Positions 1 to 64,000 of a stretch of DNA of 64,000 nucleotides are shown here, piece after piece; positions within the stretch are counted from its first letter, which is position 1, and the number at the start of each line of letters is the position of its first letter. The position numbers and the translations under genes are program-made. Origin of the DNA: Octopus sinensis (lineage: Eukaryota); assembly GCF_006345805.1 (NCBI RefSeq), contig NC_043003.1:74524001-74588000 (forward strand), given 5' to 3'. The notes beneath the pieces were generated by a model. The model was given only the letters and a program-made list of their open reading frames with translations. It ran no database searches and was not told the DNA's origin.

Positions 1-519
1 ATCGATACATCCATCAATTTAGTAGTTTGCAGGAATTCACAAGTACCACCCATTAATCCAGCAGATCATTTTCATTGGTGTGGAATAATTAATATCCTGA
101 ATGCTAATGATTTGTAGGTAAGTGGTATTTCGCTATGCAGCCATAATACACTATAAAGTATATTAAATGTTTTTATGCCAAGAGCATGTTCTACTGCGTT
201 AGCAGTTCATTTTTGCATTATTTTTTTAAGGTTATTTCTAGAGAATATCTGTATAAATAACCTTAAAATAATATCCTGAAGTCTAAACAAGGCACTCCTA
301 AGTATATTAATGCAAAATTGCCTGAAGAAGTATGCATGTCGAATTAATGGACTCTCCTAGATCACATGGATACTATAAATAATATTTCATAACCTATGGA
401 TGCGGTGAGAGAGTCCCTTAAAAATCAGGCCATACAGAAACATATCTAGTACTTCATTAATAAAAATAAAAAAAACATGCTTCCGCGAAATTCCTATCGT
501 TATATATGTGTATATTTCA

Positions 520-643
<124 letters not shown>

Positions 644-1060
644 AAAGAGTGGAATATAATTAATTTAATAAAATTAATCAATTTCACCTAGTAGATTTAT
701 CGGTATGGAAAAGACCATATTTGGTAAGGGTTATAATAATTATAATTAAGGGTTAAATGCAACAAGTTGCTCAAAACCACATACCGAAAATATTAGAAAT
801 AGCAGCCAAAATTGATCACTATTTCCTCTACTAATAAAAAGTCTCCACAAACAAACAGAATTTGTAAGCTGTATATGGCAAAAAAGGTAGAAAATAACGA
901 AATCCCAGCCTATGGATTAATTATAGACGACTCATTTCTGGATTAGAACCGAAGGTTCATTTCCTTGTCAATATAATATTTCCTATAGATCTAGAAATGC
1001 TATGTATGTATGTGTGCATGTATGTATTTATTAGTGATTATTGTTGCTTTGTAGAAACAG

Positions 1061-1470
<410 letters not shown>

Positions 1471-3329
1471 TTAAAAGAATACATTCTCTCATTTCCTGTT
1501 TTCTTCATTTTAAAATAAAGTATGGCACTTTAGAATTTACATCTTTATATGCGGCATTTATGCTGGCGGTCAGTACTTTTAATTCACCGTATGATCTACC
1601 GGACTTCAAACGTCTGTCACCGATTTGTCAAGTACTCTGAAATGCTTGCAATTTTCTATAAAGTCCTCTTGACCTCTGTTGATAAATAAGATTCAAAGCC
1701 AAAGATTCAAATGTCTGTATTATATTTTCTCACTCTGTCGTTCACGTAAAGGCAAAAAATATTCCTCCCTGGTAATATTTGAAGATAAAAGAGAATATAT
1801 TCACACTGCCAGACAGACATGATAATGATGAGAATTGAATTTGACCAAGTTCTTTTATTCTTTATGGAAATTTCATAAATTAGATGTGCAAGTAAATGTA
1901 AATGTGTGTGTGTGCGCGCGTGTGTGTGTGTGTGTATGTGTGTGTGCTGCAGGACGTAACTATTGAGTGTGCAGAATATGAAATAAAATGTTTTAAAGAT
2001 AACGCTTTTAGTTATATAATTTTTAAAGGTTATTAATCACCACTGACAAGCTAAATATCAATAAACTACCAATTAAACAACTGCTAACAAAGTATCTTTT
2101 CTTTTGATTTTATTTATTTATTTTGGAAAATGAAAGCATAAATATAAAGTTTCTAATTATTTCAAAAAGCAAACCATTGAATTTATCAAGTAATAATACA
2201 CATTCTTGTCTGTTTGATCACACTAAAACTAACTTAGTTGTATATAAATAATAAATGTGTTACATCTTATTATATATATGTAATTCAAATAAACAATTGA
2301 ATTATTTCAAATTTATTTCGTCTGTAAATTAGGCGTTATTTTAAAACTTAATATTAATGTGATTAATTTGTTTAAGCTCCATGCCGTTGCAGAAATTAAC
2401 GTAATAAAATTATAAATGTTACGTGTATCGACATTATTTGAATTTATTCACGGTTCAAACATATACCTTTTAGAATCACTTGTTACTACAGTGGGTAAGA
2501 AGCAAGGGAGTATATAATAGTAATTTCTAAGTTTTAAAGTGTTTAACCCCCCCCCCATCATTCACTCATACTTTACCTAGGGAACAACAACCATGTGAAA
2601 GCTGGAGAGAAAGAAAGTTGTACTAGCACTCATTTACTAATCATTTTCAGTTGGAAAGGTGGAATGAGGTGTCATATTCAAGCGCTCAACGTAAAACTCC
2701 GTCTAGGGATCGAGCGCACAATTTTAAGATCTTGATCCCAAAACCTAAAGACAAGAGAGTACTCATCACCAAAGATGACATCTTTTATGCGTCTCTAAAA
2801 TGAGTAAACGTTCATTTGAAAATTGTAGGTTCTATTAGTTCTAAAAGTGTGCATAATAGGTAGATGTTTTGCTGATTCTGTGGTTTACAAAATAAAACCT
2901 GCTAGAATTTCAACATCACTATCTACACATCTTTTTATACAAGTGAGTGAATCTCGGTGGTAAATGAACTCTTAGAAAGAGTAAACAAACCACACACGAA
3001 TCACTCCAAACTAATATAGCAAAAGGTCACTTGATAACGTAGCTCTAGAGAAATCGAAAACAACGAGATTCTTCTCAAAGTCTTATTGATCAGGGATAAT
3101 CTGGATCTCGGTTAAAGCAACAAGAAAGACAAATTTTAAAAATATAAACAATATGGTTGGCAAAATATCTCATAAACTTTCCATTCAATTCACACCGCAA
3201 AAAATATTACTGATTCAAAATAACTTAAGAGAATTTTCCCTTTTATCGCATAAGAACAAAGAATCAGAGACACACGTTTTATCTGAATAAATTATTGCAA
3301 GTTCACAACTAGGCTGTATTTGATAGTAA

Positions 3330-3950
3330 TTCTGCTCCATCAGTTTGACTTATGGCTATGCATAAACAAAAATGATGGGAGCAACAGTATTTGTTATTCT
3401 GTTCATACCACTCAATTTATCTATTTCAATATTTATTATACTCCCCCATGAATGTTAACTGGGTTTTGTAAGAATCAATGGAACATCCTTGAAATAATTC
3501 GACAACATTAAATTTTTACGAGTTGTGACGACAGAAGTTATCAAATCCATGTTTGCAGAGGATAAGGCTGTTCTCAATGAGATACAACAGATATTGCAGA
3601 ATAATCGTCTAACATTAAGACTGAAAATAGAGCTCTATGTATGGAAAGAGGACCGATGTAAATAACGATTTGTTAACTGGAACATCAAGATACAAGTGAA
3701 AAAGCGTTTCATTGCTCCAGAAATGTTGTTTCTTTGAGGATTAGTGAAAACAAATTATACTGAGAGAGGTAAACATTGAAGTTCATACAAGGATTGGATT
3801 ATGATAAACCACCAAAAAACATTCTTGACGCAAAAAGTATGCAACAATCGAAGCTCAATGGATATCACATGAATTGAAAAATTCTGGAACAGTAACGGAA
3901 AACTGAAAACAAAAATGATTGAAGTTAGGGAAGACTTAGAGAAATACGGG
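3330..3950 (+). pseudogene. Decayed RTE-like LINE reverse transcriptase, C-terminal part
   Basis: Translates (with stops/frameshifts) to IKSMFAEDKAVLNEIQQILQNNRLTLRLKIELY (3540) and WNIKIQVKKRFIAPEMLFL*GLVKTNYTER (3678), matching the RTE pattern RIAxAKxAF...LxLK..LY / W......KR..A.EM.FLR. Confidence 0.5.
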
Positions 3951-4529
3951 ATACTCACACACACACACACACTGATCCAATAACTGGCTAACTTATATGT
4001 AGGACAGGAGTATGTGCAGATCCATGGTCACTGACGAATTTAGGCATGGAAAATAAGGTTGTACATGTATTCGTTTTTTATAAATATGATTTAATACGAA
4101 ACATGAATCTCTGTAGAGAACGGTTCGTATGACCTATTGTTTTAGAAAATAGTGATTATAGAAATACACACATATGGAAACATATTTCCACACTGAGGCG
4201 CTTTCATCGAAAGGATTTTGCATTTTTTTTTTTATTCTTTGTTTCTTTCTAGTTTATATGATTATCGAGTGAAATTATTTCCGTCCATTGACCAAAGCTA
4301 GACTTGCTTAGCCCATTTAGTCTAGCTAGACTTGCTTTAAATATTCCCAGGCACTTTGCACCCGCTTCTTCGTAACAAACCATCTACTTTTATTGGCTTC
4401 ATATGTCAATCGCTTCAATGAAGATTTGGAATCTCTTCAACGTTCTTTTCAATTCCTCCTTCACGTTATTTTATATGCTTGCTCAATTGCTTTTCCCCTT
4501 ACTTTTCATTATTTACTTATGCTTTTATT

Positions 4530-4545
4530 AAATAATAATAATGAA

Positions 4546-4615
<70 letters not shown>

Positions 4616-4640
4616 TTAATAATAATAATGTTATTATATA
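4530..4640. repeat. (AAT)n microsatellite
   Basis: Direct trinucleotide run. Confidence 0.95.
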
Positions 4641-5991
4641 ATAATTTAGAGAGTTTTGGTTCCGTTTTACTTCATAGTACTAAAACTTTCGCTTACATTC
4701 TCTCTAGGCGCAACATAATCATAAGTTTCTTCTTTTGTGTATGTGTTTTTCTTTTCTTTTCCGAATTTTAATATTATAAAACTACTTGCTCGAGAACAGT
4801 ATTTTCCGCTTGATGATAAGATTAGTAACGAAACCCGTAAAAAAAGTAAGGAAGTTTAGGTGTTTACATGTTAATCCAATTGTGTTCCTGTCTACATGTA
4901 TACCAAGATACATATACATGCATATATAAACATACATACATAAATACATAATTACATCCATAGTCGGACGTGTGTAATTACTGGTTATATGAAGTCAACA
5001 TATCAAATATCGGAAAAGTTGAAATACAGAGTGCGATAAGATTACACACAAATATTTCCACATAAGTATTTAAGCATTACATATATTCCAACAAATATAT
5101 ATAAACGATACATACTCCGTAAAATATTTATATAAACACTGCACTGTAACATTACACACATAAAGAAATAAGCCAAGTAACGTTTCAAAAAAATTCACGA
5201 AAAAAAGAAACACCACTCAATATGTACGTTTAAATACAATTCTAAGATTAAAGAAAATTTGAATGGAAAGATCACACAAGCTGTGAATGATTTTAAATTT
5301 AATTCTGACAAAACGTTGTCCATTTTGATAAACAAATACAAATATCAGTGAATAGAAAAATTTCATCATGGTTATGTCTTCCCCGACTCCAATCACACTA
5401 TACAGTGGAGTAACAATCTTAATAAGTATTTATATGAAGCCTATATACAATATGACCAGAAATCTTTCGGATTTAATGCAAAGGCTAAAAAGTTTGTGGT
5501 TCTCCAAACATCCAATTTTTCTTCAAAATATTTAAATGAACAAGCAAAACGCATCATTTCATATAAATTGATACATCTAACGGAAATGTCTAATTCAAAG
5601 CAGTCTGGCACTATAAAACTATCCATTGAAGATAATCATCTCACTTCCTCTGATGAACAGAAAGAACGGTCAGCTAAATATAGTAGTAAACAACACACCA
5701 ACAATGTAGCTAAAAGATATTCCTATACTATTGTTGTGAAGAGAGTTACAATGCAAGTAGAACATGGACACATGAAATCTGCTCGTAGTGTGAAGAGCGA
5801 AAAGTTATATTGTATAGGCGAAATGTCGCATTTCGAGAGAAAATATGCAAGGCGAAATTCTTCGACGTTAAAAATGCAACCGATCTATTCGATAACGAAT
5901 GGTTAGAATTATTCTATTTATGGGACTCCCCCAACATAAATCTCTGTTGTAAAAGCGTAAATATCATATCTCTAAACTTAATTCGTTTGAA

Positions 5992-6516
5992 GTGTTAAAG
6001 AGAATTTTTTTAGAAAATATTTCCACAAATACTCTTGGACAAACTATGTCTATGCACGGAGACTGTGAACCTATGATCCAGGATACATATCGACAACGCT
6101 GGCCAGTGAACGGCACATACTATCTAATGATTGAAGATAGCTTTACAAAGTGGTCAGAGGTATGCAGATGTAGTAAATACACAGTAAAGACAACAATAAA
6201 ATTCCTACTCGGCATATTTGTTCGATACGGTTTTCCAGACACGTTAATTTCAGATAATGGAGCACAATTCACGGGAAATTTCTGCAAATTGTATAGCATA
6301 AAGCAAAACTTTACCCCGCCCTGCCACCCGAGGTCAAATGGACAGGCAGAAAGATTTATCGACACGTTCAAAAGAGATTTACGAAAAACTAGCAACAAGC
6401 TCGATAATGACGTGGCACTAACTAAATTTTTGAGAGTAGATAGAATAACGCCAAATCCAAATACTTACTCAAGAAAGTCACCAAAAGAGTTAATCTTCGC
6501 GTGTGAAATAAAATAG
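5992..6516 (+). pseudogene. Retroviral-type integrase core (rve) of gypsy element
   Basis: ORF contains YYLMIEDSFTKWSEV, GFPDTLISDNGAQF, TPPCHPRSNGQAERFIDTFKR, RITPNPNT..KSPKEL (D-D-E core). Confidence 0.92.
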
Positions 6517-7055
6517 ATCTTCGATAAATTATTACCAGGGAAAATACTTATAAAGCAAAGACAAAAATACATTTGAAAGATATACAAGAACTATTACAAA
6601 ACATTTCGAATTAGGATATAAAGTTCATTTTCAAAATTACAAAAATGGTAAAGGATGTTGGGAGGACGACTGTGTAAGCAAAAGATTAGGTAACATGATG
6701 TATTTCATTAAAGAACAACGTTCGGAACATAATACATATTTTAACTAGTTAACGATAAGACATACAGAAAAACAAAGGATATTACCGATTGAAGTCTTCT
6801 ATGATATGTTTGAAGTGCCAGCACCGAGAGATAATGAACCCCGTAGTACTAGCTTCAAAAAACGAAAACACACTGAATATCTGGAAGTAATATCTAAAAG
6901 AAAAAGATATTAAATTTTCCGAAAGGAAAACAAAAGAAAGAGTACTATCAAGAATGTTTAGTACAACGAACAGATAAATGTGTAACGAACAATAATACTA
7001 CCTTGAAAGTTGGATGACAATTAAGATACAGCAGCTAAAACAAAAGATGGAGAGG

Positions 7056-7344
7056 TGCTGGAAAGAAAATAAAATAAAATAAATTTCACTTGCTCACGGT
7101 AGCAAAAGGGAGTTACAGCGTCTCCTTGCAAAAGATAAACTGCTCTGAGTAAAGTATAAATAGTAACGATCCGAGTGATCTCAGTGTTCGGTGTCGAGTG
7201 AAATTTGTGTTAGTTTGCAGTGAAGTCGGAAGGGGTCGGTTGTTTAGTTCATAAGGAATATTGATTGTTGTTTCTTAAACCGATTTGCTAGTTGATTACA
7301 TTGTTTTTACTGTTGTCTGATTATCCTACTTATTGTACGTAACA
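7056..7344 (+). repeat. Candidate 3' LTR of first gypsy fragment
   Basis: TG...CA termini after a polypurine tract; TATAAATA at ~7157; no partner LTR visible in the window. Confidence 0.6.
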
Positions 7345-7681
7345 AATTACCTTACAACTCTACAAAGAGAAGTGCATCAAAAACTTGTGAGTGTCCTACA
7401 AGGGATCTGGAATTGTACACTTCCACAGGCCCACAAGCTTAATTTGAATGACAGGCCATATAACATCGGTATGAGGAAAGAATCCGGTTAATTAGCAATA
7501 TGGGCATTAAATGAAATAGCAAAAGCAGCTGAAGACCACATCGCCTAGAGGTGTGAAACTAACCTACGAAACAACTATTTTTTTTATATATTTGTCTCAG
7601 ATAGTATATAATTAGCTTATCACAAAGAGCTTAAGCTACGCAATCAAAAACCAAGCACAAAGCCTGATCCTGTATGAGCAC

Positions 7682-7781
7682 TGTTGTATGGAAGTACAAC
7701 ACTCTTATTTGGCTGGCTCCTAATGGATTGTGTTACAATATAAATAGACATGTGCAGTGAGTAGGTGAGCTGTGTAAAGCC
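7682..7781 (+). repeat. 5' LTR, upstream (U3) piece
   Basis: TGTTGTATGGAAGTACAACACTCTTATTTGG...GTGAGCTGTGTAAAGCC aligns to 14992-15092 TGATGTGTGAAAGTAGAACACCCCTATTTGG...GTGAGCTATGTAAAGCT. Confidence 0.9.
7739..7746 (+). promoter_or_regulatory. TATA box of gypsy LTR
   Basis: TATAAATA within the LTR U3 piece, 28 bp upstream of the 15-bp insertion target. Confidence 0.5.
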
Positions 7782-9428
7782 GCGAATTGTCGTTGTATTT
7801 GAAGGTCGGTCAGAGAGTGTTGGACTTAATTTTTGAGTTCAATGTTGATTGTGAATTTGATTATTACTGAATGCTGAAGGCTTTCCCTGTGCGGGTGTAC
7901 CCGTATATTTCGGTTGTTTTTAATTCAATTGTATAATGGAGAATTTGAATACCTCGAGCCAGAGCTATGCAGCTGCGGTAACAGGTAGCGACAATATTGC
8001 CACGTTAACAGAGACGTACGTAAAGGTAGAAACATACAGAATTAAAGAATGTGAAACATTGTCAACGAATCAATGAACAGCGAACTCTCTGGTCCTGTAT
8101 AAGACTTTAAGATTGTCCACAGGAAAAATCGAAACCACGACGACTGAGAGTATAGCAAAAATGCTCAAAAATATTAAACACCTGACGACTTTTGTAACAA
8201 GAAGTCAGAAGTTCGGAGTGGTAGAAGTCAGGTTCGCATCAGAGGAAGCAGCAGCAGAGCATGCAGTAGACGCGATTAGGAACGACGAATGAGCTTTCTT
8301 ACCGAGTTACTGCGGAAAAAGAATGGCGAGATTAAGGGTGGGTAAAACCCCACCCGAATATAACGAGACATGGATTATGGCGGCAGTCTTATTCCACTTG
8401 ATACAGAGTCCGAAAATATTTAAGGCAACAAGAACGCAAGAGGTGGACGTATGGGCATACGGGCTAGAAATGAAATTTCAAACCACCCTGGAAGACCTGA
8501 ATTCCATAACTGAAGAAATAATATTGCCCGAAGGAAACAAGGTGAATGTGGTAGTAGAGGGCAGACCGTTGAAATGTTTTTTTTTTTGTGTGGCAAAAGA
8601 GGAAACAAAAAAGCGGACAGCCGTCGAAGCAAGGAAAAAGTGAGCGAGGAGAGTTCAACGTAGAGACATGCAACCGTGGAGGAGTGCGAAAAAGAAGCTG
8701 AGAAAATGGATATAGAGGAGGAATTCGCAGAAAAAGTAGAAGAGCTTCTCCACCGGAGAAGCTGAAAAATAAATAAAAAAGGCGATGGGAAGTAATGGAG
8801 ATAAAATAGTGACAAAAATGACAGAAGAAGAAAGTTTGAAAGTGTCTCCTCTGAATATGAGGTTGAAGAGGGGTGAAGAAAAAAGGAATGAAGGAGTAAT
8901 CACGGGTAGAAATACCTAAGGGTTACAGCAAAGATGGAACTAAATCAATAGTAATAGAACCGAATTGATATGAGGAGTTTTAAAAAAAGGTGTGACTTGG
9001 GAAAGGTACAGTTTAAAGTCGAGTTTGAAAAGTTGGAACCAGTAATCAACTGGGGTGACGTGATATCATTAATAAAGGACTGTCTTTTACATAGCTCTCA
9101 ATCAATGGATAGCGAATAATAAGACTTTTAATTAGAAAGTCAATGCTTCAGGAATTCGATGTGGACCGCTGGAGAATATACAGCTTGGCGACTTGCAATG
9201 GTATGTTATATGTTAATTAATTGTGATTTAAATACAGAATAATAATGGACTGTAAATAAGATTAATAGTACTGCATGTGGTGAGATGCGCATACAACCAT
9301 TCATAATTTCATTATTATATAATCATCTCATTCATATTCGTTCTATGTATTGTCTCCTCTTTGGTGTCCTGTCTGTTCTTGTTTGTCCCCCCTATATTTT
9401 GAGCACTTGTGGCTATAATAAAGAAATG
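7782..9428 (+). mobile_element. ORF1-only non-LTR element, unit A (Tx1/L1-like, ~1.65 kb)
   Basis: Bounded by GAGCTGTGTAAAGCC (7767-7781) and GAGCTGTGTAAGGCC (9429-9443); starts GCGA..GTTGTATTTGA; single decayed ORF from ATG 7936; ends TGTCCCC...TGTGG..AATAAAGAAAT; no EN/RT motifs. Confidence 0.8.
7936..8800 (+). pseudogene. L1/Tx1-type ORF1 protein (SYAAAV N-terminus, RRM-like domain, degenerate CCHC knuckle, acidic tail)
   Basis: MENLNTSSQSYAAAV...GVVEVRFASEEAA...LPSYCGKRMARLRVG...VVVEGRPLKCF[T-run frameshift]CGKRGNKKADS (CX2CX4HX4C with H>N and C>S, each one base change); in-frame stops present. Confidence 0.75.
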
Positions 9429-9443
9429 GAGCTGTGTAAGGCC

Positions 9444-11119
9444 GCGAGTAGTTGTATTTGAGTTCTCTCCATGTGAGTTTTGTTGTATTGTATTGTTAAT
9501 TTACTGAAATGTTGAACTGTATTTTGACTGGAATTGTTGGAATTGTTGTTTTATGGCTTTTATTTTACTTCCCAATTTATGGGTGAAGTTATGAATAATA
9601 CTGTTATGGAAAGTAAACCAGCAGGGAGTTACGCTGCGGTGGCCGTCAAATGCCTGTCAATAGATGTACTGCAGTTCCGTCAAATCGAATTAAAGGAGAA
9701 TTTTAAAAAATGTAACAGTTTGCTGAAGAAGGAAGGGGACAACCTGAGGTTGATGACCCCTAAACTAATACTTAAAAAACTGAAAAAGGACAATTATTTA
9801 TAGAACGTTGAATGTGACAACGGAAAATAGTGAAGTAGCAGCGGAGGAAGCGGTAGAGGAATATCGACAAGAGACAAAGATATGACGACATATTACACGA
9901 GGGGAAAAATACTGCACGGTGGAAGTACGCTTCGTAAGCGAAGAAGTAGCAAGGAAATACTCCACTGTGCCTTTAAGATCAGCCGAGTGGGCATTGTTAC
10001 CTACTTACTGTGGCAAACGTGCGGCCAGAGTAATAATCGGTAGAGTGCCCAAGAAATTGAAGTGGTATGGCTGGTGGCAGCCATCCTCTATTACACAGAG
10101 GAAGATTCTGAGGTGTTAAAGATATCGAGAATGACGGAAGTGAACTGATAGGGGTTTGGACTGCAGGTGTCGGTCCATATCAGCCTGCCTGACCTTCACA
10201 AAATTGCGGAAGAGCTGGTGCTACCAGATGAGACAACATTAAGGATCGTCGTAGAAGAAACCTGAACGTCCCCAGAAACCTGAACAGGAGGAGGCAGAGA
10301 AGGCGAGCCAGGAAGAAGAGGGCGCAACTACTGAGGAGGAGGAAATAGTGGAAAATATACAGTGGTAGAAAGAGGAGTAACGTGGAATCTCCACCTAAAA
10401 AGGAAACAAAGGCAGAGGTGAACAAGAACGAGAATAGAAAGACTGAGGAGCTAATTGAGGAACGAACACAAAGACCGTTGCCTTCTACTAGGAAGGAGAA
10501 GGAAGGGCGGAATAAGAAGCGACATGAAAGTGAGAAGGAACGGCGGAAGAAGAAGAGACATGTAAGTGAATACCAGAAACAGAGGAAGAGAGTGGTGAGG
10601 TACAGCACCGAAGGAGTAATATGAAAGAATTGATTCATTACAAAAATAGTGTAGAGATGGAAAAGAAAATTTCAAAAATGAAACATATATTAAGGGTTAA
10701 ACTGGCTGACAGAGAGGAAAACGGAGATGAGAAAGCGGTGCTGTTGGAGGAAGAGAGAACAAGAAGGTTGCAGGAAATATTTGGCGACAGGATAGTGATG
10801 ACAGGAATTCGATTTGGTTACGATGATTTGCCACCAGTGGTAATATTTGATGATTTGACGAAATTTTTGTTGTGACATTGTGTAGATTTTTAAACAAAAG
10901 GAAAACTAACAAAATACAATATTGATAAGTACAAACTTTATTTAAAAAACAGTCAAATGGAAATACCTGCTTTGCGGGTTATGAAAGCCATGTCATTCTC
11001 GTTTCATTTATATTCATAATTCATTCGTTGTATATTTTTATGTACCCCAGTTGTTTTGTTTTGTCTGTCCTTGTGGTGTCCCCTCTCTATAAAGGCCATG
11101 CGTCTAAATAAAAGAAATA
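9444..11119 (+). mobile_element. ORF1-only non-LTR element, unit B (Tx1/L1-like, ~1.68 kb)
   Basis: Bounded by the 15-mers at 9429-9443 and 11120-11134; starts GCGAGTAGTTGTATTTGA; ends TGTCTGTCCTTGTGGTGTCCCC...AATAAAAGAAAT; ORF1 homologous to unit A but strongly diverged. Confidence 0.8.
9591..10860 (+). pseudogene. L1/Tx1-type ORF1 protein, second family
   Basis: MNNTVMESKPAGSYAAV...VEVRFVSEEVA...WALLPTYCGKRAARVIIG...WLVAAIL...IAEELVLPDETTLRIVVE then a Lys/Glu/Arg-rich tail; several frameshifts. Confidence 0.72.
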
Positions 11120-11245
11120 GAGCTGTGTAAAGCCAGGTGTTGTGTATTGTCGTGTGTATTTACAAGTATTGTGTATCTTGAATAGAACGATTTGCGTAGG
11201 CGTTATCGATTATCCCGTTATATCGTACGTCGAACGTGCGATACA
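11120..11245 (+). repeat. 5' LTR, downstream (R/U5) piece
   Basis: GAGCTGTGTAAAGCC...TACAAGTATTGTGTATCTTGA...TTATCCCGTTATATCGTACGTCGAACGTGCGATACA aligns to 15078-15209; followed by a PBS-like motif. Confidence 0.9.
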
Positions 11246-11346
11246 AGAGTGGTGACGAGTGTTCAGACCATATCGCCACAGTGGCGTCGATGTTTCGTAC
11301 AGAACAGAGGATTCGAACAATACTGAAACTGAACATAATACCGAAA

Positions 11347-11955
11347 TGGAAGGATTATTGAAAGCAGTCGTAAAATAACAAGAACAGCAGCAACAAGAAC
11401 AGAAGTTAAAACATTTACTACTGTGGTCGACAGAATCATTTTCACCGGACGGTGTTGCAAACTCCATCGAAGAATTTCAGTACAAACCTGATGATGGAAC
11501 TACCTTTACCGCGTATTAAAGACGATACGAGGACATATTCAGAGAGGAATGCGAAGGATGGTCTTGTGAAAAGTAGGCAACGCTCCCGGAACTCGAAAGT
11601 TTTCGTAACTTTATTTTACCAAGAAAGCCCGCGGAATTGTACTTTGATGAAACGATAAATATTTTGACTTTAGCGAAAAATTTCGCTGTTTAACATTCGG
11701 TGGGAATGTTTAGATTTAAAGAAGAATGAGTCCGACTTTGTAATATACGCTAGTTTAAGCCTAGAGAATTAATGCCATATATGTTCAAGTGCCTAATATT
11801 CGTTAAGGGGTTTGTGGTAACGGAAAACGCGGAAATTAGAAAAAAGAATATTATCAAAGTTGAATCAAGATGTTGAACTAACCTTGAAAAAAGTGGCTGA
11901 AGTATGCCAACATATAATAAAACTTCGAGAAGATACAAGAGAAATAGAAAACAAC

Positions 11956-12023
<68 letters not shown>

Positions 12024-12200
12024 TAATGTACAAACATGTAAAGAAAGTATTGAAAGAAAAAAGACAGATAAATCCAAATCAGTGCTATGGTTGCGGAGAC
12101 CTTCATTTTAAGAAAGATTGTCCCTTTCAAGATAAAAATGTTTTAAGTGCTGTAAAATTGGGCATAGACAGTCAACATGCTGGTTGAAGAAAAATGTAAT
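11347..12200 (+). pseudogene. Gypsy gag with two CCHC knuckles; (AAT)n expansion at 11955-12022
   Basis: IEEFQYKPDDGTTF...RYEDIF; CYGCGDLHFKKDC (12083) and CFKCCKIGHRQSTC. Confidence 0.75.
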
Positions 12201-12289
12201 AAATGAGAAACTGAAGAAAGTCTACACAACAAAAAAAAAATTATACCATAGAAAACCGAATATTTATGTTGGTAAAAATAAATGATTTT

Positions 12290-14600
12290 TCAGACAAATG
12301 CGATTAGATACCGGTTCAGACGTATCGATAATTAATACGGCAAAATGGATTAAGATAGGTAGAAGAAAACTACTAAGATAGCTCAGAATAACATTAAATC
12401 AGGAGAACGAGGTCAATTTCGCCAGAAATTAAATGATGCGGAAAAGTAAAATAATGGTATCTAAAAATACGATGAATCTGTTCAGTACAGATCTAATGGA
12501 AGAATTCGACCTGTGGGATCTACCACTGAATGTATTATGTAAAAGATGAATGCGTCACACTTCGTGTCATATAATGCGTCGGAAAGATTTAAATTAGAAT
12601 TAAAGAAGATGTACTCTGATGTGTTCTGTAAGGAACTCGGAACATGTAAAACAATTTCAATGTAATGTTTGAGTTGAAAGAAAATGTAGTGCTGGTGTTC
12701 TAACCAAAACGGAATGTGCCTTTTGTGGTGTTAAATCAAGTTGAGAAGGAACTGAAAAGATTGGAAGAATTGGAGGTAACTAAAACAGTAGACTACTCAG
12801 AGTGGGCGGCTCCTACTGTGTATATATAAAAAATGAAAACAACAAAATATGAGTTTGTGCGGACTTCTCAAAAGGTGTTAATGTTTGTTTAAAGACTTAC
12901 AACTTTCCGCTTCCAATGCCAGAAGAAATATTTGCTAAGTGCAATGATGGTAAGAAATTTTCCAAGCTGGATTTGGCAGAGGCCTACCTCCAATTACTGG
13001 TAGATGAGAAATGTGCTGAAGTACTAACAATTAATACTCATAAAGATCGGTGCCATTTCAAAATACTGCCATTTGAGGTTAAGGTCACACCAGCAATATT
13101 TGACCAAGTGATGGACACTATGCTAGCAAACTGTGAGTTTGGATGACATATTGGTCAAAAGGGAATCGAATGACCAGCACATTGAACATATAAAAAAGTT
13201 TTTTAGAATAATAAGTGACGATGGATTTAAAGTCAGTGAAAATAAATGCGATGTTTTTTTAAACAAAAATAAAGTACTTGAGACAGGTGATCGATGAAAA
13301 CGGACTAATACCGGACCATGCTTAGGTCGACGTGATAAAAAATATGTCTGCTCCTAATAACAAAAGAACATTAAAAGCATATGTAGGTTTGGTAGGTTAT
13401 CAGCAGCTGTACATACCTAAGATGTATGAGCTAAAAGCTCCGTTCGATGATTGATTTGTTAAAGAAAAACACGAAATGGGACTGGGCAAACGAACGTCAG
13501 AAAGCATTCGAGAATTAAAACAGGGGTTCTCATTAGAGTTAGCATTAAATCATTTCGATCCATACCTGCAATATGGCATAGGAGCTGTAATATTGTATAA
13601 ATTTAGTGATGGTAAAAAGAAATCTATTGCACATGCATCAAGAGTTCTAGTAGCAGAATAAAACTACAGCCATATCAAAAAGGAGGCCTTATCATTAATT
13701 TTCGCAGTAAAGAAATTCCATATATTTCTACACGGTAGGAAGTTTACACTGCAAACTGATCGCCAACAGTTACTGTTTTTTCTTCGGTTCGATAAAGGGT
13801 ATCCTTATGCATTCAGCAAACCGTTTATAGTGCTGGCGGACTACCCTTTTGAACGATGATGCACAGAAGGTGCATCATACCTGAAGCACTGCAAAACAGA
13901 AAATTGAATGACATCTGAAGATTGCCCGGATGAAAACCCTCATGAGGAGTTACCTGTATTAGCCGAATATGAACAAACAATTTGTGAGACTGGTAAAATA
14001 ATGTAGGTGATGCGCTATGGCAGCAAAGGCGTCCCCACTACAGATACAACTGTAGCCATAAACGGATCCAGCATAGTCTAGACTGCATGTGGATTTTTCA
14101 GGACCAATAAATGGCTCTTATATCATCGTGGTGGATAGCTGTTCGAAATGGCCTGAAGTGTGCAAATGCTCAAGGCTAACCGCAAATGTGACTATTGATT
14201 TCTTAGAAGAATTGTTCGCTTGTTAAGGAGTACAATATACGATCGTGTCAAATAATGGCACACAATTCACGGCGAAGGACTTCAAAAAATTCTATACATC
14301 AATCGACATAAATCATAATGTTAACTCCGACATACCATCCAAGATCAAATGTGTTGGCGGAAATATTCTTTGACACATTCAAGAGAGCCTTAAGAAAGAC
14401 CAGACGGGAAGCTTTTGAAGATAGAAACATGTCAAGGTTATTACTGATGTACAGAATAACACCAAATCTAAATATAGATCCGGGTAAGTCACCCGCAGAT
14501 GTGATGTTTTCCACGAAGATTCGTTCTGTGTTTGACAAATTGTTGTCGGGGCATGCAACGGAAAATACAAAATTCGGGAAGTAGAATGAAGTTTTTTCAA
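12290..14600 (+). pseudogene. Gypsy pol (protease, RT, RNase H, integrase), fragmented
   Basis: LDTGSDVSIIN (12304); YSEWAAP, PLPMPEEIF, FSKLDLAEAYLQ, DDILV (13142); YGIGAVILYKF...[25 protein letters not shown]; VVDSCSKWPEV, NGTQF, TPTYHPRSN, YRITPN..GKSPA. Confidence 0.92.
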
Positions 14601-14991
14601 GCAAAGCGTATTTTAAAAATGTATAAAAACGGAAAAAAAGACTTGGAACTATGTAATACAACTGGAAGTCTGGGTAATGTGATGTAAATGGTAAAAGGAC
14701 CAAAATATGAACATAAACGGCATTTGAACCAATTAAAGAAAAGATATACAAAAAATCAAGGCGAGATGAATGGATAATGCTATGACATGTTCCCGGTCAC
14801 AGAACCACACGTGAAAGCAGAATCGACATGTAGGTCGACCAGGAAAAGTAAACATACAGAAATTATGAAAATTAACGCCCCCAAAAAAGGGATGTGCTAG
14901 TTTCACACCAAGGAAATAAAATTATGATAATGATAAATGAATAAATAAATTAAAAAGAAAAAGGACGAAGCCAAATTCAAATGGGGGGAGG

Positions 14992-15209
14992 TGATGTGTG
15001 AAAGTAGAACACCCCTATTTGGTTGGTTCCATATGGACTGTAACCACAATATAATTAGACATGCGCAGAATGTCGGTGAGCTATGTAAAGCTGGTAGTTG
15101 CGTATTGTCAAGTGTAATTACAAGTATTGTGTATCTTGATTGAGTAGAACGCTTTGCGAGGATGTTAGTTATTATCCCGTTATATTGTACGTCGAACGTG
15201 CAATAAACA
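14992..15209 (+). repeat. Intact (empty) 3' LTR
   Basis: TG...CA, preceded by PPT; carries a single copy of the target GAGCTATGTAAAGCT at 15078-15092. Confidence 0.9.
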
Positions 15210-15449
15210 AATACGTAACTGGAAAAATAAAATTCTTTGCAAAGGTATCACACAGATCACTGTTCTACAGTTGTGATTTGGTGACACAAGATTCAAAATC
15301 GTAAACTTCAGAATGCACGAGCTGAAACAACACACTGCTACAACTGAATGACTAAAATATACATCTACTCCATGTTAATGGTAAATGTTAAAGATACTGA
15401 AATTCCAAGGCAGTTTATCGCAGCTTCAAATCAAAAGGCTCAGTCACTC

Positions 15450-17042
15450 TAAAAGACACCCCCCAAAAAATCAGGTTGATTGCAACTAAATATTTGTACG
15501 GGATATAAATGATGATCTCAACAAACAAACTGTATGGCTAAACGAACTGAAGCATGATTACTGGCTGCATGGCCAGCAAAAGCAATATGAAATAAACGGT
15601 GTAATACTAGAAATAGATACAGAGAATATATCAAACAAGAAATTCCCCCTAACCTCATAACAGGTCACTAGCTGAAGATTTTCACTTTTTGTCGGTGAGA
15701 TCTCTTACGGTTGCATGGTTACAGTAACAAGGACACACAAGATCTGTCTCAGTAGTTGTTAACTGCAACTCTTCTCATACTCAAGCATAGACAAATCACC
15801 CGCTGTTAAAATTACCGCCTGCTAGAACGTCATGTACGATGTATACATTAATTGCCTCAAACTGTCCTTGCGGGATGATGTACTACCAACAACATTGTAA
15901 CACCAGAGCAAGTTGGGGGAAAGTAGGATGTGTATGGTTGTATACAGCAGCTACTGATTAACAAATTCATCCAGGAACAATAGCAAAAAGTATCCCTGGA
16001 CTACAAGGAGGTTTTTGAGTACGTTATATGGGTGGATTATCGAAGATTTACAGTTACCCAAAGTTGTACAACCCCTTGTGAGTGCTATTGAAAGTTTAAC
16101 CAAAACTTGATACAGCATTTTACTCTTTAGGAATAAGGAACAAATAGCGTAGGATAGCATTCATTACTAAAAAGGTATTTTACAGTGTGTTAGTCGGTGT
16201 TACTCTTCGTCTTCTCATTAAGCCCACTATCATACCAGTTCACAAAACATAATGACCATAGAAATGAATCCATATGTGTCTCTCTTCTATTCTTTGTCTA
16301 TGTTCTGAAACTGAATGGGTTAAATATCGACCACATAAAAATGCATTTGTACCTCATATCCTAATTTTCTACGGATATTGGTTTGAAATTTGGTGAGTCC
16401 AATCGTACATTTTTCACAATAAAACGTAGAAACGTGTGCTCTCCTCTGAAAACTTAAATTTGAACTGCTTAACAAAACAACCTTTACAGTCAGATGAAAA
16501 TCATATGTATCTTAAACAAGATGTAAATGTCAGCCATGATGGATCCATAAATAAGGAGAGAATGGGAATGTATACCACAGAAAAGTAACACTTAACTAGC
16601 AACTCTTAGATAAACGAAATGCATATTGCCCACAATACCTTTGCATTGCCTTCTTTACGCCTACATCTGGTCTTCTGAACTGGTCACCACAGGAACTTAA
16701 TAACATAGATGTTTGTTTGAATTTTGTCTCTCTTTTTTCAGTAAGTGTTATTTCCCATTTGCTTTTATCTATAAATCAAAGGAAATCAACTATTCCGTTC
16801 AAACTCTACCTTTGGGATAAATTTTTAGACTGACCTATTTTCCATTACCTTTCAGACATATTCAACGCTGTGGTGCTGAAGTAGAAATATCGTTATAGCA
16901 AATATTTCTGTTCAATACCATAGATTTGCTTGTCAGTTACTTGACCTTAACCACTTGATCATCTCCCTTAGTAGCTGACAATAAGTATATCTCTGTCATG
17001 AGCAACAGTAGGGTTGCAAGGGATTCTTTGTGGTTTGAATAA
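15450..17042 (+). mobile_element. Decayed R4/Dong-like (RLE-clade) non-LTR retrotransposon RT plus a 3'-type segment
   Basis: Fragments: WLNELKHDY, KNYR, NNIVTPEQ, GCIQQLLINKFI, DYKEVF, KGILQ..S.LLFVFSLSPLS, LFFVYVLK, DIGLKFG, IAHNTFALP, LLNWSPQELNNID; 16897-17042 is homologous to 31525-31690. Confidence 0.65.
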
Positions 17043-18529
17043 ATGTAACATAAGCGAAATCTGAAAGAAATATTAGCCATTTTTCCATACTTTCTAGGGG
17101 TAAACAAATGGGAACGAGCAGTTACTACACACTGGCAAAATTCTTGTACCAAATACTTATTTGATTCTTTATCTGAAGCATTTATCTTCTACGTACAATT
17201 TTGTAGCTCTTAGCAAATGATGAATCGTGTCTCAAATATATAATCCAAGTGTAATCCACTACAAAAATCATGTTTAGTATTATAATTTTTATAATGATAC
17301 ATCCCTAATCAGGATTTAAATTCTCTTCGGAAATAAACACTTGCACTTTGATCATGCGTTGCACTTCTGGAATATATATCTGTTTCCGACATTGTTTGTT
17401 TCCTAATGTTCGATAGTTTACAACCTAAAATGCCATAAGTCTACTATCAATGGCGTAGACAGCAGCCATTCATTGAATCTGATATCTAGCTAGATCATCA
17501 TTAGCTTAGTAATTGCGTCTTTTGTAATTTACTCCCATACAAAAAAATCTCTACATCTTTATTCCTGTAATTCAATAGAGTGGCCTCTGTTATATTTGGC
17601 CATCTCAAAGCATGTTTAATACAAAATGTCATCTCCTTAGAAATTCTGTGTTCTTTAAATTAGTTACACATTGTTTATCGCATTTCTTGGACATGGATTT
17701 CAAATGCAAATCGTAAAATAATGCAATTTCCAGTGCTTATCTTTTCAGTTGATATAGCAGTGACTCTCGGGGCCTCGCCTCTTTAGAGTAGATCACTGTA
17801 GATGTAAGTTTTGAAATGTAGGGTTTTAATTGAACATGGACAGAACACTTTGAAGTAACGTGAATATTCCTGTTACATGTAACTAGGTGTATGTGCCAAA
17901 AACATCTTTAATGCAAGATATATATTTATTATATCACAATCATGGTAATATGTATCATGTCACATTGAAACTAATAAAAGCTTATCGTATCATAGATATA
18001 ATAATCAAAATTTATGGCATATCACAAATGTATATTACTGTGCGGGTGAAATATATCCGCAGTAACGAAGATCTGAAAATAGGAACTTAGAATATTACAA
18101 CTTTTATTGGTATATGTTCAGGTCAAATTAAAAGGTATAATGATTTAGCTTTCATTATAGATGTAGTTTTAAATCTTTTCTATTTTCTTTGAAATAATAG
18201 ATTATCAATTTATAAGCAACAACAAGCATGCAACATGAGCAAGACATTTTAAACTAAGTATCACCTATGGTTGCTCAAAACTTGCCAAGTTCGAGAATAT
18301 GTATAGAGTCAAAAATCATATCACCTCTGAAATATGCAAAAACTTCGGTAAGAAATAAAAATACTGATATGTAATAGTAAGAGCGAGATGCATGCGCTGT
18401 AGGTATATCATAATGACCTAACTGCTACTTTCTGAGACATGCATAAAACGAAAAAGATCACTGAAATGTGATGAGAGGTGAAAACAATAGAAATCCATGT
18501 ACACTATTCTGTTACTGTTTTATTCTTTT

Positions 18530-18825
18530 ACCTGTTTCAGTCATTTGACTGAAGCTATGCTGAAGTACGACCTTCAATCGAACAAATCGAACCCATGACT
18601 TATTCTTTGTAAGCTTAGTACTTATTGTATCGGTCTCTTTTACCGACCCGCTAAATTACGGGTACGTAAACACACCAATGGCGGTTTTCAAGCGAGGTTT
18701 CCATCTACCAAATCCACTCAAAAGGCCTTGGTCGGCCTTGGGCTATAGTAGAAGGCACATGCACAAGGTGCCACGCAGTGGAACTTAACTCGGAACCCTG
18801 TGGTTTGTATGCAAGCTACTTACCA
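18530..18825 (-). mobile_element. SINE family A copy (no internal microsatellite)
   Basis: Reverse complement of the 1061 family (GTTTCAGTCATTTGAC...CAAGGTGCCACGCAGTGG). Confidence 0.8.
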
Positions 18826-19149
18826 AAATACAGTATAGAATTAAGCAAAGAAAACTTTGAAATAAAAGAATCTTGAAGCTGAATATAAAAGACTATGAGA
18901 GTTTGATGTCCAACAATAATAAATTTGCTGATGGTTATGATGAAAACATAAGCAATATATTAAAAGTTATATCATGGCTTACAGCTCTATATATAATCCT
19001 AGAATAGAAGTAATAACTGGAGGTAGCTTTTAGAAGTACATTTTCAAGTTAATGTCAGAAATGAAACAGTACACTCTATACATATCATATAACCTATATT
19101 GTAATCACCCAATAAAATAATATACACAAAAATGCAACTAGTCAAATAA

Positions 19150-19480
19150 TAAACAACAGATTAAACAAGATCTCCACTTACCACAAAACAAACACTCCAA
19201 TAGTACCGATAAATGACAATGTTAAACCAATAAGCACACAACTCAGTCTACACAATATATTAATGCTACCTTAAATTTGCACCGTATACTATACAGAATA
19301 ACTGGCAATCTTTGAATAAAATTGTACAAAATATATTGCACGCACAATAAAACAACTGAATATAAACAATGCTGTTTATACAAAACAGAGCAATCACGAA
19401 AATAGCATCACAAACAACTAGTCGAACCCCATGTAAAACCAAAATTAATTTAAATGTACATACACTTGTCGATGACACCA
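19150..19480 (+). pseudogene. Possible decayed Penelope-like RT fragment
   Basis: YHKTNTPIVPINDNVKPISTQLSLHNIL resembles the PLE motif KIHK...P.RPI....SPTY.LSK.L..IL; weak. Confidence 0.3.
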
Positions 19481-19561
19481 TAAACCAGGATTCACAACCC
19501 TCAGGAAACCTCTGAGTTGAGAAGGTTGATGAATCTGTAAATCATGAACAGTCAATACTAA

Positions 19562-19605
19562 GTACAACAACAACAACAACAACAACAATAATAATAATAA
19601 TAATA

Positions 19606-19655
<50 letters not shown>
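19562..19655. repeat. (CAA)n(AAT)n microsatellite
   Basis: Direct run. Confidence 0.95.
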
Positions 19656-19658
<3 letters not shown>

Positions 19659-19689
19659 TCAATTTTGGTACGATGTCAGTAATTTTAGG

Positions 19690-20568
19690 GAGATCTTATC
19701 GATTCTATTCTAATCGTCCTTTTCAGATCGAACCACCATTTATTGTTGATTACTGCCCCCGTCAACGCCCTCTTAACTAGTTCACTAATCCGGTCACTGA
19801 AATATTTACGGCGGCAACGACGTTTTCAGCTTCCAGTAACCGAGTCCCTGCCTATGAAATCTATCTATGTCGACTGTACAGATCACGAATTTGTGGTATA
19901 TGTAGTCAACTATATTAAGCTGTCGGCAAACTATGCTATCCTTAACTGCTACTCCACAGAATATCTTATCTAGATACGATCTGGATGACCCGATGCGGTT
20001 TGACCAGGTTCATACTAGCATATCCTGGAAATCCAGTCGATACCTGCTAGACAATTAGAATTGTTTGAGCAGATTTACGAGGCTTTTTCGCCCTCCTCTC
20101 CTATCTGTTGAACCTACACGGTCCCACCTTACATCTAAAACTCCATTGCAATCCCCCACTAACACTGAAGAGCGAGACGTTCCCATGAAGCTTTCTAGAC
20201 GTCTAAAGAAATCTGGTCGTCCTGCCCTATCTGGGCATAGACGGCAACTAGCCTTAAAGTATCTCCCTCACTGCCTGTCACGTCCAGGACCACCGACATA
20301 CCTTCCGGATCCAGGAAGATCGTCCTTATTGCAAGATCCATTTTTTCCTGAACCATCACGGCAACTCCTCCTTCTGCTTCCGGACGACTTGGAGATGCAT
20401 ACACGTCATAGATACCGAGAATGGGACACAATTATCGTAAGTCGGAAATCTGGTTTCACTAATGGCTACGTCGTCATTCAGAGCCCTGAGGTCTTTGAGC
20501 AGGTGACCCCGCTTCCAAGGCGATCCCAGACCATGTACATTTACGCTGCCTATTCTGTAAACGACCAT
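19690..20568 (-). pseudogene. Tx1/L1-clade ORF2 apurinic-like endonuclease domain, decayed
   Basis: Minus strand: YRIGSVNVHGL, AISETR, GGVAVMV, LRLVAVYA, VGDCN, TWSN, SYLDKIF, YHKFV, GLGYWKLKTSL (canonical SxNVxGL, QETH, GDFN, SRLDRIF, SDH, GYWKLN). Confidence 0.88.
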
Positions 20569-20939
20569 GTTGTCGGGAAATGTATAGGAAACGTAAATTT
20601 ACTTGGATTTGTTTGGTTTGGTAGATTGTCTGTACCTCCTGTTTACTTTGGGTTTTTCCAAGAGTAAACCACGAAGAATTCTCTGGGGGATATCCCTTCG
20701 AAAATCTCCGATTTCCTGAGGCAATTGGGTTTTTAAGTGTGTGTATGTATTTTGTGTTATTTGAAAGATTTGTATGTGTGCAGGTCGGGAAATTTTGGGT
20801 GTGATGAAATTTTCTGGTGTAATGTTTGTATTTGTTATTATGTATTTCATAAATTCAATGTTTCTTGTGTTTATTGCCAGGTGGTTTGTAATGCTAGTCT
20901 CTTTAATTTATGGTCATATCGTTGCTGTTGTTATTGTTG

Positions 20940-21910
20940 TTAGTTAGTTAGTAAATTTTTTGGCTCAAAAAGCAAAAAGCAAGGCCATATAGGAGGATAT
21001 GGAGTTATGTACAGGGTGGTGTTCATGTAAAGAGTTCAGGCCACTTGTGGTCAAGGGAGACTTTGAACCGAGCGGTCGTCGGCATCTTCACTATCTCGTC
21101 CGGCAGCTTATTCCACGGATCCGCAACACGGACGGAGAAAGCTCCTCTTTTTCGATTGAGATGAAATCGTCGCAGATAGAGCTTTTCGGAGTGACTCCGC
21201 AGCCGACATTCTGGAGCAGGAGTGAAGAAGAGCTCTTTCGCGGGGTTACACTTTCCGCTTATGATGTTGTGAGCAAGAATGAGATCACCACGGCGTCGTC
21301 GTTTTTCTCGAGAATAAAGGTCGAGCGTCTTCAGCCTTTCTTCATAAGACAAATACTTGAGACCAAGTACCATGCGGGCAGCCAGCTTCTGGACTCTTTC
21401 GAGATGATGTATGTCTTTGAGGAGATAAGGAGAAGAGGCTTGAATCCCGTACTCCAATATGGGTCTCACCAGCGTGACATAGAGCGGTAGGAATATGGCT
21501 ACTGTGAATTAAAAACAGAACTCCGCGTGCTTTGTTGGCAGCATGGACGCACTGGGCCGAAGGCGAAAAGGAATAATCCACCAAGATACCCAGGTCATTT
21601 ACCTGGTCGGTCCTCTCCAGCAGTAGACGACCCGGCTCAAAATCAAGTTGAGTTGCAGGAGAAAAGCCAACAGGTAAATGACAGCACTTTGACACGTTCA
21701 GACACAGGTCCCATTCGTTAGACTATCTCCATCGACGAAGATCCTCTATATTAGCGCGCGGAGCGACCAGTTTGATATCATCGGCAAATAGAAGGGTGTG
21801 TTGCGTGAGGTCGTCGGGCAAGTCATTTATGAAGACTAAGAACAATAAGGGCTCAAGCACTGAACCTTGAGGCATGCCACCGCTCGCATGTGATTTTGCT
21901 TTGTTTATGT
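20940..21910 (-). mobile_element. CR1-clade LINE 3' fragment (RT C-terminal half, short 3' UTR, (CTAA)n tail)
   Basis: GMPQGSVLEPLLFLVFINDLP, LLFADDIKL, DLGILVD, RPILEYG, LERVQKLAARMV, YEERLKTLDL, RRRRGDLI, FSVRV..WNKLP; (CTAA)n tail at 20940-20952. Confidence 0.92.
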
Positions 21911-22038
21911 AAAGTAGCAATTATATAATTTTACTATTTGCTAGTCTATATTTAATTGTGTGAGTAACCTTTTCCCTGATGCTATTGTTGTTCAGTTGTA
22001 TATTTAAGAGATGAGGAATTACGTACATTATTTGCATT

Positions 22039-22529
22039 ATTTACATTTGACGGAAATTTCTCTTCGTCTCATTTGGTGTTAGCACAGCGTTTCGGTTGAT
22101 ATACCCTACAGGCTTCATTAGGTGACTTGGGGAAATTTCGAACCTGGGTTTTCATTCCTAAGGTATTTTTCGATGTTGTTGTTGTTGTTATTATTATCAT
22201 TATCATTATTATTATTATTCAGGTAACTGCCTGGGACCGAACTCGGAATCTTTGAGTTAGGTGCCCGCGCTCTCAACCACTACGCCACGGGCATATGACG
22301 TAGTTGTTAAGAGCGTGGGCTACTAACCCCAAGATTCCGAGTTCGATTCCAGGAAGTCGCCTGAACAACAGCAACAATAATAATAATAACAACATCGAAA
22401 AATACCTTAGGAATGAGAACCCAGGTTCGAAATTTCCCCAAGACACCTGATGAAGGCTGGAGGGTATATCTGCCGAAACGTTGTATTAACAACAAACAAG
22501 ATGAAGACCAATATCCGTCAACTGTAAAT
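22039..22529. mobile_element. Head-to-head inverted pair of tRNA-headed elements (foldback, arms ~250 and ~234 bp)
   Basis: 22039-22288 is the reverse complement of 22296-22529 (~80% by eye); each arm has an A/B-box-like head, an internal (AAT/AAC)n and a hammerhead-like tail. Confidence 0.92.
22442..22487 (+). ncRNA. Minimal type I hammerhead ribozyme-like motif (Penelope-type)
   Basis: GACAC-CTGATGA-A-GGCTG-GAGGGTATAT-CTGCC-GAAA-C-G-T-T-GTATT: catalytic core CUGANGA/GAAA, stem II, minimal stem III, stem I GACAC/GT(A)TT; mirrored degenerate copy at 22081-22126 (-). Confidence 0.55.
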
Positions 22530-22639
22530 GCTGTTTTTTCTTGTAGTCTTTGTAAGATTAGTGTGTTTACTGATTATTTTCCCTTCCGTGTTGTTGCTCG
22601 TAGTTGTTTTGCAGTTTTTTTTTGTCTTTCTATTGCTAC

Positions 22640-22900
22640 TAGCACATGAACAACATTAACGGTAACAATATAATGATGATTATGATTTTCCTGGTGATGA
22701 GAATGGCGACGATTTTCATAATGGTGGACACCATGCTGCTGCTGCTTATGATGATGATGATGATGATGATGAAGATGATGATGATGACGGTGACGGTGGT
22801 GGTTGTGATGGTAGTTGTGTTGTTGTTAGTGGTGGTAGTGATGATGGCGGTGGTAGTGGTGGTCATGGTGGCTGTAGTGATGGTGGTCATATGCTTTCTT
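22640..22900. repeat. Mixed (ATG)n/(GTG)n trinucleotide low-complexity tract
   Basis: Direct runs; source of the poly-M/V/T ORFs. Confidence 0.9.
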
Positions 22901-23845
22901 TGCTAAAGAGACGGACATCTACGGTGGAAGATGTAATGTCTACTTACAGTTTGCGTGGGATTTTACACAAACATTTCTTAAGTAAAGAAAGAAAAAATAA
23001 ATGACAAAAACCATATTTAGAATATATAATACATGTGAATGATATAATCCTCCTAAATAAGGCGGGCCTTCAACAGGGAACAATCAAGGTTCCACCTAGC
23101 CACACTGTGGATAATCTCTCGCCCAACAATATATAAATATTTTGATATTATACATCTAGAGAAAAATACTGGATTTTTTTTGCCTTTCGACAAAATAACA
23201 AACTTTGCTGATTCTTTATTCAAAATAACAAACTTTGCGATATGTAGAACAATACACACCTGCACATATATAGAGACAGACAGATATAGATATAAGTAAA
23301 TATATATGTATATATATAACATCTATACACATATATTATATATATTCAGACATATTCATACCAACATACAAACAGGCATGAATACATACACACACACACA
23401 CACATAGATACATGCATACGTATAATCATGCATACATACATACATACATATATACAAACATACATACACACACACATACATATCTGTACGTGTTCTCAGT
23501 GTTGAATACCATTAACTATTATAGAAACATGACTAATACTTAAGTAAATAAATATTGAATATACAGTAATCTTCAGATTTTTATATGCAGTATATTCTAT
23601 TATATTGCAGTTAACACTTTAGCATTCATGGTCGTCATTCTTTAAAAGAACAAACAATAATCATTAAATGAAATCAATAATTCGGATGCAGCACTGATTG
23701 TTTGTTTAAGAACATGGCTTTCCAGCCAGGTTGTCTTAGATTCCTTACCTCTGCGCGACAATATGTGCACGCATCTCGGGTAGACGGAAACTGAAGGATG
23801 AGAATCCTATCCTATATATACATACATACATACATATACATATAT

Positions 23846-24165
23846 TCCCAATGCGTGGCACCTTGTGGAAGTGTCTTCTACTATACCCTCGGGCCAACCT
23901 TGTGAGTGGATTTGATAGACGCAACCCGAAAGAAGCCCGTCGTATATACGTATATATGTATGTGTGTGTAAACAGTTGTGTGTATTTGTTTGTCCACCAA
24001 CATCGCTTGACAACCGATGGTGGTATGTTTACGTCCCCGTAACTTAGCGTTTCGGCCAAAGAGACCGATAGAATAAGTCCTAGGCTTCCAAAGGATGAGT
24101 CCTGGGGTCGATTTGCTCGACTAAAGGCGGTGCTCCAACATGGCCGCAGTCAAATTACTGAAACT
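23846..24165 (+). mobile_element. SINE family A copy
   Basis: GCGTGGCACCTTG...GAAGCCCGTCGTATATA...CCCCGTAACTTAGCG...AGGCGGTGCTCCAACATGGCCGCAGTC. Confidence 0.88.
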
Positions 24166-24171
24166 AAGGAG

Positions 24172-24185
<14 letters not shown>

Positions 24186-24204
<19 letters not shown>

Positions 24205-24502
24205 ATCACTTGACCGACCAGACCATCAGATGTTGTTACACATCGCTGGTTACAATGTGTTCGCATTGTTTTAGACTTTGAATGACGCCACCCCGATGGC
24301 TAAGCGAGCAGGCCAACAGGAGAAAGAGTGGGAGAAAGAGTGGTGAAAGAGTACAGCAGGGATCAACACCCCCTGCCGGAGCGTCGTGGAGCTTTTAGGT
24401 GTTTTCGCTCAATAAACACTCACAACGCCATGTCTGGGAATCGAAACCGCGATCCTCCGACCGCGAGTCCGCTGCCCTAACCACTGGGCCATTGCGCCTC
24501 CA
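24186..24502 (-). mobile_element. tRNA-derived SINE (distinct family)
   Basis: Minus-strand head GGAGGCGCAATGGCCCAGTGGTTAGGG (A box) ... GGTTTCGATTCCC (B box), followed by a non-tRNA body. Confidence 0.8.
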
Positions 24503-26723
24503 CATATATATGTGTGGGAATGGGGGTGTCCATTTCTGTATGTATGTGAATGCTTGTGCCTTAGTCTTTGTGTTGTATTGCCCCCTACTATAACTTAGTT
24601 CGCGCCACCGTAACTTAATAGCTCGTCAACATAAGCCGATAGCATTAATAGTAGAGTAAAACAAAATTGATTACAGGGAAGTGCTTTGTTCTACTAAACT
24701 CTTCAAAACGGTATTCCACCCCAGCCGCGTCCAATGACTAAAAGAATTAAAATGTAAAAGATAAGTAACCGTTTTAGCAAATTTCAGCAATTCAACCCCG
24801 TTGTATTTAATCCAAACGCCAGTTAGTGTTTTAAGTTATCAAATTCTCATAACTAAAATTGCATTATAATCTAGCATATAAAAGTTGATAACCTTGTAGC
24901 TTGAATACCAAATTATTATGAATAGCGATTAATTTTTCATGAGCTTTGATAATTGTTTAAGTAACATAGCAGATTTTTAATCTAGATACATAAACATCGT
25001 ATAACTAATGCGAAATCAACTTTATATATTTTAGTATATGGCTCTCCAAACAATCATAAATCTGATAATAAACCAATGAACAAATGTCATAGTCACTAAT
25101 ATTACCTTGAAAGCCAACATGAGACAAATTTCATCACTAATGCTTGTTGCTATCGTTTGCCGGTGTCACTGTCACAATCGGTCTGAAACACTATAATATA
25201 CAGAAAGTACCACTATCCCCATACACTATAATGAATAGCAAATACAAGGAATCTTTGCAGTCGCTATCAACAGATTTTAAGACAGCGCACGCCTCCACAA
25301 CCGTCACCACTATGAAGACTACAACAAGCACACATCCTCACTACCGTCATTATACCCCAGCGTTCATTATTAATATCTCTTTCGTTATCGTCACTTTTAC
25401 ATTGTGCATTTAGTGACAAAATCTTAAGTAACCCTTTTTTTTAACGGTTTCAATGAATCATCTATTTTTGTCCAGGGCCAACGCTCCCAAATAATTTAGC
25501 AGATTAAATTAATCACGTTGCTTATTTTACTATTGTTTTTATAAGAAAAATATAAATCTGTTATATAGTATCAGTGCTATTTATACAAAATTACGCAAGA
25601 ATACAGCCACTTTTAATTACACAGTGATCACGTACCTACTCTCTCTCACACTCGCTCCTTTCCCTCTCTTTTTCTCTCTCTCTCTTTCACCCATACATAC
25701 TCTCATACATACAAACATAGTGATTCCTTCATCCTCACAGACGATTGCTGTCTCTTTGAACTTCCTCGTTGTCTATGGCATTTCTGATCTTCCGTCTATG
25801 ACCTTCAGTCCCGCTGCAGAGCTGCATGGCTTGAAGCAAAGAAAGTTGTAATTACCACTAGATTGATCAGATCACTCAGTGACATACGATTTTTGTGGAG
25901 ACATATGTCTCTCGGGACCCGAAATCGACATGCAAGCCCTTTCACCCACTATACATTTCAAGTCACCAATCTGAGAGAAAGGACGTAGTATAGAGCTGAT
26001 CGCTCATTGGAGTTAACAACGTTTAAACGCGCAGCCCTGAAAAGGCCTACACGACCACATGTTTCACACCGCCGACGTTACATGTTCTCATTGAGGTCCT
26101 GAATACAGTCCATCCGAATCAAGCACTTTAGGCTTTCGTACAAAATGCGACCCTCTTCAAATGTTTTACTCCCTGTCCTATAGGCTTTCCAAAGATATTT
26201 TTACATTGATCTGCAATTGTCTTAGTTGGCCTTTTAGGCAGACTTTTGTACGCTTATTGTGGCTTGTGCTAATGGCGCTTTTCAGTGTACAGCTCCTCTT
26301 TGAACAGCTGCTTTGGAATACTATTATCTGCTACATTCACAACGTGGCACACAAGCACAAATCTTACTCAGACTTAATAATTACTAAACAGAAACCAGTG
26401 ATTGATGAGTGTTAGCGTAATTCGTGTTCTGAATTTATTCATCGTTATTTAATATATGAATATGAACCAACTGATATACAAATGCGAGTATTAAATTTTA
26501 AGTACAAGTTACATAAATTTCTCATTTAATTATTTGTAGATAATTACATTATATAATAGCTAGAACGATAATTGCATAAATATCGAACGTTTGTGCTATT
26601 ATATAATTTATAGAGAGATTATATGTGCGGATGTTGTAACTGAGAAAATGGATAAAGTTCTTTTAAAAGTGTCTTACTAGAGTACATAAACCTGCAAACA
26701 TGTTAAAATTGATATCCATTATG

Positions 26724-26824
<101 letters not shown>

Positions 26825-26935
26825 GACTCTCTTTCTGTTTGCCTTTCAGTCCATTTGTATCTGTCTTACAGCATGTTTCATTCTCTCAATGTATCTAATT
26901 ATTTCTTCCTCCACTTATATATGTGTGTGTATATA

Positions 26936-28139
26936 TACACAGACATGCAGGAAGTAAATAGGCACCTTTAATTTTTAAAATCTTTTATTTAATGCTGAAA
27001 CCGAAGAATTGAAATGTAATTGATAGGTAGGACTACACACTTAAGTATTTAGTTGACATTCCCATTGCAGTTTTTAATTCAGAAACTATTTTTGGCATTG
27101 AACTGATGAGCTTTGTGACTGTCTCTTGTGGAATTTCTGCCCACTTTTCACGCAACAATCGAAAAATTTTAAGTTTAGATTTAGGTTTCTCTCGTGAGAA
27201 ATATGCTCAAAAGATTTTCAATTGGGTTCTTGAAAGGAGACTGGCTCGCCCAAGGAACTTTTTGATCCCATTTTCAGTCAGCCATTTTTATTCCTTTTCG
27301 TTGTGTGGCATAGAGCCCCATCTACCGTGAATAAAATCTCATTTTTCGTTATGTTATCGTTTGAATACATGGGAAGTAGTCCTTGCTTAAGTATTTCGAT
27401 GTATTTTTCAGAGTTTATAATTGCAACACATTCGATCAGCTCAGAACGGCCATTGCTGGTGATAGCTCCCCATAGCATGACAGAGATACCACCATGTTTC
27501 ACAGTTGCTTGGAGTCCTTTCAAATCAACTTCTTGATTGGGAAGCCTCCAGACCAAAGCACGTCACTCTATTCCAAAATGCACTGGATTTTTCTGACATC
27601 TCCTTAACCCATTTCTTTCTTTTCATGATGTCAATTAGTTGAGGGAAAGATTTTCTTCTAGCTGCTCGTCCATGATACACAAGCTTATGCTGACATCTAT
27701 CACACGTTCTTGGACTAACTTCTAGCCGTTTCGAACGGGGTTCGTTTTGCACAATTCTCTTCAAAGAGCAAAGCTTATTTTCCGAGGGCCCAGGTCGTTC
27801 GGGACGAGAATCTGTTCATTCTTTTCTTTGGCTTTTGAATTGCACTATAATTCTATTAACAGTAGTAAGAGGAGTTTGAAGATTTTCGGCAATTTTTCGC
27901 CGGCTTAGACCAGCCTCAGATTGCTCAACAATACGACCTCTTTGAAAATCTGATAGTTCTGCTGAATTTTTTGTACGTGGCATGGTTACTCTTCGCAAAT
28001 GTTTAATATAATGGCACCTGGAATGAAATGGAATGATTACATTGTCAATTCCTCACCGCTGAAAACATATTAACACGCTTAGATCAGAAATTTTGAAAAT
28101 TAAATGTGTCTATTTACTTCCTGTATGTCTGAGTGTGTA
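26936..28139 (-). mobile_element. Tc1-family (DD34E) DNA transposon, ~1.2 kb, with terminal inverted repeats; transposase decayed
   Basis: TIRs CAGACATGCAGGAAGTAAATAGGCACCTTTAATTTTTAAAAT (26938-26981) and its inverse (28090-28135) next to TA; [48 protein letters not shown]. Confidence 0.93.
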
Positions 28140-28220
28140 TGTGTGTGTAAAATTTATATACATAATTCTCAATGTATATTTATGCATATGTATATGCATG
28201 TATATATGTCCATGTATGTT

Positions 28221-28273
<53 letters not shown>

Positions 28274-30284
28274 TGAGAAAGACAGAGGGAGAGGTGCAAA
28301 ACTCAAAATTCACACGGAAGATGTAGAACCGCAGAGTGTATTAGTTTTACGTTCAGAAAAACTAGAGAGAAAAATATTAGCTTTCAAGTATTTTCTTTTC
28401 CTCAGAAAGAATAGATTGGGTGAAAAAGAATGGAGAGAGAAAGAACAAGCTCAGTTAGAAGATCCCCGAATACTGGAATGACTGGAAGAGGAAGACGTTG
28501 CTAGAGACGTGAACAGCAACTGGGAAAACTCTGAGTGTTTACTCGAAGCGTGTGGGCTGCGAAGACAACTATGACTCTGGCATATGTGTGAGAGAGAGAG
28601 CAAACACGTGTGTGCATTCGAAGTTAATGCGTACCTGTACACAGTGTGTCATAATGCGTCCGTATTTCTATGAATGAGCGCATGTATGTGCCAATGTTTT
28701 CTGTTTATATGTGTGCTTGTAACGGTACCCAACATATGTTCGAGTGTGTGTGCGTATGTGTGTGTGCGTTCGCGCCTGTGTGCGTTTGTGCGAAGAATTA
28801 TATAAATTAAAAGGGGTGGATAATTTGACCGTAAAAATACACGCGTGCGCGCGTACACACACGCAGTGATAGACAGACACACATATGCATATATTAGTTT
28901 AAGCTGGCTTTATTCAGGATCAATTATGGTAATTAGAACTGATTATATATCTCATTCATTTTATGCACAGTGAGCGCTAATACGTTCATTCACCCATAAT
29001 AGGGAACAGGTACTTCTACTCCGGATCAATGTAAACCGAGAAAAAATATTGGGTTGGTGGTGATTTCGCGCTCATGAAAACTCTGGGGCTCCTGAGTCAG
29101 AGCCCCAGTACTGGTTCAAGTTTAAACTCATACTCAGCACACATGAAAGACCGGTCCCATCAAAATATAGCCCTCCCCTCTGTTGCAATTAATTTCAAGA
29201 AATTCCACACATTTTAATACGATAGGCTTTACAGTTGCCTTTTAACTCGTACAATGGTTCAGAAAATACCCGACAATGATAGAGGTGCAAGAATGGGTGT
29301 ACGTGAGCACGTCATTGGCTCAATGCAATAATGCGAATCATTATAAGGTGTTTATTCCGCCAGGAATTTACCTTTCATGTTGAGAAATTGCTACCAAACA
29401 TTTCACTACTACGCTCTATCACTGAGTTACGGTTTCCGTAAGTTACACAACAATTTTATGGTCATTATAATTTTCTATCCAATTTACTAAAGGATCACCA
29501 ACACGGCCACAAGCTCACTCTCGTAACTATTTCCTATGAAGCTAATATTTGCCAAGTATTTCGGGTATGCAGGCGAATTTTAATCCTTGATTACTGGACG
29601 AGTAGTCCAACAAATAAAATATCAATCGCTGGATAAATGAGAATCATCAAGGTGAAAAAATACCTCTTTCGAAAATGATGTGGTTTATATTTGTAACAGA
29701 TAAAAGTGTTACAAAGAACAAACTGAAATATAATCTATGATTGTTTTTCCATTCATACAGACAATGGGGTTTGAAACCAGTATGATTATTAAATTTGTTC
29801 GGGTTAAAACCTTTAGATAATCACTTATTCTTTTATTAGTTTCAGTGATCTTGACTGCGGCCATGCTACAGCAACACCTTTAGTATTATATAAAAAACTT
29901 GTAATACTATTTTCACTATTCATTTATTGTCAATTCTTTATAAATTCAATCAATAATCGACAGCTTAATATTTTCCATTGCCCCGTTATCAAGAAGCAAA
30001 TGATCTCTATCTCTATGCGGATAAATGAAAAACCACAGTCCCATCGTCGTAAAAGCGAGAAGTAGAAACACCGATTTGCGATTCATCAAAACTCAGCTTA
30101 GAAAATATAATGAGTTTTTTTTTTTCCATTCTACCTCGCTGTAATTGAGTAATTTTTTTAGCTTAGCAGAATTTAATACCAATATAAATCTTGATCCTTC
30201 ACGCATACATACTATATATGTGTATGTTTGTAGGTTAAAGATTCATGTGCATGTATGTATATATGAATATGTGTATGTATGTAA

Positions 30285-30348
30285 CGCGTAAATATATATA
30301 TATATATGTGTGTGTGAGTGTGTGTGTGTATATATATATGTATGTATG

Positions 30349-30397
<49 letters not shown>

Positions 30398-30402
30398 GTA
30401 TG

Positions 30403-30484
<82 letters not shown>

Positions 30485-30492
30485 ATATATAT

Positions 30493-30577
<85 letters not shown>

Positions 30578-30590
30578 TATATATATGTAT
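30285..30590. repeat. (TA)n / (TATG)n microsatellite
   Basis: Direct run. Confidence 0.95.
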
Positions 30591-30939
30591 ATATGCATGT
30601 AGATAACTATATGAAATGTATATTAGATTTAAATAGATGCAGTCATGTACAGAACGAATGTAGTACTTGTAAATATAAGTTAGAAGGAAATACTCATGTT
30701 TTTATATTGCTTACTATAAACAATATTATCCAAATAATTGAATTTATATTTTGGTGCCTCTCTAAACAATTGTTTGTCGGAAAAGCGAAAAGTAAAGACG
30801 AATAGACCACGTTATCACACTACCTGCTTTATGCAGCGCAACACTCAAAGAAGTGTTTTGTTATTTCTACCATCCACAAATAGATGGCTTCAAACTGGGA
30901 ATTAGAAGGCAAAACGTGGTAATTCAAATGATATTAAGC

Positions 30940-30942
30940 AGT

Positions 30943-31005
<63 letters not shown>
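30940..31005. repeat. (AGC)n(AGT)n microsatellite
   Basis: Direct run. Confidence 0.95.
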
Positions 31006-31006
<1 letters not shown>

Positions 31007-31301
31007 TAAACCTCTGCTGCGCTCTGAAGCTTTTCGACTTTATAAACAGTATTCACCCATACGTATGCACAAATGTATGTATGAATATAGTTATGTCTGT
31101 ATGTATGCATGTTGGTGCATGTATATGTGCATGTATGTATGTATGTATGTGTATATCTGCGTCTATGTATGTGTGTGTATGTATGTATGCTCAAATGGTA
31201 ACTTGAGTAGTACCTGTATTTGAAAGGGCTGTGATATCCTGGTATGTTAAATAGATGAATATAAATGAATCAAATTTTACTAGTGATACCAAAAATTTGC
31301 C

Positions 31302-31334
<33 letters not shown>

Positions 31335-31353
31335 TAACGATGATGATGATGAT

Positions 31354-31419
<66 letters not shown>

Positions 31420-31420
<1 letters not shown>

Positions 31421-31972
31421 CCCTGATCAGTGCCAGGCAGTGGCTCTCATGGCTTCTGATCTTAACTGATTGGAAGTGTTATCATGTACATTGTTTTGTC
31501 TTGGTATAAAAGATGGGCTACAGCAAATATTCTGCTCAATACCACAGATTCGCTTGTCAGTTGTTTGACTTTAACCAGTTGAGCATGTCCCTTAGTGGCT
31601 GACGATATGTGCATCTCTGATCACGAGCAGAAGTAGTGGGGTAGCATCATAGCCATGTGTTGAGAGGGATTCTTTGGGGTTTGAATAATTCACCTCTTGA
31701 AACATGGGTGTTTCGTTCAATATCCTTAAACAACCCTTATTCAGAGACCTTTCGAGTGGGATGGGTTACTCGACCTGACGAAAATTCTAACTGGGCTCCA
31801 CCTGCAAGGTCATGTGCTGTTTATTTTGGTATGAGATCACCATGTTGCGCACATATGGTTGTGATGCATGTGCCTAGTGTACCCCTATCAGACGGGTAGT
31901 CATGATGGGTATACTGGGCTTCGTATATTTTACCCCAGTGTCACTTTGATGGCATGCACTGCTCTCTCACTC

Positions 31973-31973
<1 letters not shown>
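31420..31973 (+). mobile_element. ~555 bp non-coding element flanked by (AAT)n on both sides
   Basis: Starts GCCCTGATCAGTGCCAGGCAGTGG after (AAT)n, ends CTGCTCTCTCACTC before (AAT)n; homologues at 16897, 46460, 46923 and 53916. Confidence 0.85.
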
Positions 31974-32016
<43 letters not shown>

Positions 32017-32492
32017 TTCTCTATAAATTTGGCACAAGACTGCAATTTTAGTAAGAGGAATTCCGTCGTTTACATTGACTATAGCACATGACTGGTTCTT
32101 TATTTGATCGTTTTCCAAAAGATGGAAGGCAAAGTAGACTTCGACATGTTTAGGACCCAAAACTAAAGATCGGGGAAAACGTCACTATGATTTTTTGCAG
32201 TGGTCTCATAATTGCGCCTATCACCACATTAACATTTTGCTTCGTTATTGGCACAATGGCGATAGATGTTAGAATATTAGTGGAACCACGCAAGAAGATG
32301 ATTTTTGTTAACATGTAAGATAAAGAAATGAAAATGATGGATGTATTTCCTCTGTGTATGTAGATATATCAAAACAGGAGAGTGGAAAAAAATAGTATGA
32401 TTTATGCACCATTGCACGAGTTTCGTTTACTAGCAGGAGTTACAAAAATGTATATGTAGGTGAAACAATATGGACTTGGCATTTGATTCTCT

Positions 32493-32880
32493 GAAGGCGG
32501 CAAGCTGCGAGAATCGTTAGCACGCCGGGCGAAATGCCTAGTGGTATTTTGTTAGCCGCTACGTTCTGAGTTCAAATTCCGCTGAGATCGACTTTGCCAT
32601 TCATCCTTTCAGGGTCGATAAATTAAGCACCAGTGACGCACAGGGGTCGATGTAATCGACTTAATCTGTTCGTATGTCCTTGTTTGTTCCATCTGTGTTT
32701 AGCCCCTTGTGGGTAGTAAAGAAATAGGTATTTCGTCCGTCTTTACGTTCTGAATTCAAATTCAGCTGAGGCTAACTTTGCCTTTCATGTTTTCGAGAAC
32801 AATAATTAGAGAACCAGTGAAACACTGGGGTCTGTGTAATCGACTTGTCCCCACTCCCAATTTTTTGGCCTTTTGCCTTT
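32493..32880 (+). mobile_element. SINE family B copy with LINE-like 3' tail and internal partial duplication
   Basis: AGGCGGCAAGCTG...GTTCTGAGTTCAAATTCC (B-box-like)...GGGGTCGATGTAATCGAC...tail TGTCCTTGTTTGTTCC..AGCCCCTTGTGGGTAGTAAAGAAAT (32675-32726); second partial unit 32727-32880. Confidence 0.85.
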
Positions 32881-33212
32881 AGTAGATATGATATATATGA
32901 TTCTCTATCTGCAAAATTTCAAACACGAGATATTTTACTTGCTTTTCCTAATATACAATTTTGTAACTCCTATTAGTACATGAAATACATGTAATGGTGA
33001 TTAAATAATACCAAAATATAATACCCAATCTCCTGTTTTGTTATGTAATTATTCTGCAAAATATATTTTCATGTATTTTTAAACGGTTATCATTACCTCA
33101 TAGGAATATAACATCTACACACAATTTTGAAGTACTGGATGAAGCAGTTGTAATTCAAGAGGACACAGCTTGGCTTTAACCCTATCTTCATGCTGTATAG
33201 GTAAACATACGC

Positions 33213-33244
<32 letters not shown>

Positions 33245-33959
33245 AAAATACATACTTACATAGAAGTGAACAAACGAAAGAAAAGGGAACTCAACAGATT
33301 TAGTATAAGTTACATGTATTATTTGAAACCGTTTGATTCTGTTCTGTGCGACTTCAAGCTTCGTGAGAACCTAGCTGGGGCTCGTGTCTTTCAGGTTTTG
33401 GTTTGCCGGAACCGAATCAAACTGTTTTAAATAATAAATGTGTGTGTATGTGTGCGTGCGCGCGCATGGACGCGCGTGTACGTTTGTGTTTGTATGTATT
33501 CGTGCATGCATTTATTCATACGTATGTAAACTACATATTCAAACTACTCACGTACACTATGGTACAAGGGCGAGAGGAAGAAAGACAGATAAGATCAAAT
33601 AGATTCCTCAATGATATGAAGTTGATATGATCCGTAGTTGCCCTGTCGACGAAGGGTAAGTGGCATCTGTTAGAATAGTGAATTCTGATTGTGTAACCTG
33701 TGTAATTGTTACCACTTTCCTATAAATTCTTGCAAAACGTTATTTGTTTCTTACCCCTCATTTTGTTTGTTAGTAAACTGATACGGACTTGCCAAACAGG
33801 GGAGTGCCAGAGTTCATTTCTTTCATTCTTGTATGTTATGCAAGCTCCTTCAGTACAATCACCGGACGGAGGCAAATAGTATGCGTTTCTCTATTTAGGG
33901 GTAGGCGGTACGGTGTTCACTATGTAACGATGTGCTTGGCTGATAATACCTCCACACAT

Positions 33960-34288
33960 TCTCTTTCATCATTACTCCTCGTATGGTGATAACAATCGTC
34001 GTCATGATTGTCGGCGTCGTCGTTGTCATCAACATCATCATCATTGTCGTTCTAATCGTCATCACCGTCACGCTCATCACTTATTGTCATCCCCATCATT
34101 ACTATCATCTCTGATATCACTGCGGCCGTTATCAACAGCTACATCCCATATGGGTAGCGTGGACTTAGTTATTCATAACACTTTTCCTCTTAAGAGTTCA
34201 TTTGTGTTGACATTGGAAAAGACAACAGCAACAACGCGTAAACAGTACTGCCAAGTGTCAGCGCTTTTTACCCCCTTTCACAATCATC

Positions 34289-34320
<32 letters not shown>

Positions 34321-34366
34321 CATCATCGTCATCATCGTCATCATCATCATCATCATCATCATCATC

Positions 34367-34397
<31 letters not shown>

Positions 34398-35238
34398 TCA
34401 TCACTTCCACCGTCCTTCTCCTCCTCCTCCTCTCATCATCATCATCATCAATGTCACTACTTCCCAAGCCCAATAAGGCATCTAGAAATAACACACCAGT
34501 TTCTTGAAAAACAAACAAAAATTTTTTTTTAAATAAAATAAAAATATGAAAGGATTTTGTCTACAGCTACATTAGATAATGTTGTCCTAGATACACGATG
34601 CATGAAAAAAAAAGAATAGAATGGATGTTCTTAGCTGGAATTGCGTAATGATGATCAAATCTGTGTCTAAATAACAACATGACCGGCCTCCGATCAGCTG
34701 AGATGCAGCTTTCGTCAAAAGTACTGTTTCCTCTCAACCACTAGCACCGCTACTACCTCCGTCACTAACACCGCAGCCGTTACCACATACAGTAACATCA
34801 TCACGTACTCCAACACCGTCAACAACAACAACACTACCACTACCGCCCCCCTGCTAGCGAAAACAACAATGCCCCCATCACCAACACTAGCATGAATCGC
34901 CGCACCGCAAGTGGCTTCTCGCCACTACCACCACCACCACCACCACCACCACCACCACCACACCACCACCACCACCACCGCCACCACCGCTACTACTACT
35001 ACAAATACTAACAACAACAACAGCAACAACAATCACAAGAGCAACAACAAACGAACATCACAATCCCCACAACCGCCACCACCACCACTACTACCACCGC
35101 CACTCCAGCCGTGAGCTCCACCACCACCACCATCATCACCACCACCACCAATACCGCAACCAGCACTAACACAAGTAGCAGTTGCAGCAGCAATATTATC
35201 ATTACCATCGTCTCGGAAATCACCCATCGTTTTGATCG

Positions 35239-35307
<69 letters not shown>

Positions 35308-35576
35308 ACATCATCATCATCATCATCATCATCATGTTCATCATCAGGTAAAAACATCCAATACCTGCCACTGTTGTTGTTGTTGTTGTCATCGCAGTTC
35401 TTTTTTATGTGATGAAGGCTGAATGAGTGACGACGACACACATCAAGCGAAGCAAAACAACCGAAAGCGGCAGCAGCAGCAGCAGCAACAGCGACAGCAG
35501 CAACATCATTACTACTACTACTACACTACTACTACTACAACTACTACTACAACAACAACAACTACTACTACTACTA

Positions 35577-35625
<49 letters not shown>

Positions 35626-35628
35626 GCC

Positions 35629-35668
<40 letters not shown>

Positions 35669-35950
35669 TTGCTGCTACTACTACTACTGCTACGTGTGGT
35701 CGTTGTAGCAGCAGCAGTATTAGCAGTCTCAGCAGCTGCATCAGCAGCAGCAGCGGCAGCGGCAGCGGCAGCGGCAGCAGTGGCAGAAAGAACGGCAGGA
35801 GCAGCGATGTTTCCATGTGTGACGTTTTCATCGTTATCATCGACAATATTAAAACTAACAGAAACAACAACAGCAACAACAACAACAACAACAAAAGCAG
35901 CAACGGCAGCAGCAGCAGCAGTTACAGCCACAACAAGAACACCAATTACA

Positions 35951-35982
<32 letters not shown>

Positions 35983-36400
35983 AACTACTACTACTATTAC
36001 TACAACATCAGCCGCAACATATAACGTGTACAAAAAGAAGCTTTATCAGTGCAATTACCACTACTGCTGCTTCCTCTACGGCCAACACCAGCGAATATCA
36101 TCTCCAGTAGGATCTTCACTACTATTATTACTAGCCCTGAAACAACAACATCAACAACAACTACTAATACTACTACTACTACTACTAATACTACAAAGGC
36201 CGCGACTGTTGTCACTACTAATACTACTACAACTACTGCCACTACTACTACTACTACTACCACTAACACTACCACCACCACCACCGTCGCTGTTATTCTA
36301 CTACAGCAACACTTGCAGTTGGCTTTGGGAAATGTGCATTACACCATCTTTCAGAAACTGCTATTGGTGCAACAACAAAACTGTGCACCCAGACACACTG
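33960..36400. repeat. ~2.4 kb mosaic of trinucleotide repeats (CAT, CAC, CGT, CAA, CAG, TAC)
   Basis: Direct inspection; homopolymeric amino-acid runs in all frames. Confidence 0.95.
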
Positions 36401-37579
36401 ACGAAGTTCTTGCGCGGATTTACCTGTCTTTTTGGGTGTGTCTTTCTTTTAATTTCTTTCTTTCATCTTTCTTTCACTTTCTTATTTGTTTTACACAATT
36501 ATCATCATAATTATTAGTATCATTATTATTATGGTTTTTTCTTTTTCATTTTCTATTGTTTGTCACAGAAGAATTTTTATACCGGATATAGCGTTATAAA
36601 ACTGAATCATACTGAACTTGCTTGTGTTCGGGTCCGATTATTAATGCTTTACTAACTACACTTTCTAATTTATTTACCTATTTATTAAACGTCTCTAATA
36701 TTTCTCTCTTCCCTTCAAATGTAACTGTATGTCCCATTCCTCTTTCACTGTGGTCTTCTGCGTGTGTGTATATGTGTGTGTTTGTGTGTGTGTGTGCAAT
36801 ATTTTGCACTGGCCCACTACTAACTTTCATTATTACATGTATTAGTTATTTTAAAACTCGTTAATAACACCTCTGTTTATATATTTACTAGTATCGTATC
36901 GAAGAAAATTAGTTATCACATACATATACGCAATAATCCGTCGCGCACTAGGCATCAGCATGCACGCACGTATTATTTACCATGTGGGGTTTCCTTAATA
37001 TTTATTTCATTTCTGATTACTATAGATAATATAATTATTAAATTGGGAATTTCGAGTATTTGTTTCTCTCTATGGATTTCTGTGACTTCACGCACACACA
37101 CGTGTGTGTGTGTTTGCGTTTGTGTATGTGTGTGTGCGTGCGTGCGTGCACTTCTAAGCGTATCTCTGCTATTCATTTGTCGTCAACTCTTTGTAGAACT
37201 TCTTGGTGTTACCCCGTGAGTTTGGAGCATGTATATTGAAATAAAATTCGCTTGTAAGATCAGTATAGGTTAAAGCAAAGGTTATTTTCAAACAAATACA
37301 TTAAACTTAAAACTACACAAAAGACACAGAACTGTTGCAAATAATATTGCTGTTGTTTCTGTTGCTAGAGTTCTCAATGTTGTGATCGTGAATGGCAGAA
37401 AAATCAGTAAATGATCAGCTAATAATTTGCCGTTATGTCCGGTTCGTATATACATTCATCCTTGTAAACATTTAGTGGGTGGGTGAGTTAAATCAATACA
37501 TTTACCCATCAGGTGTGCCGGCTTTCTGTCCATATCAGAAATCATCCCAATAATTATTGTCTCATTACTATTATTATTA

Positions 37580-37746
37580 TTTTTGCCTTTCATCCTTTCG
37601 GGGTCGATTAAATAAGTACCAGTTACGCACTAGTGTCGATATAATAAACTACCTCCATTCCTCCTAAATTTTCAAGGCCTTGTGCCTAGAGTAGAAATAA
37701 TAATAGTACTACTACTACTAATAATTATAAATTATTATTGTTGTTG

Positions 37747-37824
<78 letters not shown>

Positions 37825-38020
37825 TATTATCATCATCATCACGGAGACAAGCTGGCGACACTTCGCCCTTTTTACCTTCCGTGTTTAAATTCAACCGATA
37901 TCGACTTTGCCTTTCATTCTTCTGGGGTCGACGCAATAAATACTAGCTGAGCACTGGTGTCGATGAAATCGATTCACACTTTCCCCCCGAAACAGCTGGC
38001 ATTGTGCCAAAATTTTAAAC
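37580..38020 (+). mobile_element. Two SINE family B copies separated by (ATT)n
   Basis: TTCATCCTTTCGGGGTCGAT...AAGTACCAGTTACGCAC at 37585; ACAAGCTGGCG...GTCGATGAAATCGA at 37846. Confidence 0.75.
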
Positions 38021-38592
38021 CACCACCATCATCATCATCATCATTAATAATATTTCTAGTATTAAGGGCATTAGATTGGTGGAGTTGTTAAAGTGACTTT
38101 TTTCCTACATATAAAACACGAGGTCTCATTTGAGATGTTCTATGTCTCTTTTACACCAAGATTACCATGAAAATGCGAAAAAAACCTAAGTTAGAAAACG
38201 AGATTGGTGCTTATAATGAAGTCAATCAGCCTCTAATTCAATATTCATTTCTTTTAAACTATATTGCCAACCCCATATATTTTTACAGCTAGAGTATGAT
38301 AAGACGTTGATTTTCAATATTTCACAATTAATATATATATATGAAGTGAAATGATTTAGAAAAGTAAAAATCATAGTCACAACAAGCATGTTATAATAAG
38401 AAGCAAAACCGTTAGATATTTTCCAAGTGATTTTCCGACGCATATATACACATACATAGACATAAATGAATACCTACACACATATGCTTACACACACTTA
38501 AAGAGATACTTAGACATATACAAATTCCTACACACACTCAAACATTTCACAGAACTATAAATATATCTAAACACATGCGCGGGTTTAGACAT

Positions 38593-38631
<39 letters not shown>

Positions 38632-38846
38632 AACGTATGCATGTATTTACAATCACTAACTCACAAAGAAGATCACACAGTCATACGCTTGCCTTAATCA
38701 ACATGTACATACACACTGCAGATATATATATATACATATATACATATATACATATAGACACTCAAGTTCACAAATACACATGTATACATTCTCATACATA
38801 TAAATGCATAGAAACAAAATACAAACATGGATGTTTACATGTATCC

Positions 38847-38849
<3 letters not shown>

Positions 38850-38907
<58 letters not shown>

Positions 38908-39026
38908 TGCAGATATAATATATAATCATTTAAATACCTATAAAAATATACGTATATAAAAATGCGCATTACTAGCCGCAGAAATATATAAATTATATAC
39001 AGACATGTGCAGACACACACAAACAC

Positions 39027-39085
<59 letters not shown>

Positions 39086-39310
39086 TGCATAATATATATG
39101 TATATGCTCTCTCTCTGTCTCTCGCTATATATATAAATATATATATATATACATATATATAAGATATATATATATATATATATATGTATGTATATATATA
39201 TATAATATATATATATATATGTATGTATATGTAAGTATATGTATGTATATGTGTATATAAATATATATATATATATGCATACACATACACATATATATGC
39301 ATATATATAC
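38850..39310. repeat. (TA)n-rich microsatellite field
   Basis: Direct runs. Confidence 0.9.
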
Positions 39311-40899
39311 ATACAAATTCCTAGGCATGTACTCATATATTCACGCGCATGCAGACATATTGATGTGTATATATACATATACATACATACGCACACACAT
39401 ACACACACACACCATTGTATATGCAAGTGTATATACATTTATAAACATACACACAGACATGCTCACGCGCACACACACTCAGTTACATCTGCAACTAGGA
39501 TGACAATTGTAGTCGATGATTGGAGTCTCTTTGAACTCAATCAATATGCTAGAAATAGCAATCAATTGCCTCACATCACACCATAGTAACTCAAAATAAC
39601 AAACGCATATATATAAAAAAAAGTATTCTTAGGTAAACAATGTACTGAGAAAAGCTGTTATGGTCATCGCTGGGATATCATTGTTTATAGATCTGCTCGA
39701 TAGAAACTGGACAGGTAGTAGGAAGTTAGAAAATCAAAGTCCAGTCACTGTAATCACAATTCACAACGTAAAGTAATTCTAAAAAAAAAATATTGTGTTT
39801 AACGTACCGCCAAATGTGTCATACTACGGCACACTCACAGTTACTTTCATTTCCGCATGGTAACACATGTACATCAGCTGGTAAATTTGATTAATACGAC
39901 CTTAATCACTGACTTTTTAATGTATAATGGGCAATGTGTACAAATAGTAATTTTGGCCGCGATAAAATTTCAGTATAAAACCTACAGACGGAAATTGATT
40001 GATTTCAAATTATTTAAAATGGGACCTCGATACGACTACTAGTAGTACCTTAACTACATAATTTCAGACTATCGCAAAAGATAAAAAAAGATTCACAAAT
40101 AGGTATTTCTTTCCATACGTACCATACAATAAGATCGAAACTGGGACTATGTGGGTGCAAATTGTACTACTGAACCAAATACGGATGACTACAGGTAATT
40201 CTAGCCAGAACAAGGGCATGGAGTGAACCAGTAAGCTGTCGCTTGATTAGCTAGAAATAGCACCTAAGGCTTTCTCAAGTCATTACCCACCATTTTAAAC
40301 ATACAGAAATAAATTTGAAAATAGATACACTGTATCTGAAAAATTAATACAAGAAGCATAAATGTCTTTGCTTGGATTGCTTTTCATCGTGTCTTTTCAT
40401 TCAGCTAGGGCCTGAATATCACAAGAATGATGATAACAAAAATGGCAAACGTTAGCTCAGTTATAACAGGTTCTGATTAAGGCACGTGGTCAGCAATTTT
40501 CAGAGCAATGTTTCAGAAAGTACAACTTCTCTAGTTCTTTACTTTCTCGAGCCAGAAGGAATAAAGGGGAATGATGAACGTAAAGAGTAGGAACAAACAC
40601 CACAAGCATTTTCTAGATACTCTAAAAATACGGCCAATTCATTACTGCTCAAATTGATTTCTGATCCATGCACACAGATAGAGCGATATTTTAAGAGGTG
40701 GCTGGTCAACAGCAATGACGCCGGTACTTGAATATGGATCCGGAAAGGATGAATTGAGAGTTTGATTTCGGTGGGATTGACTCTGGGAACGTTAAAAACC
40801 AAATAAAATAGCAAATACCGTAAGACAAATGCCAGTGCTATTAATAACAGCAGCAGCAGCACTAGTAGCAGCAGTAGTAGTAGTACTAGTAGTAGTGGT

Positions 40900-41290
40900 A
40901 AGTCCTTTCTACCATAGGCACAAAGCTTGAAAATGGGAGGAAGGGGACAAGTGGATTATATCAACCCTAGCAGCGCTCGACTGGTACTTATTTGATAGAC
41001 TCCGAAAGGATGAATGGCAAAGACACGCCAAGTCGGACGAAATGATGCTAGACATTTTGTACAGCATGTTAATGTTTCTGCCGGCTCGCCGCCTTAAAAA
41101 AGTATATAACAACAATTATTATTATTACTATCGTTACTATTATCATTGTTGTTATTGTTGCTGTTTGAAATTTTGGCAGAAGGCGACCAATTTTAAGTCG
41201 ATACCAACAACACCAGTACTTGTCTCATACTTTATTTTATCGACCACAAATACATGAGAAGCAAAATTGATTTTGACGAGATCTGATAAC
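40900..41290 (-). mobile_element. SINE family B copies (two, decayed)
   Basis: CTGGTACTTATTTGATAGACTCCGAAAGGATGAATGGCAAAG...TTTCTGCCGGCTCGCCGCCT is the reverse complement of family B. Confidence 0.75.
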
Positions 41291-41879
41291 AGAACATAAA
41301 TATTTTACTGACACTCCATCAAAAACTGGGTAACAATACATCCAAAATAGATCAATCGGGTGGCACAGTAGTTGGGTGTCGAATTAAGGAAGAATTGCTG
41401 TTTAGTCTCTTAGTAAATAACACCGAGCACGTGCTTGATTAATTCACCTCTTTGCTTCCACAACACATTAGTTGTATAATAACGAGAAATAAATATAACG
41501 TTAATTATTATCATCACATTGATGATGGTCATTATAGTTAGCATCACTATCCTAATTTCGTCTTCGTAGTGACTGACTGTGTCCAGTTCAAGTGACCTGC
41601 TTTTTTTTGTCACGTGAAATACGTCATCACTAACCGGAATTTTGCCGTTTATCCCCACGAAACTTCTGATTATCTCCATCACTCATTTTGCAACATTTAT
41701 AATTTCATTCTCTCGAAAGTCAACATTAAAAAATAGTGTTAGTCATAGAAAATCCAACGGTGACAGTTTCTTTTATTCGTAATATCTTCTGTTTTGATAG
41801 CTCGGAAGAAATCTCACTCCTCTCTCTCAATCCTCCTTTATTTCACCTTCTCCCTTTCTCTTTCATACACACACTCTCT

Positions 41880-41895
41880 CTCTTTATATATATAT

Positions 41896-41971
<76 letters not shown>

Positions 41972-42050
41972 TGGACAGATAGATATAGACATGTATGTAT
42001 ATGAACGTGTATGTGTTTATTATATATATATATATATGTGTGTGTGTCTG

Positions 42051-42118
<68 letters not shown>

Positions 42119-42180
42119 GCAGAGAGACACGCACACATACATACACACATAAGCATATATATATATATATACCTATATGA
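41880..42180. repeat. (TA)n(GA)n compound microsatellite
   Basis: Direct runs. Confidence 0.95.
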
Positions 42181-43239
42181 ACGTGTGTATTTGTAGCCAC
42201 ACGTATGCACAAGTGTAACTCAGATGTCATTCTCCATTCAAAATTCTACAATAGCGCCACAAGATACACGCAAGAAAGAGAACACACGCAAAAAAAGCAA
42301 AATAGAAAAAAATATCAGACATGACAGTGCCATGTTTGCCAACACAAAAAGGAATATTTTCGCAAGGCACATACAATCTTTAAACAGAAAAAGAAACACA
42401 GAAAAAATGTTAAAAAAATAAAATAAAATCATGTCTATAATGGTCTCCTCATTGAACGAGTAGACATCAGACATACGCACACATGTACACAATCACCCAC
42501 CTACATAAATTTACTTGCATATATACAGGTGCGTGTGCATATATACATACTGACACACACACACATTAGATGTGTGTGTGTGTGTATGTCTATGTGTGTG
42601 TGTATGTGCTTAGTTCCTGACAATCTAAGAGTGATGCTGCATATAATTATTTGACGGGAAAACTAAAAGTCTACCGGGAAAACTGAAGTGGAAAAATGTA
42701 TCCCGATGTGTTTTGAGAAATTATGGAGTAGGGAATTAGTAAATAACACCGACTCCGAAAGATAAAGTTGACCCCAGAAAGTGTTGAAGTCAGAATGTAC
42801 AGAGCCAAAGCGAATAACACAATTATCAACACCCCCCCACCCCAAGACTTAAATGTTTCAGCTTGACCAACGTTTTATCGAAAGCTACAATAATAATAAT
42901 AATTTTTTTTTTCGTTTGTAACAGGTGTACTAACAAAGGGTGTAATAAATTCTTTTATTTCTTTCACTCATTAGCTATACTTGGGTGGGGTTTTAAATGA
43001 AGAAAAAAAAAAGAAGAGAATAAAAGGTAAAGTAAACTGAGGAATTGGAAGAGGGAAGGAAAAATGTATTCATAACCTACAAAATATGTAAACACAGATT
43101 TTGCAGACTTCATCATATAGGACAGCCCCGCTCTAAGGCTAATCAATGAAACAACTACATCGATGATTTCCTGACTATGAATAGCTCGAGCATGCTCAGA
43201 TTAGTTTTATTTATCATAAGAATTTTTGACAGACACTGA

Positions 43240-43700
43240 AAATTTGGATGAATTCGTGGGCGAGCATTTCATTCTTCCTCACTCAGTTTCATTTCCTTGT
43301 GGAACTACAAAAATTCGGTAAGGGTTTGACTAAAAATGAAGGTGTCTGCCATTATCCCTTCCAGCCTCGTCCACCACACAGTTCCTTTAGGCATAGCCAA
43401 TGGATCGAGGAACACTGTCCGCATTAAAATACGACCATCATGATGGATATGGCCGATGGACACATTCGTGTATAGACGACAGCAACTGTTCGACACAATT
43501 CTACTATCAACACTCGTCGAGAGTTGTACGAGTACATGCAGTGCGGTTTCATTATTCTGCACGCATCTTGCAACGTTACACCGGGCTTCCAAACCTTAAC
43601 ATCTGTTTCGAACATGTAGTGCCTCGGTATGACAGCGCTAGGCTAAGGGGTCCTGCAAGTTATCCATAGTAGTTTTCAACCTGGAAAACTTTTGAAAGAA
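43240..43700 (-). pseudogene. Tx1/L1-like ORF2 C-terminal (Cys/His) fragment
   Basis: RCVQNNETALHVLVQ...GRI...VFLDPLAMPKGTVWWTRLEG..DTFIF; homologous to 45671..45952 (+). Confidence 0.7.
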
Positions 43701-45108
43701 GCCAGCTAATTCGCCCTCGTGGACAACTGTTATCCTTCAGAACAAGATTTCTCTTACTCACCATAAGTTACAACAACAACAACAACAACAGCTACGACAA
43801 AGACAAGAGCAACAATATCACCAACAACTACATGGACGCCAATGCTTCATTTGTACTTATTTTATCGACCCAAAGGACGAAAGGCAAAATAAAAATAGTA
43901 ATTAGAATTCGAAGAAGAAGGAGAAGAAGAACAACAACAACACCGATTTCATTTTTCCCCATTTTAGAAGAGGTAAATTGAAGATGTGAAGCAGCTGTGT
44001 ATATAATGAGAAGCCCCAAACTTCTAAGAATGTAGTAGTTGATGTTTATCTTAGTCCTGTACATGTGACAATGCCTGTATTGTAATTATTGTGAAAGCAC
44101 AGTTTTCAGATATGAAGATTGTGAAAGTTTTTAAGTATTAAACACAGTAAGAACGATGAGATGAAGAAATACCAGTGAATCATATATGAATGGATAGATG
44201 GGAGGCAAGATAGTAGTGCGTCTGGAGAAGGAAACATTCCGTGGAATTAATCAGGTAGTTTATATTGTTATTGTCATGACCCAGGTCAATAGTGATCACA
44301 CAAAACAGTCAAAGTCGTACCACCATGATGATCATGTAATGATTTACCGAAAAGTCATTTTCCATTTATATAATCAAATGTGTCCTTTTTTCTTTTTACC
44401 TGAGTTGATATGTTGTAATCTTAGGGGTATTTGACAGTTATTTCTAATATAGCAATTTACGCGTTGTTTTGTTATGCTAAAGGAAAGACGGAGCGAGACT
44501 ATAGATATAGCGTGTTTGTGTTCTTGCGTTTCTAGTGTTATTATTATTTGAAGTGATGCCAATATTTCCCGCTTTAGACAATACATTCATCATCATCGTA
44601 GTTATCCTCCTCCTCCTCCTCACCACCACCGCCGCATCCGCCACCACCACCACCAGCACGATCATCATTATCATCATCATTATCATCATCACTAACAACA
44701 ACATGATAGTCGCATTTTCATTAATAATTATATTTCCATGATGTGGAGCTGCAGATAAAATAAGTTAGTATGCCGAATTGACTGTATCTATTATCCGATG
44801 GCTGTTGTTTAAGAGTTCGCAACCATCTGTTATCGATTTTGCTCATTCACCTAACCTATCTGCCCAATAAGAAACCCTTATTCAAGAAAAATAAACGAGA
44901 AAAAACACAAAAATATTTCATTTGTGTAGTGTATCACGTTTGACATTGGATGGCGTTGCTCTCCTATGAGGTTTCTATTTTATATTTGTATACTAGGTGT
45001 ATACGATAAGGGCTTTCTAACACTTCCCTTCTATTTCAGTGTCCACCACACTTTGTGTAATATATCCCTTGCTATCCACTCATGATTTTATTTCTGTCAA
45101 TGAAGAGA

Positions 45109-45175
<67 letters not shown>

Positions 45176-45299
45176 ATTATTATTATTATAATAATAATAA
45201 TTATTATTATTAGGGGTGTAAGGCGGCGTGCTGGCAGAATCCTTAGTATGGAGGGTTGAAAGCTTAGCGGCATTTTTACTCGTGCCTTGACCCGGTTAC

Positions 45300-46396
45300 T
45301 GCTTCATCAGGCTGGAGCGTCTCTTATTTAAATTCTTATGGAAGGGATGCGTTCCACTGATCCGGCGGTCAATCTGCTGCTAGCATACTCTGAGTGGCGG
45401 ATTAGGTATGCCGTGGATGCTAATGCGCAGACGCGCTCTGAGGTTACGCTATCTGCAACGATACTTAGATGGTGAGCGTGTGTGGGCTTCATTTGTAAGG
45501 CTCGTCTTTCCGCAGCTCGTCTCCTTGACGTAGCTGCAGTTGGATGAAGAAAAGTCCGAGACTGGGCGCCTGGCACCTGGCACCTAGAATGTCGTCAGGC
45601 GCTAACAACTCTCTACCAGTCGGGCTACGAGATCGATAGATGTACCGCTTTCAACATTTATAGACGATTAGTGTCGGGAAGGTGCGACGACGTTCCCGAG
45701 GAGACTCTGGGCGCCGACGGCACAGATGTGCTGTCAGTCGGACTTGTCCGAGGTGCCGTTTTGCACGCCCTTGTTCAATATCCGGGCTTTGCTGACATGT
45801 GGGATTATGTTGAACAGCTGATGTCATGTATGGGACGGATCCACCTGTCGACCGAGTCTGTAGTGATGATTGCACTGCTGCCCTTCTTCATAAGGGCAGG
45901 TAAAGCAGTTTTCCTCTGCTTGGTGTCAGTGGAAAAAGAGGTTGATTGGTGAACAAGACTGAAAGGCATGAGGACAGATATATACCGCTTTGGTAGAGCT
46001 CTCATTGATTTCTTCAAGTGCTGTCCTCAAGTGAATTTATCGAAGGGTGGGTGAAAGTTGCTAAAATAGCAAGAATAGATGGTACTTATGTAAGTGTAGA
46101 CCTGTGAGTCGGAGAGAAGGAATTTAAGAGGACACTTGCTCCAAGGGTTTCAGGGAAATTTCGAACAGTGGGGTTCTTCCATTATACCTACAGGCCTTCC
46201 TGTATCCGGAGGGCCACGTCTCTGTCATCCTTCCCGCCATTTCTTCCTATGTATGCTATGCATATGTCACTTCCTTTCCAGTGTATACCATGTACACTTG
46301 CTTTTATTTAATTTTATTATTATATATAAACCTCCACACTTTATGCCTTTCTCTGTATTGTCCCCTCATCCTTCGCCGTTGTGGCAAATAAATGAA

Positions 46397-46398
<2 letters not shown>
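45300..46398 (+). mobile_element. Tx1/L1-like LINE 3' fragment (post-RT ORF2 region + 3' UTR)
   Basis: ERLLFKFLWKGCVPLIRRS...SGGLGMP...RALRLRYL; AVLHALVQ..MWDYVEQL..GRIHLS..GKAVFLCLV; 3' end TGTCCCC...GCCGTTGTGGCAAATAAATGAAAT at 46359-46398. Confidence 0.85.
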
Positions 46399-46459
<61 letters not shown>

Positions 46460-46563
46460 GAGTGAGAGAGCAGTGCATGCCATCGAAGTGACACCGGGGT
46501 AAAATATACGAAGCCCAATATACCCATCATGACTACCCGTCTGATAAGGGTACACCAGGTACA
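46460..46563 (-). mobile_element. 5'-truncated copy of the (AAT)n-flanked element
   Basis: GAGTGAGAGAGCAGTGCATGCC...GGGTACACC is the reverse complement of 31870-31973; (ATT)n on both sides. Confidence 0.9.
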
Positions 46564-46589
46564 TTATTATTATTATTATTATTATTATT

Positions 46590-46913
46590 GTGAAGGCGCG
46601 TGGATTAGTGGGTAGGGCATTCAGCTCACGGCCGTAAGGCTGTTAGTTCAATTCCCGGCGACGCGTTGTTTACTTGAGCAAGACCCTTTATTTCACTTGG
46701 CTCCACTCTACTCAGCTGGCAAAAATGAGTAGTACCTGTATTTCAAAGGGAAATCCTTGTCACAATCTGTCTCACACTGAATTTGCCTGAGAGCTACGTT
46801 AAGAGTGCACGTGCTTACTGAGTGCTCAGCAACTTGCACGTAATTTCACGAGCAAGCTGTTCCGTTGATCTTATCAGCGGGGACCCTCGTCCTCGTAACT
46901 GACGGAGTGCTCC
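46590..46913 (+). mobile_element. tRNA-derived SINE (family C) with CTTGAGCAAG central domain
   Basis: GGCGCGTGGATTAGTGGGTAGGG (A box), GTTCAATTCCC (B box), CTTGAGCAAGACCCTTTATTTCAC..CAGCTGGCAAAAATGAGTA; fragments at ~31200 and ~49750. Confidence 0.75.
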
Positions 46914-46922
46914 TATTATTAT

Positions 46923-47140
46923 TGACTGAGAGAACAATGCATACCCTTAAGGATTGACTGGGGTACAACTATACGAAGACCAATATACTCATCATGACTA
47001 ACGGTCTGATACGGGTATACCAGGAAAATGCATCAGAAACACGTGTGCGAGACACGGTGACCTTGTCACAAGATAAACAGCGCATGACCTTGCAAGTAAG
47101 GCCCAGTTAGAGTCTTCTTCAAGTTGAGTAGCTCTGGTAT
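46923..47140 (-). mobile_element. Decayed copy of the (AAT)n-flanked element
   Basis: GACTGAGAGAACAATGCAT...CATCATGACTAACGGTCTGATA...GACCTTGCAAG after ATTATTATT. Confidence 0.75.
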
Positions 47141-47329
47141 TAGTTAAAAATACCAGAGATTATCTTGTTTACATCTTTGTTATCGTAATGTGTATTTTGA
47201 ATGTGCTAGCCAGTTTCCTTGTGACACTATAATTCTACCTACAAGACTATATCATATCAACACTTTTGACATTTCCTGAATCATACGATGTATACATACA
47301 TACTAACACGCATACATATATCTATCAAG

Positions 47330-47383
<54 letters not shown>

Positions 47384-48399
47384 ATATATATATTACTTTA
47401 TGTGTTGGTACCTCTCGGTACTTTGTATAAGTAGTAATATGTCATAATATGACCGGATAACAATAGTTTACTTGTTTCAGCTTTTCTTCTGTTCTACATA
47501 TTTACGTACGTACGCATGTATGCATGTATATATGCATGTATGTATGTATGGATAGATGGATGGATGGATGAATGGATTGTTGGGTGGATGGATAATTTTA
47601 TGCACGTAAACATGTGCATACGTTTATATGTGCTGATAACAATGTTTCTGTCAAAAACAATGATATTGCCGTTCGGAATATTTATAGGCTTATGGAAATT
47701 ACTACTCTTTTTCTCGGCAAGTGATTCTCGTCACATATCTATGGAGAACAGGCAATGACATGGTGCAACCCCTTGTTGCAATTGGCTGAAATTTATAATC
47801 AACATGTTCAGTCGTTGGCACTGAGGTAGCGTACTCATAATGTAATTATTTTGGACAAAATATATAACCGTCCAAGACGTTAGAAATAATTTCTTAAATC
47901 GGAATATAAACTCCTACTTCGTTTAATTCTAGTCGGAAGTAAGGAAGCAGCAGAAATTCTATGAATTAATAAAGATAACTTTATGGTCGTATATTTCGCA
48001 CGTGCTTTTTCTTAGCAGTAAAGTCACGTAGATTGCTATTCAACATGTCATAAACATGTTAAGAGTTGTGTCCCGTGCTTCTACCTCTTCACGAAATTAC
48101 AAGTAATTTTATAATTTCCTATACTGATATATATTTTAGTCCTCACCGCATAATTACTGCAAGTTAACATTTTAATATTTTCTGTATTGTGTAAATATCA
48201 AATAAAAAAACAAACAAGAATATCTAGAATTCAATATTGGCTCTCCAAAAGGTATTTATAATGAATTTAACTTTCAAAAGTGAGGAATTAAATCAGACTC
48301 TGACAAATAAATCAGATGTAACTTGTTCTCTCCTGAAAAAATTACTTTCATCCATTCCAGTTAAAGGATCTTACATGATATATTAACTTCAGTACAAGC

Positions 48400-48411
48400 G
48401 AGAAGCCCGTC

Positions 48412-48449
<38 letters not shown>

Positions 48450-48471
48450 TCATGTATGTATGTATGTATAT

Positions 48472-48503
<32 letters not shown>

Positions 48504-48780
48504 TATATATATATATATGTGTGTGTGTTTATGTATGTATGTATGTATATTCCTGTGTCCGTCTATGTGTCTGTGTCCGACCCCACACAATCGCCTGACG
48601 ACCGATGTTGATGTATTTATGTAACAGTACCTTAGCAGTTCGGCAAAAAAATAAAAGAAATAGAATAAGTACTAGCCTTACAAAGAATAAGTCCTGGGAT
48701 CGATTTTTTCCCACTTAAACCCTTAAATACGGTGCTCCAGCATGACCACACCAGTCAAATGATTGAAACGTGTAAAAGAA
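48400..48780 (+). mobile_element. SINE family A, 3' portion with internal (TA)n
   Basis: GAAGCCCGTCGTATATA...GAATAAGTACTAGCCTTACAAAGAATAAGTCCTGGG...GGTGCTCCAGCATG. Confidence 0.85.
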
Positions 48781-48949
48781 GAAAAGAATGTAGAGACAAA
48801 ATCAACTTCGGCGGAATTTGAGCTCAGAAAAATAAAGACCCGGAAGTAATGCCGCTAAAGATTTTGTCCGGTAGGATAAGAAATTCTATAAGCTCACAGC
48901 GTAAGCAAATACTACTACTATTACTACTACTTAAAATAACAATAATAAT

Positions 48950-48991
48950 GACGATGATGATGATGACGACTACGACGACCACGACGACAAC

Positions 48992-49035
<44 letters not shown>

Positions 49036-49110
49036 CGACGATGATGATAATGATGATGATGATGATGATGATGAAGCTGACTATGATGATGATGATGATG
49101 ATGCTGATCC
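48950..49110. repeat. (ATG)n/(ACG)n microsatellite
   Basis: Direct run. Confidence 0.95.
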
Positions 49111-50157
49111 TATTTTCTGCTAATACAACTGTGATGACGAAGGTACTTCTACTCGGCCACTTACGCTGCTAGAAAAAGAAAAGAAACCGGATAAATATAC
49201 CTTACGTAACACTCTGCAATCTGAAATGACTTTCTACAAAAGCAGGAACGTTTTTCATGATAGACCTGCTTCATCACAGCTCGCCTAGGGCTAAACAAAT
49301 ACATTAACAGTAACGTCAACAAAAACTACAATAGTTCAGTGACTATAACAATAACATCAATCACAGCTTCTGCAGAAACGAATGAATAATTGAAACTGCA
49401 GGTATTAATAGATACAATAATGCAGGCATATTACAGAACACATATGTAAGTCCAACAAACACACTCATATATCAGAGCCTCTATACATATACATATATCA
49501 CTATACATCACTTTCAAAGTTACATGGTCGTAGGGGGTTGTGATACAATCTTGTTTTACAAGCGCATACACACACATACATAACAAACATATGTATATAT
49601 ATATACAGGTGTGTACGAATATATGTGATGGTCGTATGTTCGTGTGTGTGCCTGTGTCTGCCTGTATGTGTATTGTTGTTCCATTGTACTCAAGTCTTTA
49701 GGCTAATGACCATAATGGTCTGGATTTAATTCTCACGCAATGCGGCGTGTTCTGTCCTTGAGCAAAGCTTTTTTCAATATTCTTACCTGAAATGATAGCA
49801 GTAGCTGAGAGTTAAATGTGCAGTAGTATGGCATTCTACCCAAGGGTGGGAGGGATTTTATTCGCAGTTACTTATACGCTTTGGAAACTAAGATAGGATC
49901 GGTCGTAATGAGTTTGTATAATCGAAACAGGCATGTTATACACATGCGATTTAGACACTCGTAGTACTTATATGTGTATGTATGTGTTCGTGTTATATAT
50001 GCACGCGCGCGTATATATATGTGGGTGTATATTGTACATGAGTATGTATTTGTGTATTTTAATCCTAGTCGCTTATACGCCTTGGAAACTAAGATAGGAT
50101 CGATTGTAAAGAGCTTGTATAATCAAGACAGATATACACATGTTATAGACACTCATA

Positions 50158-50201
<44 letters not shown>

Positions 50202-50641
50202 GTCTGTATGTGTGCGTAGTTACATATAGCTACATGCATATGTGCGTGTGTGTGTATGATAGATATAAATATACATATATGTGGGGTGGGTGTATATTGA
50301 TATGAATGAGTGTATTTGTTGTATCATCAATAAATAGCAGGTGTACTGTGATATATCTAACTCCTAGCCATGTAGGAATTCCCGCTAGGAGGTCTACAAC
50401 TACAGAGTCACTCGAAGTGCTAGAAATAGTGAGCTTGATTTCTCTCAGATCACATTGTACTGCTCTTAATACAAGAAAGTATTGGACGCTGAAAGACATA
50501 GATACATGAAGTACTGGATGGTAGCAGGTGAAATAGCTGTTATATGTTTGTTCACCCGTACCTCACTTTGGGTTAAGTAAAAAAAAAAATTCATTAGTTG
50601 TTCAACCGGTCGGCAGCGGCAGCAGCAAGCAATACCAACAA

Positions 50642-50795
50642 TATCTATTTCTTTATTGCCCACAGGGGGCTAAACATAGAGGGGACAAACAAGGACAGAC
50701 AAAGGGATTAAGTCAATTACATCGACCCCAGTGCATAACTGGTACTTAATTTATCGACCCCGAAAGGGATGAAAGGCAAAGTCGACCTCGGCGCA
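50642..50795 (-). mobile_element. SINE family B copy with well-preserved LINE-like 3' tail
   Basis: Reverse complement tail TGTCTGTCCTTGTTTGTCCCCTCTATGTTTAGCCCCCTGTGGGCAATAAAGAAAT. Confidence 0.88.
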
Positions 50796-51231
50796 CCAAG
50801 AAAAACATAGCCGGCAACAGCAATAACACGATAACAACAACCACAACACGTGGGTCAGAATCAATACTTCAACATGGGGAAAGTATCATGAACAACAGTG
50901 TCAATAACAAGAACTGAATCAACAGATAGAAGTCGCTAACACTAATAGGCAACGCCACTAACTCCAGTAACGTTGGTTGTAACTACAGATATAACAATAT
51001 CAACCATGAATCTGCAAGAACACCACCGACAACACCACAACCATCATAACCTCCGCTAAAACAAACACTATCAGTATCGCATTTGCTCTACCACACCATT
51101 ACAAGATCGTGATCAACAAAAACAATAATCGGCACTGCATTGATGATAGACACAATATCTAGATTTAGTTATATTTGGAGATGATCATAGATTTTTCTAA
51201 TTAGCCACATCCACTATATACTTTACGTCAA

Positions 51232-51410
51232 CTGGCAGAATTGTTAGCGTGCTGGACGAAATGCTTAGCAGTATTTCGCCTGTCGCTACGTTCTGATTCC
51301 AAATTTCACTGGGGTCGACATTACCATTCATTCTTTCGCGTTCGATAAAATAAATACTAATTGAACACTGGGGTCAATATAATCGACTCCTCCTCTCCTC
51401 AAAATGTCTG
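51232..51410 (+). mobile_element. SINE family B copy
   Basis: CTGGCAGAATTGTTAGCG..GAAATGCTTAGC..GGGGTCGAC..CACTGGGGTCAATATAATCGAC. Confidence 0.8.
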
Positions 51411-51458
51411 CCCTTGCGGCAAAATTTGAAACTATTATTTTTATTATTATTATTATTA

Positions 51459-51558
<100 letters not shown>

Positions 51559-51728
51559 CTTATTTTTATCACTACCGAGCGCAGCTATGTGGCCTTGGGT
51601 ATGTGCTGTGATTTGTTGTGATGCTCTTATTTTTACTGTATTGAAAGTGTTTTACGTAGGATATGTGCAGTGCAGAGTAGTGCTGTTTTATGTTATATAT
51701 ACTTGTTAGTCTTTGTATATTTGCTATA

Positions 51729-51801
<73 letters not shown>

Positions 51802-52281
51802 TGTCGCACACTTTCTTCACACATCCTGTCTCCCCTTCAGCGACACTACAACCTCCTCTTCTATTTAGTCCATTCTGTCCCCAAATATAAACAATATCTG
51901 TTTCAACACATTATTTCACATCAAAAAATATCTATCATCTGATATAACGTGAATATAACGTGACTATGAAATGTGAGGTGAAACATATTTTCTTTCAACT
52001 GTTATCTCTTTCTTGTTTTAGTGAGTGTACAGAAGGTATGTTGGAGCACCACGTTGAAAGGTCTAATCGAGCAGATCTCCCCGTGTTGTTGCCTTTATTT
52101 TTTAAATCTAGTATTTATCAGTTTCTCTTGCCGAAACTCACGGAAACGTAAATATATATTGCCGGTTGTAAGCGGTGTGGGAGGACAAACAGAAGCACAA
52201 GGACATACACTTACATATACATATACACATATGTGTGTGTGTGTGTGTGTGTTAGAGAGAGAGAGAGTAAATTCACTCACA

Positions 52282-52454
52282 TCCGTGTGTAAAAGAAAAC
52301 GGAAAGGACCTTCATGCAGTGCTTTTAATGGAAGTTTAACAACATCGTTGCGCACAAAAACGCGAGTCCAAGAAGTAAAGCTTCCTTCAAGGCAAAGCAA
52401 CAAATGCAATCGTCAGGTAGGTAAGATGTTTTAAACAGGAGCGATATAATCAAA
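52282..52454 (-). pseudogene. Duplicate fragment of a gypsy integrase GPY/F domain
   Basis: Minus strand TRVFVRNDVVKLPLKALHEGPFRFL; ~173 bp direct repeat of 53263-53435. Confidence 0.7.
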
Positions 52455-52894
52455 AGGCTTGGCCGTCTAGAGACTAGAGTAGACGACACTTATTCAAGAT
52501 GACATGTAGTAGGATTGAACCCAGAACCAAGTGGTCAAGGAAGAAATTTGTTACCATATAGCCACGCTTATGTTTATCTTTTTACTTTGCTACCTATAGT
52601 TAAGCACAATTTGACAGTAGAGACGGTGGTATTGGTTTTGTTACTGTTTCGTTCTTTTCTTTTAAGATTCTAATTTATAAACAACATCACGTTACACATT
52701 GTTTTAAACGTATTTTAAAGGCCCAAGGCATGACAGTTTTGGAGGTGAGAGATAGTCGATTGCATCAACTTCAATACTGAGCTGGTACTTATTTCACCGG
52801 CGTCAAAAGGGAGAAATTTAAACCTAGATCGTAAAGCCGGAAGAACTGCTGTGAAACATTTTGTCCAGTATAATAACGATTCTACCTGCATGAG

Positions 52895-52921
<27 letters not shown>

Positions 52922-52926
<5 letters not shown>

Positions 52927-53897
52927 GAACACTCAGAGAGCGCAAGCCTCCGCCAAGGTAATACCAACTTCTTCTCAAAGATTAGCCGGTGATGATTTTT
53001 AAAATGACAATAACTGCTCTCACAAACGAGAATACTGAAAATGAACCCTACCGCTCTCAAAAATTAAGTAAAAGAACGGAAAAATAATCCAGAATCCTTG
53101 TCCGGTACCTGATCGATCCCAAAGGTAGTCATAGAATGTGAAGGTGGGCGTACGGGTCGTGTTTCTAATGCTGTGTCTGTGCCGTCTGCAGTGGGAACAT
53201 GGACAGTTTTCTCACTGTTAGCGTTTCTTTACGACCATTAAGGTCTAGAGTGAAAACTTTAACCGTGTGTAAAAGAAAACGGAAAGGACCTTCATGCAGA
53301 GCTGTTAGTGGAATTTTAACAACATCGTTGCGCACAAAAACGTGAGTTTAAGAAGTAAAGCTTCCTTCAAGGCAAAGCTAAAAATGCAATTGTCAGGTAG
53401 GTAAGATGTTTTAAACAGGAACGATATATTCAAAATCGGTCAAACTAAAAACTGTCGAGGATAAATTTATTATTGTTACTATATATCTTGTTTGCTTACG
53501 TAGTTTGAATTCTTTATCCATCAGTTTCTGCTAAGATAGAGAGGCGAATAAAATTGAAAACTGAGAAACGAATGTAAAACTTTGGAAATAGCAACGCCGC
53601 CATAACTTACGTGTATACCATGAACGTGTTTTCAAGAGAAATAATCAGAGAAAGACTTGAAATTTAACGTAAGATCGTAATACATCTTGTAAAATAACTA
53701 TAACAAATAATCCAGAATCATTTTCCGGTACTGGATCGATACTAAAATTTAATGAGTTCATGCCAGTCACGAAGGCCAAAGATCCCAGAAAATTCATCCG
53801 AATCCATCCAGCGGTTGATGAGATAACTTGTCCAAGACAAGCAAATAAACAAATGCAAATACAAACAATATCTCCGCTTTCGCTAAGGCGCAGGTAA
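52922..53897 (+). mobile_element. Non-autonomous Helentron/HINE-like element, interrupted
   Basis: 5' piece 52922-53123 with GCCTCCGCCAAGG; 3' piece 53705-53897 ending in a degenerate hairpin CTCCGC-TTTCGCTAAG-GCGCAG before (AAT)n; ~40 bp duplicated at the two junctions. Class assignment is inference. Confidence 0.5.
53124..53435 (-). pseudogene. Gypsy integrase C-terminal GPY/F fragment
   Basis: THVFVRNDVVKIPLTALHEGPFRFLLHTVKVFTLDLNGRKETLTVRKL (canonical HVFVR.D...PL..PY.GP..V..R..K.FT.D.NG...VS..RL). Confidence 0.78.
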
Positions 53898-53915
53898 TAA
53901 TAATAATAATAATAA

Positions 53916-54385
53916 CATGCAGTACCCTGATGCAATACCCTGCCCTGATGCTGTACTATGCCCTGATACAGTACTGATGACATGATGCAGTACCACACTT
54001 CCATGCAGTATAAGGCAGTGGACACCCATGGTTTGTTATCTTAGGTGTTTGGAAGTGTTGTCATGTAAATGTCTTGTCTTAATATAAATGATGTAATCAG
54101 CAAATATTCTAGTTAATACTACAGTCTTGCTTATCGGTTACTTGACCATAACAAGTTGAGCCTGTTACTTTGTGGCTGAAGATATATGCATCTCTGATCA
54201 CAATCAGAAGTAGTAAGGGAGCATCATAGTTATGTGTTGAGAGGAATTCTTTGGGGTTTAAATAATTAACCTCTGAAGAAAATTCTGAGCTGCAAAATCA
54301 TACGCTGTTTATCTTGGCTGCGGGGCATATTGGGCTTATTTGTACCCCAGTGTCACATTGGTGGCATGCATTGCTCTTTTACTCA
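53916..54385 (+). mobile_element. Decayed near full-length copy of the (AAT)n-flanked element
   Basis: Follows (AAT)n; AGGCAGTGG...GCATCTCTGATCAC...GGATTCTTTGGGG-like...CCCCAGTGTCAC..GGCATGCATTGCTC..ACTCAATAAT. Confidence 0.8.
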
Positions 54386-57225
54386 ATAATAAGAATCTTT
54401 TCTACTGTAGTCCATAACACTCGGAAATTTGAGACCTTGGGTTAGTCAATTATATAGATCACAGTGCTCGACTCTTATTTATTTTATTGAAACCAGAGGG
54501 ATTAAATGGTAATGTCGACTTCGACAGAATCTGAAGTCAGAACACAGTCGGAAGAAATGCCGCTGAGCATTGTGACCGTGGTGGTAATGATTCTGCCAGC
54601 TCAAAAACTATTTCAAATTATGTCAAAGGGCCAGCAATTTTAAGAGGGGTGGGTATGTCGATTACGTCTACCTGGTCATTCGAGTGGTACTTTATCGATT
54701 TTAAAGTCAGTTTCATTTGCTTGAAGGCAAACAGGAGATATTGTAGTAAAAGGAGAAGATAGCTAAAAATTTCATCGAATTTTCATAGAATGTCCAACTC
54801 GGCATCAGCCATATTATATATCACCACATGGTACTCAAAATCAATAAACGTCAGTTACTTTATGTGATACCACGTGGTATTACCATATCTAAACAACAGC
54901 ATCAACAAATGCATCTCACGTTTTTATCAGCATGTGGTTCGCAGTAGCTGATCGATTAAGAATGTAAGAATGAGTCTAAATATGCAATGAAGGAACGTCT
55001 TTGTGGAGACTGGATCCGCTAGAAACATCAGCGAAATCCTCTTACCGAATTCATGTTCCACCAACAGTAAAAATGGTTATACACTAACTGTTGCACCCGT
55101 TGACTCCTCAATGGTTTGAACAGTCATGGCTAGAATGTCTTTGATTGACGAGGCTGATCTCCAGCTAAATAACACAAAAAAGATCAATAATACTACCATT
55201 TCAGTCAACGACAACAATGTCGCATTTCATGTTTATTTTGGGGCTGTACTTGTTCAGTCCTCTGGGACACGTGATTGCGTAAATCAAACATAAAAGGCAT
55301 TGCTGCCATGCTATTCTGTCATTTCTTTTATAACTGTGATTAGATTGCGCAATGTATCTTTTACTTCTTTAGAGGTTAAGCATTGATTTCAAGGAACTTG
55401 GCTACTAGTTCAATCAGCTTAAATTACCACTCAAGATACATTCAGAAGTATGCGGTCCTCGTTTAATAACAAATGCTGTTAAATGCAATTGCCAGAATCC
55501 TTCTACACCATATTAACTTGTGCTTAGTTCTGCCATCCTACTAGACTCAACGCAATACCGTTCTGTGTATATTACTATATACACAATAGTAAACTACGTA
55601 AAAGTTTCAATTACGACAATAAGTAGAGTATACTTTATTCTATATTGTCTATTGTCGTATAACGCACTTTTTACACTACAGTAAAGTGTTAAAGCCTACA
55701 TTACAAATAGGTATTATGTACACTAGTGAAAAGTCAGCACAATCCTACAATAGGTCTAGTTATTATATATCTAATATATACGTAAAGTCTCGCATTAAAA
55801 ATGGGTATCATACAAATATATTATAGAAAAGCGTGTGTAGTCCTACAATATTATTAATTACCATATACAATTTAGTACAGACTGTGCGTTCTGCATTACT
55901 AGTAGGTGCAATACGCTGTACAGTAATTGCCATCGTAAGCCTACAAAATTACTAATATTTTGACATTCAAAATAGGCAAACTTTTACATGTACGTGCGCA
56001 GAAATAATATTCATATCTCGCTCTCTCATTTCCCTCGATCTAACTTGTAGCAAGTCATGTCCACCTTTTGTAAATCATTAATAAGATGATGTTATATAGA
56101 TATTTCGTTTCCAGCCGACATAGCTATTGTGATTCCAACCGAAGCCAAGTTATTTTGTCCTAAACAACACGTTCATTTTGATAATTTTCTTATTGATGTA
56201 TCTTATTTAAAAGATCTTTCTTATATTTTGCCATACGGAAATCAAATATGTCATTTGTTTTAACGTAAGAAACCTAACAAGAGCTAAATGATAATTTGGA
56301 ATGTTTAGATGAGTTGTCAATGTGGATATCAGCTTGCAACAACTTACGCGTCTACACATTAGTCAGCTGGTGACACTATCGCACTAGTTTCACCAAACGT
56401 GTATTATTTCTGTTCCTATGTTCCCCAACGCCTACAGACAACTCTGGCAGTGATTCCTATTCACAACGTTGTGCATTGCTTTTCTCTCAGTTTATTTATT
56501 TATTTAGTAAGTTAGTTACTGATGTAGTTAGTTATTGCCATCAACTTCTAATAACAACCGAAGTAACAGCAATTTCGTCAGTGTTCTTACAGTTTCTCTG
56601 AAAATTATACAATCAAATCATTAATGAATGATTAAATCACTCAAATCATTAATGATAAAAGTATTAAGTTCGAATGGTTGGGTTCATGGCATTCGTTGAT
56701 AATCTGGCCCCGCCTAAAGTTCTCCAATAACTATGTATAATTCCTCGTAGAACGAAGAATAAGAGAAAATGTGTTGCTTGAATACAATGCTACATCAACA
56801 AGCTGTCACACAGCTTATAATCAGAATTAGAGTCCCAGTTCAGTTATATGATAGGCCGCGGCAAATAATTGCCGAAAACTAAATATTCTCAGGGGATTTT
56901 ATACTTCTCGGTATCAGTGGGAATGATAGTATGGCACAATCAAAGATTTGTTGTGTCACGAAATGGGGAAAAATCATGATGCGTTGTTGAAACTTAGAAG
57001 AAACGGATCTAAAAATAAGCAACCCCAAATCTTATACAGTCTGTATTAGGAAAAGTAGTTCGCCATACAACACAATATGCTGCTCCGTATAATTCAAGAG
57101 AAAACTATAAAAACACTATAATGTCCAAAATGTTTCACAACATATGATTTCAGTATTAATCTGAGGGATGTCAACCACAATGCATTGTTATGTCTTGAAC
57201 GTTGAAAATCAGATCATATATTAGT

Positions 57226-57369
57226 CAGGGGCAAAATGTGACCCGCGGGAATTTCTGAAAAGCAAGCCAATATAATGTTTCTGCGAAATATTTGTAGTCG
57301 TGTGGCGCTCCTGATGACAAACAAAGGTTTCAATTGGGCCGCCTTTAGAGAAAGTTTATCAATGCCTGT
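57226..57369. mobile_element. Possible degenerate hAT-type MITE
   Basis: CAGGGGC..GACCCGCGGG start and GGCCGCC..AAAGTTT..TGCCTG end resemble hAT non-autonomous termini; no 8-bp TSD seen. Confidence 0.3.
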
Positions 57370-57619
57370 CCGCTCATTCCAATAACACTATGCTGCATTC
57401 TAGATTTAAATCATACAAAAATATTTACTCCACAAAATATACAGGTAACTTGAGTAAAATGCATTCAAAGAAAAAAAATCGAATAAAAACCAGTGCTTCA
57501 ACTATATATATATATATATATATTTACATACACCCCTGATAAGAACAACAAGGAATACAGTGTAGAAAATTCTTCATGTACATCTTAAAAATGAAATAAC
57601 ATAGTATGTGAAAAAAAAT

Positions 57620-57655
<36 letters not shown>

Positions 57656-58175
57656 ACTACTGCTATTCTTCTTTTCTTCTTCTTCTTCTATAGATGATGA
57701 TGATGCTTTTATAAATTGGTAGTCAAACAAATAAACTCACCACCAGTTTTATAAAACTATCAACATAGGCTTCTATTTATATATACATATATATGTACTT
57801 ACCATCACCTGTATCTCACAATAGTGCGCGCATGCACACACCGAGACAATATATAGAAATATGTAATCAAAAAAACCAGAAACGCTAATTCCATATAAAT
57901 AGAATATAGAACCCAGTGGTACAATGCACCGATTGATAGTGACTTCGAATTTTCATACGTTGGTAGACTTGTCGAAGAAATTTTTACCTCCTATGCGTCA
58001 ACGTGCCTATCTGTCTCTCTCAGTACACCCACCCACAAAACACACAAACATATATATATTACTCTCTGTATGTACTTATGTATATAAGTATATATATATA
58101 TATACAAAATGGCTAAAAAATATTTTTAAGAATCATATAAATACATATACCTACATTCATATATACATACATACA

Positions 58176-58246
<71 letters not shown>

Positions 58247-58603
58247 TATATATATATACATATAAGTATATGTGTATGTATGTATAGTTTTGTATCGTAT
58301 AAGTTTATTGTTTACTGTTCTCTTATTAGTAGAACAAGAATCAAAAATGATCCCTCGAGTTAGGGATAACTAACATTTACTAGGCACTAAATACCAGAGG
58401 CTAATGGCTTCATGCTGTAGAAAATTCGGCACATGTTTTGCCAGTCCAAGAAACCCAGGGAGGATTATAATTCCAGTACATTAATATACACGTTTCAAGT
58501 CATTCAGCTACCGCTCTTAGACTGTTCTCTCTTGCAAACCTGGTTATTTGAACATTCCTTGGCCTAAGAAATGATAGTTATGAAGAAAACGCGGATACTT
58601 ACG

Positions 58604-62700
<4,097 letters not shown>

Positions 62701-62744
62701 TTTAGGTATTTCAGGTAGTTGACTGTGACTACGCTGGGGCAGTG

Positions 62745-63110
62745 CCTTAAAGGATTTTAGACGAACGAATCGAACCAGGACTTACGTTTTAAGCCTAGAA
62801 CATATTCTATAACGTTATTTTGCCGAACCGCTAAGTTACATTGAGGTAAACACGCCAACACAGGTTGCCAAGCGGTGATGTGTAGGAGGTACAAGCACAG
62901 GCACAACTGCACATACACATAGATAAACACACACATACACACATATGTATACGACGAGGTTTTAGTTTCCGTCTACCAAATCCATTCACTAGTATTTGGT
63001 CGGTCCAAGGCTATAATAGAAGATACTTGCCCAACGTGGCATGCTGTGAAACTGAACCTACAACCACTTGGTTGGGAAGAAAGCTTCTTACCACGCAGCT
63101 ATGCCTGCGC
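62745..63110 (-). mobile_element. SINE family A copy
   Basis: CCGCTAAGTTAC..GTAAACAC..TTTCCGTCTACCAAATCC..GGGAAGAAAGCTTCTTACCACGCAGC. Confidence 0.8.
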
Positions 63111-63117
63111 CAATAAA

Positions 63118-64000
63118 TACAGCGTGTCCCAAAATTAAGACAACAAATATTTTTCAAATATGCCAAACCAAAGTATTGCTATATTTCGAGGCCGAGCGTT
63201 GTAATGCAATGTTAGAGGAATCACTACGACATTTATTCGATATGACCGCCTCTGTTTCGAATAACAACGTGAAGTCCAGCTGCGAATGCTTCATCTGAGG
63301 CACGCAGTTGTTCTTGCTGGACAGAAGCCCATTCTTGGCACAGTTTTGCCTTGAAAGTGTCGAACGAAGCATCAGGAGTGGACCAAACAGAAAAATTCAA
63401 TGGTTGAAGTCGGGGTTTCATGAGGGCCGTATATATCCTTGCCAATGAACGACCGAATGTTTTTTTTTCTGAATCCAGTGTTGTGTCTGTTTGGAGCAGT
63501 TGGACGGTGCCTAGTCCAGATAGAGGACCGAAGGTGTGCTTTGAAAGTGCTCATTAGCCTGTGGAATCAGTTCAGTTTCCAGAATATCGCTAATGAATCG
63601 CTGGATCTTGAAGGCACAAAAATGAGGCGAGATCTTCCAGTGGCTGCTACAGCCTCTCAAACCACTGACTGGATTTTGACGTCGATTTATGTGTCTGCCT
63701 CTGAAGGGAACGACTGGTCTTTGAGGAGGGATCCAAGATATGTATATATGTGGCTTCGTTTGATCTAATTCGCGATATTAAAAAAACACATTTCGGAGTA
63801 ATTGTGCAGTTAGTGTTTTCCCGATATGATAATTTTTTTCCCTGTCTAACGTAACAAAGTTTGCACAGCCTCACTACTGGGCCATGTACTCCATTTCATG
63901 TATTGTCGTGCGTGGTCTAGCCTGTGTGTGGATGATGTATGTTTAGGTAAAATTTGGTGTCTTTTGCTTACGAGTGGCTGCTGTTTGATATGAAGATAAG
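63118..64000 (-). mobile_element. Tc1/mariner superfamily remnant (maT/DD37D-like 3' part; Tc3-like segment at the window end)
   Basis: Terminus TACAGCGTGTCCCAAAA at 63118; minus strand SVV*EAVAATGRSRLIFVP, DILETELIP, D*APS, NIRSFIGKDI, PLNFSVWS, KAKLCQEWAS, VIRNRGGHIE; RLDHARQYMKW near 63900. Confidence 0.85.

What the first reader, a model, noticed from the sequence alone, without database searches (positions are those of the whole stretch)
7767..11134. Two unrelated ORF1-only retroelements inserted head-to-tail at one exact 15-bp site inside a gypsy LTR
Seen: the layout is 15mer (7767-7781) - unit A (1647 bp) - 15mer (9429-9443) - unit B (1676 bp) - 15mer (11120-11134). Removing A, B and two 15mers restores a 5' LTR colinear with the empty 3' LTR, which has the site once (15078-15092). 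A and B share the 5' start (GCGA..GTTGTATTTGA), the 3' end and ORF1 motifs (SYAA, VEVRF.SEE.A, LP.YCGKR.AR), but are far too diverged to be a local tandem duplication and neither shows EN/RT motifs. Established: Tx1-clade LINEs are often sequence-specific (Xenopus Tx1L inserts into another transposon) and ORF1-only LINE derivatives exist (HAL1, HeT-A). Inference: a family of non-autonomous Tx1-like parasites that specifically targets a Ty3/gypsy LTR, i.e. a transposon-on-transposon system with conserved target specificity across divergent families. I do not know of a description of this combination.
Basis: partly seen in the sequence, partly recalled or inferred. Interest (0 to 1): 0.92.

Follow-up and report, generated by a model that had tools for sequence, protein, structure and literature searches.

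The report
ORF1-only LINEs stacked in gypsy LTR
Two different gag-only (ORF1-only) relatives of an octopus L1/Tx1-type LINE sit head to tail at exactly the same 15-bp spot of a Ty3/gypsy LTR, which shows the site was used twice, but whether these families home to gypsy LTRs in general is only weakly supported.

Summary
The layout is real. The 15-mer occurs at 7767, 9429 (1 mismatch) and 11120. It occurs once, with 2 mismatches, in the empty 3' LTR at 15078. Cutting out A, B and two 15-mers restores an LTR colinear with the 3' LTR.

A and B are not unrelated. Both encode one protein of the same family (about 40% identity): tandem RRM, CCHC knuckle, coiled coil and a C-terminal motif. Both end in the same conserved 3' tail. 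In Octopus sinensis that tail also ends full-length LINEs (ORF1 + APE-RT-zf-RVT) and an abundant SINE that makes a 14-bp target duplication. At least five further octopus families have the same ORF1-only build. So A and B are HAL1/HeT-A-like non-autonomous LINEs, not chance deletions.

Two sequential target-primed insertions into one 15-bp site is the best reading.

Gypsy-LTR specificity at family level is not shown:
- Seven related copies lie elsewhere, including a B-like copy in a Wtap intron.
- One Logan contig has a third ORF1 family just 3' of the same position of a related gypsy LTR, but it is ambiguous.
- An autonomous relative does look target-specific.

Verdict: partly supported, moderately interesting, a new variant of a known kind.

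The parts
7682..7766 (+). 5' LTR of the host Ty3/gypsy element, part upstream of the site (U3-like; TATAAA at 7739)
   Evidence: Aligns to 14992-15077 of the 3' LTR. TATAAA position.
7767..7781 (+). 15-mer copy 1 (target-site duplication; also about where LTR transcription should start, 28-30 nt after the TATA box)
   Evidence: The TSS position is inference.
7782..9428 (+). Unit A, an ORF1-only non-autonomous LINE. 5' UTR 7782-7935. Degenerate ORF1 7936 to about 9116, with 2 stops and a frameshift at the T-run 8575-8586 before the knuckle and many stops after it. 3' UTR 9117-9428, with the conserved tail block 9369-9428.
9429..9443 (+). 15-mer copy 2 (1 mismatch)
9444..11119 (+). Unit B, an ORF1-only non-autonomous LINE of another family. 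5' UTR 9444-9590. Degenerate ORF1 9591-10872, with the zinc knuckle deleted and the C-terminus aligning to the last residue of P0104. 3' UTR 10873-11119, with the conserved tail block 11060-11119.
11120..11134 (+). 15-mer copy 3
11135..11245 (+). Rest of the 5' LTR (U5-like), followed by a TGGTGACGAG primer-binding-like site at 11250
11246..14991 (+). Degenerate internal region of the host element: gag knuckle, RT 12853-13294, RNase H 13455-13856, integrase 14077-14581, purine tract 14979-14991
14992..15209 (+). 3' LTR with the site present once and empty (15078-15092)
50645..50790 (-). SINE copy ending in the same 3' tail as A and B, followed by unrelated flank
32498..32727 (+). Second SINE copy with the same tail, abutting a 5'-truncated SINE

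Best explanation
A and B are old, now broken copies of two diverged families of non-autonomous LINEs. Each keeps only a 5' UTR of about 150 nt, the ORF1 gene and a 3' UTR of about 250-310 nt. ORF1 comprises tandem RRM domains, one CCHC knuckle, a coiled coil or low-complexity stretch and a short conserved C-terminal motif. The 3' UTR ends in a conserved tail block.

They belong to an octopus L1/Tx1-type lineage. Its autonomous members carry the same kind of ORF1, an ORF2 with APE endonuclease, RT and zf-RVT, and the same tail. An abundant SINE has borrowed the same tail.

Lacking ORF2, A and B must have been copied in trans by a partner's ORF2 protein that recognises the tail (inferred). The route is target-primed reverse transcription with staggered nicks 14-15 bp apart.

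The site GAGCTGTGTAAAGCC lies about 28 nt after the LTR's TATA box. It was cut at the same two positions on two separate occasions. The first insertion gave 15mer-X-15mer. The second went into one of the two copies and gave 15mer-A-15mer-B-15mer.

Exact re-use implies a strong preference of the machinery for this sequence (inferred). That preference could come from endonuclease specificity. It could also come from pairing between target-derived ends of the element's RNA and the nicked target. The AATAAA sits only 6-7 nt before the element's end. By the general rule of cleavage 10-30 nt downstream of AAUAAA, transcripts should therefore run into the downstream 15-mer. An LTR-driven transcript would also start in the upstream one.

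Sitting there also puts a promoterless element under the LTR promoter (inferred).
For: Layout and empty site.

ORF1 family: 239 relatives, 48 at E<=1e-10, named Octopus bimaculoides or O. sinensis proteins wherever a source gives a name. Homologues cover A unit positions 155-925 and B unit positions 341-1429, which reaches the C-terminus. zf-CCHC is found in intact homologues. The AlphaFold model has pLDDT above 90 over residues 20-220, and Foldseek matches tandem-RRM proteins (NONO/SFPQ, IMP3, HuC).

Autonomous relatives: in L001 the ORF1 is followed by an APE N-terminus. L006 has ORF1 plus Exo_endo_phos, RVT_1 and zf-RVT. Its RT is nearest to human L1 ORF2p at 4e-42, against R2 at 1e-25.

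Shared tail: the block TTGT.TGTCCC.CTCT.TGT..GCCC.T.GTGGGTAATAAAGAAAT is aligned in A, B, L006 LINEs, SINEs and the L004, L009 and L013 copies. The L002 and L005 copies carry it too.

Size of target duplications: a SINE with this tail has a clean 14-bp TSD. L006 copy c1 has a perfect 17-bp TSD. These fit a 14-15-bp TSD here.

Recurrent ORF1-only build: L002, L003, L004, L005, L009, L013.

Signs of targeting:
- The only two ORF1 copies in 64 kb are at one site.
- The three 15-mers differ from each other by 0-1 base but by 2-3 from the 3' LTR copy, so they are younger than the LTR pair.
- L006 c1 and c2 sit at the same point of two copies of one repeated target.
- L014 has a third ORF1 family starting 137 nt after the equivalent site of a related gypsy LTR.
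Against: - No second A-family or B-family copy with the 15-mer could be fetched.
- The B-like copy in L013 lies in a Wtap intron with TSD AGCTAGCGAGG/AGCTAGCAAAG. It shares only the first four bases with the site if the G next to the tail is counted as element, and it has no LTR similarity.
- The L002, L003, L004, L005 and L009 copies have no 15-mer and no LTR similarity.
- The SINE target GGTTATGATGTTTC is unrelated, so the tail's machinery is not strictly site-specific.
- Head-to-tail junctions without any spacer occur elsewhere (L004). Arrays can therefore also arise in another way.
- A's and B's heads resemble the 5' LTR sequence just after the site (empirical p 0.0005 and 0.007). This hints that the 15-mer plus head may be partly LTR-derived rather than a plain duplication.
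- L014 can also be read as a gypsy carrying the ORF1 gene after its full LTR.
- Trans-mobilisation and RNA-end pairing are untested.
Confidence: 0.6

Rival explanations
1. One insertion event, not two. During a single target-primed reverse transcription the RT jumped from the 5' end of a B RNA to the tail of an A RNA. The middle 15-mer came from the RNA, because the source copies already sat at the same site of other LTR copies (an LTR-started 5' end or a read-through 3' end).
For: Spacer-less tail-to-head junctions exist (L004). The same tail-to-truncated-SINE joint recurs in two unrelated loci. AATAAA lies 6-7 nt before the element end, so read-through into the flank is expected.
Against: It still needs earlier insertions of both families at this very site, so it does not remove site specificity. 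A complete 15-mer, not a partial one, lies between A and B.
Confidence: 0.12
2. Capture during gypsy reverse transcription. RNAs carrying the short R (the 15-mer) at both ends were co-packaged, and strong-stop DNA jumped R to R through B and A before returning to the gypsy RNA.
For: The 15-mer lies where R should be, about 28 nt after the TATA box. A and B heads resemble the U5 start. L014 shows an ORF1 gene fused colinearly into a related gypsy element.
Against: Standard reverse transcription would copy the composite into both LTRs, yet the 3' LTR is empty. The LTR U3 shows no similarity to the element tails. The tail is a proven LINE/SINE tail with TPRT-type duplications.
Confidence: 0.08
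3. No sequence specificity. The spot is a local hotspot (open promoter DNA, recurrent nick) or the hit is a chance double hit.
For: Related copies and the SINE land at unrelated sites. TATA-like motifs lie 28-31 nt upstream of two other copies (L009, L013). In L003 a GATAAGG motif lies about 42 nt upstream.
Against: Both nick positions are re-used to the base on both strands. The only two copies in 64 kb share them.
Confidence: 0.05
4. A and B are randomly internally deleted autonomous LINEs, or a local tandem duplication that diverged.
For: Both lack ORF2 and are degenerate.
Against: The ORF1 C-terminal motif is followed directly by the 3' UTR in A, B and at least five other families. Intact 400-620-aa proteins with the same build exist, and none of the eight scanned against Pfam shows EN or RT. 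A and B share no nucleotide similarity outside head and tail, while the flanking 15-mers are nearly identical.
Confidence: 0.03

Closest known systems
HAL1 (half-L1) of mammals
   Same: A non-autonomous LINE derivative that keeps only ORF1 and arose repeatedly (PMC5753468). Here several diverged ORF1-only families coexist.
   Different: HAL1 has the Type II (Transposase_22) ORF1, a poly(A) end and no known target preference. The octopus elements have a Type I ORF1 (RRM + CCHC), a specific non-poly(A) tail shared with a SINE, and a re-used site.
HeT-A of Drosophila telomeres
   Same: Gag/ORF1-only, dependent on another element's RT, found in head-to-tail arrays, and transcribed from a promoter that lies upstream of the element, giving an LTR-like unit (PMC5537684).
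   Different: HeT-A adds to chromosome ends and belongs to the Jockey clade. Here the insertions are internal with 15-bp duplications, and the upstream promoter would belong to a gypsy LTR.
Target-specific Tx1-clade LINEs (Tx1L in Tx1D, Keno, Kibi, Koshi, Mutsu, Dewa)
   Same: APE-type LINEs with an RRM/CCHC ORF1 that insert at one sequence, often inside another repeat, and pile up in one orientation. Background comes from my own knowledge of Kojima and Fujiwara 2004. Type I ORF1 is consistent with Tx1 (PMC5203782), and L1-Tx1 is ubiquitous in molluscs (PMC10294476).
   Different: Those are autonomous and their specificity is shown by many copies. Here the elements are ORF1-only, the target would be an LTR-retrotransposon LTR, and specificity rests on one locus plus one ambiguous contig. 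Clade membership was not tested.
Stringent LINE/SINE pairs with a common 3' tail
   Same: A conserved tail of about 45 nt is shared by the autonomous LINE, the SINE and the ORF1-only elements. The principle is cited within PMC9115989 (Ohshima and Okada 2005).
   Different: Here a third, protein-coding class of passenger uses the tail. No conserved stem-loop was predicted.

Membership tests
Non-LTR retrotransposon of the L1/Tx1 superfamily (as a non-autonomous derivative) | Flanking target-site duplication of about 10-20 bp made by staggered nicks | tested here: met
   15-mer present three times around two units and once at the empty site. Relatives have 14- and 17-bp duplications.
Non-LTR retrotransposon of the L1/Tx1 superfamily (as a non-autonomous derivative) | Type I ORF1 protein (RRM plus CCHC knuckle) | tested here: met
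   Pfam zf-CCHC in intact homologues. AlphaFold model and Foldseek show tandem RRMs. A keeps a frameshifted knuckle and B has lost it.
Non-LTR retrotransposon of the L1/Tx1 superfamily (as a non-autonomous derivative) | ORF2 with APE endonuclease and reverse transcriptase inside the element | tested here: not met
   ORF1 homology fills B to its C-terminus, and 247-312 nt of 3' UTR follow in both units. The units are therefore non-autonomous.
Non-LTR retrotransposon of the L1/Tx1 superfamily (as a non-autonomous derivative) | Autonomous relatives with the same ORF1 family and the same 3' end | tested here: met
   L006 has ORF1 plus Exo_endo_phos, RVT_1 and zf-RVT, and the tail ...CCCCTTGTGGGTAATAAAGAAAT.
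Tx1 clade proper | RT-domain phylogeny placing the partner within Tx1 rather than L1 | not testable with these tools
   No reference RT set was on hand. The only result is that the nearest solved structure is human L1 ORF2p.
Target-specific LINE | Most copies of one family sit at the same sequence with the same duplication | tested here: inconclusive
   For: A and B, L014, and L006 c1/c2 at one repeated target. Against: L013, L002, L003, L004, L005, L009. No further copy of the A or B family itself could be fetched.
HAL1/HeT-A-like ORF1-only non-autonomous LINE | A recurrent, conserved ORF1-only build rather than one-off deletions | tested here: met
   The same build occurs in at least five other families in O. 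bimaculoides, O. sinensis and a Logan sample. Intact proteins of 404-623 aa exist.
HAL1/HeT-A-like ORF1-only non-autonomous LINE | Mobilisation in trans by a partner's ORF2 protein | not testable with these tools
   Inferred from the shared tail only.
Ty3/gypsy LTR retrotransposon (the host element) | LTR pair, primer-binding and polypurine sites, and pol order RT-RNase H-integrase | tested here: met
   Its own 5-bp duplication is unclear (AGCAC vs AATAC).
LTR-type retroelement (A and B as R-U5...U3-R genomes) | 3' end homologous to LTR U3 | tested here: not met
   No significant U3-tail similarity: after correcting for the 24 comparisons nothing remains, and the lowest single p is 0.044.

The most novel reading that the evidence does not exclude
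Promoterless ORF1-only LINEs of octopus make a living by homing into the transcription-start (R) region of gypsy LTRs. Their RNAs start and end in target-derived sequence. That sequence guides re-insertion at the same LTR position and puts each new copy under an LTR promoter. Now and then they recombine into the gypsy itself, so that a LINE ORF1 stands where gag should be (L014). This would be a living link between LINE ORF1 and LTR-element gag.
Probability: 0.2. Interest if true: 0.75.

Novelty: new variant of a known kind. Interest (0 to 1): 0.5.

Why it matters
If the preference holds genome-wide, this would be a LINE lineage whose chosen target is the promoter end of an LTR retrotransposon. 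It would be a three-layer parasitism: an ORF1-only passenger, the autonomous LINE it borrows, and the gypsy element it lands in. It would also offer a natural system for asking how APE-type LINEs acquire target specificity and how passengers that keep ORF1 are mobilised.

Even without the targeting, the locus documents a class of protein-coding non-autonomous LINEs in cephalopods. They share their tail with the dominant octopus SINE. That is useful for repeat annotation, because many are currently annotated as 'uncharacterized' or 'CCHC-type domain-containing' genes.

Tried and rejected
- Pfam on the A and B translations gave nothing. The word-indexed homologue search with A gave nothing. Only the full HMMER scan found the family.
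- An alignment of window fragments (A1) was useless as a profile.
- Three contig look-ups returned nothing: two UniRef-only proteins and one NCBI-listed protein (P0152).
- Collection scans for 15-mer+GCGA gave only chance bacterial hits: 2 in metagenomes and 1 in genomes. A scan for the tail in viral contigs gave 1 chance hit.
- The idea that the LTR U3 is homologous to the LINE tail was rejected.
- RNAalifold found no conserved structure in the tail.
- Rfam found nothing in the window.
- The bacterial promoter scan is irrelevant for a eukaryote.
- Upstream flanks of L003, L009, L013 and L005 do not resemble this LTR, and no gypsy coding sequence follows those copies.
- The tandem-duplication and random-deletion readings were rejected.
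Full report
**1. Observation**

- GAGCTGTGTAAAGCC lies at 7767-7781 and 11120-11134 (exact), at 9429-9443 (one mismatch) and at 15078-15092 (two mismatches). No other match with up to 2 mismatches exists in 64 kb, and chance expects 0.08.
- A is 7782-9428 and B is 9444-11119.
- Joining 7682-7781 to 11135-11244 gives a 210-bp LTR. It aligns through the joint to 14992-15205 at 79% identity.
- The sequence between the LTRs carries weak but ordered Pfam hits to RVT_1, RT_RNaseH and rve. It has a purine tract abutting the 3' LTR and a TGG... site just after the 5' LTR. It is therefore a degenerate Ty3/gypsy-type element.
- I read the element only in pieces.

**2. What A and B are**

They are not unrelated.
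- At nucleotide level only the first 20 nt or so and the last 30 nt or so match.
- At protein level they share 49% over 53 aa plus 32% over 68 aa.

Pfam and the word-indexed search saw nothing. A full HMMER scan found 239 relatives, 48 of them at E<=1e-10. Wherever a source gives a name they are Octopus bimaculoides or O. sinensis 'uncharacterized' or 'CCHC-type domain-containing' proteins.

Intact members of 404-623 aa share one build:
- an N-terminal (S/T)YA motif;
- a conserved core of about 200 aa;
- one CCHC knuckle (Pfam zf-CCHC);
- a long low-complexity or helical stretch;
- a short C-terminal motif.

An AlphaFold model of P0002 has pLDDT above 90 over residues 20-220, with two beta-alpha-beta-beta-alpha-beta units. 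Foldseek matches tandem-RRM proteins. This is the Type I ORF1p architecture (RRM + CCHC), which the literature ties to plant L1 and to Tx1-like elements of non-mammalian animals (PMC5203782).

Homologues align to A from the start codon (unit position 155) to 925. They align to B from 341 to 1429, and 1429 is the last residue of P0104. After that come only 247 nt (B) or 312 nt (A) of 3' UTR. There is no room for ORF2.

Both copies are dead.
- A has two stops and a frameshift before the knuckle and about ten stops after it.
- B has stops and frameshifts and has lost the knuckle.

**3. That the protein is a LINE ORF1, and the partner**
- In contig L001, of unknown organism, the ORF1 homologue is followed after 34 nt by an ORF starting MALLKVGSINVRGL..., an APE endonuclease N-terminus.
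- In O. sinensis locus L006 the ORF1 is followed by an ORF2 with Exo_endo_phos, RVT_1 and zf-RVT.
- That RT is nearest to human L1 ORF2p (4e-42) and further from R2 (1e-25).
- The L006 copies end in ...CCCCTCTATGTTCGCCCCTTGTGGGTAATAAAGAAATCA. This is the same block that ends A and B, the SINE copies in the window (50645-50790 minus strand; 32498-32727) and in L005, and the other ORF1-only copies.
- No consensus stem was predicted in it.

This is the classic shared-tail relation of a stringent LINE with its passengers. Here the passengers include a protein-coding class.

**4. ORF1-only is a class, not an accident**

The same build (5' UTR, ORF1 ending in the C-terminal motif, 3' UTR of about 250 nt, tail) is seen in these copies:
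- L002;
- L003 and L004;
- L005;
- L009;
- L013.

These families are mutually very diverged. The closest analogues are HAL1 (PMC5753468) and HeT-A (PMC5537684).

**5. How the triple 15-mer arose**

Relatives make duplications of the right size.
- The SINE in L005 is flanked by a clean 14-bp GGTTATGATGTTTC.
- L006 copy c1 (7378-12628) is flanked by a perfect 17-bp AACTGAATACTCGTCAT.

The three 15-mers differ from each other by 0-1 base but from the 3' LTR copy by 2-3 bases. The LTRs as a whole are 21% diverged. The duplications are therefore younger than the LTR pair.

A and B are far too different to be a local duplication. A profile scan finds no other copy of the family in the window.

The simplest account is two separate target-primed insertions that used the same two nick positions. 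That requires a strong preference for this sequence.

**6. Is the preference a family trait?**

Against:
- None of the seven other ORF1-only copies I could fetch has the 15-mer within 3 mismatches or lies in this LTR.
- The B-like copy in L013 (71% nt identity) sits in a Wtap intron with the duplication AGCTAGCGAGG/AGCTAGCAAAG. That shares only its first four bases with the site (if the G next to the tail is counted as element).
- The SINE target is unrelated.

For:
- The autonomous L006 copies c1 and c2 sit at the same point of two diverged copies of one target of about 75 nt (CTGAACTTTSACCRACTGAATAC). This lineage can therefore be target-specific and build head-to-tail arrays that way.
- Logan contig L014 carries a third ORF1 family downstream of an LTR related to the window's. 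The alignment has empirical p 0.008, starts at the LTR terminus and covers the TATA box and a site TGTGGTGTTGAAAGCT.
- In L014 the ORF starts 137 nt after that site, as in A (154 nt) and B (147 nt). Its leader resembles B's 5' UTR (p 0.03) rather than gypsy U5 (p 0.5-0.7). At about 1381 it runs colinearly into gypsy gag-knuckle, protease and RT, matching window 12052-13562.

L014 has two readings:
- the same kind of insertion followed by a deletion;
- a gypsy that has taken up a LINE ORF1.

I could not obtain more copies. Scans gave only chance bacterial or phage hits.

**7. Complications worth keeping**

(a) Spacer-less tail-to-head junctions exist (L004). The same joint of a tail to a 5'-truncated SINE recurs in two unrelated loci. 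RT template jumping may therefore also build arrays.

(b) The heads of A and B resemble the 5' LTR sequence just after the site. For A the match is ATTGTCGT-TGTATTT against ATTGTCGTGTGTATTT, empirical p 0.0005. For B p is 0.007. Neither head resembles the 3' LTR.

(c) Positions of the signals:
- The site lies about 28 nt after the LTR's TATAAA.
- A's tail has TATAAT 30 nt before B's first base.
- AATAAA lies 6-7 nt before each element's end.

Together these suggest, as inference only, that LTR-resident copies are transcribed from the upstream 15-mer into the downstream one. Their RNAs would then carry target sequence at both ends. That could guide precise re-insertion, as read-through rRNA sequence does for R1 (own knowledge).

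The rival that A and B were captured during gypsy reverse transcription is disfavoured. The 3' LTR is empty, and the LTR U3 shows no similarity to the tails.

**8. Comparison and novelty**

These points are known:
- ORF1-only LINE derivatives;
- shared LINE/SINE tails;
- target-specific Tx1-type LINEs that sit in other repeats.

These points are new in kind:
- ORF1-only passengers with a Type I ORF1 in cephalopods;
- possibly an LTR-retrotransposon LTR as the target.

I rate it a new variant of a known kind.
- Interest is about 0.5.
- Confidence in the identity of A and B is about 0.85.
- Confidence in two independent insertions at one site is about 0.7.
- Confidence in true LTR homing as a family trait is about 0.35-0.4.

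Noticed in passing
window 5992-6775 (+): An integrase ORF (Pfam rve) of a different gypsy-like element lies about 900 nt upstream of the host element's 5' LTR. It is only 43-50% identical in protein to the host's integrase, so the region holds nested or adjacent LTR elements.
   Followed up: partly
L006 (O. sinensis CM016867.1) about 2186-16850: A head-to-tail array of at least three full-length autonomous LINEs, preceded by another element's tail. Copy c1 has a perfect 17-bp duplication, and c1 and c2 sit at the same point of a repeated target of about 75 nt.
   Followed up: partly
L014 (Logan SRR11869391) 368-2832: A chimera: a gypsy-type LTR, then a LINE-type ORF1 gene, then a colinear gypsy gag knuckle, protease and RT. 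It is either a deletion after an LTR insertion or a gypsy that carries a LINE ORF1 in place of the gag N-terminus.
   Followed up: partly
window 32727/32728 and L002 6843/6844: The same junction occurs in two unrelated loci: a LINE-type tail ...AAAGAAAT(A/C)G joined to GTATTTCGTCCGTCTTTACGTTCT, the inside of a SINE. In one locus a SINE lies upstream and in the other an ORF1-only element. It may be a composite family or a recurrent template jump.
   Followed up: no
L004 5739/5740: The tail of a 5'-truncated ORF1-only copy abuts the head (TTGAGCGGCAG...) of a second copy with no spacer. The heads in L003, L004 and L009 all start TTGAG(C/A).
   Followed up: partly
L009 about 350-390; L013 5210-5241; L003 about 5384-5426: TATA-like motifs lie 28-31 nt upstream of the element start in L009 and L013, as in the window's LTR (window TATAAA at 7739). 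In L003 a GATAAGG motif lies about 42 nt upstream. This could reflect promoter-proximal landing or a bias towards expressed, annotated copies.
   Followed up: no
L005 4446-4677: A SINE with the shared tail is inserted inside an ORF1-only element, with a clean 14-bp duplication GGTTATGATGTTTC. The annotated gene model splices it out.
   Followed up: yes
proteins P0017, P0055, P0112 (O. bimaculoides gene models): Gene models fuse an ORF1 fragment to what look, by eye, like host-gene-like parts: WD-repeat-like, LDL-receptor-A-like and astacin-like. These are likely annotation artefacts or exonised elements.
   Followed up: no
window 11941-12033: An (AAT)n microsatellite lies inside the gag region of the host gypsy element.
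   Followed up: no
proteins P0007 and P0017; window 10242-10300: A subgroup of the B-like family has lost the CCHC knuckle but keeps the rest of ORF1, in both the window copy and O. bimaculoides proteins.
   Followed up: no
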